Shown: in pieces, positions 1-64,000 of the stretch
Layout: every line of letters starts with the position of its first letter
Position numbering within the stretch: position 1 is the first letter of the stretch
Virus record (IMG/VR): IMGVR_UViG_3300032294_002612
Coordinates: 31,732 to 95,731 of that record
Length of the DNA stretch: 64,000 nt
Reading direction: 5' to 3' (one strand)
Source: a virus
Notes under the pieces: generated by a model
Databases searched by the model: none
Told to the model about the DNA's origin: nothing
What the model saw: the letters and a program-made list of their open reading frames with translations, nothing else
Program-made: the position numbers and the translations under genes

Positions 1-312
1 AATGCGCCGAACACGCATCGCATCTTGGAAGAAGTTGTTACCCTGCAAGCGCAATCTAATGACCTTACGATCAAGTCTTGCATCGAAAGCATCTGCGGAT
101 ACATCGGGGTTCCTTCAAAGAATGTCCGTTCCAAACGTAGTGCCAAGCTCGACGCTATGGAAGTCAAGGCGACCAAACTTGCTCACTCCATGCGCTTGCT
201 GCAAGCGATTGACTCCTACAATCTCCAGACCTATCGTGAAGGTCACAAAGAGCATCGTGAGGCTTGTCTGGATTATATTCAGACCCGCGACCATCTGCTC
301 GCAGGAGTATAA
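1..312 (+). CDS. Hypothetical protein, 5'-truncated by the window edge
   Basis: Frame 1 is open from base 1 (NAPNTHRILEEVV...) to TAA at 310-312 and is followed by a terminator-like hairpin. Confidence 0.6.
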   Translation, partial: NAPNTHRILEEVVTLQAQSNDLTIKSCIESICGYIGVPSKNVRSKRSAKLDAMEVKATKLAHSMRLLQAIDSYNLQTYREGHKEHREACLDYIQTRDHLLAGV

Positions 313-334
313 TTGTTAGTGGTGTAGTGGTGGG

Positions 335-371
335 TGCGGGGCGTGCCGTGTGGTGCGCCCCGCATTTTTTT
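335..371 (+). terminator. Intrinsic terminator
   Basis: TGCGGGGCG...CGCCCCGCA stem followed by a T7 tract. Confidence 0.75.
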
Positions 372-381
372 GCATTAAATT

Positions 382-458
382 GTAGCACGTTGAAAATCAA
401 CCACTTACAACCGCGCGCCCGGCCGCGCGGCGTAAGTCCTTCATAATCAACAACTTAC
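382..458. repeat. Two GTAAGT-N15-ACTTAC-type elements flanking a GC hairpin
   Basis: GTAGCA-N15-ACTTAC (382-408) and GTAAGT-N15-ACTTAC (432-458) share AATCAAC.ACTTAC; CCGCGCG/CGCGCGG hairpin at 411-430. Confidence 0.55.
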
Positions 459-515
459 ATAAAATCAATTATTCTCTTGATCTATAGGTATAATGGTGTA
501 TAATATAGGGAGAAA

Positions 516-587
516 GTCGCCATCGTCTAACGGTTAGGACACTTGGTTTTCATCCAAGTAATCGGAGTTCGATTCTCCGTGGCGATG
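516..587 (+). tRNA. tRNA-Glu(TTC)
   Basis: Cloverleaf; acceptor GTCGCCA/TGGCGAT; anticodon arm CTTGG-TTTTCAT-CCAAG. Confidence 0.95.
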
Positions 588-593
588 CTTCAC

Positions 594-670
594 GGAATGG
601 TAGCTCAATTGGTTAGAGCGCTGCCCTGTCACGGCAGAGGTTGCGGGTTCAAGTCCCGTCCGTTCCGCCA
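594..670 (+). tRNA. tRNA-Asp(GTC)
   Basis: Cloverleaf; CTGCC-CTGTCAC-GGCAG; CCA encoded. Confidence 0.97.
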
Positions 671-674
671 TTAC

Positions 675-748
675 AGAGGTATAGCTCAACTGGTCAGAGC
701 ACCGCTTTGATAAGGCGGGGGTTGTAGGTTCAAGTCCTACTACCTCTA
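675..748 (+). tRNA. tRNA-Ile(GAT)
   Basis: Acceptor AGAGGTA/TACCTCT; anticodon loop TTGATAA. Confidence 0.95.
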
Positions 749-790
749 TTTGGCTTCACCCTATTTCGCAAATATGGGGTTCACAATTAT

Positions 791-876
791 GGGTAGATGG
801 CTGAGCTGGTCTAAGGCGCTCGACTTGAAATCGAGAGAGGTGAAAGCCTCCGTGGGTTCGAATCCTACTCTACCCG
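791..876 (+). tRNA. tRNA-Ser(TGA)
   Basis: CTCGA-CTTGAAA-TCGAG; long variable arm GAGG-TGAAAG-CCTC. Confidence 0.95.
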
Positions 877-885
877 CCCCTGTAT

Positions 886-920
886 AAAAAAACTGGCGGC
901 CCCTTTCGAGACCGCCAGCT
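886..920 (-). terminator. Intrinsic terminator (copy 1)
   Basis: CTGGCGG...CCGCCAG hairpin preceded by A7 on + (a U-tract on -). Confidence 0.7.
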
Positions 921-1022
921 AAACATAGATAAATGAATAATCTAACAATACAGTCGGAGTTAACCCTGGCAGGCATTCTGACTATGTATTTATATTATTA
1001 CTATTTGCGTTCACTGTCAAAT

Positions 1023-1057
1023 AAAAAAACTGGCGACCCGTTTCCAGATCGCCAGCT
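1023..1057 (-). terminator. Intrinsic terminator (copy 2)
   Basis: CTGGCGA...TCGCCAG hairpin preceded by A7; near-duplicate of 886-920 with a compensatory G-C to A-T change. Confidence 0.7.
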
Positions 1058-1223
1058 TCTCACGAGCCCTCCCAAGATTAATTATAAAAATAATCCCATA
1101 CCAATCATAAATAACAATCCTGCTATTATTATTAGAGGGGCTATATGTTCATCCTCTATAGGGTTTCTATTCATGTGTGATTCCTGGGGCAACCGAGTGC
1201 CTTTTGGAATATTATTATTTACA

Positions 1224-1954
1224 CTATTTGTCGGCAAACTGGAGCAGTTCCTTTCTTATTTGGTTGCGCCTCATAGCGCCGCTTGGAGACTCATCCCTCT
1301 GCACATCATCAGAGAAATATACCTTGATCAATAATTTAATATTATTAATGTTATCGATTTGTTTGATGATCTTCTGTTGAGCGTAACGTATTGGATCGTC
1401 TTGGTTCATATTAATGTCCCCCCAGAAGAGCTAGTAGTAGCATGGCTACACTTGCAATGCATACATAAAATTTGATATCGTCTTTTGGATCTTGAAGTTT
1501 CACTGTATTTAAATGGGTTCATATGTTAGCAGTTGTGTGGGTAGTTGTCAAGTTATGGGTTTAGAGATCTTCCTCTTCCAGAAGGAATTCAGGAATGTCC
1601 GCCTCTGCAGCGTCAGGAGCGTCTACGATATCGATGGCATCGAAAAGCTCATTATACTTTGCCATGTTCATGATGTCTTCGTAGAAGCATTCTTTTGCGC
1701 GTTGTTCCATCTGGTCATCTCCAGAACGGACAACATATCCTAGATCTATAATTAAACGTTTATATTTATTCATTTGGGTATTGTTTTACTTTGATTTTAT
1801 TACCTTAGAATTTATTTATGATCTTGACGAACTCTTCATACTCCATGTCGAGGTCTTCTTGTATAAAGGTATTTTCATGCTGACACCACGCCGCATGCAA
1901 ATAGCACAAGGCGTAATCGATCACAAAATTTAGTTTTTTATCAGAGAGTTTCAT
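1224..1954 (-). CDS. Three small hypothetical proteins (1224-1409, 1561-1773, 1805-1954)
   Basis: Tandem, closely packed minus-strand ORFs. Confidence 0.55.
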
Positions 1955-2427
1955 CCTAGTTCCTCCTCTTCGTCGATCATGAGATCGTCCTTTAGATACT
2001 GAGGCGCATCGCTGCGTGGGGAATAACACTTATCGCAATGTTTGCCCGTGGCATCAACGCTGAGTTCGCCACAGAAGTCCATCCCCGGCTCATCATAGAT
2101 TAACCGTAAACTTTTTCCAATACGTTTAGCTAGCGCAACGATAGCACCTACAGGAGGACTCCAAGCAGTATTGAAACTAATACCCTCATCCTGAGCCTGA
2201 CCCTCGTAAGAGTTTGAGCGCGTTCCCCAATTCTCATTCCGCCAACCATACCAGTCCTCAATCTCCGGTGGCATGGGAGCGATCTTTTCGAAATCAAGAA
2301 AAGTATCGGGAAGCGAACTCCACTCTACCTTCTGGGTAGAGATATAGTCCGCGATCAGTGACAGGTCTCCATCAGGAGCCTCCAAGTAGTTGTAACAGTC
2401 ATTAGGCATAGTCCCAAAATATACCAC
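1951..2427 (-). CDS. YubB/DUF1281 (Api92-like) ferredoxin-like domain protein
   Basis: Motif WYGWRNENWGTRSN...FNTAWSPP...YDEPGMDFCG. Confidence 0.75.
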   Translation of the reverse strand: MVYFGTMPNDCYNYLEAPDGDLSLIADYISTQKVEWSSLPDTFLDFEKIAPMPPEIEDWYGWRNENWGTRSNSYEGQAQDEGISFNTAWSPPVGAIVALAKRIGKSLRLIYDEPGMDFCGELSVDATGKHCDKCYSPRSDAPQYLKDDLMIDEEEELG

Positions 2428-2452
2428 TACTTCAGGAAAGTGTCAAGCCCCT

Positions 2453-3364
2453 TTAATATAAAATTCCCTCAATCTTTTGATTCCTATCGAATACAAAATC
2501 TTTTATTGCTAAGTCTTTCTGCTTTGCTTCTACCTCGATGTCGAATTGACTTTGTGGTAAAATCCGTATATAGTCGCTGTGCGCTGGATCGTCGGGATTG
2601 TCGCGTCCTTCGCTGTAGTGCTGGACTGGGTCATTATTTGACCAACTCTCGCTGGTAATTCTGATTGCTTCATCCAGAGTGATCCCACCATCATTAAGCC
2701 TAAAATGATGGTAGTCAAATGTAATGGGTATTTGAGGAAACAGCTTACGCAGATTTTGAGGGTTCCAGCAGCCATGTTGTTCGTTTTCGAATACTAATCT
2801 ACTAATTACACTATTTGAAAGTAAACGGATACTATTTTTTATATTATTAGCAGTCTCATTACAATCTTTACTTCCATTACTCACATGAATATTAATAGGG
2901 CAATTGTGATTCTGTGGTAGACCCAGCAAATCCAGGAGCTGACCATGATACTCCAGGTTCTTAATAGAGTTATTTCGAACCTCTTCTTTCGCAGATCCAA
3001 TAGAGACAAACTGTCCAGGGTGTATCGTTAGGCGCCCACCCAACGAAATATAACGTTTGATTATTTCGCGCAATGGGCCTACCAAACCGTGGTTGGCAAT
3101 CGTGTTGCGCCAATCCTCCCAGAGATATCCCCACTTCTCATGATCAGCAAAGGGAACCAGATCACTGCTAATACGGTAAAGAAAAATATTATTTGTAATA
3201 TTCCAATTAATAATTTTATAAAACAATTCAAAATTATGTTTTATTATACTATTCCATTTAGCTTCTACATCTTCTTTGCTATTCCTATTGGCCCATGCCA
3301 GTGTCATGGTTCTAAATCTTTCCTCAAGGGAAAGATTAATGCAGCAATATCCTGTTCTATACAT
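2453..3364 (-). CDS. uvsE: UV-damage endonuclease
   Basis: GYCCIN N-terminus, YRISSDLVP, RLTIHPGQF, LVFENE, FDYHH, HYSEGR, AHSDYI, IEVEAKQKDLA. Confidence 0.92.
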   Translation of the reverse strand: MYRTGYCCINLSLEERFRTMTLAWANRNSKEDVEAKWNSIIKHNFELFYKIINWNITNNIFLYRISSDLVPFADHEKWGYLWEDWRNTIANHGLVGPLREIIKRYISLGGRLTIHPGQFVSIGSAKEEVRNNSIKNLEYHGQLLDLLGLPQNHNCPINIHVSNGSKDCNETANNIKNSIRLLSNSVISRLVFENEQHGCWNPQNLRKLFPQIPITFDYHHFRLNDGGITLDEAIRITSESWSNNDPVQHYSEGRDNPDDPAHSDYIRILPQSQFDIEVEAKQKDLAIKDFVFDRNQKIEGILY

Positions 3365-3487
3365 TTGCCTATGTTATCAATTGTTGGGCGATGTGTCAAG
3401 CCACCTTTACGTAGTAAAGGACCGTGTTTAAATGTGATAAAATGTTATCAATTGTACCAGGGTACTTATTTGATTATTTCGGATTCC

Positions 3488-4109
3488 TTATTTCGCAATT
3501 TCGCTTTCGCAAATTGATTATCAATTATCATTTACTTATTTCGCAAAATATCATTCACAAATACAATTAAAATTAATTTTTATTTGCAATTATTTATTTC
3601 GCAAATATTAGTTCACAAATTAAGGAGTAATAATCCTAGGAGTATCTTCTTCCATCTTTTCTTTAAAAGACTTCACCATTTCTTGGAAATCTTCTTCAGT
3701 AATCACATTCCAATGTTCGGGCGGTACGGTAGTTTCATAACCAGGGTTACCTTGAAAATCATCCGCCTGAATCAATTCAACTACTTTTTGCTTTGCTTCT
3801 TCTTTATTTTCGGCTTCAACGTCAATAATTTCAGAGAAGAAGTGCGTTACTTTTACTTTATATTTATTCATAATCTTTTATTATATATTATTATTTGGCC
3901 ATTTCCAATTAATTAATCAATTGAAAAAATTACTTCTGTATTACCATCTTTATCCTCACTAGAGTAAACTGACCAAATATTAATGTTTTCATCGCCATAA
4001 CCGTTATCAATACTAATGGGGGTGTTGTCTGGCAAATCCTTTATAAACTTTCTAAGATCTCCAACATTTAATTTTCTCATAAAGCTATACTATTACTTAT
4101 TTCGCAAAA
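3488..4109. repeat. Dispersed TTATTTCGCAA direct repeats
   Basis: TTATTTCGCAA at 3488, 3536, 3594 and 4097; 17-mer TTACTTATTTCGCAAAA at 3532 and 4093; variants at 761, 3505, 4222 and 4851. Confidence 0.7.
3620..3871 (-). CDS. Small hypothetical protein, DpnD/PcfM-like
   Basis: KYKVKVTHFFSEIIDVEAENKEEAKQKV pattern. Confidence 0.55.
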   Translation of the reverse strand: MNKYKVKVTHFFSEIIDVEAENKEEAKQKVVELIQADDFQGNPGYETTVPPEHWNVITEEDFQEMVKSFKEKMEEDTPRIITP

Positions 4110-4477
4110 AGTCAATCACAAATTTAATTATTTGGTTAGATTTGGTTCCTTTTTCATTACTGTTCCATCGACAAGACAAGGTGATTTCCAGTACTCATTT
4201 TCATTTATTTGGGGAGAGCTGATTCGCAATTCGCATTCCATCATGACCGCGCACCCGGCCAAAAAATTAATTGCAATTAAATTAATTAAAATAAATAAAT
4301 ATTTCATTTTACTTTACTCCAAACCAAACTATATTATGTATCAAACTATTTATTTGATTCGTTACGCTTTTGGGGTAAGTTGTCTCAAACACCATACAGA
4401 TAACAATAAACAATACTATAAAGATAATAGTACTAATTGCTTTAACGATTATTGATTTATATTTAGGATTCATATAT

Positions 4478-4714
4478 TTATCTCATTAAAAAATTCCACC
4501 AATTTTGATATAGATATTCATAACAATCTTTTCTCATACTCTGTCTATACCAGAAACGATCTGAACGCTGTTCGATGTGCCTGATATCCCGTTGCAGCGG
4601 GTAATCAGGAACGTAATAAAACGCCTCCTTGTATCCACCATCACTACCACAACCATATAGGAAAATACTGGAGAGTAATACAAAGAATTTATTTTTATAA
4701 TTTATTTTAGTCAT
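4478..4714 (-). CDS. Putative small lipoprotein
   Basis: Basic N-terminus, hydrophobic stretch and lipobox-like LYGC. Confidence 0.45.
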   Translation of the reverse strand: MTKINYKNKFFVLLSSIFLYGCGSDGGYKEAFYYVPDYPLQRDIRHIEQRSDRFWYRQSMRKDCYEYLYQNWWNFLMR

Positions 4715-5029
4715 ATGAAAATTTTTTTATTTATATAAATCGGATAGTTCTTTTTTTATATTAATTAATTTTTATTCATCTAATGTAATTTTTATTACAT
4801 TGTGTATTTCTACCTGTCTATTTCCTATATTTTACTCTGTAGAGCGCCTCGTTCGCAACTATGAATATCATACCAATAGTTGCAAGACATTGCAACAATT
4901 TTTCTTCCCAAGGCTTTAAAATAATCATATAAAGACTATCCACTACCCTATATCTGTAATCAAGGTATTTTTATGGTTAATTGTGGGTAAGAGTGGGGCG
5001 TTGTGGGGATTAAATTAAACCTTAATAAT

Positions 5030-5545
5030 TTAATTTAACTTTTGGCGACCTTTGAAATAATTTTGCCCATAAGTTACAAATATTTCCTGACCTTTTTTAA
5101 TTGGTTTAGTTGCAATCACATCTCCAATTAAATTTCTAAAATTGAATTGCCATTTGGTATTTGGTTGGTCTTGATGATTATACAACATTCCATAACCAAG
5201 AACCATGAACATAGAATTTCCATGTCGCGCGCAATCTTCGCATTTACAATTACTATTGCTATATAAATAATTAAAAATTTGAGGATCTCTTAAATAATTA
5301 GATTTCCATGCCATTTGAATCATTGGGCATCTTTCGATTAACTCGCCTTCTTTGATATCTCTTGTGGCGAAAACTCCCAACCCCATCTCAGCACTAGCAA
5401 GTTTAACAATAACATTTTTAGGTTGATAATAAGTATTTTCTAATACCCTTTCAAAAGGGCCGAGATCTTTAGGGGTTTCCTGTTTAATCTCAATTTCTTT
5501 TTGAACCTCGGCGTCTTGTTTTATTTCCACTGCTTCTTCTTTCAT
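5030..5545 (-). CDS. SET-domain protein-lysine methyltransferase
   Basis: GLGVFATRDIKEGELIE, MLYNHQDQPN (NH motif), IKKGQEIFVTYG. Confidence 0.9.
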   Translation of the reverse strand: MKEEAVEIKQDAEVQKEIEIKQETPKDLGPFERVLENTYYQPKNVIVKLASAEMGLGVFATRDIKEGELIERCPMIQMAWKSNYLRDPQIFNYLYSNSNCKCEDCARHGNSMFMVLGYGMLYNHQDQPNTKWQFNFRNLIGDVIATKPIKKGQEIFVTYGQNYFKGRQKLN

Positions 5546-5592
5546 ATGCTAATTATAAATTCTAAATTTAGAAAAATCGAAATATTTTAATT

Positions 5593-5665
5593 TCGGGATG
5601 GCGGGGCTCGAACTCGCAATCTCCTGCTCCCAAAGCAGGCGCCTTAACCATTGGGCTACATCCCG
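5593..5665 (-). tRNA. tRNA-Pro(TGG)
   Basis: Minus strand CGGGATG...CCTGC-TTTGGGA-GCAGG...CATCCCG. Confidence 0.95.
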
Positions 5666-5673
5666 TATATTAA

Positions 5674-5955
5674 TCAAATTTTAAACACACTATCCTCAAA
5701 ATAAAACCTGTAACTACCAAGAAATATTACCTGTGCTCCATTGATATTCTTGATGTCTGCAAACTCAAAATCATTAGTAGTGAAAGACTTATTATTGGAA
5801 AGCCCAAAAATCTCTTCCCCATCTTGTTCTGGATAAAGGTTACTTACTTCGATTTCAAGTTTATGGTATGAATCATATTGTGATTCAACACATTTAATAT
5901 TACGATAGTTCTCCCTAAATAGGGCCAATACTTCTTCTACGTGTTTACTAATCAT
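5674..5955 (-). CDS. Hypothetical protein
   Basis: 93-aa ORF between two tRNAs. Confidence 0.55.
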   Translation of the reverse strand: MISKHVEEVLALFRENYRNIKCVESQYDSYHKLEIEVSNLYPEQDGEEIFGLSNNKSFTTNDFEFADIKNINGAQVIFLGSYRFYFEDSVFKI

Positions 5956-5973
5956 TTTTTATTTATAAAATTA

Positions 5974-6045
5974 ATCCAGTCCAGGGACTTGAACCCTGCT
6001 CTCAGGTTTACAAAACCCGTGCATCGCCGTCTATGCTTGACTGGA
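5974..6045 (-). tRNA. tRNA-Thr(TGT)
   Basis: Acceptor TCCAGTC/GACTGGA; CGGGT-TTTGTAA-ACCTG. Confidence 0.9.
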
Positions 6046-6063
6046 ATTAATTATTTTTACACC

Positions 6064-6585
6064 TTACGCAAGGCGATAGACCTTGCGCGGCTTACCACGC
6101 CCACCAACAAGCTCCTTCACCACATTCACCTTACCGCTCTGAACGGCACTGCGAATCAAGTTGTGAACTTCATACTCCCGAATGTCGTTCTTCTCGACGA
6201 CATCCTTGACCGTGAACTCGCCATCAACACCCTTGAGTTGATTGAAGGCCAGCTTTGCTTTAGAAGGACGACCACGGCGCTTAGGCGCAGCGGAAGCCTC
6301 GTTTTGCCCTGCACTAGCAGTAGCGTTTTGTTTGTTCTCTTCCATAAGATCTTTCTCAAATTCGTCAACCACTTCAACCATGACGCCATTAGAAACGTGC
6401 ATACGAAATGGACGCCAAGCATCGTTAATAGAATCGCGCTTATGCCCCTCAATAAGGGAGCTAGTTTCGGTTGAAGAAATAAACTTCATATCACGCATCG
6501 TATCACGGACAGAAGGAATCTGAAACTTATCTCCGCGTTGAAGATTATTGATATGAACCAGCTTTTTGTTTGTATCAGTTTTCAT
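6064..6585 (-). CDS. Putative DNA-binding protein (AT-hook-like KRRGRPSK; wHTH-like C-terminus)
   Basis: KRRGRPSK and GGRGKPRKVYRL motifs; TTGACA-N17-TATATAAT-type promoter upstream (~6587-6624). Confidence 0.55.
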   Translation of the reverse strand: MKTDTNKKLVHINNLQRGDKFQIPSVRDTMRDMKFISSTETSSLIEGHKRDSINDAWRPFRMHVSNGVMVEVVDEFEKDLMEENKQNATASAGQNEASAAPKRRGRPSKAKLAFNQLKGVDGEFTVKDVVEKNDIREYEVHNLIRSAVQSGKVNVVKELVGGRGKPRKVYRLA

Positions 6586-6694
6586 GATTTATATAGTTTA
6601 TTAGAATTTTTATAATTTGTCAAGCATTTGATTGTTTATCTATAGCCTTGTAGATAAGGTACATAGCTATTGCCACAAGAATTAATTCCACAAA

Positions 6695-7633
6695 TTACTC
6701 TCCAATGGCCTCAAGATATTCACGACCTTGCTTGGTCAAACGACGACCGCCTTGGGCAATCTCCATGAGATTGTGTTTGAGCGGGTAAAGTTCAAACTCT
6801 GCGCGCAGAGCTTGACTTGACAAGCCAGTAACCGCACTGATATTTGTAAGAGAGCAAATGTTACGCTCTTTAAGAACTTTAAGAATTTGGAGTTCGGTAT
6901 TTTCCAACCCAAGAGGGAGAATACCCAAGACACTTTTGATTCGACCCCAAATATTCATATCAATGTATGAAACATTGTGCCTACGCGCAAATTGCATAAT
7001 ATTATCTTTGGCCATGAGAGTAGCGTTACGAGCATTACCGCGACAAACGCTGGCAATATCCCGCAAAGTTTCTTCATCAAATTCCAGATCTTCACTGTTA
7101 TTCTTGACAATCTGACCCAATTCATCGTATTGATATTCTTCCATGTGAATCATACGGCAACGATCTTTGAGAGGAGTAATGACCCTTTGCGGATCAGTAG
7201 TTGCAAAAATAAAACTCACCTTAGTAAAATCAAACTCAATATTATAATCTTCAAAACGAAGAGTATTCATGTTGTGTTTGTTAGGATTGAGAACCGTAAG
7301 CAAACACGTTTGAATTGGGGCTGGCATTTCATGAACCTCGTCAAAGAAGAGGGTAATATGCTGGTCACGAACATATTGAAGAACAATGTCCTCAATAAAC
7401 TGTCGCACGTTCTTGAGTGTCGAACAGTTGATAGTCAACATAGGCTTAACGCGGCCAAGAGTTTTGCTACGCAAATTCTTGGCAACTTGAGTGGCAAGCA
7501 TGGTCTTACCTTGGCCTCTCATGCCAACGATGAACATATGAGGCAAGATTTCTGTTTTCTCAAAAGCGTCGATATAAAAGCCGAGAACGCTTTTAGTTTT
7601 CTTTTGTCCAATCATCTCGTCGAAGTAATTCAT
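6695..7633 (-). CDS. ruvB: RuvB-like Holliday junction branch-migration ATPase
   Basis: MIGQ N-terminus, Walker A GMRGQGKT, Walker B FFDEVH, ATTDP, PLKDRC, sensor RGNARNA, C-terminal wHTH (GGRRLTKQG). Confidence 0.85.
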   Translation of the reverse strand: MNYFDEMIGQKKTKSVLGFYIDAFEKTEILPHMFIVGMRGQGKTMLATQVAKNLRSKTLGRVKPMLTINCSTLKNVRQFIEDIVLQYVRDQHITLFFDEVHEMPAPIQTCLLTVLNPNKHNMNTLRFEDYNIEFDFTKVSFIFATTDPQRVITPLKDRCRMIHMEEYQYDELGQIVKNNSEDLEFDEETLRDIASVCRGNARNATLMAKDNIMQFARRHNVSYIDMNIWGRIKSVLGILPLGLENTELQILKVLKERNICSLTNISAVTGLSSQALRAEFELYPLKHNLMEIAQGGRRLTKQGREYLEAIGE

Positions 7634-7733
7634 AAGCCCTATTTATATGATTCTTTGTGGTCTTGGTCAATCTTTTTTATCAAAATACCCAATTTATTTG
7701 TAGTTAAAACATTTTTCTAGTGTAATTAAGTTT

Positions 7734-8423
7734 GTGAAAATAATTACATCCGAAATCGATTATCAAAATGCTCATCGGTTTGATTTAATAGAATTACAGT
7801 GTAAAATATGCAAAAAGTCTTTTTTTAAAGAAAAAAGGAGAATTAATGATGTGTTATTATATAATTTACGTCCAAAAAGCCTTAAATTTTTGTATTGTTC
7901 TAGGCAATGCTCTGCAATAGGTCGGACAACAAGTTTCAAAACAAATTGTGCCCATTGTGGAAAAGAAATAGTAAAATCAAATTATAAAAAAGCAAAAAAC
8001 AAAAATTATTTTTGTAGTCGATCATGTAATTCAAGTTACCAAAATACTCATAAAAAATATGGAACAAAAAGATCAAAATTAGAATATTGGATTGAAGATC
8101 AATTAATTAAACTATACCCAAATCTTAAATTTAAGTTTAACTCTAAACAAGAAATTAATTCTGAACTAGATATTTACATTCCATCATTAAAATTAGCTTT
8201 TGAATTGAATGGGCCTTTTCATTATGAACCTATTTACGGTAAAGAACGTTTGAAGAGAAGTCAACATAATGATCAACAAAAATTTTTAGCATGTCATACG
8301 AAAGGCATTTCTCTTTGTGTTATCTCTACAGGTTTTTATAGTCATAGTAAGCCAGAAAAATCACAAAAATATTTGAATATTATTACTGAAATAATAAATA
8401 ATAATATATCAAAAAACTTCTAA
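7734..8423 (+). CDS. Free-standing homing endonuclease-like protein (Zn-finger repeats + Vsr/DUF559-like PD-(D/E)xK domain)
   Basis: YCSRQCS and FCSRSCN repeats; ELDIYIPSLKLAFELNGPFHY; antisense to its neighbours; GTGTAAT at 7720. Confidence 0.75.
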   Translation: MKIITSEIDYQNAHRFDLIELQCKICKKSFFKEKRRINDVLLYNLRPKSLKFLYCSRQCSAIGRTTSFKTNCAHCGKEIVKSNYKKAKNKNYFCSRSCNSSYQNTHKKYGTKRSKLEYWIEDQLIKLYPNLKFKFNSKQEINSELDIYIPSLKLAFELNGPFHYEPIYGKERLKRSQHNDQQKFLACHTKGISLCVISTGFYSHSKPEKSQKYLNIITEIINNNISKNF

Positions 8424-9025
8424 GCTAATTTGAGGTTTTGGAACCAAATCTTCTTGATGCTCCACCTTCTTATTTTCAGGTTTCGCGTTCCCAAATGTCT
8501 CAAGCTCTACATCACTCGTTCCACCATTAACAGCAGCAACGAGAGTATCATGCTTTGCCTCGACTTTTTTGCCATCAAGCCCAAGCATTTGAGCGTAACG
8601 ACCCCAAACAATGACTCGCGCATTTGGTTTAAGAACACGATTGAGTTCTTCCAAAGATACTTGTGCAAAACTACCACTACCAGCTTTTCTACCACGTTTT
8701 TTCATATTTTGAATATTAATGAATTTTTATAATAATGTCAACCATTTTCATCCATTGTCTCCAAATCTTTTTCTACAATTTTAATCATCTCTTTTATTTT
8801 ATTCAGTAAAAACATAGCAGCTTCATTGTATGTTTCAAATTCTTCTTCAATATCACGGAAGATGTACCCATAATGCTCAACACGATACTTTTGTTTTTGT
8901 CCGTAACTCCAAACAGTATTGATATAGAAGTGGCAATCACGATCTTTATGATGATCTTTGCCTATTAAAAAATACCATTTTTCTGTTAGTTCTGTAATTT
9001 GGTTTGGGACATTTTCGGTTGACAT
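8409..9025 (-). CDS. Two hypothetical proteins (8409-8705, 8738-9025)
   Basis: Intact ORFs, no recognised motif. Confidence 0.6.
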
Positions 9026-9092
9026 ATATTTAAATATATAACAATTTTTAAATTAAAGTCAATTTTTTTAAAAAATAGTGTAATATCTATAA

Positions 9093-11267
9093 ATGTCAAA
9101 TCCCAATTCCGAACTTCCTGAATTATTAACTTGTGGGTGTTGCTTTGCAGATATCCAAACTATTTCCGCTTCACTTTTTCATGTGGGATATGCAGCCTTT
9201 GATTGTGGCGGTGGTAATTCTAATACAGATACTAAATATTTACAATTAAAAAAACAAGGTATTGGTACTGTCAATGCGTGTGGAAATTGGAACGCAAACA
9301 AGAAAAATCTCACACAAACATGGACAGTAGATCCTTTTACCAAAACCACTTGTTATAATGGAGACAAGGGAACAATATCTTATCTTTGTAACGCTCTTAG
9401 TAACTGTACTGCCACACAAAAAACATATAATTGTGGTCCCGTAACCGAACAAGAAAAAGAAAATTTTTGTACAGAAGAAAATTTTCAAAAAACTTTGACA
9501 GAATCTTTAACTAACCCATATACTTTAGATGATGTTGCCGATAATGTAGATTCAGCATTATCTCAATTTAATTTTAATAATCCAAAAGCAACTTTTGGAA
9601 CTGTAAATTTTGGAACTGGTGGTAATAAAGTTTTAAAATGGTCGGCAAATAGTGGCACTCCAGAATCAAAATTTACTTATTTTTTAAATGATCAAGGAGT
9701 TCGTGATGGCGTTTATAAACAAAAAGCTAAAATTAAAATTTTAAAAGATGGTGTTCTGACAAAGATTACTGAATCAGAGAATGGTGATATTATAGAAAAA
9801 AAAGCAATTACAGTAACCAAAGATCAAATCATTATCCTTGACCCTCCAGACGAACCTGGCAGAATATATTTTATTCCATATTGTTCAACTAAGTCTATAT
9901 TTACAAATATTAAGACCTCTTGTTCTGGTACTATAACCACTAAAACCAATACAAACGAAAATAACTGCACGTATTTTATTGGGCCAGATTGCAAGCAATA
10001 TGACACAAAAACCAGAACAACCACAGCAGGCTCTTCCAACACTTCTACAAACAACTATAATTATCTTCTCGAGGGATGTAGTAAGGCGATAGGCGACGAA
10101 GGCGACGAATGCATAATAAAAAGCACAGTCACAACAGAAGAATCAAGCCAATATACAGAAACAATATCCGAATCATTAGGCAAACAAAATCAAGAAGACC
10201 AATCTTGTTATAAAAAAATAACATCAACAATCGGTAGTGCTACATCCTCTCAAAATATAAACGGCACTACTGCAAATGCACAATTTACCGAGGAAAATTC
10301 ATCCACGGTTTCTTCGTCTACTAATTTAACACAAATTGATAATTCTTGTTCTGGGAACGCGAAAACAACAACAAATTCTACATCATTATTTAATTCGTCC
10401 TACAATAATACTTATGAAACAGTTATAGAAGAAAACTCTGCATCACAAGTAATAACTGATAATACACAATATAACTCCGACTGCTCTACAATCCAAACAC
10501 AAGAACAAAGCGGAAGCGTCAATAACTTTTCTCAGTTTAGTGACATAGGCGGGCTTGTTGATTCAAGAACTTGTAAATCAAGTCTAACTAATGAAGGATG
10601 GTCTGGAACTGTAAATCGTCGCATAGAACTAAACGGCGAAGTAGTTACCGAGGATTCGGAACCAGCAGTGCCAGCAAGCTGTTACGAGTTTGACTATGGC
10701 CCTCCCACGATATGGACTGGCGGTAAATGTGGAGCGTGCGATGAAATAGATGGAGAGTGTACTACGACCACGAGTATCTCTATTCAAAGCACTGGTGTCA
10801 CATGCTCTTATAGCAAATCTTGCTCGACGGAAACATCCTCATTACAACAGTCTTCAACATATATTGAAGAATTTTCTAATACTGCGGAGACAGAAGATTG
10901 GCTAATTTCTTCGTCACCAAATGAAAGTAATTGTGCCTCATGGTATGTAACATATAATCAAGATATTAAGAGAACAGCTACAGTTTCTATAGAAGCTTCT
11001 TTCCAAGCCCCAGATGTTGGAAAAAATAATCAAGGACAACCAAATCCTCCTAAAAATTATATTACTTATGTACAAACCGTAAGAAGAAAAGACAATACAA
11101 GTAATCCCGACTGTCCTAATATACAGTTTACACAGAATTTGTTAACTTATAATAATACAAGTTCTGGAGGAGAAGTCAAGATTCCCGTTCCATCAATAAC
11201 TTTAAATTCAGAAAAAGATGTATCGGATTGTTTAGTACACGTTAGCGCAGTTACTTTTGAAGTTTAA
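9093..11267 (+). CDS. Cys/Thr/Ser-rich 724-aa protein, putative virion surface or adhesin protein
   Basis: Low-complexity T/S/N beta-rich sequence with many Cys; GTGTAAT motif at 9078. Confidence 0.6.
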   Translation: MSNPNSELPELLTCGCCFADIQTISASLFHVGYAAFDCGGGNSNTDTKYLQLKKQGIGTVNACGNWNANKKNLTQTWTVDPFTKTTCYNGDKGTISYLCNALSNCTATQKTYNCGPVTEQEKENFCTEENFQKTLTESLTNPYTLDDVADNVDSALSQFNFNNPKATFGTVNFGTGGNKVLKWSANSGTPESKFTYFLNDQGVRDGVYKQKAKIKILKDGVLTKITESENGDIIEKKAITVTKDQIIILDPPDEPGRIYFIPYCSTKSIFTNIKTSCSGTITTKTNTNENNCTYFIGPDCKQYDTKTRTTTAGSSNTSTNNYNYLLEGCSKAIGDEGDECIIKSTVTTEESSQYTETISESLGKQNQEDQSCYKKITSTIGSATSSQNINGTTANAQFTEENSSTVSSSTNLTQIDNSCSGNAKTTTNSTSLFNSSYNNTYETVIEENSASQVITDNTQYNSDCSTIQTQEQSGSVNNFSQFSDIGGLVDSRTCKSSLTNEGWSGTVNRRIELNGEVVTEDSEPAVPASCYEFDYGPPTIWTGGKCGACDEIDGECTTTTSISIQSTGVTCSYSKSCSTETSSLQQSSTYIEEFSNTAETEDWLISSSPNESNCASWYVTYNQDIKRTATVSIEASFQAPDVGKNNQGQPNPPKNYITYVQTVRRKDNTSNPDCPNIQFTQNLLTYNNTSSGGEVKIPVPSITLNSEKDVSDCLVHVSAVTFEV

Positions 11268-11273
11268 TATAAA

Positions 11274-11690
11274 TTAAATCTTATTAAAAAATTGTGCCAT
11301 TAAATTTGTATCCTCTTGCCCCCAATCTACAAGAAGAACTTCAATTCCCGCCATCGTTAGGAGCGTACAGGTTTCAATATGATCATCAATATGTAAAGAA
11401 CTATTTAATTGTTTAATAAATTCTGTTTTTGTTTTTCCTTCTGTACAGACAACATCTTTTATATCAATACGGTGTTTCTTACAAAAGTCAATGACTTCTT
11501 TTTTATTCTCCCAATTACGAAATGTAACAATGTAAACGTGGAATCCAGAATCAATTTTTGATTTTACAAAATTCACGATACGTTCAATGGGCACGAGCGT
11601 AGTGCCACCCCAAGCTGTTGAAGAAGTAACAGCTAAAGTTTCGTCAAAATCAACTGTGATTACTTTACTCACTCTTATATTTTTTCTCAA
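11274..11690 (-). CDS. HAD-superfamily phosphatase
   Basis: Motif I VDFDETL, motif II IVTFR, motif IV LHIDD. Confidence 0.8.
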   Translation of the reverse strand: MRKNIRVSKVITVDFDETLAVTSSTAWGGTTLVPIERIVNFVKSKIDSGFHVYIVTFRNWENKKEVIDFCKKHRIDIKDVVCTEGKTKTEFIKQLNSSLHIDDHIETCTLLTMAGIEVLLVDWGQEDTNLMAQFFNKI

Positions 11691-14600
11691 TAATATCTTT
11701 TAGTTTCGATAGGATTATTAAAATCTCATTATTAGTTTTTTTGTCATCTTTATATCTATCAAGACACTCATCAATTAGTTTATTGATATTTCCTATTTTT
11801 TCATTCATCCAAACAGAGTAAGGAATATAATCTTTAACTTTTTTATCGTGTTTTTTTTCTGCTGTCATAAGTTATTTTAATTGATCGACTAGTGTATCAA
11901 AATGTTCGAGACTTCGCAAGTGTTTTAAATACAATTCTTTCATTTCTCGTAGATTTAATCGGCGCAATTTTTCGTAACGATCATGTCCGATTTTATACTT
12001 ATTACATTCCAACAATTCTTCTTCTAATTGTTTTATATATGAGCTTTTATATTGCTCATCAATCATCGCTAACATTTTACTTTTCATAAGGAATATTTTC
12101 TATTTTAGGGTTACATTTGTCAACATAATCATCAAGAAATTTTTGCGCTTTTATTCTAGAAGAAAAAGATTGAGTGGGCCGATAAGCGCCACCAAAATCA
12201 TTCCAGAACCAAAGAAATTTATATTGAGGATAGTATCTGGATTCTTTTTTATAATGATATGCTTTAATTCTATATTTCATTTTATTTTTCAAATTGTAAT
12301 CCTAATTTTTTTGCTTTTTCTTTAGTAATAGGTTTACTAGAAGCTAATTCATATAAGTTAACATATTCTCCATAGTATTTGATATTTTTGATTTCACTCT
12401 TTCCTATCAATCTATATGTAGAAGATCCTCCCATACTAGAACTTGGAATAACTGCAAGGTATAATTTTTGTGTTTTCATTTTATTCTTTTCCATCTAAAA
12501 CCAAAGAACAAAGTCATCATCCATCTATAGAAGATATTAGGTGCTTTAGGTAACCTTATAGTAAGATAACTGTCATTACAGAAAGGATAAAGCTCCCAAG
12601 ATATAGGAGGGTATTCTGTTATTTTTAGATTTCCTTCATAATGATACTCTTTTACACCCTGACAAATATCACACACTTGATTGCGACCTATAACATCGGC
12701 ACAATCACATTTTTGCTTTTTAGATTTCTTTTTCATCTTTTATTGTCCATTTAAGATCTTGTCTAAGGTTTAGTTCTTCATCTGTATAATGCATGTCGAT
12801 GAAGTGACAGGCGTGTTCTGCTCTCATGTCAATATACTTGAGTAATAGTTCTAGTTGTTCTTTAGTCATAGTTTCGCTACGGAAATATTTTCCCTTTTTA
12901 CTCCTGCTTTAGCCATAATATTACTAAGCATTTCTATTTCATTTTGTTCTTTTATCGCGTCAATATCATTTTTAAGCTTTCGGTAAACCTCTCCAATGGC
13001 AAATTTATTATCTTTCAGCATTAACAGTTCATCTTCAGACATTCTATGACAAGCCCAAAGATCTGTTTGCTTGATTGTGCAATAATCCCAAACTCTTATT
13101 TCAACCATTGGACTCATTATTTTAAATATCCTTTCCTTTTTGCTATAGCAATCAATCTATTAGCATTTCTCTCATACCAATAAAAGTTAAACTCTGAAGG
13201 TTTTTTAGCAAAGAATTTTTGATCAAGCCTAGAACTCAGACCAAGCCATCTTTGAGGGAAGGCAAAGCTTTTTTCTAGTCTTGTTTTAAAAGATTTGATT
13301 CTGTTAAATATTTTCATGATAAAAAGTATAGCACACTAAAGTAAATTGTCCAAGTTAAAATCATTCCTAGAAATGATATAAAGCTTACAAGAATAAGACC
13401 ATAAGGGAAAGTATAATTTTTGTTTGCCTCTCTTAAAAAATAACCAGAAAGAATTAGAAATCCTAAAGATATAGCAGCAATAATAGCAATTACAGGTATT
13501 GTGATCATAATTTTAAAAGTGTGCAGTCCCTCCTGCTGTAGCGTATTGAACTGTTTTGTAGCTAATTCTGGTCGTCCGTTACGCCGTTACCATAACATTA
13601 TTTATTAATAAATTTCTTTTCTTTTTTTGCTTTCTTGTAAGCTTGTTGAATCTTGATCAAAATTTGCTCTGCGTTATCGTAAATTTTTTTCTTTTTACGA
13701 ATGTCTTGAATCCAATGATTAATACGACCATCATCTTCAGCAATTTCATATCCATTTTTATTTCGGAACACTATAAATTCTCCAGATCCATCAGAAAAAA
13801 CTTCTGCCACAAAATTCAGCTGTCGGGTTTTACCAGAACACTTAATAAAAGACATTCCGTGTTTGTTTTTGATTTGGGTTTTCATTTTTTGGTTTTCTTT
13901 TCAGTAATTTTAACATTTGCTAATTGTTTGGCAAAGTCTCCATTCTTTTTAGTCATTTGTCGGAACGCAAGAAAAACTTTGCAGATTTGAACATTGGTAT
14001 TATGTGCCATGCATGTTTTCATCATGTTTATAGGTTATATGTTTTTGTTGTTTGAGTCAATAGATTTTGTTCATTAAACTGTTTCATATTTTTGCTTGAG
14101 TTTTTTATACAAGGCAAGTTCTTTTTCTTCTTGCTCTTTTTCTTGTGCTGTTTTTAATTTCTTCTTGAGCTTCTTGTTTATTTCAAGTTTTTTCTTGCGC
14201 TTCTCAAACTCTTCGTCGGTTTCTTCACGATAACAAGAGACTACAATCCAAGGTCGATCCTCATAATCATGTTCAATATCAATTTTTTCCCATCCTTGAT
14301 GTTTTAATTGGTCAAGCCATATGATAGTTGCTGTCAACTCTCCAGATAGTTCATAAATGCCAAAAGAATCTTCTTCTTTGATTTTAATTCTTTTCATACT
14401 TTTTATGAGTTAAATGTTTTAATTGGAAATTCCAAGCAGTTTGCGAATTTCCTTAAGGCGACTATCAACGGCGATTTGAGCCTTGTTATCGGCATACTCT
14501 TCAATAGCATCGCTCATCCACTTGGGAAGTTGAATGTGCTCGTCAATTTCATTTTCGTAGTTCTTCTCAGATGTAGAAAATTCAAAAGTACCATACTCAT

Positions 14601-15600
14601 AGGTAGGGTATACTGCTTTTTTTGGTAATTTAATGGTTTTCATTCCTGAATATTAATCAATTTTAAATCAAAAGTCAACAGCTATTTTGTCTTAAATTGA
14701 AATTTAGCATTACCATCTTTATCAGCAACCCATTCAGCAACTCCAGCCTTTATAGCTTCTTTTTGCCATTGAGATCCATTAATAGCACCACCAAAGATGA
14801 ATGTTGCTATTAGGACAAAGATAAACATCAGAATATATACTGGACCATTCTCATTCATATTAGATTTCAATATCTTCTAGTATTTCATTAACAACTTCAG
14901 AAACATATCCAACTGAGTTACTCATATTTTGGATTTGTTTACCTAAAGATGATAAGCAAATTTCTCTGGGGGTAGCTGTTTCATTTAAAGTTTTATCAAC
15001 TTGTTTCATAACAGGTTTGAGTCTTTTTGCAAGCAGATCTGTAACAAGATGATTAAGCACTTTAATTTCTTCTTCAAGCTTGTTAAGCTCCCTAGTGACT
15101 TCTGGTTCTCTTACTGGATTTTCTGCTTCTGATGTATTATAGTTTGTTTTCATATTCATAAATATATTATTCCTTATACCATTTCTGTTCAATTAATTTT
15201 TTCAATTCTTCGTTACGATCTTTCATTTTCTGATATTCTTCAAAATACCAATCGCGCTGATCAGCAATATCATGCAGATCATTCATATTTAATTCTATTA
15301 ATTTCTCAAGCATTTTATGCTGGCGCTTGCACTCATTAAGCAAATCAATATGTGTTTGTAATAATGTTTTATTCATGAATGACATCCTATTCTAACTTTG
15401 TAGTCTATATGAAGAGGGTGGTCATATTCATTGACGCAGAAGCATCCAAATGTTGAACCTGTTTCCATCCAAGGTAGCCACTCATCTTTAAGATAATCAG
15501 GAACAACAGCAATCCAGTCCTCATCGCCACCATTATCGCTGAGTTCTTGCAATTCTTTAGGGGCATCATAAAAGCTCCAAATTTTAATAGGTTCTTTCAT
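11665..15600 (-). CDS. Cluster of ~16 small hypothetical early-type proteins (62-110 aa)
   Basis: Head-to-tail, often overlapping minus-strand ORFs with interspersed TTGAC-type promoter elements. Confidence 0.6.
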
Positions 15601-15671
15601 GTATTAAAAAGGATACTTTAATTTATTTTTTTTGTCAAGGGAAAAAGCGTATTCCATGTGTAAGTATATGC

Positions 15672-16280
15672 ATGATGCTAAAACACGCAAAAACAGATGG
15701 TAGCAAAGAGTTATACATAAATAAAAAATTTAATAAATTAACAGTTTTAAAGTATACCTCTCCCCCAAAAGATACTAAAGATAAATTGGCTAAATATCAT
15801 AAATGGGTTTTATGTAAATGTGATTGTGGTAATCGTGTAGTACATAGACTTTCTGGTTTAAAATCGGGCAAAACTAAATCTTGTGGATGTTTAAAATATT
15901 TAAAAGGTGAGTCCTCTCCATTTTTTACTGGATGTGGAGAAATTTCTGGCAAATTTTTTTCCCATATCAAGCGAACGGCCAATGGAGGAACAAATAAAAG
16001 AAAAAGACTTTCTAAAGAATTTAAAATCACTGTAGAGTTTTTATGGGATTTATTCTTAAAGCAAGATAGAAAATGTGCTATAACAAATATTCCTATAAAT
16101 TTTAATACAAATTTTGGCAAAATTTTTGATGGTTCCGCATCTTTGGACAGGATAGATTCTAACAAAGGCTACGCTAAAGATAACGTCCAATGGGTTCATA
16201 AGACAATTAATATGATGAAAAATAAATTATCTATGGATGAATTTACTGAATGGTGCAAGCTAGTTGCTAAAAATAATTAA
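15672..16280 (+). CDS. HNH-type free-standing homing endonuclease
   Basis: WVLCKCDCGN...KSCGC N-terminal module; CAITNIPI...ASLDRIDSNKGYAKDNVQWVHKTINMMK; paralog of 47071-47667. Confidence 0.8.
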   Translation: MMLKHAKTDGSKELYINKKFNKLTVLKYTSPPKDTKDKLAKYHKWVLCKCDCGNRVVHRLSGLKSGKTKSCGCLKYLKGESSPFFTGCGEISGKFFSHIKRTANGGTNKRKRLSKEFKITVEFLWDLFLKQDRKCAITNIPINFNTNFGKIFDGSASLDRIDSNKGYAKDNVQWVHKTINMMKNKLSMDEFTEWCKLVAKNN

Positions 16281-16960
16281 AATGGATTTTTAGTTTCTGA
16301 TGTATGATGGTCAGTTTTAAATTTTGATTTATCTTTCATAATAGTAAAAATTTCTCCATACGTCAATGGAGAATTATTCATTTCAACAGAGACTTCTAGA
16401 TTAGATCCGCCATTATTAAGATACATTGCGCCTAGATCGCTATTACCAAGTGATCCATGAACATGACTAAAAAGCATCCAAGAGCCTTTTGCAGCACCGT
16501 TCCACGAAAGGACAGGGTAGTGGCAGCACACGATAGCCTGTCCATTAACCATTGCCTCAAGATAGTTCGGCACAAAAATTACTTCTTTGCTATAGTTGCC
16601 ATCAACGTAAAGAGTATTATACTTGACTGATTCAAACGCCTGTTTCCAACCACTCTGATGATTTCCACTCATAACAAATACACGACTAAAATTAAGGCGG
16701 CTCATCAGCTTTTTAAACTTCTCTTCGCCACCATATCCAAACATAATGTCACCAAGGAGGAAACCAATAGTTTTATCTGTGGCTTTACTGTTCCAATTGC
16801 GAATGATACCTTCGTCGTGCTCCTCAGAAGAATTAAAGCCCCTACGCTTCCAGATGGGAACTTCCCACTTTGGATCGTGGCCATAGTGTAGGCAGCCCCA
16901 AAAAAGAACATCATGGTTCTTGGCTTCAACACGCACTGGCAGATAGAATAGACCTTTCAT
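16277..16960 (-). CDS. Calcineurin-like metallophosphoesterase
   Basis: CLHYGH, LLGDIMFG, MSGNH, CHYP, SHVHG. Confidence 0.85.
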   Translation of the reverse strand: MKGLFYLPVRVEAKNHDVLFWGCLHYGHDPKWEVPIWKRRGFNSSEEHDEGIIRNWNSKATDKTIGFLLGDIMFGYGGEEKFKKLMSRLNFSRVFVMSGNHQSGWKQAFESVKYNTLYVDGNYSKEVIFVPNYLEAMVNGQAIVCCHYPVLSWNGAAKGSWMLFSHVHGSLGNSDLGAMYLNNGGSNLEVSVEMNNSPLTYGEIFTIMKDKSKFKTDHHTSETKNPF

Positions 16961-16991
16961 CCCATCATATTAAATGATTTTTATAAGGAAG

Positions 16992-17369
16992 TCAATAAAG
17001 ATTGTGTTCCTGGGCTATCTTTGCTAGTTCATCCAGCGCACTTTTCTGTTCAAAAATATTACCAACCACTTCAACAGATTCCCAATAATCAAGAAGTTCT
17101 TCCATTATTACGAAAGCGTTATCAACTGTAACCCCAAACGATGCTCGGTCGTTAAACCATCTTACATGACCAGTGAAAGTTGTTTTTGGGGTATAGGCGA
17201 AATTGATAAAGTCGCCCTCGTAAATCTCTTTTCCGTCTTTGTCTTTAAGCCCTATGTATTGTTGGGGGTGAGAAACCCCACCATAGATACCAGATGGATA
17301 ATCATAAATATCAAAATATATAAAACTTTTATTAAGATTATCCCAAACTCTAAATTTAATATCTCTCAT
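16992..17369 (-). CDS. YopX-family protein
   Basis: IKFRVWD...QQYIGLKDKDGKEIYEGD...EVVGNIFE. Confidence 0.9.
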   Translation of the reverse strand: MRDIKFRVWDNLNKSFIYFDIYDYPSGIYGGVSHPQQYIGLKDKDGKEIYEGDFINFAYTPKTTFTGHVRWFNDRASFGVTVDNAFVIMEELLDYWESVEVVGNIFEQKSALDELAKIAQEHNLY

Positions 17370-17386
17370 TGTGAATGTCTCCTACT

Positions 17387-18040
17387 TCAATTTTTTAAGA
17401 TTTCGTAAGCATAATTGCCACCCTCAATTTGTGAAGCTGATTTATTTTTCCAAGAGTCACAAGTCCAATCATAACGCACCACAAAACTGTTCACATCTTC
17501 ACTCCATTCTACTCGCCCACGCGCCATTGGAACATCAGCTACAGGATAGGGTTCATCTTGATAGACTTCATAAATGTTTTCTCCGACTAGTGTGCGTGAA
17601 TACTTTTGGACATAGACCAAAACTCTATCACCAACGCGGATAGGCTGATTATGAATATCTTTAAAATGCATTAATAAACAATCAAATACTTATCGGCTTT
17701 TTCTTTGTCGCTCATTGATTTTGAACTATAACAACCGGAAACAAAAACGGTTGCGATTATTAGGATTATATACATTAGTGTTTTCATATTAAATATACAT
17801 TCTCAATTTTCTATATTGATCTTTTAAAGGGTGCTGTTGATGTAATTTCTTTTTTGTAGAGCGATGCCAACAAAAGCAGATTTTGCACTTGTATGGCGTA
17901 ACGTTTTTTTGCCGCGCTTCTCTTGCGGTAAAATATCTACGTTTACTTGCACAAACTAGAATGTCTCTTTGTGTGAAGTTCATACGCTTTAGCAGCTTTT
18001 TTATAGGCCACATTATATTGGTGTAGTACTGCAATGTCAA
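17387..18040 (-). CDS. Two small hypothetical proteins (17387-17671, 17789-18040)
   Basis: The first begins with a YopX-like FKDIHNQPIRVGDRV segment. Confidence 0.5.
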
Positions 18041-18614
18041 GACCTTTCATAAAAGATTCCGTAGCATATCCATATTGGAGGTAGGCCTGGATTTCATCAT
18101 CCACTACTTTTTGAGCATACCCCATTTTTAAGATATTATCTTTAAACGTATTATAATATTTTTTTGGTAATCCTTTGGTTAGATTATCCATTTGTTTTTT
18201 ATAATCTTTATTTAGATGATACATAGCATGACACACTTCGTGTTTGAATGTTTCACCTTCGGTATTACCACAACCAATTACATACCCAGTACTTGAAGAA
18301 ATCTTGTTTACAATTTCCTCCATTACTTTATCATATGGAGTTTCTATTTTATTTAATTTATTAAAACACTCACGAATAGTTTTCAATGGAATGTTGAATC
18401 CAGACCAATCAGCGCCATAACTAAATCCCCAACCATTCTGTTCGTGATACCACTTCATGTAGTCCCAAATTGAAAAGTTCTTTCCGCGAAATTTTGTGCT
18501 TGGACTCTCGTAATACTCTTGCGCTCGACAGAAAAGCATGGCACGATCATACTTATCTTTGATGATAACCGCAAAGATATTAGGAAGAACTTCTTTAATT
18601 TTATACTTTAACAT
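17943..18614 (-). CDS. Hypothetical protein with HExxH motif
   Basis: FKHEVCHAMY...DEIQAY. Confidence 0.6.
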   Translation of the reverse strand: MLKYKIKEVLPNIFAVIIKDKYDRAMLFCRAQEYYESPSTKFRGKNFSIWDYMKWYHEQNGWGFSYGADWSGFNIPLKTIRECFNKLNKIETPYDKVMEEIVNKISSSTGYVIGCGNTEGETFKHEVCHAMYHLNKDYKKQMDNLTKGLPKKYYNTFKDNILKMGYAQKVVDDEIQAYLQYGYATESFMKGLDIAVLHQYNVAYKKAAKAYELHTKRHSSLCK

Positions 18615-19012
18615 TATCTTCTCAACTCTACTTCTTTGATTATATCATTTTTAAGGTTTGTATTACCAACTACCTCAATTGTTTCTTCCATTATCTTGTC
18701 AAGAATTTGAAAACCATCTTTGCCAAAATAGAATCCAGCAAGACGTTCATCATAATAAACTTCTTGATTTTTATAGTCAATTACATCTCTGTCACTTAAC
18801 TCCATAGTATAGTCACAAGAAAAATTAATAATGTCTCCCTCGTAAACTTCCACACCATTCTTGTCAACGAGTCCTGTAAATTGCTGTGGGATGAGAGTAT
18901 CAAAATCTTTCTCATCAAACAATTCATCTACAAGACCATTGTATTTATAATCACGGACGAACGATTTTCCAGCGGGGCACCAGAAACGAAATTTAATTTT
19001 TCTCTTTTTCAT
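18614..19012 (-). CDS. YopX-family protein
   Basis: IKFRFWC...QQFTGLVDKNGVEVYEGD...EVVGN; start reassigned to the ATG at 19012. Confidence 0.85.
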   Translation of the reverse strand: MKKRKIKFRFWCPAGKSFVRDYKYNGLVDELFDEKDFDTLIPQQFTGLVDKNGVEVYEGDIINFSCDYTMELSDRDVIDYKNQEVYYDERLAGFYFGKDGFQILDKIMEETIEVVGNTNLKNDIIKEVELRR

Positions 19013-19604
19013 TGTCTTTATATCCAGCGCCGCAAAGCTCCCCACAAGAAATTTTGCCACCGTACTTTTCCATAATTTGGCGCATTTCATTTTGAATATC
19101 AAACATACACCAATTTTCAGTTAGTGTCAGATCATATTCATATTTTGCCCATCCATCATCAAGAGTCATCTTGAAAACATGTGGCTCGCCAGATTTTAAA
19201 TGTTTTTCTTTTTCAAATTCTTTCATAACGTAATCGCTTATTTCTTTTTTTCTTTTACGTAATTCTTTTATTTCTTCCTCCGTTAAATCGTAAGGCAATT
19301 TTTTATTCATTGTGATACCAACAAGAGCGAACTGGTGACTTTACAAAATCATTGTACTCAAGGCCAGCCTCATTCAAGAACTCGTCGAATGAAATAGTCT
19401 CGTCGTCACAGTTGTAGATGTAATCAAACAACCAATCTGACCCAGCTTCATCAAGACGCAAGTCTTTTACAAGCTTCTCAAACTTACTATTAACAATACT
19501 GTTAATTTCACGGATAAACTGGCGCTCCTGATAGATAACATCTTCGGGATGGCGACCATCTTTGGTATAATGACTTTTATTCATAGCCGAATATTAATGG
19601 ATTT

Positions 19605-20006
19605 TTAACGATCTGTCAAGCCCATTTCAAACTCATTTTGTTTGTTAAGGCATTCGACTAAATAGGGGGTATTCTCGAAAGTATTTCCAACCACTTCCAT
19701 ATCTCCGAATTTATCAAAAACGTCATGGAACCACCAAAATTTTAGCGTTGAAATATTTTCAAGTTTCCAGAGCATATAAGCGCCGTAACGAAAGCGTACA
19801 AGATAATTTTGACCATTGTAATTTACGATATCTCCAACGTAAACATCTTTTAAATTTTTATCACAAACCCCAGTATATTCTTGCGGGGCTGTAGCATTAA
19901 TTCCTTTAAGCGGATAGCCTTCATACATATCCCATGTATAAAGAGTTTTATCGTCACGATTAAACGCACGAAACCGAATTAAATATCTTGTTTTATTTTG
20001 ATTCAT
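19605..20006 (-). CDS. YopX-family protein
   Basis: IRFRAFN...QEYTGVCDKNLKDVYVGD...EVVGNTFE. Confidence 0.85.
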   Translation of the reverse strand: MNQNKTRYLIRFRAFNRDDKTLYTWDMYEGYPLKGINATAPQEYTGVCDKNLKDVYVGDIVNYNGQNYLVRFRYGAYMLWKLENISTLKFWWFHDVFDKFGDMEVVGNTFENTPYLVECLNKQNEFEMGLTDR

Positions 20007-20472
20007 TCTTTTGTCGATTTAACATTCGCAAATAACAAATTGCACAAAATATATAATACTGCTCCGTCTAGCCAGTCAATTCTTGCGAGTCCAAACACTT
20101 TTGGGCAAAACAAGTTCCAAAGCCACGAGACGGGAATACCCATCACAAAGGATGTTATAATGACAACCGCGACTCCGACCAAAAACGTGATACTTAATTC
20201 AATAAAATTTTTCATATTATTAAATCCATTTATTCAACCCAAGAATTGTATTCTGCAACCAACGATTACAAATATCTTGTGCATTTCGTAAACTTTTTGA
20301 AGCAAAACCTTCAAACACAAGAGGAATATCTTCTCCAGCCCCATAATAAACAAATGGTTTATAACCATTAGCGTTTTTTTCGATTGAAAATTGCCACCCG
20401 ACAGGCTTTACGCTAGCCATCCAGATAGTCAAATCATCATATTGATATTTTTTCCAAGTTAGTTTTTTCATA

Positions 20473-20877
20473 TTATCCAATAGTATAAGTATCAAAATCA
20501 ATTAGTACTGGCTTGCCATTTACTTTACCCACATTGTCACTAAAAAGATCATAGGTAGACCAACCCATTTTTGCAACATTTTTCCTAATATGTGAAAGTT
20601 CTTCACGGTTAACGGTACCTTGCTCTGCATGTTCGGTTACATAATAATAGTAGCCCTTTTTAACTCCTTTAAAAAGAGCTTTCGGGCCAAAACCTACAAA
20701 GTGCGCCGCATTTTGACGAAAAAAACATTCTTCGCAAGCGCGCTTTCTGGTGAAAAATTTAACACCATATCGTCCAGTAATTTGGACATAATAACGGACA
20801 GTCGCGCTATCTGTTTGTTTATGTTTTCTAAAATTAATTTTATTAATAATAGAACGCAATTTTTGTACAGTTTTCAT
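20473..20877 (-). CDS. Minimal protein-kinase-like (ePK/APH fold) protein
   Basis: GVKFF (Lys), YVTEH hinge, DLFSDN catalytic loop, VLIDFD (DFG-like). Confidence 0.65.
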   Translation of the reverse strand: MKTVQKLRSIINKINFRKHKQTDSATVRYYVQITGRYGVKFFTRKRACEECFFRQNAAHFVGFGPKALFKGVKKGYYYYVTEHAEQGTVNREELSHIRKNVAKMGWSTYDLFSDNVGKVNGKPVLIDFDTYTIG

Positions 20878-21441
20878 TCTGTAATCAAAAGAACTTTATT
20901 ATTGCCGCTAAAATATTCTTCAACACTCATTTTGCCATTTTCATTATATTTGTCATCAACCCATTCGCATTTACGATCATATGCAGTCGCCTCTTCTAGA
21001 GAATCATACTGTTCATAAACAAAATCCTCTCCGCAACATTTGCAAGTAACGTTATCTGGATCACGTTTGAATAATTCTTTAAAAGTTCGGATGGCTTCCC
21101 CAAGTGGCTCATCTATGTAAATATGAGTATATGGAGTCTTCAAATGACCGCCACTATGCATATCCATAAATTTTGTGACTATTTTGGTTTTAATATTCAT
21201 TTTATTTTTAGGGTTTCTATTTTTTGGATTCTAAATTTGACTCCTAATTTGTGTTCTTTATAGGAGCTTACGGTCTTTTGGGCGGCTTGTAAAGATGAAT
21301 ATTTTTTAAAATCGTGTGGAATCCACAATTTGAATAAAGTACTCCAGTAGGAGACTTGATAATATGGCTTCATATATCTCCATATTAAGATTTTTTTTAA
21401 AAAAGTCAAATATTAATATTTAAATTAGTGTAATTAAAAGA

Positions 21442-21699
21442 ATGTTGACGCGAAACGATTTAAGAAAATTAGGTATACAGGCAATTGATTTAAGCGAAGA
21501 AAGTTTTAAAATTGATACTTTTGCAAATAATTTAAATGATAGAATTTCTAATTTAAATTCAAAACTGCCTGTTATCGTACCACCCCCAATAGATACTTTA
21601 AGTCCAGGCAGTCCCGGTTCAATCGCTATAGATGAAGAATTTTTATACATATGCACAAAAACTAACTTTTGGAAAAGAATTGATTTAAATGAGCTTTAA
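21442..21699 (+). CDS. Small virion-fibre-associated protein (cassette 1, gene 1)
   Basis: C-terminal GSPGSIAIDEEFLYICTKTNFWKRI motif; paralog of 28364-28621; GTGTAAT at 21428. Confidence 0.7.
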   Translation: MLTRNDLRKLGIQAIDLSEESFKIDTFANNLNDRISNLNSKLPVIVPPPIDTLSPGSPGSIAIDEEFLYICTKTNFWKRIDLNEL

Positions 21700-22325
21700 T
21701 AATAGAAAATTAGGAATTGTTATTCAAAATCCTTATTTAAATCCATTAAAGGAAATTAGCGGAATTTTATCAAATAATTACAATAATTATGTTTCTGGAT
21801 CTGGATTTTTAAATTTTACTGGAACTCGTTTTATTAGCGGCGTTGCTTCTAATGTAACTATAGCGATTCCGATAACCGGACAAGATAATTTATTAATTTA
21901 TTAATATGGCAAATGTTCCCAAAACTATTAATTTAAACTCACAATGGTCAGAAAATTGTGCATATCTATCTAATCCTATCTTGGATGAGCATGTAAACCC
22001 ATCATTCACCGATAGTGGAATTTATTATTTTAATTTATTGAATTCTTTAAATGGTTTAACCAGTGGTAATTTTACTACTGGTTTATTAAATAATAATAAT
22101 TATAAATTTACATGCAATCTTAAAACTGGTATTAACAATGCATCTGGGACGCGGGGAGTTATAAGTTTTCCAAATGACAATAACCCCCTTGGCTTGTACG
22201 GAACGTTTATTAGTGGTAATTTTTATCGATCAACGTCTTTTTTTGGAACCTATAGCTATTCAATAATGTCTACTGGAAATCCTCAAGACACAGTCATAAC
22301 ATTTTATAGTAATATTAATCATTAA
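21689..22325 (+). pseudogene. Cassette 1, gene 2, split into two ORFs (21689-21904 and 21906-22325)
   Basis: The two pieces match the N- and C-termini of 28626-30821; a single extra base near 21903 separates them. Confidence 0.5.
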
Positions 22326-22329
22326 TAAT

Positions 22330-24294
22330 ATGCAAACGAAACCAGGTTCAGAAAACGTATTTTATATAGAATTTAATGGTGGAAAAATAACATCACCAGT
22401 ACCATCGCAATTCACTTATTATGGACAAGGGTTTAGCTGGGTTGATGTTGCAAATTTTGTTGACACAAATGGGACATATATTGATTTGGTGAGAGATCTT
22501 GTGTTAGGTAAATATATTAATGAAATTAATGTACCAGCGTCTATTTCAATGCAGTCCCAGAAAACTTTTATTACACAATGGGTCGGAAAATTTTATGAAA
22601 TATTTGATGTTAATGTAACTGACGAAATAAATATATTTAATGGAGCCAATAAAAAGAAGAGATGGAGATGTATTGTAACTCGTCGTCCATCTGCTGAAAA
22701 TTATAACAATTTATTAAATAATTTTCAAGAAAATACTTCTTATCCGTATTCATGGAGAAGATTTTTGGTTGGAACGGCTTTCAATACTTATGGTTTATTG
22801 ATTGCATCTGCCTTGGGTATCCAGCTTTCTGAAATTAACATGAATTGGCATCTAAATGGAGGGTTTACTGAAGGCGGCGGTAATTTATTGGGGAATAGGG
22901 CTTTGCCATGGAGTGACCCAGCAATGAATTATCCATGTTTTGTTTTTGAAAATTCTACATCTAGAAGGTATGTATTGCAAACAGCCAACTTTTTCCAAAC
23001 GCCTCAAATGATACCGTATGGGCAGAGCGCTGATATTGTTAAATATAACACTACTGTAGCCCAGGCCGTAGCACACGAATTAGGACATAATTGTGGTATT
23101 TTAGAACATGAAAGCTATTTTAATGAGGAATATTATATGGGACACACCCCATGGGGACCTCTTATGGGATTTCCTTATAAAAGTCGGGCAACACAAGGGC
23201 TTGAGACTCTAATTCAATGGTCAAAAGGCGAATATCGTGGAGCAAGAGATAATGTAGATGATATACTAAAATTACAAGAATATATTCCATTTATAAAAAA
23301 ACCTAAAAAATCAAAAAATACTGCAAATGCAAATGATGTGAAAACTTTTGAACTGGTACATAATTCTGACGTTCCTAAATGGGACCAAAATTTAGGATAT
23401 AATGTAAGAACTCTTACAAAATCTGATGTTGTTACTGATGATGATGGTAGAAAAAGTATAAAAGGAATGATTGGTTTTCAATATGATTTTGATGTTTTCA
23501 AAATTTTATTACCAGAAGGGACGTACAATTTTTCGATAGATCCACTTGCTTATGGATTAGGGAATGCCAATTCAAGTAGTCCATCAATGTTTGATCCAGA
23601 TATACTACTATTAAATTGTCACTGTCAGAGATCAAAAGAAGAAGCAAATCCAAGTTGTAATCAAAATGACTTACCATCTTTCTACCCAGATAATATAGCA
23701 CAAAATAAAATGCAATGTGTTGCATTTAATCCAGATATAGGTGGTAATTATACACCAATACAACAATTTTCTCCAGACAATGGGTTTAGTATGAAAATAG
23801 CTACTGCGTCATTAAGTAAAAGAAGCATTGTATATTTAATGATTAGAGGTGATAAAAATTTAACACCTAGTGATGGTTGGAGTAGGTACGGTTCTGTAGG
23901 AAAATACAATTTAAGAATCACTAGAAATTCAAAAAATGGTTTTTCAGATGATCCTTCTACATTTTTATCTAATAATATTTTGCCGAAAGCTAGATGTGAA
24001 GAATATAATGTATGTAATAATAATACTTTTAACCAAGTACTATTATATGTCCAAGATGAAATTGGCTCGTCTGGAAATCAAAATGAAGAGCATTTTTTAG
24101 AAATCGATACTATAAAGAATGGCGAAATCGAAAAGAAAAAATTTCTTGTATATGGACAACCAATTGATTCAAAAACAAACACAGATACTCCAGAATATAG
24201 TGATAGATTTTTCTTAACAATTCCTATAAATGGTGAATGTAAAAAACAAGAATTTGTTGTTGGCAACGATTGGGAAAAGAAAAAAGAAGAATAA
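22330..24294 (+). CDS. Metzincin zinc metalloprotease with PPC-like and conserved C-terminal domains (cassette 1, gene 3)
   Basis: HELGHNCGILEH, Met-turn WGPLMG, QWSKGEY, GMIGFQYDFDVF, RYGSVGKY. Confidence 0.85.
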   Translation: MQTKPGSENVFYIEFNGGKITSPVPSQFTYYGQGFSWVDVANFVDTNGTYIDLVRDLVLGKYINEINVPASISMQSQKTFITQWVGKFYEIFDVNVTDEINIFNGANKKKRWRCIVTRRPSAENYNNLLNNFQENTSYPYSWRRFLVGTAFNTYGLLIASALGIQLSEINMNWHLNGGFTEGGGNLLGNRALPWSDPAMNYPCFVFENSTSRRYVLQTANFFQTPQMIPYGQSADIVKYNTTVAQAVAHELGHNCGILEHESYFNEEYYMGHTPWGPLMGFPYKSRATQGLETLIQWSKGEYRGARDNVDDILKLQEYIPFIKKPKKSKNTANANDVKTFELVHNSDVPKWDQNLGYNVRTLTKSDVVTDDDGRKSIKGMIGFQYDFDVFKILLPEGTYNFSIDPLAYGLGNANSSSPSMFDPDILLLNCHCQRSKEEANPSCNQNDLPSFYPDNIAQNKMQCVAFNPDIGGNYTPIQQFSPDNGFSMKIATASLSKRSIVYLMIRGDKNLTPSDGWSRYGSVGKYNLRITRNSKNGFSDDPSTFLSNNILPKARCEEYNVCNNNTFNQVLLYVQDEIGSSGNQNEEHFLEIDTIKNGEIEKKKFLVYGQPIDSKTNTDTPEYSDRFFLTIPINGECKKQEFVVGNDWEKKKEE

Positions 24295-24297
24295 ATT

Positions 24298-26580
24298 ATG
24301 AAACCGGCATTTATACAATATAGAAATTTAAATACTGAAAATAATTATGAAATTTATTCAGACAATGGCAATGCATTTGATTTAAGAGGCGCGCCTGTTA
24401 CGAATATTAGTCCCGCGCAATTAAAATTTGGCACCACAGTTAATGTAGATGACGATGTAAAGAAAATTTATGTTATTCCAAAAGTTTATGATTTTATAAT
24501 TAGTGGAAATTCTAATCCACAATTATCTGGATTAAAATTTTATAAAACAACGGGGGTTTTTAATTCTAACCCAGTTTATTTTGACCAAACAGACTTATAT
24601 GCTTTATGGAAAGTTTCTACAATCAATACCTGGTTCATCACAACAAAAGATAGAATTGGAACTTTTACTACAGGTCCGTCGTTTGGATTTTATCAACCGA
24701 ATGGTTCTATTAAACCTATTACTGGATCCTATACTGGAGTAAATTGGAGTGGCTCATTTTCAATTTTAAATATAGATAATAAACTTCGTGTTTATAACAC
24801 TCCTGGGTTTAGTGGTTTTGCTGGTGATTATACTACAGGAGTATTTACAGTAGGTTTGCGTTTAGCTGGTGGCGGCCCTTTTAGTATGGTATCGAAAACA
24901 GGTTTTAGAAATAATCAAAATTCGAGATTTTATATACTTAAAGACGATTCACCAAACAGGTGGGTTGGATTAGAATGGCCTTTAGGCGCTCTTCCAGCAT
25001 CAACAACTTGGTATAGCGTAATAAATTCAGATGCATATCCACCAGTAACAGGTTGGCAATTGGGGGATAATTCCGCACCATTTTCAGTAATTGTTGGATC
25101 TAATGCATTACCAACTCCAGAAATGAATTTTGGAACATGCCCAGGAAATACTTTAATATATCCAGATTATATATATAAAGCTTATAGTCAAGATCCAGAT
25201 ATTAATAAAATTTATTTTTATTCTGGTGGCACATTGAGTTCCAGCGGAACAAGTAATCTTTTCCCAAATAATGAAAACTTATCTGATATGTTTCCAGATT
25301 TGTATAATACATATTTTGACAAACAATTTTTTTATTCTGATCTTCAAAAGAATAATAGATATTTCCTATTTAAAACTTATACAAAAAGTATGTATGAAAT
25401 AGTAGATTTGTGGTATATAGTAAAATCACCATCTAGTTACAATAATAGTGGTTATTATTACTGGGTATCTCAAGATGATTATATTACTGGTGACAGAAAT
25501 AATTATTTTAATAGTGCAAGAAAAATTTATAAACCCCATGGAACTCAAATAAATAATTTAAAAGATATTACCATAGATATTCAAGAAGATTCTTTAAATA
25601 AAGAAAGTCCTTACAAAAAAGATTTTAATTTGCAAAATTTTTCTGGAGAACTATTAATTAAAACTACGGGGAATAATTATGTAAATGATTTTTATAAATT
25701 ACAAAAAATCAATAGTGGTAGATTTAACGGGTTAACTGGAATTAGTGGGCAATTTTTTATATTTGCAAATCCAAATTTTAATCTTTCTGGGGTGACATGT
25801 GGAAATCAAGCTTTTACACTTAATCCATCTGCTAGCGTATTTAATGGTAGCGGAAGACTGCAATTCGTAAGAGCAACAGAGGGTTTCCAATTTGAAGTAC
25901 AATTTACGAGAAATTTACAGAGTGGATGGAATCCCACGGGCATTACTTTAGTACCATCTTCAAGTCAATCTAATGTGCCATCAGGATTTATAAGGGAAGA
26001 ATTCTATTTACCATTAAGCCAACTCGGTGGCGGAAATTTATTTTTTAGAATGCGTGGGGTTCCGGCTGTTTGGAAAATTTTAAATTCTGATTATAGTTTC
26101 ACTAACTTTAAAAATTGTCAACCAAGTGCTAATATTTTACCATATAATTATTTTTCTACTGGGGTGGTCAGTGGAGATCCATTTCTTAATCTTAATTATG
26201 AAATCGTTCCAGTTTATAAACATAATGAACTTATTGATAATAGGAAAATGCTAAAATTAGATTCCCAATATAATTATAGTCAAGTTAGTGGCATTTTTAA
26301 TTTAAATACTGGACAATCGTTTGTTTTTCAATTTTTTAACGAACAGCGTCTTACTGGAATTATTTTTGAAAAATCTGGTAATAATATTTTAGGTCGTTTA
26401 AATAGTTATTCAAATTTTAATTCTACTTTTGAGGGTCAGATTAATAGTGAAAATGTAACAAGAATTATTGTTAATAATGAATCTAAAAATTCAATATATT
26501 ATATATTTAGGTCTGGCGCATCTTCATCTATTAGTAAACTGGCTTATGATAAATGTTATATATTCTGCGGTATAGCTTAA
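24298..26580 (+). CDS. Putative virion structural or fibre protein (cassette 1, gene 4)
   Basis: Paralog of 32761-36252 (MKPxFIxYxNL, SGNSxPQLSGL, IDNKLRVYNTPG, PEMNFGxCxGNTLIYP) without the propeller repeats. Confidence 0.65.
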   Translation: MKPAFIQYRNLNTENNYEIYSDNGNAFDLRGAPVTNISPAQLKFGTTVNVDDDVKKIYVIPKVYDFIISGNSNPQLSGLKFYKTTGVFNSNPVYFDQTDLYALWKVSTINTWFITTKDRIGTFTTGPSFGFYQPNGSIKPITGSYTGVNWSGSFSILNIDNKLRVYNTPGFSGFAGDYTTGVFTVGLRLAGGGPFSMVSKTGFRNNQNSRFYILKDDSPNRWVGLEWPLGALPASTTWYSVINSDAYPPVTGWQLGDNSAPFSVIVGSNALPTPEMNFGTCPGNTLIYPDYIYKAYSQDPDINKIYFYSGGTLSSSGTSNLFPNNENLSDMFPDLYNTYFDKQFFYSDLQKNNRYFLFKTYTKSMYEIVDLWYIVKSPSSYNNSGYYYWVSQDDYITGDRNNYFNSARKIYKPHGTQINNLKDITIDIQEDSLNKESPYKKDFNLQNFSGELLIKTTGNNYVNDFYKLQKINSGRFNGLTGISGQFFIFANPNFNLSGVTCGNQAFTLNPSASVFNGSGRLQFVRATEGFQFEVQFTRNLQSGWNPTGITLVPSSSQSNVPSGFIREEFYLPLSQLGGGNLFFRMRGVPAVWKILNSDYSFTNFKNCQPSANILPYNYFSTGVVSGDPFLNLNYEIVPVYKHNELIDNRKMLKLDSQYNYSQVSGIFNLNTGQSFVFQFFNEQRLTGIIFEKSGNNILGRLNSYSNFNSTFEGQINSENVTRIIVNNESKNSIYYIFRSGASSSISKLAYDKCYIFCGIA

Positions 26581-26586
26581 AAATTT

Positions 26587-28326
26587 ATGAAACCAATAAT
26601 TAAAATTTGTTTTGATCAACTTGCCTATTCAAATCGCCAATATCAAATTATGTTAAGAGATTTTAATCTTGATTGTACGCCCAGCAGCGAAGTTAATTGG
26701 ATATTAGGTGGCAGCTTAGAGAATTTAATCGTTTTTCCTAGCGCTGGTAATATTAATAAAACGTTGATTATAGATCAAGTCAAACAATATTTCGAAATAT
26801 TTGATATTACAGTGCAAGAAGCATGTTTCTCATCTGACGAGTTTAATACTGAAACAAATGTTTTGGTAAAAGTTATGAGTTTAAAAGTTTTTGAAGATTT
26901 TTATAGAAGTAAAAATTTTAATGATATACCCGATTTATTTAGAGGTTTTAAAAAATTCTTTTGTGTATGGCCTGGAGAAGCTATTGGTGTTACATTCGTA
27001 CCAAAAGCAAATCCTTTTCAAATACCAGCTGATTTGGGCCTCCATTCCCCATGCTGTCTAGTACTTACTGATTTTTACCGAAATGAAGATGTTTCTACGT
27101 ATCAACAATTTATTCCAGAACAAATTGCTTCGGCTATTGTCCATGAAGCTGGGCACGTACTGGGGCTACAACATCAAGGTGATTTAAGAAATAAATCTAG
27201 AGACGGACTTAATTATTACGGAAGAGAATATCAACACGAAAGCGATTGGTGTCCTGTGATGGGCCGTAGTAGAAGATCAGTTCAAGGACTATCCCAGTGG
27301 ACTGATGGGTTATATCCATCTGCATGGAGTCCGGTTGGAGAACAAAATGATATAGAAACTATGATGGTTTCATGGGGATTAAAAAAACGTCCCCCTTATA
27401 TTAATTATAATATTAAAACAAATTACGGAATACCCCAAAAATTACCAAGATTAGCTAGAATGATTACAAAAGAAGATATTATATCCGCACCGAATGGAGA
27501 TAAAGCTATAGAAGGAATGATTGGACATCCGTATGATTATGATATTTTAAAAATCGTATTAGAAGCTGGACAATATTCTTTTTCTATAGATAGTTCAATT
27601 GCGGCTAATAAAGTTGGCGTGACATTAGATCCGAATATGACTAATTTATACTGTGAATGCGAATTAAATAAAGAAAAAGAAAATATTAATATTTCTAATT
27701 CAGACGCTTTTCAAGGTGAATGGCCGACAAATGCAGTATTTAAAAAAATAGGATTTGATAGAGACGAAACGCATATTCGTTTTGATGGAAGGCTAGATGC
27801 TTTTAAATTTAAAACATCAAAATTTGATTTAAATTTAGATAAAACCACACTTGTTTATATTAAAGTTTGTGGCGATTGGAAAGATCCCGTAGATGGAACA
27901 AAAATGGCTACCGAAGTTGGAAAAGGTTATGGTCAATACGGTTCAATGGGTAGATATTATTTAAAATTTGAAGGTAAAGCTCCGCTAGGATCTAAAAATG
28001 ATTCGATACCAAATGCGCACTGTGAAATATTTACATATTGTGATAATGGGCAATATAATCAAAAAATTGCGCTTTTAGTCCAAGATTCTAAAGACGAAGC
28101 TATTCAAGGTTCTTTGCAGGGTATTCACACCAAGGAGTATGATATTATTTTAAACGGAGAGACTGAAAAGCGAAAATTTTTAGTTTATGGGGAGCCAAAA
28201 CCATTAACTTATAACCCGCCAGCAGGAGTAAACAAGTTTTATCTTACGATTTTAGATCCATCAACCAATGAATGTAAAAAACAAGAATTTATAGTTGGCC
28301 AAATTTTGCCAGATAAGTTAATTTAA
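26587..28326 (+). CDS. Metzincin zinc metalloprotease (cassette 1, gene 5)
   Basis: HEAGHVLGLQH, WCPVMG, QWTDG, GMIGHPYDYD, QYGSMGRY. Confidence 0.88.
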   Translation: MKPIIKICFDQLAYSNRQYQIMLRDFNLDCTPSSEVNWILGGSLENLIVFPSAGNINKTLIIDQVKQYFEIFDITVQEACFSSDEFNTETNVLVKVMSLKVFEDFYRSKNFNDIPDLFRGFKKFFCVWPGEAIGVTFVPKANPFQIPADLGLHSPCCLVLTDFYRNEDVSTYQQFIPEQIASAIVHEAGHVLGLQHQGDLRNKSRDGLNYYGREYQHESDWCPVMGRSRRSVQGLSQWTDGLYPSAWSPVGEQNDIETMMVSWGLKKRPPYINYNIKTNYGIPQKLPRLARMITKEDIISAPNGDKAIEGMIGHPYDYDILKIVLEAGQYSFSIDSSIAANKVGVTLDPNMTNLYCECELNKEKENINISNSDAFQGEWPTNAVFKKIGFDRDETHIRFDGRLDAFKFKTSKFDLNLDKTTLVYIKVCGDWKDPVDGTKMATEVGKGYGQYGSMGRYYLKFEGKAPLGSKNDSIPNAHCEIFTYCDNGQYNQKIALLVQDSKDEAIQGSLQGIHTKEYDIILNGETEKRKFLVYGEPKPLTYNPPAGVNKFYLTILDPSTNECKKQEFIVGQILPDKLI

Positions 28327-28363
28327 AAAATTATTCTTGATATAAAAAAGTGTAATATAGCTT

Positions 28364-28621
28364 ATGTTATCACGCGCTGATTATAAAAAACTTGGACTTC
28401 CTTATATAGATCAATCTGATGAAGCTGCTAGAATTAATTTATATACAAACTCTTTGTATGAAAGATTAAATACTTTGCAATCTATTATTCCTTTTGTTAC
28501 ATCTGTACCACAAGACTCGCAATCAACGGGTAAACCTGGGAATATCGCTATAGATAGTGAATATTTTTATATCTGTACGGAAACGAATAATTGGAAAAGA
28601 ATTCCACTAAACGAAATTTAA
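28364..28621 (+). CDS. Small virion-fibre-associated protein (cassette 2, gene 1)
   Basis: GKPGNIAIDSEYFYICTETNNWKRI; GTGTAAT at 28350. Confidence 0.7.
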   Translation: MLSRADYKKLGLPYIDQSDEAARINLYTNSLYERLNTLQSIIPFVTSVPQDSQSTGKPGNIAIDSEYFYICTETNNWKRIPLNEI

Positions 28622-28625
28622 ATTA

Positions 28626-30821
28626 ATGTCAGATATTAATAGAAAATTAGGAATTGTTCCTGTCGGTACTCCAGACATGAATCCTTTGTATTCTGCTAGT
28701 GCGGCGATTGATTCTGAAATCAACACTTTTAAAATTACTTCAATACGAAATACTTCTAATATCTCTGACCAGTTCAACATTTTTTCAAAACAAAATATAA
28801 TAAATTTTAATAGTAGCAATTTACCTAATAATTTTTCTTTAAAGCAATCATTAACTGGTATTGGTCTTGGTCGATCAATAGCTACAAGTAAAGACGGGAC
28901 AGTTTTTGTTATTGGTAATTCGCTTTTAAATGGCGCTGAAATTTATACTGGTAATTTAAATAATACATGGCGATTAAAACAGTCATTAATAAATAATACA
29001 TTTAGTGGTGTTTTCGGAGAACGTGTTTCTATAAATACTTCCGGAACTGTCATAGTTCTGAATGCCAATAGTGGGGTTACGCTTATTTATACGGGTAACG
29101 CTCAATCAAATTGGGTGCTAAAACAAACATTAAGTGGTAATAATGTTAATGATTCATTTGCACGCAATCTTACGATAAATAATTCTGAGAATGTTTTAGC
29201 GATAGGTCGTCCGACTTATAATGGTGGCGTCGGTGGCGCATCTATTTATACTGGTAATTCTCAATTAGGTTGGCGATTAAAACAAGAAATTAATATTAAT
29301 AGTGGTAGCGGCGCGGCTTACGGCACCAGTATAGCCATGAACGATAATGCCACTGTTTTAATGATGGGTGGTCCTTCTGATTCATATCCGCCAGAAGGAG
29401 GCATTATATTTGGGGGAGCCCTTATTTATACGGGAAATCCTCAATTAGGATGGAACTTTAAACAAAAATTGAGTGCTGATAGTTTTGCTGATGAATTCGG
29501 AACAAGTGTTGCCATAAATAAAGATGGAACAGTTTTGGCAATGGGTGGTATTTATGACGCCCCAAATGATCCCGGTTCAGTAATGGTTTTTACAGGTAAT
29601 TCTCAAATAGGTTGGGGGCTTAAACAAAAATTAATTGGAGACAGTCTTAATGATAATTTTGGAGCAAGTGTCTCTATAAATGATCTTGGGTCTGTTATAG
29701 TTATGGGCGGGCCTCTTGATGATGATGGCGGAAATAATGCTGGAGCTGCGATTGTTTATTCTGGCACCCCTGAAAATGGGTGGCAACCCATGCAAAAAAT
29801 TACGGGTAATAGTGGTGATCGTTTGGGGCGCAGCACTGCAATAAATAGTGATGGAACAATGATATTAATAGCTGGGGGTTTTAACAGTTTAATAGGTGGA
29901 ATTAGTGGCCGGACTGTTGTTTATACAGGTAATTTTTTAGATAATTTATATCAAATTAACCCAAATAACGAAAATATTGTTGAAGTCGGAACAGAGCCGT
30001 TAATTATTAAAGTATCTGGAGCATGGAGTGGAAATGGAGTTAAATGGGAAGCGAGCAAAGATAAAATTAATTGGACAGGATTTAATTTAAGAGAAAATTT
30101 TAATCTAACAGGTCAAACTTCTCTCACTAATAGTGGAGTTTTTGTATTCAGTGGTAATATACCAAATGGTTATCCATATTTAAGATTACAAAATCTTCGA
30201 AATAAGATAGATTTAATTACAGATACCCGAAGAGAAGAAAGCGCTCGTACGAGAACATCTTGGACTCCACCTAATTATACAAGTAGTGGTACAATATATG
30301 GAAATTTAATTTATTATAGTCCAGATAATTCAAATTTTGAGTCTGAATGGCCAAAACCATGTGAATATTTTAATAACGAAATTTTAGCATCTGAATTTCC
30401 GGTAGAATTAAAAGGAATCAATGAATTAGGTATGTCTATACCATATATAATTTCATCAGGTATTTCTGGATATAATATAATTCAAAGCCTATTAAATACA
30501 TCCACAGGTATGTCATCTGTCATTGATGGAAGTTTTTTTGAAAAAAGTAAATACGAATTTGCTGTAAAACAAAAAATAGTAACAGGAAATCAAATAGCCA
30601 TTGTTGGTAATATAATCTCGTTGAATCCTTTAGCTACCTTATCTAGCCTCGCTCCATCGAAACTTATCGGAACTTTCTTATTAGAAACTTCTGGAGATAG
30701 ACAAAATTTAATAACATTTTTTAATAACTCTGATAATAACATCTATTATGTAGAATCAAAATCAAATAATCAATCAACTACTTATCAAGTTGATAATACA
30801 ATTCATATTTGCGGGGAATAA
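28626..30821 (+). CDS. FG-GAP-like beta-propeller repeat protein (cassette 2, gene 2)
   Basis: About 7 repeats of YTG...W.LKQ.L.G....FG.SV.IN.DG.V. Confidence 0.8.
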   Translation: MSDINRKLGIVPVGTPDMNPLYSASAAIDSEINTFKITSIRNTSNISDQFNIFSKQNIINFNSSNLPNNFSLKQSLTGIGLGRSIATSKDGTVFVIGNSLLNGAEIYTGNLNNTWRLKQSLINNTFSGVFGERVSINTSGTVIVLNANSGVTLIYTGNAQSNWVLKQTLSGNNVNDSFARNLTINNSENVLAIGRPTYNGGVGGASIYTGNSQLGWRLKQEININSGSGAAYGTSIAMNDNATVLMMGGPSDSYPPEGGIIFGGALIYTGNPQLGWNFKQKLSADSFADEFGTSVAINKDGTVLAMGGIYDAPNDPGSVMVFTGNSQIGWGLKQKLIGDSLNDNFGASVSINDLGSVIVMGGPLDDDGGNNAGAAIVYSGTPENGWQPMQKITGNSGDRLGRSTAINSDGTMILIAGGFNSLIGGISGRTVVYTGNFLDNLYQINPNNENIVEVGTEPLIIKVSGAWSGNGVKWEASKDKINWTGFNLRENFNLTGQTSLTNSGVFVFSGNIPNGYPYLRLQNLRNKIDLITDTRREESARTRTSWTPPNYTSSGTIYGNLIYYSPDNSNFESEWPKPCEYFNNEILASEFPVELKGINELGMSIPYIISSGISGYNIIQSLLNTSTGMSSVIDGSFFEKSKYEFAVKQKIVTGNQIAIVGNIISLNPLATLSSLAPSKLIGTFLLETSGDRQNLITFFNNSDNNIYYVESKSNNQSTTYQVDNTIHICGE

Positions 30822-30828
30822 TTTTAAT

Positions 30829-32757
30829 ATGCAATCAAAACCAAATTCAAAAAATGTAATTTATGTAAATTTTAATGGTGAAACTATTCAAAATAATGCA
30901 ATTTTAGGTTCTCAATCATTAACAAATTATATTGGATGGGTGGCTTATGCAAATGAGTGGGATATTGATGGTACGATAATTACAGATAATAATAGAATTT
31001 CTAGTATAAAAGTGCCCCCCGCATCTGCTACGGGCTTAACAATTGACACTCAAAATATTTTAAAACAATTGGCTAATAAATATGATATATTTGACGTAAA
31101 TGTCACAGATGAAAGAGGGGTTTATGAGAACGCAAGTGGATTCAAATGCATGCTAATCGTTACAGGAAGACCTTCTATAAACGAATTTAATCAACTCACT
31201 GCGGCAAATAACCGATCAGAAAATACTATATGGCCATATTCTTATAGAAGATTTATTTCCAATCCTTTAAATGATAGTTTTTCTTTTTGGTCAGCAGCTG
31301 GTTTAGCAGGAACAGCTAGTATTTTAGGAACCGTAATCGCTTCAAATTTATCTTTTGATATTTTTAAACCAATGATTGCATTTCTTTGGGTTAATGCTCC
31401 AAATGCTGTTAGGAAGAAAATAAATGAAAATCAGTATGAAACAAATTTCATTCAAAGTTCCAGTCCAGCCGTAGTATTCAATACTCAAAAAATATCTCGT
31501 ACAGCAGCTCATGAGGCTGGTCATCTTTTTGGTTTATGGCATGATAGTCAAATGCCAGATAAAGAATATTATAATGGTCATAATGACTGGGCTCCAATAA
31601 TGGGATGGCCAGGCACACGCCTACTTCAGCAATGGAGTAAAGGCGAGTATTTTGGCCACGTTCAAAGTGTTGCACCTCTTGGTGGACAAGGAAATATAAA
31701 CTACAATTTTTTTGGATCTCCCCAAGATGATTTAATAATTATTGGAAGTCAACTCGGTTTTATAAAATCTCCTAAAAACAGTATATCAAAAACAAATGTT
31801 CGCGCGAGTGATTATGAAAAATATGAACTTATAGCAAATCAAGATGCATGTTGGTATAATATGGATAATTTAGGTGTTTATAGTCGTGTAATTAGCCAGT
31901 CGGATGTTGTTACTTTTAATAATAAAAAAGTGATAGAAGGTATGATTGGTTTTCCAGGAGACTTCGAAATAATAAAAATGGTGTTACAACGTGGAACATA
32001 TAATTTTACAATAGACCCAATTTGGCATAACCCCGAATCAATGCTAGATATTAACATGCAAATTTTTAATTGTCATTGTCATAAGGCCAAAGAAGATTCC
32101 GCAGTAAATTGTAATAAAGAAGATTTACCGACTACTTATCCAGAGAATATATCATCAGAAAATTTCCAATGCATATCTTTTGATAATTGTTTGGATAAGT
32201 ATAAATATGATAATTTTTTGGTCACTACCCCTCCAGATAATGATTTTAATGGTTTAACTGTAACAGTAACATTACCTTATACCCAAATTGTGTATTTACG
32301 AATCGCAGGCGATAAACAAAACCCAATCGAAAATGGATGGTCAGTATATAGTTCAGTTGGTAAGTATTATTTAGAAATAACAAAAAATGGAAATAATAAC
32401 CCAGAAGCGTTCTTACAATCATCTAGTACCGCACCATTACCAGTATGTAATTGTGAAGAATATACATATTGTGATGGCGGAAATAATAAAACAATAATCT
32501 TATTTACGCAAGAGGAAGGCGAGGCAAAAGGTACGTCCAATACAGCTGGAGCGCACATAAAAGAATATACAGCCGTGTTGAATGGTGAGCCAAAAACTAA
32601 AAAATTTTTAGTATACGGAGGGCCTTTGAATATTAGTACCGACTGTGCTAAGGAGGGAAAATTTTGTCTTGATGTTTATGATAGCACAACTCAAAAATGT
32701 GTAAAACAAGAATTTGTTGTTGGTGGGGACTGGGAAAAGAAAAAAGAAATACAATAA
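30829..32757 (+). CDS. Metzincin zinc metalloprotease (cassette 2, gene 3)
   Basis: HEAGHLFGLWH, WAPIMG, QWSKGEY; start reassigned to MQSKPNSK by analogy with MQTKPGSE of 22330. Confidence 0.88.
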   Translation: MQSKPNSKNVIYVNFNGETIQNNAILGSQSLTNYIGWVAYANEWDIDGTIITDNNRISSIKVPPASATGLTIDTQNILKQLANKYDIFDVNVTDERGVYENASGFKCMLIVTGRPSINEFNQLTAANNRSENTIWPYSYRRFISNPLNDSFSFWSAAGLAGTASILGTVIASNLSFDIFKPMIAFLWVNAPNAVRKKINENQYETNFIQSSSPAVVFNTQKISRTAAHEAGHLFGLWHDSQMPDKEYYNGHNDWAPIMGWPGTRLLQQWSKGEYFGHVQSVAPLGGQGNINYNFFGSPQDDLIIIGSQLGFIKSPKNSISKTNVRASDYEKYELIANQDACWYNMDNLGVYSRVISQSDVVTFNNKKVIEGMIGFPGDFEIIKMVLQRGTYNFTIDPIWHNPESMLDINMQIFNCHCHKAKEDSAVNCNKEDLPTTYPENISSENFQCISFDNCLDKYKYDNFLVTTPPDNDFNGLTVTVTLPYTQIVYLRIAGDKQNPIENGWSVYSSVGKYYLEITKNGNNNPEAFLQSSSTAPLPVCNCEEYTYCDGGNNKTIILFTQEEGEAKGTSNTAGAHIKEYTAVLNGEPKTKKFLVYGGPLNISTDCAKEGKFCLDVYDSTTQKCVKQEFVVGGDWEKKKEIQ

Positions 32758-32760
32758 ATT

Positions 32761-41374: not shown

Positions 41375-41446
41375 CTGCCAAGGTAGGATTTGAACCTACA
41401 ACCAGTCGCTTAACAGGCGAACGCTCCACCATTGAGCTACTTGGCA
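41375..41446 (-). tRNA. tRNA-Asn(GTT)
   Basis: Acceptor TGCCAAG/CTTGGCA; loop CTGTTAA. Confidence 0.93.
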
Positions 41447-41447
41447 T

Positions 41448-42578
41448 TTATCTTACATTAACAATTTTTTTATTATTGTCAAGTTTAACAATCGGTTGCT
41501 CGATAGATTCTTCTTCGATATCTTCTACTTTCTTTTTAACCCCACGGATCATATAAACAATAATAGTATCAACAATTTCCAAAAGTACTGCGAGAGCAAA
41601 ACAAATAACGGCAGTAATTTCCCAACGCATTAGCGCGCCAAAAGATAATTGAATAATATTTTCTGTTGAAAACTTTATATATTCTGGCTCTAATTTTAAC
41701 TTTGAACTAATAATATTGATAGAGCTATTTAAACGAATCAAAGTTTCGGCCAATTCATCAAAAGTTTGCGCTTTTGTTACTTCTATAACAATGCCGGAAT
41801 CCTTTCCTGTTTTTGTTAACTCGTCTATAATAACGATACCTTGTCCTAAAGAAGATTTTTCTGTTTCGTAATCTTTTGTTATACGATCAATCTCGCGCTT
41901 TTTATTCGAATCTAATGTTTCTATATTTAAACCTGCTTCGGCTTGTTTTCTACGCCACTCTGCTTCCAATTCTTTTGCTTTCGGTCCAACCCCCATTCTA
42001 CCACTTGTTGATCTTCCTTGTACACCTTGTGTTTCGTCAAGATAAGTTTGTTCGGCATCTAAAACTTGTTTGTTTAGCTCCGCTTTTTGTTCATTAAATT
42101 TTTGATCGGTTTCAACTAATTTTGCATTAAAATTTTGATCTAATTGTATAATATTTTTTGTAATACTATCCCTGGCTTCTTTATCAAAGTAATTAATTTT
42201 TTCAAGAACTTCGAACTTTGTTTCAACAAGAGATTGTCTTACGCTAGTCTTTGCATAGAAACCAATAAAATCGAATATTGTTGGCAAAATACTAATAGCA
42301 ATACAAAGATATGCCATTTTAAGAGTAAATTCTTTACGGCCATAAAGAATAATTTTAATGCAATATGGAAGACCGACGACAGCTAAAGCTGCTAAAAATG
42401 TCATTATCATTGGCCATCCAACTAAAATAAGACTTAAAGCATAATATGCAAAAGCAATAGATACAATCATTACTATCGAGTAGACTATATTTAAAGCATT
42501 TGCTGCAAACTTATTATCTGTTTTAAAACCAAATAATGTGGGAAATTTTTCATCCCCTTCTTGATATGTATTAATCAT
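41448..42578 (-). CDS. Membrane-anchored coiled-coil protein, DUF4407-like
   Basis: Three N-terminal TM helices, coiled coil containing E.QGVQGRSTSGRMGVGP, C-terminal TM helix; GTGTAAT at 42592-42586. Confidence 0.65.
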   Translation of the reverse strand: MINTYQEGDEKFPTLFGFKTDNKFAANALNIVYSIVMIVSIAFAYYALSLILVGWPMIMTFLAALAVVGLPYCIKIILYGRKEFTLKMAYLCIAISILPTIFDFIGFYAKTSVRQSLVETKFEVLEKINYFDKEARDSITKNIIQLDQNFNAKLVETDQKFNEQKAELNKQVLDAEQTYLDETQGVQGRSTSGRMGVGPKAKELEAEWRRKQAEAGLNIETLDSNKKREIDRITKDYETEKSSLGQGIVIIDELTKTGKDSGIVIEVTKAQTFDELAETLIRLNSSINIISSKLKLEPEYIKFSTENIIQLSFGALMRWEITAVICFALAVLLEIVDTIIVYMIRGVKKKVEDIEEESIEQPIVKLDNNKKIVNVR

Positions 42579-42609
42579 CTAATTTATTACACTATTTTTT
42601 ACAATTAAT

Positions 42610-42683
42610 TGGTGCGGAATGAGAGAATCGAACTCTCAACGAAAGATTGGAAATCTCTAGTTTTACCATTAAACTAATTCCGC
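42610..42683 (-). tRNA. tRNA-Gly(TCC)
   Basis: GCGGAAT acceptor; loop TTTCCAA; CCA encoded. Confidence 0.95.
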
Positions 42684-42689
42684 TAAAAA

Positions 42690-42715
42690 ATAGCAGACCA
42701 TTACTAGTCTGCTAC
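42690..42715. terminator. Terminator hairpin
   Basis: TAGCAGAC-8nt-GTCTGCTA flanked by A and T tracts. Confidence 0.6.
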
Positions 42716-42739
42716 TTTTGTTTATGCTTTTAAATTAAT

Positions 42740-42847
42740 TTATTTAATAGCACAAACTGTAGTTTTGCCGCAAGGTTTGCATTGCTTTTTAGAAGCGCAT
42801 GCCGTGAAAGCGACAACTACGATGATTGATAGAATGATATGTTTCAT
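42740..42847 (-). CDS. 35-aa Cys-rich lipoprotein (below the ORF-track cutoff)
   Basis: MKHIILSIIVVVAFTA-CASKKQCKPCGKTTVCAIK*; lipobox FTAC; sigma70-like promoter upstream. Confidence 0.65.
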   Translation of the reverse strand: MKHIILSIIVVVAFTACASKKQCKPCGKTTVCAIK

Positions 42848-42947
42848 AGTCTATTATTATAGTAAAGATTTAATTAAATGTCAAATGAATTAACTTTTTT
42901 AAAATATTCGAACCAATTAAACATGTTTGCGTGTAATGAATGTTAGT

Positions 42948-43661
42948 ATGGGTTATAAAACGATAAATGATATACCTGAAAAAATATTTATTAAATCAAT
43001 AGACAGTTCATTAAACAGGACAGATTTTTTTCGAAAAATGAAAATGTCGCCATTTGGGGGCAAATTTCGCACTTTAAATAAAAGAATACAAAGGCTTAAT
43101 TTAAATATTGACCATTTTAAACTTGGTCCAATAATTAGTGGTGAAAAAAGTAAAATGACTAAAGATAAAGCTTTATCTACCATCTTTATCAATAATTCTA
43201 ATATAAAAACGCCTTCTTTAAAGAAATATATTCAAAAATTTGAATTTAAAAAATATGTATGCGAAAACTGTTGCAATCAAGGGCAATGGATGAATTCTAA
43301 TTTAGTTTTACAATTACATCATATAGATGGAGATGCTAGGAATAATAAATTAAATAATTTACAATTTTTGTGCCCAAATTGTCATAGTCAAACGCCAAAT
43401 TTTAGTGGTAAAAAACGTAAAGAATCTTTTTACTGTCTTTCTTGTAAGAAAGAATTGAGTAGAAAAACAAAAACAAATCTTTGTTTTAAATGCGCTCATA
43501 GAGAAAAACAACAAAAAACTAAAATAGTTTGGCCTTCTAATTCTAAATTAGAACTATTATTAAGTACTCATAGTTGCTTTTCAATTGCTAAAAAATTAGG
43601 TGTTTCAGATAACGCTATTAGAAAACATTGTAAAAAACATAAAATATGGAAGTTTAAATAA
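42948..43661 (+). CDS. HNH homing endonuclease
   Basis: CENCCN...LQLHHIDGDARNNKLNNLQFLCPNCHSQT plus C-terminal HTH (IAKKLGVSDNAIRKHC); start likely the ATG at 42948 after GTGTAAT at 42931. Confidence 0.88.
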   Translation: MGYKTINDIPEKIFIKSIDSSLNRTDFFRKMKMSPFGGKFRTLNKRIQRLNLNIDHFKLGPIISGEKSKMTKDKALSTIFINNSNIKTPSLKKYIQKFEFKKYVCENCCNQGQWMNSNLVLQLHHIDGDARNNKLNNLQFLCPNCHSQTPNFSGKKRKESFYCLSCKKELSRKTKTNLCFKCAHREKQQKTKIVWPSNSKLELLLSTHSCFSIAKKLGVSDNAIRKHCKKHKIWKFK

Positions 43662-43666
43662 TATAT

Positions 43667-43739
43667 TACTCCTACTTGGATTCGAACCAAGGTTCGTCCG
43701 TTATAAACAGACCGTTCTAACCGATTGAACTATAGGAGT
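43667..43739 (-). tRNA. tRNA-Ile(TAT)
   Basis: Acceptor ACTCCTA/TAGGAGT; GTCTG-TTTATAA-CGGAC. Confidence 0.9.
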
Positions 43740-43740
43740 T

Positions 43741-43935
43741 TTAAAATTCAAATCTAACCGTAGGTTTATTTACAACCATTTCTTGCAAAAATTTTTCATT
43801 AAAAAGCAAACGAAGCTCATCAATTTGTGTTTGCAAATTTTGATTTTCTTTGTTAACAGACACGATAGCCAAAAGGCAAATCATAAAGCCAAGTGACATA
43901 ATAAATGCGAAGTAAATATTCATATTATCTTTCAT
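43741..43935 (-). CDS. Small membrane-anchored hypothetical protein
   Basis: N-terminal TM helix followed by a short coiled coil. Confidence 0.5.
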   Translation of the reverse strand: MKDNMNIYFAFIMSLGFMICLLAIVSVNKENQNLQTQIDELRLLFNEKFLQEMVVNKPTVRFEF

Positions 43936-43982
43936 AGGATGATGATATGGTTTATTGAATTTAAAGTCAACGTTTTAAAAAG

Positions 43983-44053
43983 CTCCCCACCGTGGTACTG
44001 CCCCACGCCTAATTGGTTCAAAGCCAATCGTGCAACTTCTACACTTGCAGGGA
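43983..44053 (-). tRNA. tRNA-Gln(TTG) with non-canonical T-loop
   Basis: ATTGG-CTTTGAA-CCAAT; T-arm CGTGG-GGCAGTA-CCACG. Confidence 0.8.
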
Positions 44054-44057
44054 ATAA

Positions 44058-44534
44058 TCATTTCTGCTTCCAAACAACCGTACAAACATATCTATCAAGA
44101 TATCCGCGATTATAAGTTACACTGTTTAGAACCCAATGACTTCCACTGGGGGCGTTACTCATTGCTTCAACATATGCTTGACCTTTTGAATCCGCACTTC
44201 CACTTGAAATATAATCAGCATTAATATTCACAATGGTCATTAATAGAATGACAATAATTTTTTTCATTTGCATTAATGATTAATAATTTTTAAGAGCCCG
44301 TCCAAGAGCAATACGATTACCCAGCTTGCGATTCCACTGATCTTTACGACTACAATAAGCAGTTCCAATAGAATCTTTTTGATCTGGACTTGTTAGCTCA
44401 ATACGAGTGAAGCGATCAGACAAAATATTATCTTCGTCAGTTACGCCATGAATTACGCGTACTTTCCAACCAGCGCGCCGAAGTTGATGAATTGTAGGGG
44501 TATTACGACTGTGAATATTAACTGTTTCGTTCAT
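44058..44534 (-). CDS. Two hypothetical proteins (44058-44273 secreted-like; 44280-44534)
   Basis: The second carries the AYCSRKDQWNRKLGNRIALGRA pattern common in phage small proteins. Confidence 0.55.
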
Positions 44535-44615
44535 GAAAAGAATAATATTTGAATTTTAAAGAATAGTCAAATAAAAAAGCGGGGGCTGGTTTCGAACCTT
44601 TGTGTAATAAATTGT

Positions 44616-45449
44616 ATGGATAAAAGAAAAAATGGTTGGATTGTGGGCGCTGGTAAACATAATAAAGATTTACATGAAAAAAATTTAACAAATTATTATT
44701 TAAATCCACAATATTGTAATTTTTGTAATAAACAGTTGGAATATGCCCCCAAATTTATTAGGGAAGAGCGAAAATTTTGTAGTAAAACCTGTTCTGCTAA
44801 ATATCATAATAAACTAAGACTTGAGACTTCTTTTTATAAGAAAGGCTTAACTAAAAAATCACAATGTATTATTTGTAAAAAAGAACTTTGTATTAGTAAA
44901 AACGCTTCCCATAAATCTTCCAAATGTCAATCATGTAAAAATTTATTAAAAGCTCCCAAACCCAAAAAAGAAATTAGCTGCTCTATTTGTCAAGTCAATT
45001 TTATTGGAAATAATAGAAAAACTTGTAGTTTTAACTGCGCACAAATAGCAAAACTAAAAGGCGCCAGAAATGGGGGCAAAAAATCTGCTCAATCACAATC
45101 AAGAACCCGAAGAAGTAAAAATGAAATTTATTTTGCAGAATTGTGTATAAAAGAATTTAAGAATGTCGTCGTAAATAAGGCGATATTTAATGGCTGGGAC
45201 GCCGATATTATTTTAATGAAACAGAAAATTGCCATACTTTGGAATGGGGTGTGGCATTATAAAAAAATAACACAAAAACATTCTGTAAAGCAAGTTCAAA
45301 ATCGAGATAAAATTAAAATAAAAGAAATTATAAAACATAAATTTGAACCATATATTATTAAAGATATGGGAAAAGCTAATAAAAATTTTGTTGAAAAAGA
45401 ATTCAATAAATTTTGTATGTATATTAAAGGTAGCGGGAGAGGGAATTGA
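44616..45449 (+). CDS. Homing endonuclease-like protein (Zn-finger repeats + PD-(D/E)xK domain)
   Basis: FCSKTCS and TCSFNCA repeats; WDADIILMKQKIAILWNGVWHY; C-terminus overlaps the tRNA(CAT) 3' end in antisense. Confidence 0.75.
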   Translation: MDKRKNGWIVGAGKHNKDLHEKNLTNYYLNPQYCNFCNKQLEYAPKFIREERKFCSKTCSAKYHNKLRLETSFYKKGLTKKSQCIICKKELCISKNASHKSSKCQSCKNLLKAPKPKKEISCSICQVNFIGNNRKTCSFNCAQIAKLKGARNGGKKSAQSQSRTRRSKNEIYFAELCIKEFKNVVVNKAIFNGWDADIILMKQKIAILWNGVWHYKKITQKHSVKQVQNRDKIKIKEIIKHKFEPYIIKDMGKANKNFVEKEFNKFCMYIKGSGRGN

Positions 45450-45518
45450 ACCCTACGTGGCAATTGTGTTGCCTGAGGCTTATGAAACCCCTGACTTTGT
45501 CCTCTAGTCTATCCCGCA
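45431..45518 (-). tRNA. tRNA with CAT anticodon and long variable arm (Met or Ile2; identity uncertain)
   Basis: D arm GACT/AGTC; GGGGT-TTCATAA-GCCTC; variable arm GGCAA-CACAA-TTGCC; U1-U72 mismatch; A73. Confidence 0.75.
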
Positions 45519-45526
45519 ATTAAAAT

Positions 45527-45872
45527 TTGGTGTTTTTATCGCACTTTGGACCAGATCAGAGTTGCGCCCCTGCTGGCATTGTCAAAGCTATTGCTTTGAC
45601 TCAGAACACCTAACCATTTATACAAGAGTTTTGGCCCATATAGCCTTGGTTAACCCAGAACCCACACTCTTCTTTTTTGAACTATGTCTTATTCACTATG
45701 GAACCATATGGCTTCGAAGCCGCCAAGCATGATAAGCTTGGCACATATGGAGGTAGAGTTGCATACCTTATTCAAAGGCGACCCCTATTTTACTGGTTGT
45801 ACATCGCCACACCACCATCATTAGCATCTCTGCTCATAGCGAGCGGTTTGCTAACAAATTTTTCAAAGAACT
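45527..45872 (-). ncRNA. Candidate large structured ncRNA (~345 nt)
   Basis: Own sigma70-like promoter; nested helices and two GCAACUC T-loop-like motifs; no convincing ORF on the transcribed strand. Confidence 0.6.
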
Positions 45873-45878
45873 ATTACT

Positions 45879-45907
45879 CTTATACACTTATTTTATAAGT
45901 TTGTCAA
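45879..45907 (-). promoter_or_regulatory. sigma70-like promoter
   Basis: TTGACA, 17 nt, TATAAG. Confidence 0.65.
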
Positions 45908-45913
45908 CCATTT

Positions 45914-46336
45914 TTAAAATAAAATTTCTAATCCAGTTTCTCCATAATCGGGCATACCAACATCCATTGAATGATTACTAATGTAAGGCTGGGCAACCTT
46001 GCCTTTTATGTTAACTCTTTCTGAAAGGGGGTACGTAGCTGAAATAATGTGTTTACCTTTAGTAAATTGTTGACTACTATACCTTGTTCCAGTTACCTCT
46101 CCTTTTACTTGAACTTTATCCAAATGCTCGCAACTATTGATCAGTAGTATTATCGGAATTATAAGTATTTTTTTCATTTTCTTTCTGTTTATTACTCCAA
46201 TTGATATCATCATAATTCTTACGATATTTTTGTGAAAAACAATTTCTGGGTTTATCTCCTTTACCCGCTCCATGCGAATTATTATTTTGAGAATTTTCCA
46301 TAAAAATATATTATGATTATTTACACAAAAAGTCAA
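45914..46336 (-). CDS. Hypothetical lipoprotein-like protein (true start probably internal)
   Basis: MKKILIIPIILLINSC lipobox-like segment; GTGTAAA at 46326-46320 implies a later start. Confidence 0.45.
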   Translation of the reverse strand: MTFCVNNHNIFLWKILKIIIRMERVKEINPEIVFHKNIVRIMMISIGVINRKKMKKILIIPIILLINSCEHLDKVQVKGEVTGTRYSSQQFTKGKHIISATYPLSERVNIKGKVAQPYISNHSMDVGMPDYGETGLEILF

Positions 46337-46342
46337 TTTTTA

Positions 46343-46371
46343 TTGACAAAAGAGTAATATAGTTGTAATAT
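46343..46371 (+). promoter_or_regulatory. sigma70-like promoter of tmRNA
   Basis: TTGACA, 17 nt, TAATAT. Confidence 0.65.
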
Positions 46372-46393
46372 TAAATATATTCTTTGAAATTTT

Positions 46394-47092
46394 GGGCGTG
46401 TACTGGTTTCGACATTTGGTTGAAATTAAAAACGCATGTCGAGGTTAATCGATGGCCTCGTAAAAAATCGATTAAAAAACTAAGAGCAGATAACACTGAC
46501 TCAATCTTGGCAGAAGCCGAATATATCTTCAACAACGCTGACCAATTCGTTGGCGCTGAAGAAGAGTATTTGATGGCTGCCTAAGAACCAATGTCTGGAT
46601 CCTATTAAAAGCGTTGGAACTGCAATAGGTTTATGAAGTCCTAACTTACTTATAAAATTCATTGTTAGGTGTTATGCAGAACATTCTCTGCATAGGCAGA
46701 CTGTAAACTCGGTTAGTATCACCAAGTAGCCTAGAGTCTTCGTTACCGTAGGTAGCTGAAATGCTAAAGATACTTAAACATGTAGACTTTTTAATGTAAA
46801 TTAAATGGACAGGGGTTCAACTCAATGGGTTGACTTAGCAGTGATGCTTCGATTAAAACTGGATGAATTGCTGGAAAGCTAAATCGTAAAATATGATATG
46901 CCAATCAGCAGCCAAGCTAAAAATACATTTTTAGAAGGTTCAGAGACTACTGGAGAGGTTAAGTCCTCTTAATAACCAGATTAGCGTCCAGCTCTGATTT
47001 AACCAATCAGATGAAGATATAGTCCACAATTTAGTATTCATATAATGAATATGCTGAGAAATCAGCTTTTTTAAATTGGCCCCTCACGTCCA
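46394..47092 (+). ncRNA. ssrA: tmRNA (intron-containing); tag ADNTDSILAEAEYIFNNADQFVGAEEEYLMAA
   Basis: 5' GGGCGTGTACTGGTTTCGAC; acceptor GGGCGTG/CACGTCC-A with G3-U70; T-arm AGGGG-TTCAACT^CCCCT; tag ORF 46486-46584 ending AA*. Confidence 0.93.
46823..47079 (+). mobile_element. Group I intron in the tmRNA T-loop (257 nt, no internal ORF)
   Basis: P1 TCAACT/GGTTGA with U.G at the 5' splice site; P GAATTGCTGGAAAGC; Q AATCAGCAGCCAAG; R TTCAGAGACTAC; S GAAGATATAGTCC; P3 CTGGATG/CGTCCAG; terminal G. Confidence 0.92.
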
Positions 47093-47667
47093 TCTTTTTT
47101 TATAAGATTAATAAAATCTAACATTTGTTGATGAGAAAGTATTCCTTTAGCTAAATTTATATTACGGCTAACATATTGAATATTTCCTTTAAGATATCCT
47201 TTTGAAGAATCAATTCTATCTACAGACGCCATCTTATAAGAAATTGCTGGATTCGGATTGGTAGACCCAATAGGTAATATTAATTTAATTTTTGTATATG
47301 GGCAAACTCCATGAGTTTCCTCCCATACCTCTTTTAAATCTTCTATTGTTAAATTACATGGTTTTCTATTTGGTCGGTTTAACATTCTCAAAATATATTT
47401 AAATGGGCATTTAGCATCTTTTCTAATATACCCACGATTTAAAATGCCTTCTTTTTGAAATTGAATTGCACGCTCTTTTGCTAAAACTCTTAACTCTGGG
47501 GTATTACGACGACAACCACATCCTTTTGTTCGCCCCCGACGAATATCTTTCCAATTAAATAATCTTAAAGTTCCACAGCTACATTGACATTTTACTTTAT
47601 CATTGGGAAGAACTTCTAATATAGTTAAGAATCCAAATGTTTGACCAATACAATCTTTTCGTTTCAT
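47071..47667 (-). CDS. HNH-type free-standing homing endonuclease overlapping the tmRNA 3' exon and intron end
   Basis: KCQCSCG...KGCGC; CPYTKIKL...ASVDRIDSSKGYLKGNIQYVSRNINLAK; stop codon lies inside the intron. Confidence 0.82.
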   Translation of the reverse strand: MKRKDCIGQTFGFLTILEVLPNDKVKCQCSCGTLRLFNWKDIRRGRTKGCGCRRNTPELRVLAKERAIQFQKEGILNRGYIRKDAKCPFKYILRMLNRPNRKPCNLTIEDLKEVWEETHGVCPYTKIKLILPIGSTNPNPAISYKMASVDRIDSSKGYLKGNIQYVSRNINLAKGILSHQQMLDFINLIKKDGREGPI

Positions 47668-47780
47668 CTCTATAATTACATGAAAATTTAGTCAACTCCA
47701 CTATTATTTTAGCAACTCCACTTTTTTGTGTTTATATCTAATTTAGATATTTTTCTCATAAAAAAATAAAATATTTAGTA

Positions 47781-48287
47781 ATGCATATTATAGAATATTC
47801 AATTATATTATTTTATTTATTGTGTTTTATTTTAAAATGCCCATTACTTATTAGATATTCGATTATAAAAAAAATATCTAACATTAAAATAATTAAATTT
47901 TTATATAAGATTGGATTATTCATGAATTGGAATATGTTTTGCAAATCTCCAGCAAGACATCATAAAGTTAAATTTATCATAGAATTAAAGAATGGTGAAA
48001 TCTTTATTTATTATTTAGATACAGAAAAAACAAATAATTCTATAAGTGAAATTATACCAGAATTAAATTTAAAACCAAAATCTTTAGCAAGCTTAATTCA
48101 TAATTATTATCACCACGGATTCTTATTAATTGATTATATAGAAGAAATAATTAAACATAAATTTGGTGATAACTTAAAACATTTTGCATCATATTTACAA
48201 ATTTTAAGACCAGACAAGAATAACCCTTTAGAAATGTATACGGGTACGTATTACCCAATTATAGAAAAATCATATGTGGATAATTGA
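47781..48287 (+). CDS. HTTM-partner protein (DUF5819/SdpA-like)
   Basis: N-terminal TM helix, NWNMFCKSP motif; translationally coupled to the HTTM gene. Confidence 0.55.
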   Translation: MHIIEYSIILFYLLCFILKCPLLIRYSIIKKISNIKIIKFLYKIGLFMNWNMFCKSPARHHKVKFIIELKNGEIFIYYLDTEKTNNSISEIIPELNLKPKSLASLIHNYYHHGFLLIDYIEEIIKHKFGDNLKHFASYLQILRPDKNNPLEMYTGTYYPIIEKSYVDN

Positions 48288-49074
48288 GGCAATTAATAAT
48301 TTTTTTTTCCAATATTATATATCTTCAAATTTTATTGGTATATATAGAATAGCTACGATATCTGTAATTTTGGGTTATATTACTTTTATTATTAAAGACA
48401 TCATTAATTTTAGCAAGAAAAATGGTATCGGTGGTTATCACAATAAATATTACTACCCTTTATGTATAATTTTATTCTACTTGTTCGGATTCTTATCCTT
48501 AATTGGTTTCGTAACCCAATTTTCTATTTTACTGTTTTTAATATTTTTTATAATTATACAAAAAAATATGTTCTATATTTTAACTAGTGGTGGAAATGTT
48601 GTTTGTAATATGTTGTTACTATGTTTAGTTTTATGTAAATCTGGCGCGGGATTATCTATAGATAATATTATTTTTAATAACTATGAAGAATATACTTCTG
48701 GGTGGGCTATAAGATTAATTCAAATTACTATATCTTTTGGTTATTTTTTCGCAGGATTAAATAAAATTAAATCTTCCGATTGGAAAAAAGGTATTGCAAT
48801 TTCTAATGCCGTTATATATAGCAACTATGGCAAACAAAAATTGCTTACATTATTTTACCCGAAGACTTTACAATCTAGGCTCATTTGTTATAGCGTAATG
48901 TTTTTTCATTTATTTGCGCCAATATTATTTTGGTGTAATTTGACACAATTATTTGCTATTTCATTTGCAATTTTATCTCATCTTATGATGATGATAACAT
49001 TACGAATTGGACATTTTGGGCCAATAATGATACTTGGGATACTAAGTTTTAGTGCTAATTATTTTCTAAAATAA
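48274..49074 (+). CDS. HTTM-domain membrane protein (SdpB / vitamin K-dependent carboxylase-like)
   Basis: GIYRI, SGGNVV, LSID, RLIQITISFGYFFAGLNKIKSSDWKKG, HLMM...IGHFGPIM. Confidence 0.8.
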   Translation: MWIIEAINNFFFQYYISSNFIGIYRIATISVILGYITFIIKDIINFSKKNGIGGYHNKYYYPLCIILFYLFGFLSLIGFVTQFSILLFLIFFIIIQKNMFYILTSGGNVVCNMLLLCLVLCKSGAGLSIDNIIFNNYEEYTSGWAIRLIQITISFGYFFAGLNKIKSSDWKKGIAISNAVIYSNYGKQKLLTLFYPKTLQSRLICYSVMFFHLFAPILFWCNLTQLFAISFAILSHLMMMITLRIGHFGPIMILGILSFSANYFLK

Positions 49075-49206
49075 TTTTTTCTATTTTTTCCCCTTCAAAC
49101 TCAAATACGGCAATTTTTTCACCCTTATCATTTGTATAATTATATAAAAATTCCATATCTGAGACTTTGAGTTCTCTTCCATTAATTTCTGTAAAACCTA
49201 GTTTCA

Positions 49207-51409
49207 TTATAGATATCTTACACCCAGCCAATAAACTTTATCAAGAAATTTTCTCAATAAGTCTACAGGGGCTAAAATTATTTTATTTTTTATAAATCTC
49301 CAGTATTTAGTATGGAAAATATATTTATTATACCAACGATTGCGGCGCTCTTCGTGTTTTTTCATGGTATTTTTTAAATCAATAATACGCACGGTAGCAT
49401 CACGAATTTCATAAGAAAGAACTTCTATATTTTCAAGCTTTCCGTTCGTAAATTTAGCAAGATAGTCTATTGTAACGTCTTTTGCTTTATCAGAAGATTC
49501 GTCTTCATAAACTGTTTCATAGAAATAAAAATTAAGAACACCATGGAAATCAGTTGGAACAACTTCTTCCTCAACGACCTCCATGTAACCTTTCAGATAG
49601 GCATCATCATCATCTTTCCACTCGTATTTTCTTTTACGCCAGTATAAAACTCCATCTTCATTCAAATAATAAAGGTCTAATAAATTTTCTAAATCTTTAG
49701 TTTGAAATTCTTGATTATAAGGATCTGGCATAACATCTACTACTTCCAATGGAAGTGGAAGCGGATAATTGCACTCTATTGAATCAAACATGCCCATTAT
49801 TTATTATCCTCCCATTCTGGCAAGTCAACAATTGGTAAAAAATATTGATCGATTTTTTCTTCAATTCTATTAAACCGAAATTCATTAGACATTAATACCC
49901 CTAATTGAATTATAAGGATAGATAAAATTGCAAACATTGTTACACGATCTTCTTTCATATTAATGAGTTCCATTCTGTTGTTGTTTACTCTCACCTTCAA
50001 TTACATCTAAACCTTCGAACGTTCTCTCTTCAGGGTCATCTTCCACAAAATCAAGATGGCTATTTTCTGGTAAAACGAACCCAATACTTTGTAAAAATCT
50101 TTCAAAGGCGTAAAGATGATCTCCGATTGTCGCCTCTTCACTGATTTCCATGCTTACATTGGGATAATTATTATGCGTTAAATCGCTCATATTTTGAACG
50201 ACTTTATAACTATGAAACCAATGAAGATCTTTCTTATTTTTATTTATCATAATATTTTAATGACTCCTCTAACGTATTTGAAATAACTTCATTCACAGAT
50301 ATGTCTTTTTCGCAAGACTCTTGAATGAGAAAGAGTAGTAATTCTTTCGGCCAGCTATCTATATCTAATTCCATTTTAACAAATGGCTCTAAAGTAATAG
50401 CTTTAGTTTCCTCATCGAATTTAAAAGAAAGTTTTTGACCTTCTTCCCACCCAAGCTCGGTCATTTCTTCATCCGAAAATTGGATGAAAAGTTCTTTTTT
50501 TTCTTGGACTTTTTTATATTTTTCCATACCTTATTATCTATGAATTTTGTGGCGCTGTCAATAAATATTTATCGCTAATTTGTATTTTATAATGTCTATA
50601 AAAATAGAGTGTTTCTTTTATATCTAGTTGATTATGAAACTCTTGCCAGAGAAGATCAACTAAAAGAGCCGCGACATCTTCGTAAAGAAAAAACCTATCT
50701 GATAAAAGAATGGGCTCAAGTCCCACGTTTTGATTGGCAATTTGTTGCAAGTATCTTTCGATATTTTGTCGCGCCGCTTTCCATTTTGGGTCAAGCGATT
50801 CGATTTTGGTTTCTTTTGCGAGTTGGTTTTTAAAATTTGGGTCGATGGCATTTTTTAAATTATCTACTAATTGTTGATACAGATTTATTGTTTGTTCCAT
50901 ATTTAAGCTTTCCTATTTCAAAAATAAACCTTCCTACATATAAACTGTATTTTTGATACATTCTATTATTAACTTTTATACATTTAAATTCGGAATGTGT
51001 ATTCCACCAGATAAGAATGTGATATCCAAAGATATCACAATTTTTAAGATTAATTATTTTAGTCATGCGGCAAAAGATATTTATACATTTCAATACAATT
51101 ATAAAAATGATCACTTGATTGCCAATCACGCGCATTTACATTTTCCTCATAGAATTCTTCATGTTCTTCCAACTTATTCTTGAGTTCGTTAATCTTACCT
51201 TCTGACAAATTCATACGAATAAAATCTAGAACATGTTCGGCCTCTTGATCTGTTAAATGAAACTCAACTCTTCCACCGTCAAACTTTGAACCATAATTAA
51301 ATTCAAATTTAATTTCTACATCTGGATTAAAACCTTCAAAAGATTTATCACTAAAATCGGAAAAATATTCTGCACGCTCTTCTTGTTTAGGTCGGGTTAT
51401 TTTTTTCAT
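49207..51409 (-). CDS. Cluster of hypothetical proteins (49207-49797, 49797-50000, 49960-50250, 50240-50527, 50538-50900, 51059-51409)
   Basis: Head-to-tail minus-strand ORFs. Confidence 0.6.
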
Positions 51410-51990
51410 AGAAAATACTGAAAGTATTTACTATTTATATCAAAATATTCATCAACTGTCAAGAACTTTGTCGGCATATTATTATAAATTTTTGGATTTT
51501 CATATGGCTTCGGATACCAAGCCTTATTAACAAAAGCATAAGTATAAGAAAAAAGATATGAATTTGCCTTTTGTATATATTGTTTTTTATTAAAACGAAT
51601 TTTGTATTTTTGCATTTTTGCAACGGTCCTTTTTTCACAATCCATCTCAAGATTGATCGCATTTTTGAAACCTTTTTCTAGGGTTTTTTTTGACAAGTTT
51701 TTACCATGAATCCAGTCTTCAACAATAAATAAAGAATCTTTATCTGGAATCCAAACTGGTGGACCCTCCAACATTTGATCCAAGTGACAAGATTCGTGAA
51801 CAAGAATATCAAGCCAGTCCTGCATTTTTTCTTTTTTTGTGGCGACTGCAAGCGTTTGTTCATCAAAGTACCCACTACATGGAATATTTTCTTGATCAAC
51901 TTGGTCCGTATATTCTAAACGAAAATTAATCCCATGACTAATACATTGAGTCATAATATCAGATATTAATTTTTGTATATTTTTATTCAT
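51406..51990 (-). CDS. Zincin-like HExxH protein
   Basis: ILVHESCHLDQ...LEMDCEKR. Confidence 0.6.
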   Translation of the reverse strand: MNKNIQKLISDIMTQCISHGINFRLEYTDQVDQENIPCSGYFDEQTLAVATKKEKMQDWLDILVHESCHLDQMLEGPPVWIPDKDSLFIVEDWIHGKNLSKKTLEKGFKNAINLEMDCEKRTVAKMQKYKIRFNKKQYIQKANSYLFSYTYAFVNKAWYPKPYENPKIYNNMPTKFLTVDEYFDINSKYFQYFL

Positions 51991-52775
51991 CGTATTCTAT
52001 ATGTTGTTAAGCGGCCGTCACGAATGATTGCGTAGTCTTTAAGATTAGTATCTAAATTCCAGCTTTCATATTCGGTATTCAATGCCGTAGCGGTTGGCTC
52101 TGGCACATAACTATGCCCAAAAACCTGCTTACCAATATCCGGAGAAGCAAAAAACTCATTATAGTAATCAAGCCATAAAAGTCCACCAGTATTATCTTGA
52201 CCCCCGCGAGCAATACCTACCGCAGAAATTAATGCGTTCTGACGGTAAGCAACGTTTCTAAAGTTAAGCCAAACATCTGGTATAACCTCATCAATTACTT
52301 GATTTACGGTGTGACCATATGGAATTTGACGATTAATCATTCCAGCATGAGAAAAAATCCATCCCTGCGAACGGTGTGCAATTTTAAAGTTTTTTACAAA
52401 CCAATCATCTTTAAGACCTTTATCGTAAAAGACTTGACGGAAAGTACCAATTTTACTTTTAGTAACTCCTGAACACCAATAGGTTATACTTGGCGCAACG
52501 CTAGTATAGCCGCCTTTTTTATTATTATAAATATAAGCAAGATCATGGTTTCCGACAAGAAAAACCATTTTACCAGTTTTTTCGTTTTCCCAGACAAGGT
52601 CTCGCAAAAATAAACAGGTATCCTTAAAACTTGCTACTTTAGGTGGCTCATGGAAAGAATCAAACCAGTCGCCTAGAAAAACTATTTCATCAAATGAATC
52701 TAATTTTTCAATTTTAAAAATCTTATTAAGTCCAGCTAAATCTTGATGAATGTCCGGAATTATAAGAGTTTTCAT
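51987..52775 (-). CDS. Calcineurin-like metallophosphoesterase
   Basis: PDIHQ, FLGDWFD, VGNHD, FSHAG, FGHS. Confidence 0.88.
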   Translation of the reverse strand: MKTLIIPDIHQDLAGLNKIFKIEKLDSFDEIVFLGDWFDSFHEPPKVASFKDTCLFLRDLVWENEKTGKMVFLVGNHDLAYIYNNKKGGYTSVAPSITYWCSGVTKSKIGTFRQVFYDKGLKDDWFVKNFKIAHRSQGWIFSHAGMINRQIPYGHTVNQVIDEVIPDVWLNFRNVAYRQNALISAVGIARGGQDNTGGLLWLDYYNEFFASPDIGKQVFGHSYVPEPTATALNTEYESWNLDTNLKDYAIIRDGRLTTYRIR

Positions 52776-52777
52776 GG

Positions 52778-53434
52778 TTAAATATAGTTTAGTCTGATTT
52801 CTGCGTTTTCGTCAATTGTTATGTATGAACACAATTTTCTCTCACAGAAAGACCCCGTATTAACGTAACATCCTTCTATAGCTGGAAAATGCGAATGTCC
52901 ACATATTATATAGTCTTTTTTATTTAATGTACAATACTTTTTTGCATTATCCTTATAATAAGTTGCTTTACATACTAATTTGTGACAAGCATGGCGAACC
53001 CAACGGGCTAAATCAGGAAAATTTGTTCTCAGCCAGTAATAAAAATCAGTTGTTAAATCAGTTCTCCAGCGTTTTGTTGAAACAAAAAAATCAAAAATAT
53101 CACCATGTAAAAAAATAAATTTTTTCCCATTAATTGTTTCCTCATGCTCCAAACCAGTTTTAATTCCCAAAAGATGGGTCATGTGTTCCATATTAAGAAA
53201 ACAATGGTTACCTAATAAATAAATTACTTCACATTTTTTACTAACGCTACGTATAGTAGACAAAACACGCCAATGATTTTTCTTTAATCTCGAAAGATGT
53301 TTAGAATCAAAAAGATCGCCTACAATAATTATTTTTTCGGCTTTAATCTTTCTTAAAACGTTAATTACTTTTTTGGGTTGACAATCAGGATCGCCAAGGT
53401 GAATATCAGAGAATGCCAATATTTTACATTGCAT
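52778..53434 (-). CDS. LpxH-like (UDP-2,3-diacylglucosamine hydrolase family) metallophosphoesterase
   Basis: SDIHLG, VGDLFD, LGNHC, FLHGDIFD, CGHSHFP, NTGSF. Confidence 0.75.
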   Translation of the reverse strand: MQCKILAFSDIHLGDPDCQPKKVINVLRKIKAEKIIIVGDLFDSKHLSRLKKNHWRVLSTIRSVSKKCEVIYLLGNHCFLNMEHMTHLLGIKTGLEHEETINGKKFIFLHGDIFDFFVSTKRWRTDLTTDFYYWLRTNFPDLARWVRHACHKLVCKATYYKDNAKKYCTLNKKDYIICGHSHFPAIEGCYVNTGSFCERKLCSYITIDENAEIRLNYI

Positions 53435-53447
53435 TCATATAATTACA

Positions 53448-54875
53448 TCAATCTTTACCCCAAAGGAATATAACATTTTCGTAATGTGAGAAATCTTTTT
53501 CTAATCCGGGCTTTAAAACTTGTTCCCATATTTTATACCTATTGGCTAACCCACCGCCTAATTGGGAAATATAATAAATTTTATCGGGATTTTTTTCAAT
53601 AACCAGTTGTAACTCAATAGATTGAACGGTAAAATCAATCCTGTAACTTTCAGGGCGAAAAAAAGATTCATCCATATTATCTGGATTTTTTTTAGTTATA
53701 AACCCGTATGTTTGTGGGTGATCTCTTAAAGCCGCCGCGCCACCATAACCTACCCGACGAAGATTATCACCAAAGACAAATACAGCATTCGGATTTTTGT
53801 CTAAAAAATCTTTTGTAACAATAAAATTTTCGTATTTAGCCATATCATCCAAGCCCAAAGTTAATTACACCTTTAAACTTTTCTGGCTTTTTTATTTCTT
53901 TCCATTTCATGGTTTCAAAATCAGCTTCAAACCATGACTCTTCAAATTCATCAGACATAGCATAAATACCTTCAGATACTTTTTCAATTATTAAATATTT
54001 ATACAAGCCACCCTCATCAAGACCATTAATTCCAAATTTTTCTATAAAATGCAGGGCATCACTATACCGAGTATAAAAACCAATGCACCGACAACGCTCT
54101 CCAGATTTTTCTGGAACCATTGTAATTGTATAAATTGATTCTGATTTATTATCAAACTGACGAGTTTCTAGAAGCGTATTGTGATTATAAAGAACTTCGT
54201 ACTTTGGAGAATCTTCACTCATGTCCAAAAATATTGTCTATATTTTATAGTTTCTGTCAAGATTTTTGTGTCTTTATTCCTGATTAAATCTTCAATACGG
54301 TGAACTTCAGCATATTCTTTTTCATATGAATCTCGAGTTACTTCAGTAAGACGTTTCAGACTTAAAGGTGGATAGGCTGCATCCAAATCTTTTTGGAGTT
54401 GCGGCCTTTCAACGGTTACATAATGATAAGCTTTTTCTAGCCATTTTGCAAATTTTGAACATTCATCTCCACTCGCTTTCCAATCAACAATTCCGTTTTT
54501 ATATTCATCTTCGTAAAACCCTTTAATAAAGGCGAAATTTACGTCTTCAATAAGCATGCAAACATCTACCCAAGTATTAGGAATCGCTGCACGATATTTT
54601 TTATTTTTGGGCTTAATAAAACATTTAAATTCATACCAAGCATTACGAATTTGATATGGAATATAAAGACTAATATCTTTTTTAAACATTAGCCATCTAA
54701 GCCAAATATTAATATTAAACCAACTTTTCCAAGTAGATTTGTATTCAAGAGGGTCAATTATATTAATTTTTTTGACACTTGCTGCGAAATCTTTAACATC
54801 TGTTTTTATTTTTTCTACCTTGCGAGTAGTTTGAACAGTTTTATTTGGTTTAATTTTTACTTGCTTCTTTTTCAT
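53448..54875 (-). CDS. Three hypothetical proteins (53448-53858 with FVFGDN...GGAA macro-like motif; 53845-54228; 54219-54875)
   Basis: Coupled ORFs. Confidence 0.6.
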
Positions 54876-56029
54876 GGCATAAATCCTATCTTTGGTTTTT
54901 CTAAACTTTTAATATTACTAATAAGTTCTTCGTCACTTTTTGCATAATAAATATCTGCAAGAGTCATATTATCTTCTGCTTTGATATCAATGTCAAGTTT
55001 TTTAATAAGTTTCGCAGCCTGTTTCTCGTTAAGACCTTGGAATGAATACTCTGCTTTTAAACGCCCCTTTCTTAGAAGGGCTTCATCAATATCTTGACGA
55101 TCACAATTATAGGTGACAATCACATTCAATTTAAGAACGTCGCCCAGAATACCATCGGTCATATTTAGAAGAGTTGATACAAGAGAGGGTTGATCTGAAA
55201 GATGACGCTTGGTAAGTGCTTTTTCGGCATCTTCAAGAATCATAACACAATCAGTTTTTTTCTTCAGTAGGCTTAAGATCGACGGATTAGTAATTTCATC
55301 CACAAAAGAAGTTGGAAAGAAAATAACGTCTTTCTTAAGAATTGATGCCAAGTATCTTATGTAAGTTGTTTTTCCAGTCCCAGGTCTGCCATGAAGCATG
55401 TAAAGTCCAGATGAATTTTCATGAAGTGATTTAATCATTTTTTCACTTACTGACTCAAAGCCTTCTCCATAGTTCAATCCAATATCAAAAGTTTCTGGTA
55501 AGTTAATATTGAATTTTGAAAAATTAAAATTACCATAATCTTGGTTGACCATGAAAATATTTGGACGTTTATCTGTATCCATAAACTCTCTAAATTCTTC
55601 ATCTACACATTGTTTGCTGGTAGGATAATAAAACATTAATTTGCATTTATCTTTATCACGCCCACTTTCAGAATTAATTTGTATAAAATTATCTTTATAG
55701 AAGTAAATTGAACCGTCTTCATAATCAAAGCTAGGAAGAATAACCTCCCCACCAATCATGAATGGTTCTTCGCCTTCTTCTTGTTCTAATTCTTCGATAG
55801 TTTTTGAAATTAAAACTTCTTCACCAATTTGAACAAGTTGACCGCCATTTTTATTAAGATAGTCAATAATTTTATCTTTAAAGAAATTTTCTCTATATCT
55901 TTTATATGATGGCATGTCCCCCTCATACAAGGAAGTAATTAAAGCGATTGGATTGAGGAATTCAGAATGGAATAATCCAGCTAGAGTTAATTCGGGTAAT
56001 TTAGATTTTGGAATTCTATATGAGTTCAT
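54872..56029 (-). CDS. AAA+ ATPase
   Basis: Walker A GRPGTGKT, Walker B MILEDAE, SRH DEALLRKGRL. Confidence 0.9.
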   Translation of the reverse strand: MNSYRIPKSKLPELTLAGLFHSEFLNPIALITSLYEGDMPSYKRYRENFFKDKIIDYLNKNGGQLVQIGEEVLISKTIEELEQEEGEEPFMIGGEVILPSFDYEDGSIYFYKDNFIQINSESGRDKDKCKLMFYYPTSKQCVDEEFREFMDTDKRPNIFMVNQDYGNFNFSKFNINLPETFDIGLNYGEGFESVSEKMIKSLHENSSGLYMLHGRPGTGKTTYIRYLASILKKDVIFFPTSFVDEITNPSILSLLKKKTDCVMILEDAEKALTKRHLSDQPSLVSTLLNMTDGILGDVLKLNVIVTYNCDRQDIDEALLRKGRLKAEYSFQGLNEKQAAKLIKKLDIDIKAEDNMTLADIYYAKSDEELISNIKSLEKPKIGFMP

Positions 56030-56030
56030 A

Positions 56031-56219
56031 TTAAAAAGGATCTAAACCAAAAAATATAGAAAGAACTACTTCTACACATGCCCGTTTATGTAAACGGGCG
56101 CCTAAAGCAAGATGCAATTCGTTTTCACGCTGACGAGTTGAATCATTTGAGTAATATTTAACTAAAAGTTCCGCCATGCGTTTAATTTCTTTTTTTGTTG
56201 GTTTTTTGAATTTGCTCAT
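56031..56219 (-). CDS. Hypothetical protein
   Basis: 62-aa ORF. Confidence 0.45.
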   Translation of the reverse strand: MSKFKKPTKKEIKRMAELLVKYYSNDSTRQRENELHLALGARLHKRACVEVVLSIFFGLDPF

Positions 56220-56283
56220 AAGAGAACTTGCTTCACACGCTTTATTTATTATACATATAATTAATTAATAATCAAGAAGAAAG

Positions 56284-56365
56284 TGCTGATGATAGGAGTC
56301 GAACCTACACTTCCGAAGAAAACAGATCCTAAGTCTGTCGCGGCTGCCAATTACGCCACATCAGC
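56284..56365 (-). tRNA. tRNA-Leu(TAG)
   Basis: ACAGA-CTTAGGA-TCTGT; long variable arm. Confidence 0.95.
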
Positions 56366-56369
56366 ATTT

Positions 56370-56442
56370 TGGAGGTGACAGGGCTCGAACCTGCTACCTT
56401 GACCTTGCAAAGGTCCTGCTCTACCAGATGAGCTACACCCCC
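56370..56442 (-). tRNA. tRNA-Ala(TGC)
   Basis: GGGGGTG acceptor with G3-U70; loop TTTGCAA. Confidence 0.95.
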
Positions 56443-56529
56443 TTAAATGTGAGCAGTTTACCCGCGACTGCTCAGGGAAAACCACAACCAGTGGAAAGTC
56501 GGCTCCTTTTATGAGATAATCCCAAAACG

Positions 56530-56601
56530 TACACGGTGAGGGATTTGAACCCCCGACCAACTGCGTGTAAAGCAGCCGCTCTACCACTGAGCTAACCGTG
56601 C
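56530..56601 (-). tRNA. tRNA-Val(TAC)
   Basis: GCTGC-TTTACAC-GCAGT. Confidence 0.93.
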
Positions 56602-56618
56602 ATAAAATTTTAAAGAAC

Positions 56619-56702
56619 TAGGAGCAATAGGATTCGAACCTACTCAGCCGATAGGCAAAAGATTTACAGTCTTTCGTAACTCTCCAACTTTACCGTACTC
56701 CT
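56619..56702 (-). tRNA. tRNA-Tyr(GTA)
   Basis: AAAGA-CTGTAAA-TCTTT; long variable arm. Confidence 0.93.
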
Positions 56703-56965
56703 TTTTGAAATTTAAACCAAGCGTAAACTAATATTATACACATTACTAACCCAACTGAGTAATTTGCAAACCACCAAATTCCGAACTGAGTTAAGAACAT
56801 GTACACCATTCCGGATATATAACCACAAATTGACATTAATATCAATGCCAAAGATACATCTTTAGATGATTGATTCTTAAAAATCTTTAAAATTTGAGGT
56901 ATATAACAAAACATAAAACTAATTGTCATTATTATACCAAATATTTGTGCCAATGTTTCTTTCAT
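56690..56965 (-). CDS. PQ-loop / SemiSWEET-like membrane protein
   Basis: Three TM helices; CYIPQILKIFKNQSSKDVSL; 3' end overlaps the tRNA-Tyr 5' end. Confidence 0.8.
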   Translation of the reverse strand: MKETLAQIFGIIMTISFMFCYIPQILKIFKNQSSKDVSLALILMSICGYISGMVYMFLTQFGIWWFANYSVGLVMCIILVYAWFKFQKGVR

Positions 56966-57384
56966 AAGTAAATTCGGGGTAATTTAAATTTCTTTTCAAA
57001 CCATTTTATAAGTTTTTTTCTTTCGCTTTTTAAATATGCGAAACGATATTGTCCAAATATTTTTCTCATCCCCCATGAGTCCCATTCACGCTTTGCCCAA
57101 TGCTCTACCCAGTTTTCAGCTTTAAACGATTTAATTGCGGAATAATCATGCTCTCGATGAAATTTTTTCCATAAACCTTTTCGTACGCAATAAATATGCC
57201 CCAATTCATGGAATACCGCTTCGGCCATTCCCTTCCGAGGCAATTTTTTATCTATATAAATAATTTCTTTTTCTACGTCTACTTCTCCATCTAACTCTTT
57301 ATCAAAACGAGTACGAAATACAACTTTAACCTCATATTGTAGGCAAATTTGTCGTAAAAAACGTATTGTTTTTTCTCTATTCAT
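56962..57384 (-). CDS. ImmA/IrrE-like HExxH metallopeptidase
   Basis: AVFHELGHIY...AENWVE. Confidence 0.6.
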   Translation of the reverse strand: MNREKTIRFLRQICLQYEVKVVFRTRFDKELDGEVDVEKEIIYIDKKLPRKGMAEAVFHELGHIYCVRKGLWKKFHREHDYSAIKSFKAENWVEHWAKREWDSWGMRKIFGQYRFAYLKSERKKLIKWFEKKFKLPRIYL

Positions 57385-57434
57385 GTTATTATTTTAATTT
57401 TTAAAATATAAACTATCCATTTTATGTGTAAATA

Positions 57435-57779
57435 ATGTTAATGAATCCGTCTCTTATTAAAACAGAATATTTAGCAACAGGCCAAACCGCTCCTTTCACT
57501 GGTCAATGGGTTAATACCGCCCTCTGTAAAAACGGTTTTATTGTAGTTTATGCTAGCGGATCAAGCATAAGTATTGATTTACAAGCCAAAACGCAATTAA
57601 ATCAACACCCCATTTTTCTAAATGGGGGCAGTGCCGAAGCTGTATCTTTTTATACAGCTACGGGAATCGGGGCTGGATATGGAGATCCAATATTTTTTGA
57701 CTCGCCAATCGCAGAAATTAGATTAGCAGCTACGGCTGGTAATGCCCCAGTATTTGCTTATATAACTTACCAAAACTAA
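57435..57779 (+). CDS. Hypothetical late (structural-like) protein
   Basis: G/A/T-rich beta protein; GTGTAAA at 57426. Confidence 0.55.
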   Translation: MLMNPSLIKTEYLATGQTAPFTGQWVNTALCKNGFIVVYASGSSISIDLQAKTQLNQHPIFLNGGSAEAVSFYTATGIGAGYGDPIFFDSPIAEIRLAATAGNAPVFAYITYQN

Positions 57780-58491
57780 TCTTCTGATTCTTCTTCTCGC
57801 TGGAGACGAGGTTTGAACCCAGATTTTCTTTTATTAAGATAAGCCATATTTGGCTCAACTTTATAATCTGGATGATCACTGTGCATTTGTGAGTCTTCTA
57901 CAGACCACATTCCCATAAAAGTCCATTTCATTTTTTTATCAAGCTTTTTCCAAAGCTCGCTACTTTTTAATACTTGCATAGATGGCCAATACATAATACT
58001 TATTATCCTAATAATTTTTTAAAAAGTCCAGTCTTTTTTTTATTCTCGCTTTCAATAAACACATTAAAATAATCAAAAATTCCTTTATTCCATACTAATA
58101 AATAATGAAAAGCTTCAATTGCTTCTATCATTCCCATACTCATAATTTCTTCATTAATAATACGCTCATGCTCTTCAAAATGACCCATGAAGTCATATAA
58201 GTAATCAAGAACTTTTTGTTTATCTTCAAATACCGCAGAGTCAACCATTACTTCAGAAAACCACTGATTATCGATCTTTTTTTTAGATGATTTAAATACA
58301 CTACTAAATACAATATATTGTTTAGACTCTTTTAAATAAACACCAAATATAATGTAAAATAAATTTTTTGTTTTACGTTTATTAAATTTTTTTGAAATAT
58401 CTCCGACTAAACGCTTAGGTACTGCACCAAACATTACATCAAGATGTAACCCGTCTAGCTGTTCAATATTTAAAAGTTGTTCTAAATCCAT
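57776..58491 (-). CDS. Two hypothetical proteins (57776-57994, 58003-58491)
   Basis: Intact ORFs. Confidence 0.55.
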
Positions 58492-58571
58492 GATTATAAA
58501 TTATTATAATTAATAATGTTATTAAAATATAAAAAAAGTAGAAATATAAATTTTCGAGTGTAATATAACTT

Positions 58572-59132
58572 ATGCCTAATTTACTTCCGTTTAGAGACTA
58601 TAGTGAACATGAAGTTTTAAACTTTTTTGCCTGTAATACAGTGGCAAATAAAGGAACCCTTGTTGCTCCAGTTACTAATCCAATAAGCGGATCTGGACCA
58701 TTAAATTTATCATCTAATGCTCCTGGAGCTATATATCCAAATTCTGTAACGAATAATTTTGATTTAATTGGAACTGTAACTCCAGTAGTTAATTATTCAG
58801 GGGTTCCAACTGCTATCGGAATATTGTTAAAAGATGTTCGTGAATTTGATGAAAATGGTGAAAAATTAATTTTTAACTCTAGAAAAGCAGCTGAAATGGA
58901 TGTAATAATTAAAGATATTCAGTCTACCCCAATTTTAACTAGGGGATTAGTAGTTACTAATGATATTGATACGACTGATCGTGGTGGTGGCGGCGGACTA
59001 CCAGCAATAGGTGATGCCGCCTATGTCGGAAATAGTGGCCGAATGGCAACTGATGGAGTTGTTGTTATTGGTAAATTCCTTAGTAGCTTAGACCAAAATG
59101 GTTACGCTTTAGTTAAAGTTGATTTCGTTTAA
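58572..59132 (+). CDS. Putative head decoration or structural protein
   Basis: G/V/A-rich beta protein ending GKFLSSLDQNGYALVKVDF; GTGTAAT at 58558. Confidence 0.5.
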   Translation: MPNLLPFRDYSEHEVLNFFACNTVANKGTLVAPVTNPISGSGPLNLSSNAPGAIYPNSVTNNFDLIGTVTPVVNYSGVPTAIGILLKDVREFDENGEKLIFNSRKAAEMDVIIKDIQSTPILTRGLVVTNDIDTTDRGGGGGLPAIGDAAYVGNSGRMATDGVVVIGKFLSSLDQNGYALVKVDFV

Positions 59133-59752
59133 TAACCAAAAGCTTCAAGTGTATATTTAAAAGGATTCCCTTCAATATTCTTTACGAGTTCTAGCATCGT
59201 GGATGCTATTTCTCTGATCTCTTTTTGCGCGTCCTCTTTATTGCGAAGTTCTAAAAAATGATAGAATGATCTCCAATTAAACATTACATCTGCTTGAATC
59301 TGTGAATTATAACCTTTAAAATATCTTGCACTTTCTTTGGCGCGTTTGCGTCCAAGAATAGGGGTAAGTTCTTCAAGACATTGATGATAATAATTATTCC
59401 CTTGTTCGGTATATTCTTTAAGTATATTTGCCCAACTATTAACAGGCCAATCTTCTGGAATTAAATATTTATCTTCTTTAATTTCTTTATATCTTGCGCT
59501 TTCACCGTTAACAGAAACTCCGACCCTATGTTTTATCAAATGAATATGGCTAGCGATATCGCAGTTAACGAGAAAATGCAGTGAAGATTTTTCAAATGGG
59601 GTATGATGGCCAGCAGTAGCAAGCATTCTTAATAGACTGGGGATCCGCGCACGCTTTTCTTCTGTAATTTCTCTACTCGTTGAAGTCCAAGCTGAACAAG
59701 CGTGAACGTCATCTGAACCATAATAACCAATTAATTCCACAGTATTATTCAT
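59129..59752 (-). CDS. thyX: FAD-dependent thymidylate synthase
   Basis: GHHTPFE, ThyX motif variant IKHRVGVSVNGESARY, NWRSFYHFLELR...AQKEIR. Confidence 0.92.
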   Translation of the reverse strand: MNNTVELIGYYGSDDVHACSAWTSTSREITEEKRARIPSLLRMLATAGHHTPFEKSSLHFLVNCDIASHIHLIKHRVGVSVNGESARYKEIKEDKYLIPEDWPVNSWANILKEYTEQGNNYYHQCLEELTPILGRKRAKESARYFKGYNSQIQADVMFNWRSFYHFLELRNKEDAQKEIREIASTMLELVKNIEGNPFKYTLEAFGY

Positions 59753-59786
59753 TATGAATGAATGATATAATTAAATTAATTAAAAC

Positions 59787-60482
59787 TCAAGACTTATCTT
59801 TATTAGGTTCAAATTGATAAAAATAAAGCTCTTCTTCACCAGCAAACCAGCGACTACCAGTTTGTTCGCAAGAGAATTCTTTACCAAATACTTTCCATTT
59901 TTCGTGACCTTTTAATTCAGAACCAATCCAAGCGCCACCATCACGCCAAACAATACGATTACCAGGTTGAATAAAATATTGACCACCTTCGCCTATTAAT
60001 AAATGACCTTGCTTATGACCACCAGGATTTTCACTCTGACCAGTTCTAAATTCTGGGCCATAAATCCAATCGAATGTCATTAAATAAATTGCATTATGCC
60101 AAGTCTTATCTTTTAAAACTATTTTGCAAGCACTATTTTTTAAATATTCATACTTAATACATGATACATATGGAGAAAAACTATCCCATAACTGAAGCCA
60201 ATCTAAAGGATAAGTGGTCAAGTTTTTCTCTGGAAGCTTATCATTTAAGTAATGGATTGGTACTCTAGTATGAATACTCCCCATTTCAGTCATCACTGAA
60301 AAAAGTCCACACCTTCTATTAATAGAAGTAAACCCAAAAACTTCAACAGGTAAAAACTCTTTAGTCTCTCTCGGATTTTTATTATATAAAAAACTTGTAT
60401 CTAAATATGACGTAAATAAAGGAATATCTGTATTAATATAACTCATTTGCGTGTAATATATAATATCATACGTTTTTACCAT
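59787..60482 (-). CDS. Conserved phage hypothetical protein
   Basis: 231-aa ORF; no functional motif recognised. Confidence 0.6.
   Translation of the reverse strand: MVKTYDIIYYTQMSYINTDIPLFTSYLDTSFLYNKNPRETKEFLPVEVFGFTSINRRCGLFSVMTEMGSIHTRVPIHYLNDKLPEKNLTTYPLDWLQLWDSFSPYVSCIKYEYLKNSACKIVLKDKTWHNAIYLMTFDWIYGPEFRTGQSENPGGHKQGHLLIGEGGQYFIQPGNRIVWRDGGAWIGSELKGHEKWKVFGKEFSCEQTGSRWFAGEEELYFYQFEPNKDKS

Positions 60483-64000: not shown

Follow-up and report, generated by a model that had tools for sequence, protein, structure and literature searches.

The locus described here raises the question of why an intron without any open reading frame resides in the tmRNA gene of a phage, right next to an antisense gene for a free-standing HNH endonuclease, and whether both elements spread together. 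The analysed stretch of DNA, referred to as the window, comprises 64,000 nt and is part of a complete phage record of 166.5 kb. Collaborative homing is the leading model of how mobile introns originate, and to our knowledge it is based on two examples from phages, both located in protein-coding genes. Based on our findings we propose, with a probability of roughly 60%, that the 3' end of this phage tmRNA gene harbours a two-part selfish cassette that is propagated by collaborative (trans) homing, i.e. a known kind of partnership in a new setting, a structural RNA gene.

The tmRNA gene is split in its T loop

The tmRNA gene (46394-47092, plus strand) is interrupted after base 7 of the T loop by a group I intron. 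Exon 1 (46394-46822, plus strand) contains the 5' acceptor strand GGGCGTG, the pseudoknot, the mRNA-like body, the 5' T-stem strand AGGGG and the full T loop TTCAACT, its 3' end reading ...GGGGTTCAACT. The Rfam tmRNA model RF00023 matches positions 46402-46824 with 85.4 bits (gathering score 47), and the tmRNAs of relatives reach 75-116 bits with the same model. Exon 2 (47080-47092, plus strand), delimited from the sequence, reads CCCCTCACGTCCA and provides the 3' T-stem strand CCCCT, the 3' acceptor strand CACGTCC and the discriminator A; it is identical or covarying across all intron-bearing copies. CCA is not encoded in exon 2 of the window, whereas the empty allele L020 encodes it. The tRNA-Ala-like domain, i.e. 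the acceptor stem, the T arm AGGGG-TTCAACT-CCCCT and the discriminator A, is complete only once the exons are joined, so that the T stem then has 5 bp and the acceptor stem, including G3:U70, has 7 bp. Moreover, the acceptor pair 4:69, which is split by the intron, covaries, being C-G in the window and G-C in L008. The predicted ligated product reads ...GGGGTTCAACTCCCCTCACGTCCA. In L020, which has neither intron nor HNH gene, the uninterrupted tmRNA gene reads GGGGTTCAACT followed directly by CCCCTCACCTCCACCA and thus equals the predicted ligated exons, so that the split is not a chance arrangement. The preliminary description had placed a 257-nt group I intron at the end of the tmRNA T loop, and the Rfam models, the sequence itself and the intron-less L020 all bear this out.

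The tag is encoded in an open frame (46486-46584, plus strand) of 32 codons (ADNTDSILAEAEYIFNNADQFVGAEEEYLMAA) followed by TAA, with GCA as the presumed resume codon. It ends with YLMAA before the stop codon, i.e. with the hydrophobic C-terminus finishing in AA that is expected of tmRNA tags. The peptide is kept in relatives, the EYIFNNAD block showing synonymous third-base changes, and ARAGORN finds an equivalent tag in L031. At 32 codons, the frame is unusually long. ARAGORN detects no tmRNA in the window and none in the gene spliced in silico; as it also fails on most uninterrupted relatives, to which Rfam gives high scores, we attribute this result to insensitivity of the tool for this clade. 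The phage genome contains no SmpB gene, and therefore SmpB of the host would be needed for tmRNA function. A candidate sigma-70-like promoter (TTGACA, 17 nt, TAATAT; 46343-46371, plus strand; 10/12 matches in a consensus scan) is located 22 nt 5' of the tmRNA start and, as a pattern match only, may serve the tmRNA precursor.

[quoted passage not shown]

The intron (46823-47079, plus strand) is 257 nt long, lacks an ORF, occupies internucleotide subsite 8 of the T loop and has G as its last base. The Rfam model Intron_gpI (RF00028) matches positions 46813-47047 with 83.3 bits (gathering score 50), covering model positions 1-253, and other copies of the intron score 77-84 bits, including 84.1 bits in L040. 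The P1 helix (46817-46833, plus strand) is formed by exon bases UCAACU (46817-46822) and the internal guide GGUUGA (46828-46833), as found from the sequence, by cmscan and by RNAalifold (pairs 10-16 with 20-26). The -1 U46822 makes a U.G wobble with G46828 at the 5' splice site, and the terminal omegaG is G47079; wobble and terminal G are preserved in all 7 of 7 distinct intron copies. Shifting both splice sites by 1 nt (C/C ambiguity) would yield the same product, and thus the chosen boundary rests on the -1U/omegaG rule. Among the 81 predicted intron pairs, seven show compensatory double changes (7 copies), located in P2, in a stem of the P5 region and in two hairpins of the P9 region, although the power of this test is modest as the copies are just 3-7% diverged. 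Judged from these seven compensatory pairs the intron is functional, and the precursor is predicted to splice itself, which would connect the 429-nt body with the 13-nt 3' exon. Precise excision restores the host gene in that, compared at the DNA level, the alleles L020 and L128 correspond to the predicted ligated exons. Subsite 8 is occupied in L049 by another group I intron (43 bits, E 1e-9), unrelated to the first, which adjoins, in tandem orientation, an HNH gene of the same family as that of the window.

A PacI-like HNH protein is encoded on the opposite strand

The neighbouring gene (47071-47667, minus strand) encodes a free-standing protein of 198 aa, assigned by PHROG, AF2 and Foldseek to an HNH fold of the PacI-like beta-beta-alpha-metal type. 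It is convergent to the tmRNA gene; the intron end and the HNH gene are 13 nt apart with exon 2 in between, and in the antisense overlap (47071-47092) the last seven HNH codons and the stop codon are encoded by the strand complementary to exon 2 and to the final nine bases of the intron. The C-terminus ...DGREGPI is encoded across the whole of exon 2, and the TAA stop codon (47071-47073) lies inside the intron. Thus, the locus is arranged as originally described, with an HNH ORF that traverses the 13-nt 3' exon and ends in the intron, the intron being ORF-less and the endonuclease gene a free-standing neighbour. Residues 194-198 of the HNH tail have pLDDT values below 50. As the L006 protein reads the overlap in a different frame (...VDVRG) and the L008 gene extends 36 nt into the intron, the overlap is explained by tight packing rather than by a conserved peptide.

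The N-terminal part of the protein is Cys-rich (C27, C29, C31, C50, C52) and probably forms a module that binds zinc and DNA. The nuclease domain makes up the C-terminal part and has the motif VDRIDSSKGY...N162...N171, of which S148-x-D150-R151-I152...Y158...N162...N171 is invariant. The protein matches PHROG 3322, 374, 1035 and 3118 with E values of 1e-16 to 1e-8, and searching PDB sequences with a profile yielded nothing but noise. Its AF2 model (pLDDT 83) finds PacI as best Foldseek match, the structural similarity to PacI (Z 7.7) and to Gme HNH (Z 6.7) being middling and that to McrA, Cap5, ZRANB3 and the Cas9 HNH domain lower (Z 4-5). In canonical HNH enzymes the first His of the H-N-H motif acts as general base; here, this position is occupied by Arg (VDRID) and no Pfam HNH model matches, and for these reasons we file the family as a PacI-like variant instead of a canonical HNH. 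PacI is reportedly an enzyme that uses a tyrosine in catalysis. Like the C-terminal domain of the window protein, for which PacI (PDB 3ldy, 3m7k) is the best match over 108 residues with 20% identity, it has the beta-beta-alpha-metal architecture, but it is a restriction enzyme and lacks an N-terminal CxCxC module. With a dN/dS of 0.12-0.17 the HNH gene is, by its substitution pattern, under purifying selection, which is indirect evidence for the predicted nuclease activity. We do not claim membership in the F-CphI family, the similarity being confined to one 27-column motif (hhalign probability 38%).

The position of these genes is variable, i.e. convergent, tandem, or within an intron. A classical intron-encoded member of the family is present in a ribonucleotide-reductase-like gene in L038, and in many phages more distant relatives lie next to tmRNA or tRNA genes without an intron.

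Related phages carry several natural alleles

All data are metagenomic contigs; a tblastn search of GenBank phages with a 724-aa protein of the window gave no match. Intron-bearing tmRNAs were sought with a 20-mer junction pattern that is blind to the HNH gene and, as an exact match is needed, could miss diverged alleles with intron and without HNH; HNH-less loci were found via the conserved tag region. The junction scan recovered tmRNAs with intron and HNH gene in L033, L041, L045, L046 and L047, whereas in L040 and L043 the HNH gene has degenerated to remnants of 68 aa and 33 aa, respectively, and the locus in L042 ends at the contig end. One match, in L044, is a chance occurrence inside a subtilisin-like gene. 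In five lineages besides that of the window, intron and HNH gene adjoin in the same way. No intron-bearing tmRNA from the junction scan lacks an HNH gene or its remnant, and neither element is present in 16 assessable loci with 11 distinct tmRNAs. The intron occurs in 8/12 HNH-linked lineages and in 0/11 HNH-less ones, counts that stem from lineages that are not phylogenetically independent and comprise just two intron types.

Pairs of close relatives reveal which segments come and go. L008 carries a segment of 913 nt that comprises intron, exon 2 and HNH in place of 44 nt in L020; identity is 93.7% in the upstream flank as far as the splice site and 94% between the mature tmRNAs. The only difference between L010 and L016 is the HNH block, so that both pairs display presence/absence polymorphism of the HNH gene at a fixed site in otherwise syntenic genomes, and L046 and L128, both HNH-positive, are set apart by a clean indel of the 257-nt intron. 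Without an intron, the HNH family is found at the tmRNA 3' end in four lineages (L010, L012, L128 and L131). The T arm of L128 is AGAAG/CTTCT rather than AGGGG/CCCCT, the seventh T-loop base of L010 is C, and L012 and L030 differ by one loop base. Such T-arm substitutions might mark HNH-positive intron-less alleles as immune, a pattern that is suggestive, although the cases are too few for a conclusion.

The intron and the HNH gene have separate histories

Between tmRNA genes with no more than 70-86% identity the intron retains 93-97% identity, and so it has spread horizontally. Compared to the window, the intron is 93-95%, HNH 61-86%, exon 1 75-82% and the flanks are 43-71% identical, i.e. 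conservation of the cassette is far above that of its surroundings. L006 and L046 have 88% of HNH residues but only 70% of tmRNA bases in common, whereas for L046 and L008 the values are 57% and 86%. The HNH tree thus appears to disagree with the tmRNA tree, as judged from identity matrices, suggesting horizontal transfer of the HNH gene as well. The dS of HNH amounts to 0.47-1.3 as compared to an intron divergence of 3-7%, and hence the intron must be much younger than the HNH gene.

Proposed collaborative homing and alternative explanations

In the mechanism that we propose, the HNH family would have settled at the 3' ends of phage tmRNA genes before the intron invaded. Part one of the cassette is the ORF-less intron, which must self-splice so that CCA addition by the host could then give a working tmRNA; part two is the convergent gene for the putative PacI-like homing endonuclease, 13 nt past the intron. 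In a mixed infection the HNH protein would most likely nick or cut the tmRNA genes of related phages near the T loop or the 3' end, and repair from a cassette-bearing genome would copy the intron and often the HNH gene too, the intron being co-converted almost always as it adjoins the break. The intron may additionally confer protection against this cleavage, but because HNH-positive, intron-less lineages exist and the intron is the younger element, it cannot be the sole source of self-immunity and other routes to immunity must exist. Thus, the proposal in the preliminary description that intron and HNH spread as one unit holds in part: filled and empty alleles (L008 and L020), the co-occurrence of intron and HNH, for which a check had been suggested, and the conservation of the cassette agree with it, whereas the HNH-only lineages, the intron-only indel and the unequal ages do not. 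Some features speak against homing as such or against a joint history, namely Arg in place of the general-base His in a protein that no Pfam HNH model recognises and that has middling structural matches, the four lineages in which the intron is needless for self-immunity, and the different divergence of the two parts.

Clearly less probable than collaborative homing, but of some weight, is a scenario with two independent neighbours, in which the HNH gene homes alone to the tmRNA 3' flank, as the intron-less T4 SegB does in its tRNA region, whereas the intron, a self-splicing passenger in its own right, is carried along because it lies close by or moves by other routes. The HNH-only alleles, the pairs that differ by the HNH block alone or the intron alone, the youth of the intron and the distant HNH relatives next to intron-less tmRNA and tRNA genes would all be expected from such a scenario. 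It does not account for an intron that is never seen without HNH or its remnant and is missing from all 11 HNH-less tmRNA relatives, nor for two different introns at one subsite beside the same HNH family. Moreover, spread of the intron would still need a nearby break made by HNH, and at this point the scenario merges into trans homing.

The remaining explanations are far less probable. The phage might have captured an intron-bearing tmRNA from a bacterial host, the HNH gene being unrelated or dead and nothing being mobile now. Bacterial intron-form tmRNA is indeed common, with 883 unique sequences and subsite 8 in 14 Bacteroidota genomes (PMC11915505), and the HNH remnants do indicate decay. 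However, intron-less alleles are 93-94% identical in tmRNA, the intron is nearly uniform across diverged tmRNAs, HNH is under purifying selection, and the nearest relatives of the intron core are in phage protein-coding genes, so that a static relic is already disfavoured. When 185,579 species genomes were scanned with one 22-nt intron-core pattern, no bacterial tmRNA matched and only two short MAG contigs were hit, neither in a tmRNA; as an exact match was required, this argues only weakly against a bacterial source. Similarly improbable is a role of HNH other than homing, e.g. as a terminase-associated protein, a nuclease directed against the tmRNA gene of host or competitor, or a regulator of tmRNA maturation acting in antisense. 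As the gene overlaps exon 2 and the intron end convergently, antisense pairing would be possible, and the phage, having no SmpB gene, depends on that of its host; nevertheless, HNH is dispensable, being absent or truncated in close relatives with intact tmRNA, its placement varies although it is always beside a tmRNA or tRNA gene, and the overlapping tail is not kept in frame.

Relation to known intron-endonuclease partnerships

Collaborative homing is established for the psbA intron of cyanophage S-PM2 with free-standing F-CphI (F-CphI: PMC6083498) and for the DNA-polymerase intron of T3-like phages with a free-standing HNH protein (Zeng et al. 2009 and Bonocora & Shub 2009, as reviewed in PMC3984707 and PMC2988022). 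The window shares with these systems the presence/absence polymorphism among related phages, and the S-PM2 psbA intron is ~75% identical to the window intron core over 88 nt. In contrast, the host gene in the window is a non-coding RNA gene instead of a protein gene, the HNH gene is convergent with its stop codon inside the intron, its family also occurs without an intron, cleavage at the insertion site is predicted here, and the enzyme, a PacI-like HNH variant, has but a marginal motif match to F-CphI. In the trans homing of T4, MobE mobilises the nrdB intron, whose I-TevIII is defunct (PMC2790892). As in the window, a free-standing HNH enzyme lies beside an intron unable to move alone, and co-conversion from a nearby break would fit the intron being more homogenised than HNH; the window intron differs in having no ORF remnant at all, and its target is a tmRNA gene. 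T4 SegB, a free-standing homing endonuclease in a phage tRNA region (PMC2988022, PMC2330249), likewise is a selfish nuclease gene next to tRNA-like genes with preferential inheritance and variable presence, but it is a GIY-YIG enzyme and has no intron.

Intron-form tmRNA of bacteria was first reported from Clostridium botulinum, and homing endonuclease genes, which are of the LAGLIDADG type and intron-internal, are present in only 4% of the introns (PMC11915505). These introns, too, are group I introns of the T-psi-C loop that obey the -1U/omegaG rules and are mostly ORF-less, whereas the window intron is phage-borne, at subsite 8, and has an external antisense HNH partner. Within the bacterial survey subsite 8 is used only in Saprospiraceae (PMC11915505), whose introns share this subsite with that of the window.

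Implications for mobile introns and for annotation

Natural alleles with an empty site, with the endonuclease alone, with intron and endonuclease, and with intron and decayed endonuclease are available, and together with the second intron at the same site they are ready substrates for studying whether an intron can serve a neighbouring endonuclease as immunity element. If HNH cuts the TTCAACT/CCCCT junction, the tmRNA T loop would be a general hotspot for phage intron-endonuclease partnerships. We speculate, although we consider this rather doubtful, that these phages might keep every stage of a proposed birth of mobile group I introns at a non-coding RNA gene: an empty tmRNA gene, an HNH gene docked 3' of it, an ORF-less intron that invades the T-loop target of HNH and serves as immunity, an intron that outlives the decaying HNH gene, and finally an antisense HNH gene inside a related T-loop intron, as in the crAss-like phage cr118_1. 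The locus further shows that phage tmRNA genes, just like phage tRNA clusters, are a favoured landing place for selfish nucleases. For annotation this means that phage tmRNAs split by an intron are missed by ARAGORN and that spurious small ORFs are called across them.

The tmRNA gene, its intron and the overlapping HNH gene

The source record comprises 166,536 bp with direct terminal repeats and is rated complete in IMG/VR; the window covers its positions 31732-95731. Two Rfam covariance models score above threshold, the tmRNA model at 46402-46824 (+; 85.4 bits against 47) and the group I intron model at 46813-47047 (+; 83.3 bits against 50). Reading by eye extends these to exon 1 at 46394-46822 (+), which opens with GGGCGTG and closes with the AGGGG strand of the T stem plus the entire T loop TTCAACT, a 257-nt intron at 46823-47079 (+) with G47079 as terminal base, and exon 2, CCCCTCACGTCCA, at 47080-47092 (+). 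As read from the sequence, exon ligation would give a 5-bp T stem and a 7-bp acceptor stem carrying G3:U70, the mark of alanine acceptors. The P1 helix has 6 bp (UCAACU/GGUUGA), the final exon 1 base, U46822, forming a U.G wobble with G46828. The gene is preceded, at a distance of 22 nt, by a pattern match to a sigma-70-like promoter (TTGACA, 17 nt, TAATAT). Its tag peptide, read from 46486-46584 (+), is 32 residues long and ends in YLMAA. Bacterial tags usually have ~10 residues; the unusually long tag (32-34 residues) is conserved in the phage tmRNA clade, i.e. in the window and the related loci L008, L010, L012 and L031, with the pattern A[ET]DNT..LLAEAEYIFNNAD......LLAA, and the window and its relatives retain the EYIFNNAD block via synonymous changes.

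The HNH ORF (47071-47667, -; 198 aa) reads the complement of the entire exon 2, and its stop codon TAA is built from intron bases 47071-47073. Thus, the preliminary description, i.e. a 257-nt T-loop intron and an HNH ORF that runs across exon 2 and stops inside the intron, was correct in all its elements. The protein matches PHROG endonuclease families and has no match in Pfam. Its AlphaFold model (pLDDT 83) has two domains, an N-terminal Cys-rich, three-stranded module and a C-terminal domain with PacI (Z 7.7) and Gme HNH (Z 6.7) as best structural matches, followed by McrA, Cap5, ZRANB3 and Cas9 HNH domains. The invariant motif is S-x-D-R-I-D-S-S-x-x-Y ... N ... N. As Arg replaces the usual catalytic His, we set the canonical HNH class aside and file the protein as a PacI-like HNH-fold variant. 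In the model the C-terminal tail that overlaps the tmRNA gene lacks order; it uses another frame in L006 and reaches 36 nt into the intron in L008. The antisense overlap is therefore a matter of tight packing and not of a conserved peptide.

Intron-linked HNH copies are under selection (dN/dS 0.12-0.17). Seven distinct intron copies are 3-7% divergent, and 7 of 81 predicted intron pairs (in P2, a P5-region stem and two P9-region hairpins) show pairing-preserving changes on both sides, so that both the intron and HNH look functional at the sequence level.

An empty allele establishes the intron boundaries

A search with the HNH protein yielded 48 relatives, whose contigs were fetched for comparison, and scanning IMG/VR for the conserved tag-coding block, with an exact match required, yielded 19 related tmRNA loci. 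One relative, L008, is a 167.7-kb contig with another gene neighbourhood, the same arrangement as in the window and an HNH protein 61% identical to that of the window. The locus L020 (= L023 = L025) matches L008 at 93.7% through the last exon 1 base and then continues directly with CCCCTCACCTCCACCA, 44 nt standing at the place of 913 nt (intron, exon 2 and HNH) in L008. L020 thus runs uninterrupted from exon 1 into CCCCTCACCTCCACCA and is an empty allele equal to the predicted spliced product, which proves the boundaries as far as sequence comparison can. At acceptor pair 4:69 the window has C-G, L008 and L020 have G-C, i.e. the two exons covary across the intron.

The empty alleles L020 (6450-6452, tmRNA strand), L022 and L031, and also L128, encode the 3' CCA. 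It is missing where the window-type HNH abuts the gene (GTCCA followed by TCT at window 47093-47095; CTCCA followed by TAT in L008), and these two alleles would therefore depend on the host's CCA-adding enzyme.

Co-occurrence and signs of movement

Of the 19 tag-pattern loci, 16 were assessable downstream, representing 11 distinct tmRNAs, none of which contains the intron or HNH. HNH-blind scans with the exon-intron junction 20-mer, again requiring an exact match, found full HNH genes in L033/L041/L045 and L046/L047. In L040, which is the closest relative of the window and shares its downstream genes, HNH is reduced to a 68-aa C-terminal remnant, and in L043 only its final 33 codons are left, the intron being intact in both (84 bits each). 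L042 matches the 20-mer and is cut off by the contig end, and L044 was rejected as a chance match in a protease gene. Neither the junction scans nor the tag-pattern scan, both limited to exact matches, found an intron without HNH or its remnant; the proposed co-occurrence was borne out in these metagenomic contigs, whose lineages are not independent of each other. HNH can thus decay while the intron persists, as is expected from the life cycle of a homing element.

Intron and HNH have spread horizontally. Identity to the window copy is 93-95% for the intron, 61-86% for HNH, with a peak in the third nearest the intron, 75-82% for exon 1 and 43-71% for the flanks. Intron-bearing mature tmRNAs are mutually 70-86% identical, each having a closer intron-less relative. 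L006 and L046 share 88% of HNH residues and 70% of tmRNA bases, L046 and L008 57% and 86%, respectively; by identity matrices, HNH relatedness does not track tmRNA relatedness. Adjacent HNH genes have dS values of 0.47-0.86; over an equal time of inheritance the intron loops should have diverged, and as they have not, the intron must have been exchanged later and more often than the HNH gene. A break close to the intron site, together with short tracts of co-conversion, would lead to this outcome.

HNH without the intron and the wider family

The preliminary description regarded intron and HNH as one unit. This holds for the intron, which in these scans always accompanied HNH or a remnant, but not for HNH: in L128, L131, L012 and L010 a relative of it (48-63% identity) sits at the 3' end of a tmRNA gene that has no intron. 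HNH is convergent with the tmRNA gene in L131, L012 and L128, in the latter with a 22-nt overlap and a stop codon antisense to the T-loop bases TCA, and tandem in L010, 15 nt downstream. The HNH block separates L010 from the HNH-less L016 (tmRNA 88% identical), and L046 and L128 (tmRNA 93% identical), both of which have an HNH, are distinguished by a clean indel of the 257-nt intron.

The T arms of HNH-positive, intron-less alleles differ from those of their nearest relatives (L128 1819-1870, L010 3955-3986): two G-C pairs are changed to A-T in L128 (AGAAG/CTTCT), and T-loop base 7 is C instead of U in L010. In this sample of few alleles the changes may confer target-site immunity.

In unrelated IMG/VR phages, more distant family members (40-50% identity in the nuclease domain) adjoin tmRNA genes (L050, L054, L073, L063, L107, L089) or tRNA genes. 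L038 (7113-8078, -) has a classical intron-encoded member within a related intron of a ribonucleotide-reductase-like gene; this group I intron encodes a 254-aa DRIDSSKGY-family endonuclease with two CxC modules. L035 and L039 contain two group I introns each. In L049 a second, unrelated group I intron (2202-2411; ~210 nt; 43 bits, below the Rfam threshold; E 1e-9) interrupts the tmRNA at the window's subsite, exon 2 being CTCCTCGCGTCCACCA. On the same strand, 60 nt downstream in tandem orientation, lies an HNH of the same family (44% identical) whose end runs into a tRNA-Tyr gene. In the window, a separate Cys-rich 277-aa ORF (44616-45449, +; no match in Pfam or PHROG) ends in the antisense of a tRNA 3' end (45429-45518, -), and it seems to be a general trait of this genome that nuclease-like genes dock where tRNA-like genes have their 3' ends.

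A probable collaborative homing system

Based on these findings we consider it probable (roughly 60%) that intron and HNH form a collaborative, or trans, homing system. The break would come from a free-standing HNH that is a specialist for the 3' ends of phage tmRNA genes, the ORF-less intron beside the break would be copied along with it, and the tmRNA would survive as the intron splices out, HNH having presumably come first and the intron having invaded later. The main rival, in which HNH reaches the 3' flank by homing of its own and merely drags the intron along, is possible but clearly less probable: the HNH-only alleles and the different ages of intron and HNH speak for it, the absence of the intron from HNH-less alleles and a second intron at the same site speak against it. 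We give hardly any weight to capture of an intron-bearing host gene by the phage, and a non-homing role of HNH appears just as unlikely. The sequences themselves show the anatomy, the series of alleles, the co-occurrence, the horizontal spread, selection and HNH decay, whereas nuclease activity, the cut site, self-splicing and any immunity are inferred.

Collaborative homing has its defining cases in S-PM2 psbA with F-CphI and in T3-like phages, trans homing has its own in T4 MobE with I-TevIII, and SegB is the classical phage tRNA-region nuclease (PMC3984707, PMC2988022, PMC2790892, PMC6083498). Intron-form tmRNA genes are familiar from bacteria, with 883 unique sequences distributed over four T-loop subsites; an endonuclease gene, of the LAGLIDADG type, is present in only 4% of them (PMC11915505). 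By that numbering the window intron is at subsite 8, reported only in Saprospiraceae (14 Bacteroidota genomes; PMC11915505), whereas ours resides in a phage. Our literature search found no paper in which the intron of a phage tmRNA is accompanied by a partner endonuclease.

Further observations

The crAss-like phage cr118_1 (L135, NC_055872.1) has an unannotated, circularly permuted two-piece tmRNA gene (1439-2600), whose T loop (GGCGG-TTCGACT) is split at the window's subsite by a ~759-nt intron (1517-2275). Over its core, this intron is 69.5% identical to that of the window, both cores starting with CAATGGGT, and it contains, in antisense, a canonical Pfam HNH gene (gp49, 1703-2200). After in-silico intron removal ARAGORN calls a permuted tmRNA with the tag GNNVNFFDYTLKVA. 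Upstream, two ORFs annotated as 'hypothetical' may be spurious. A comparable blastn match is obtained with cr4_1.

A phage HTTM-domain membrane protein (48274-49074, +; PF05090, E 2.5e-10) is encoded in the window, the gene being conserved beside the cassette in L006, L040 and L043. In L089 a GOLLD RNA (375-759; Rfam RF02032, 204.9 bits) lies ~1 kb upstream of the phage tmRNA, which is followed by the distant HNH relative. Finally, tRNA covariance-model matches spanning 121 nt (L026 10050-10170, L029 2811-2931) suggest a tRNA gene with a ~50-nt insertion in these two related phages.
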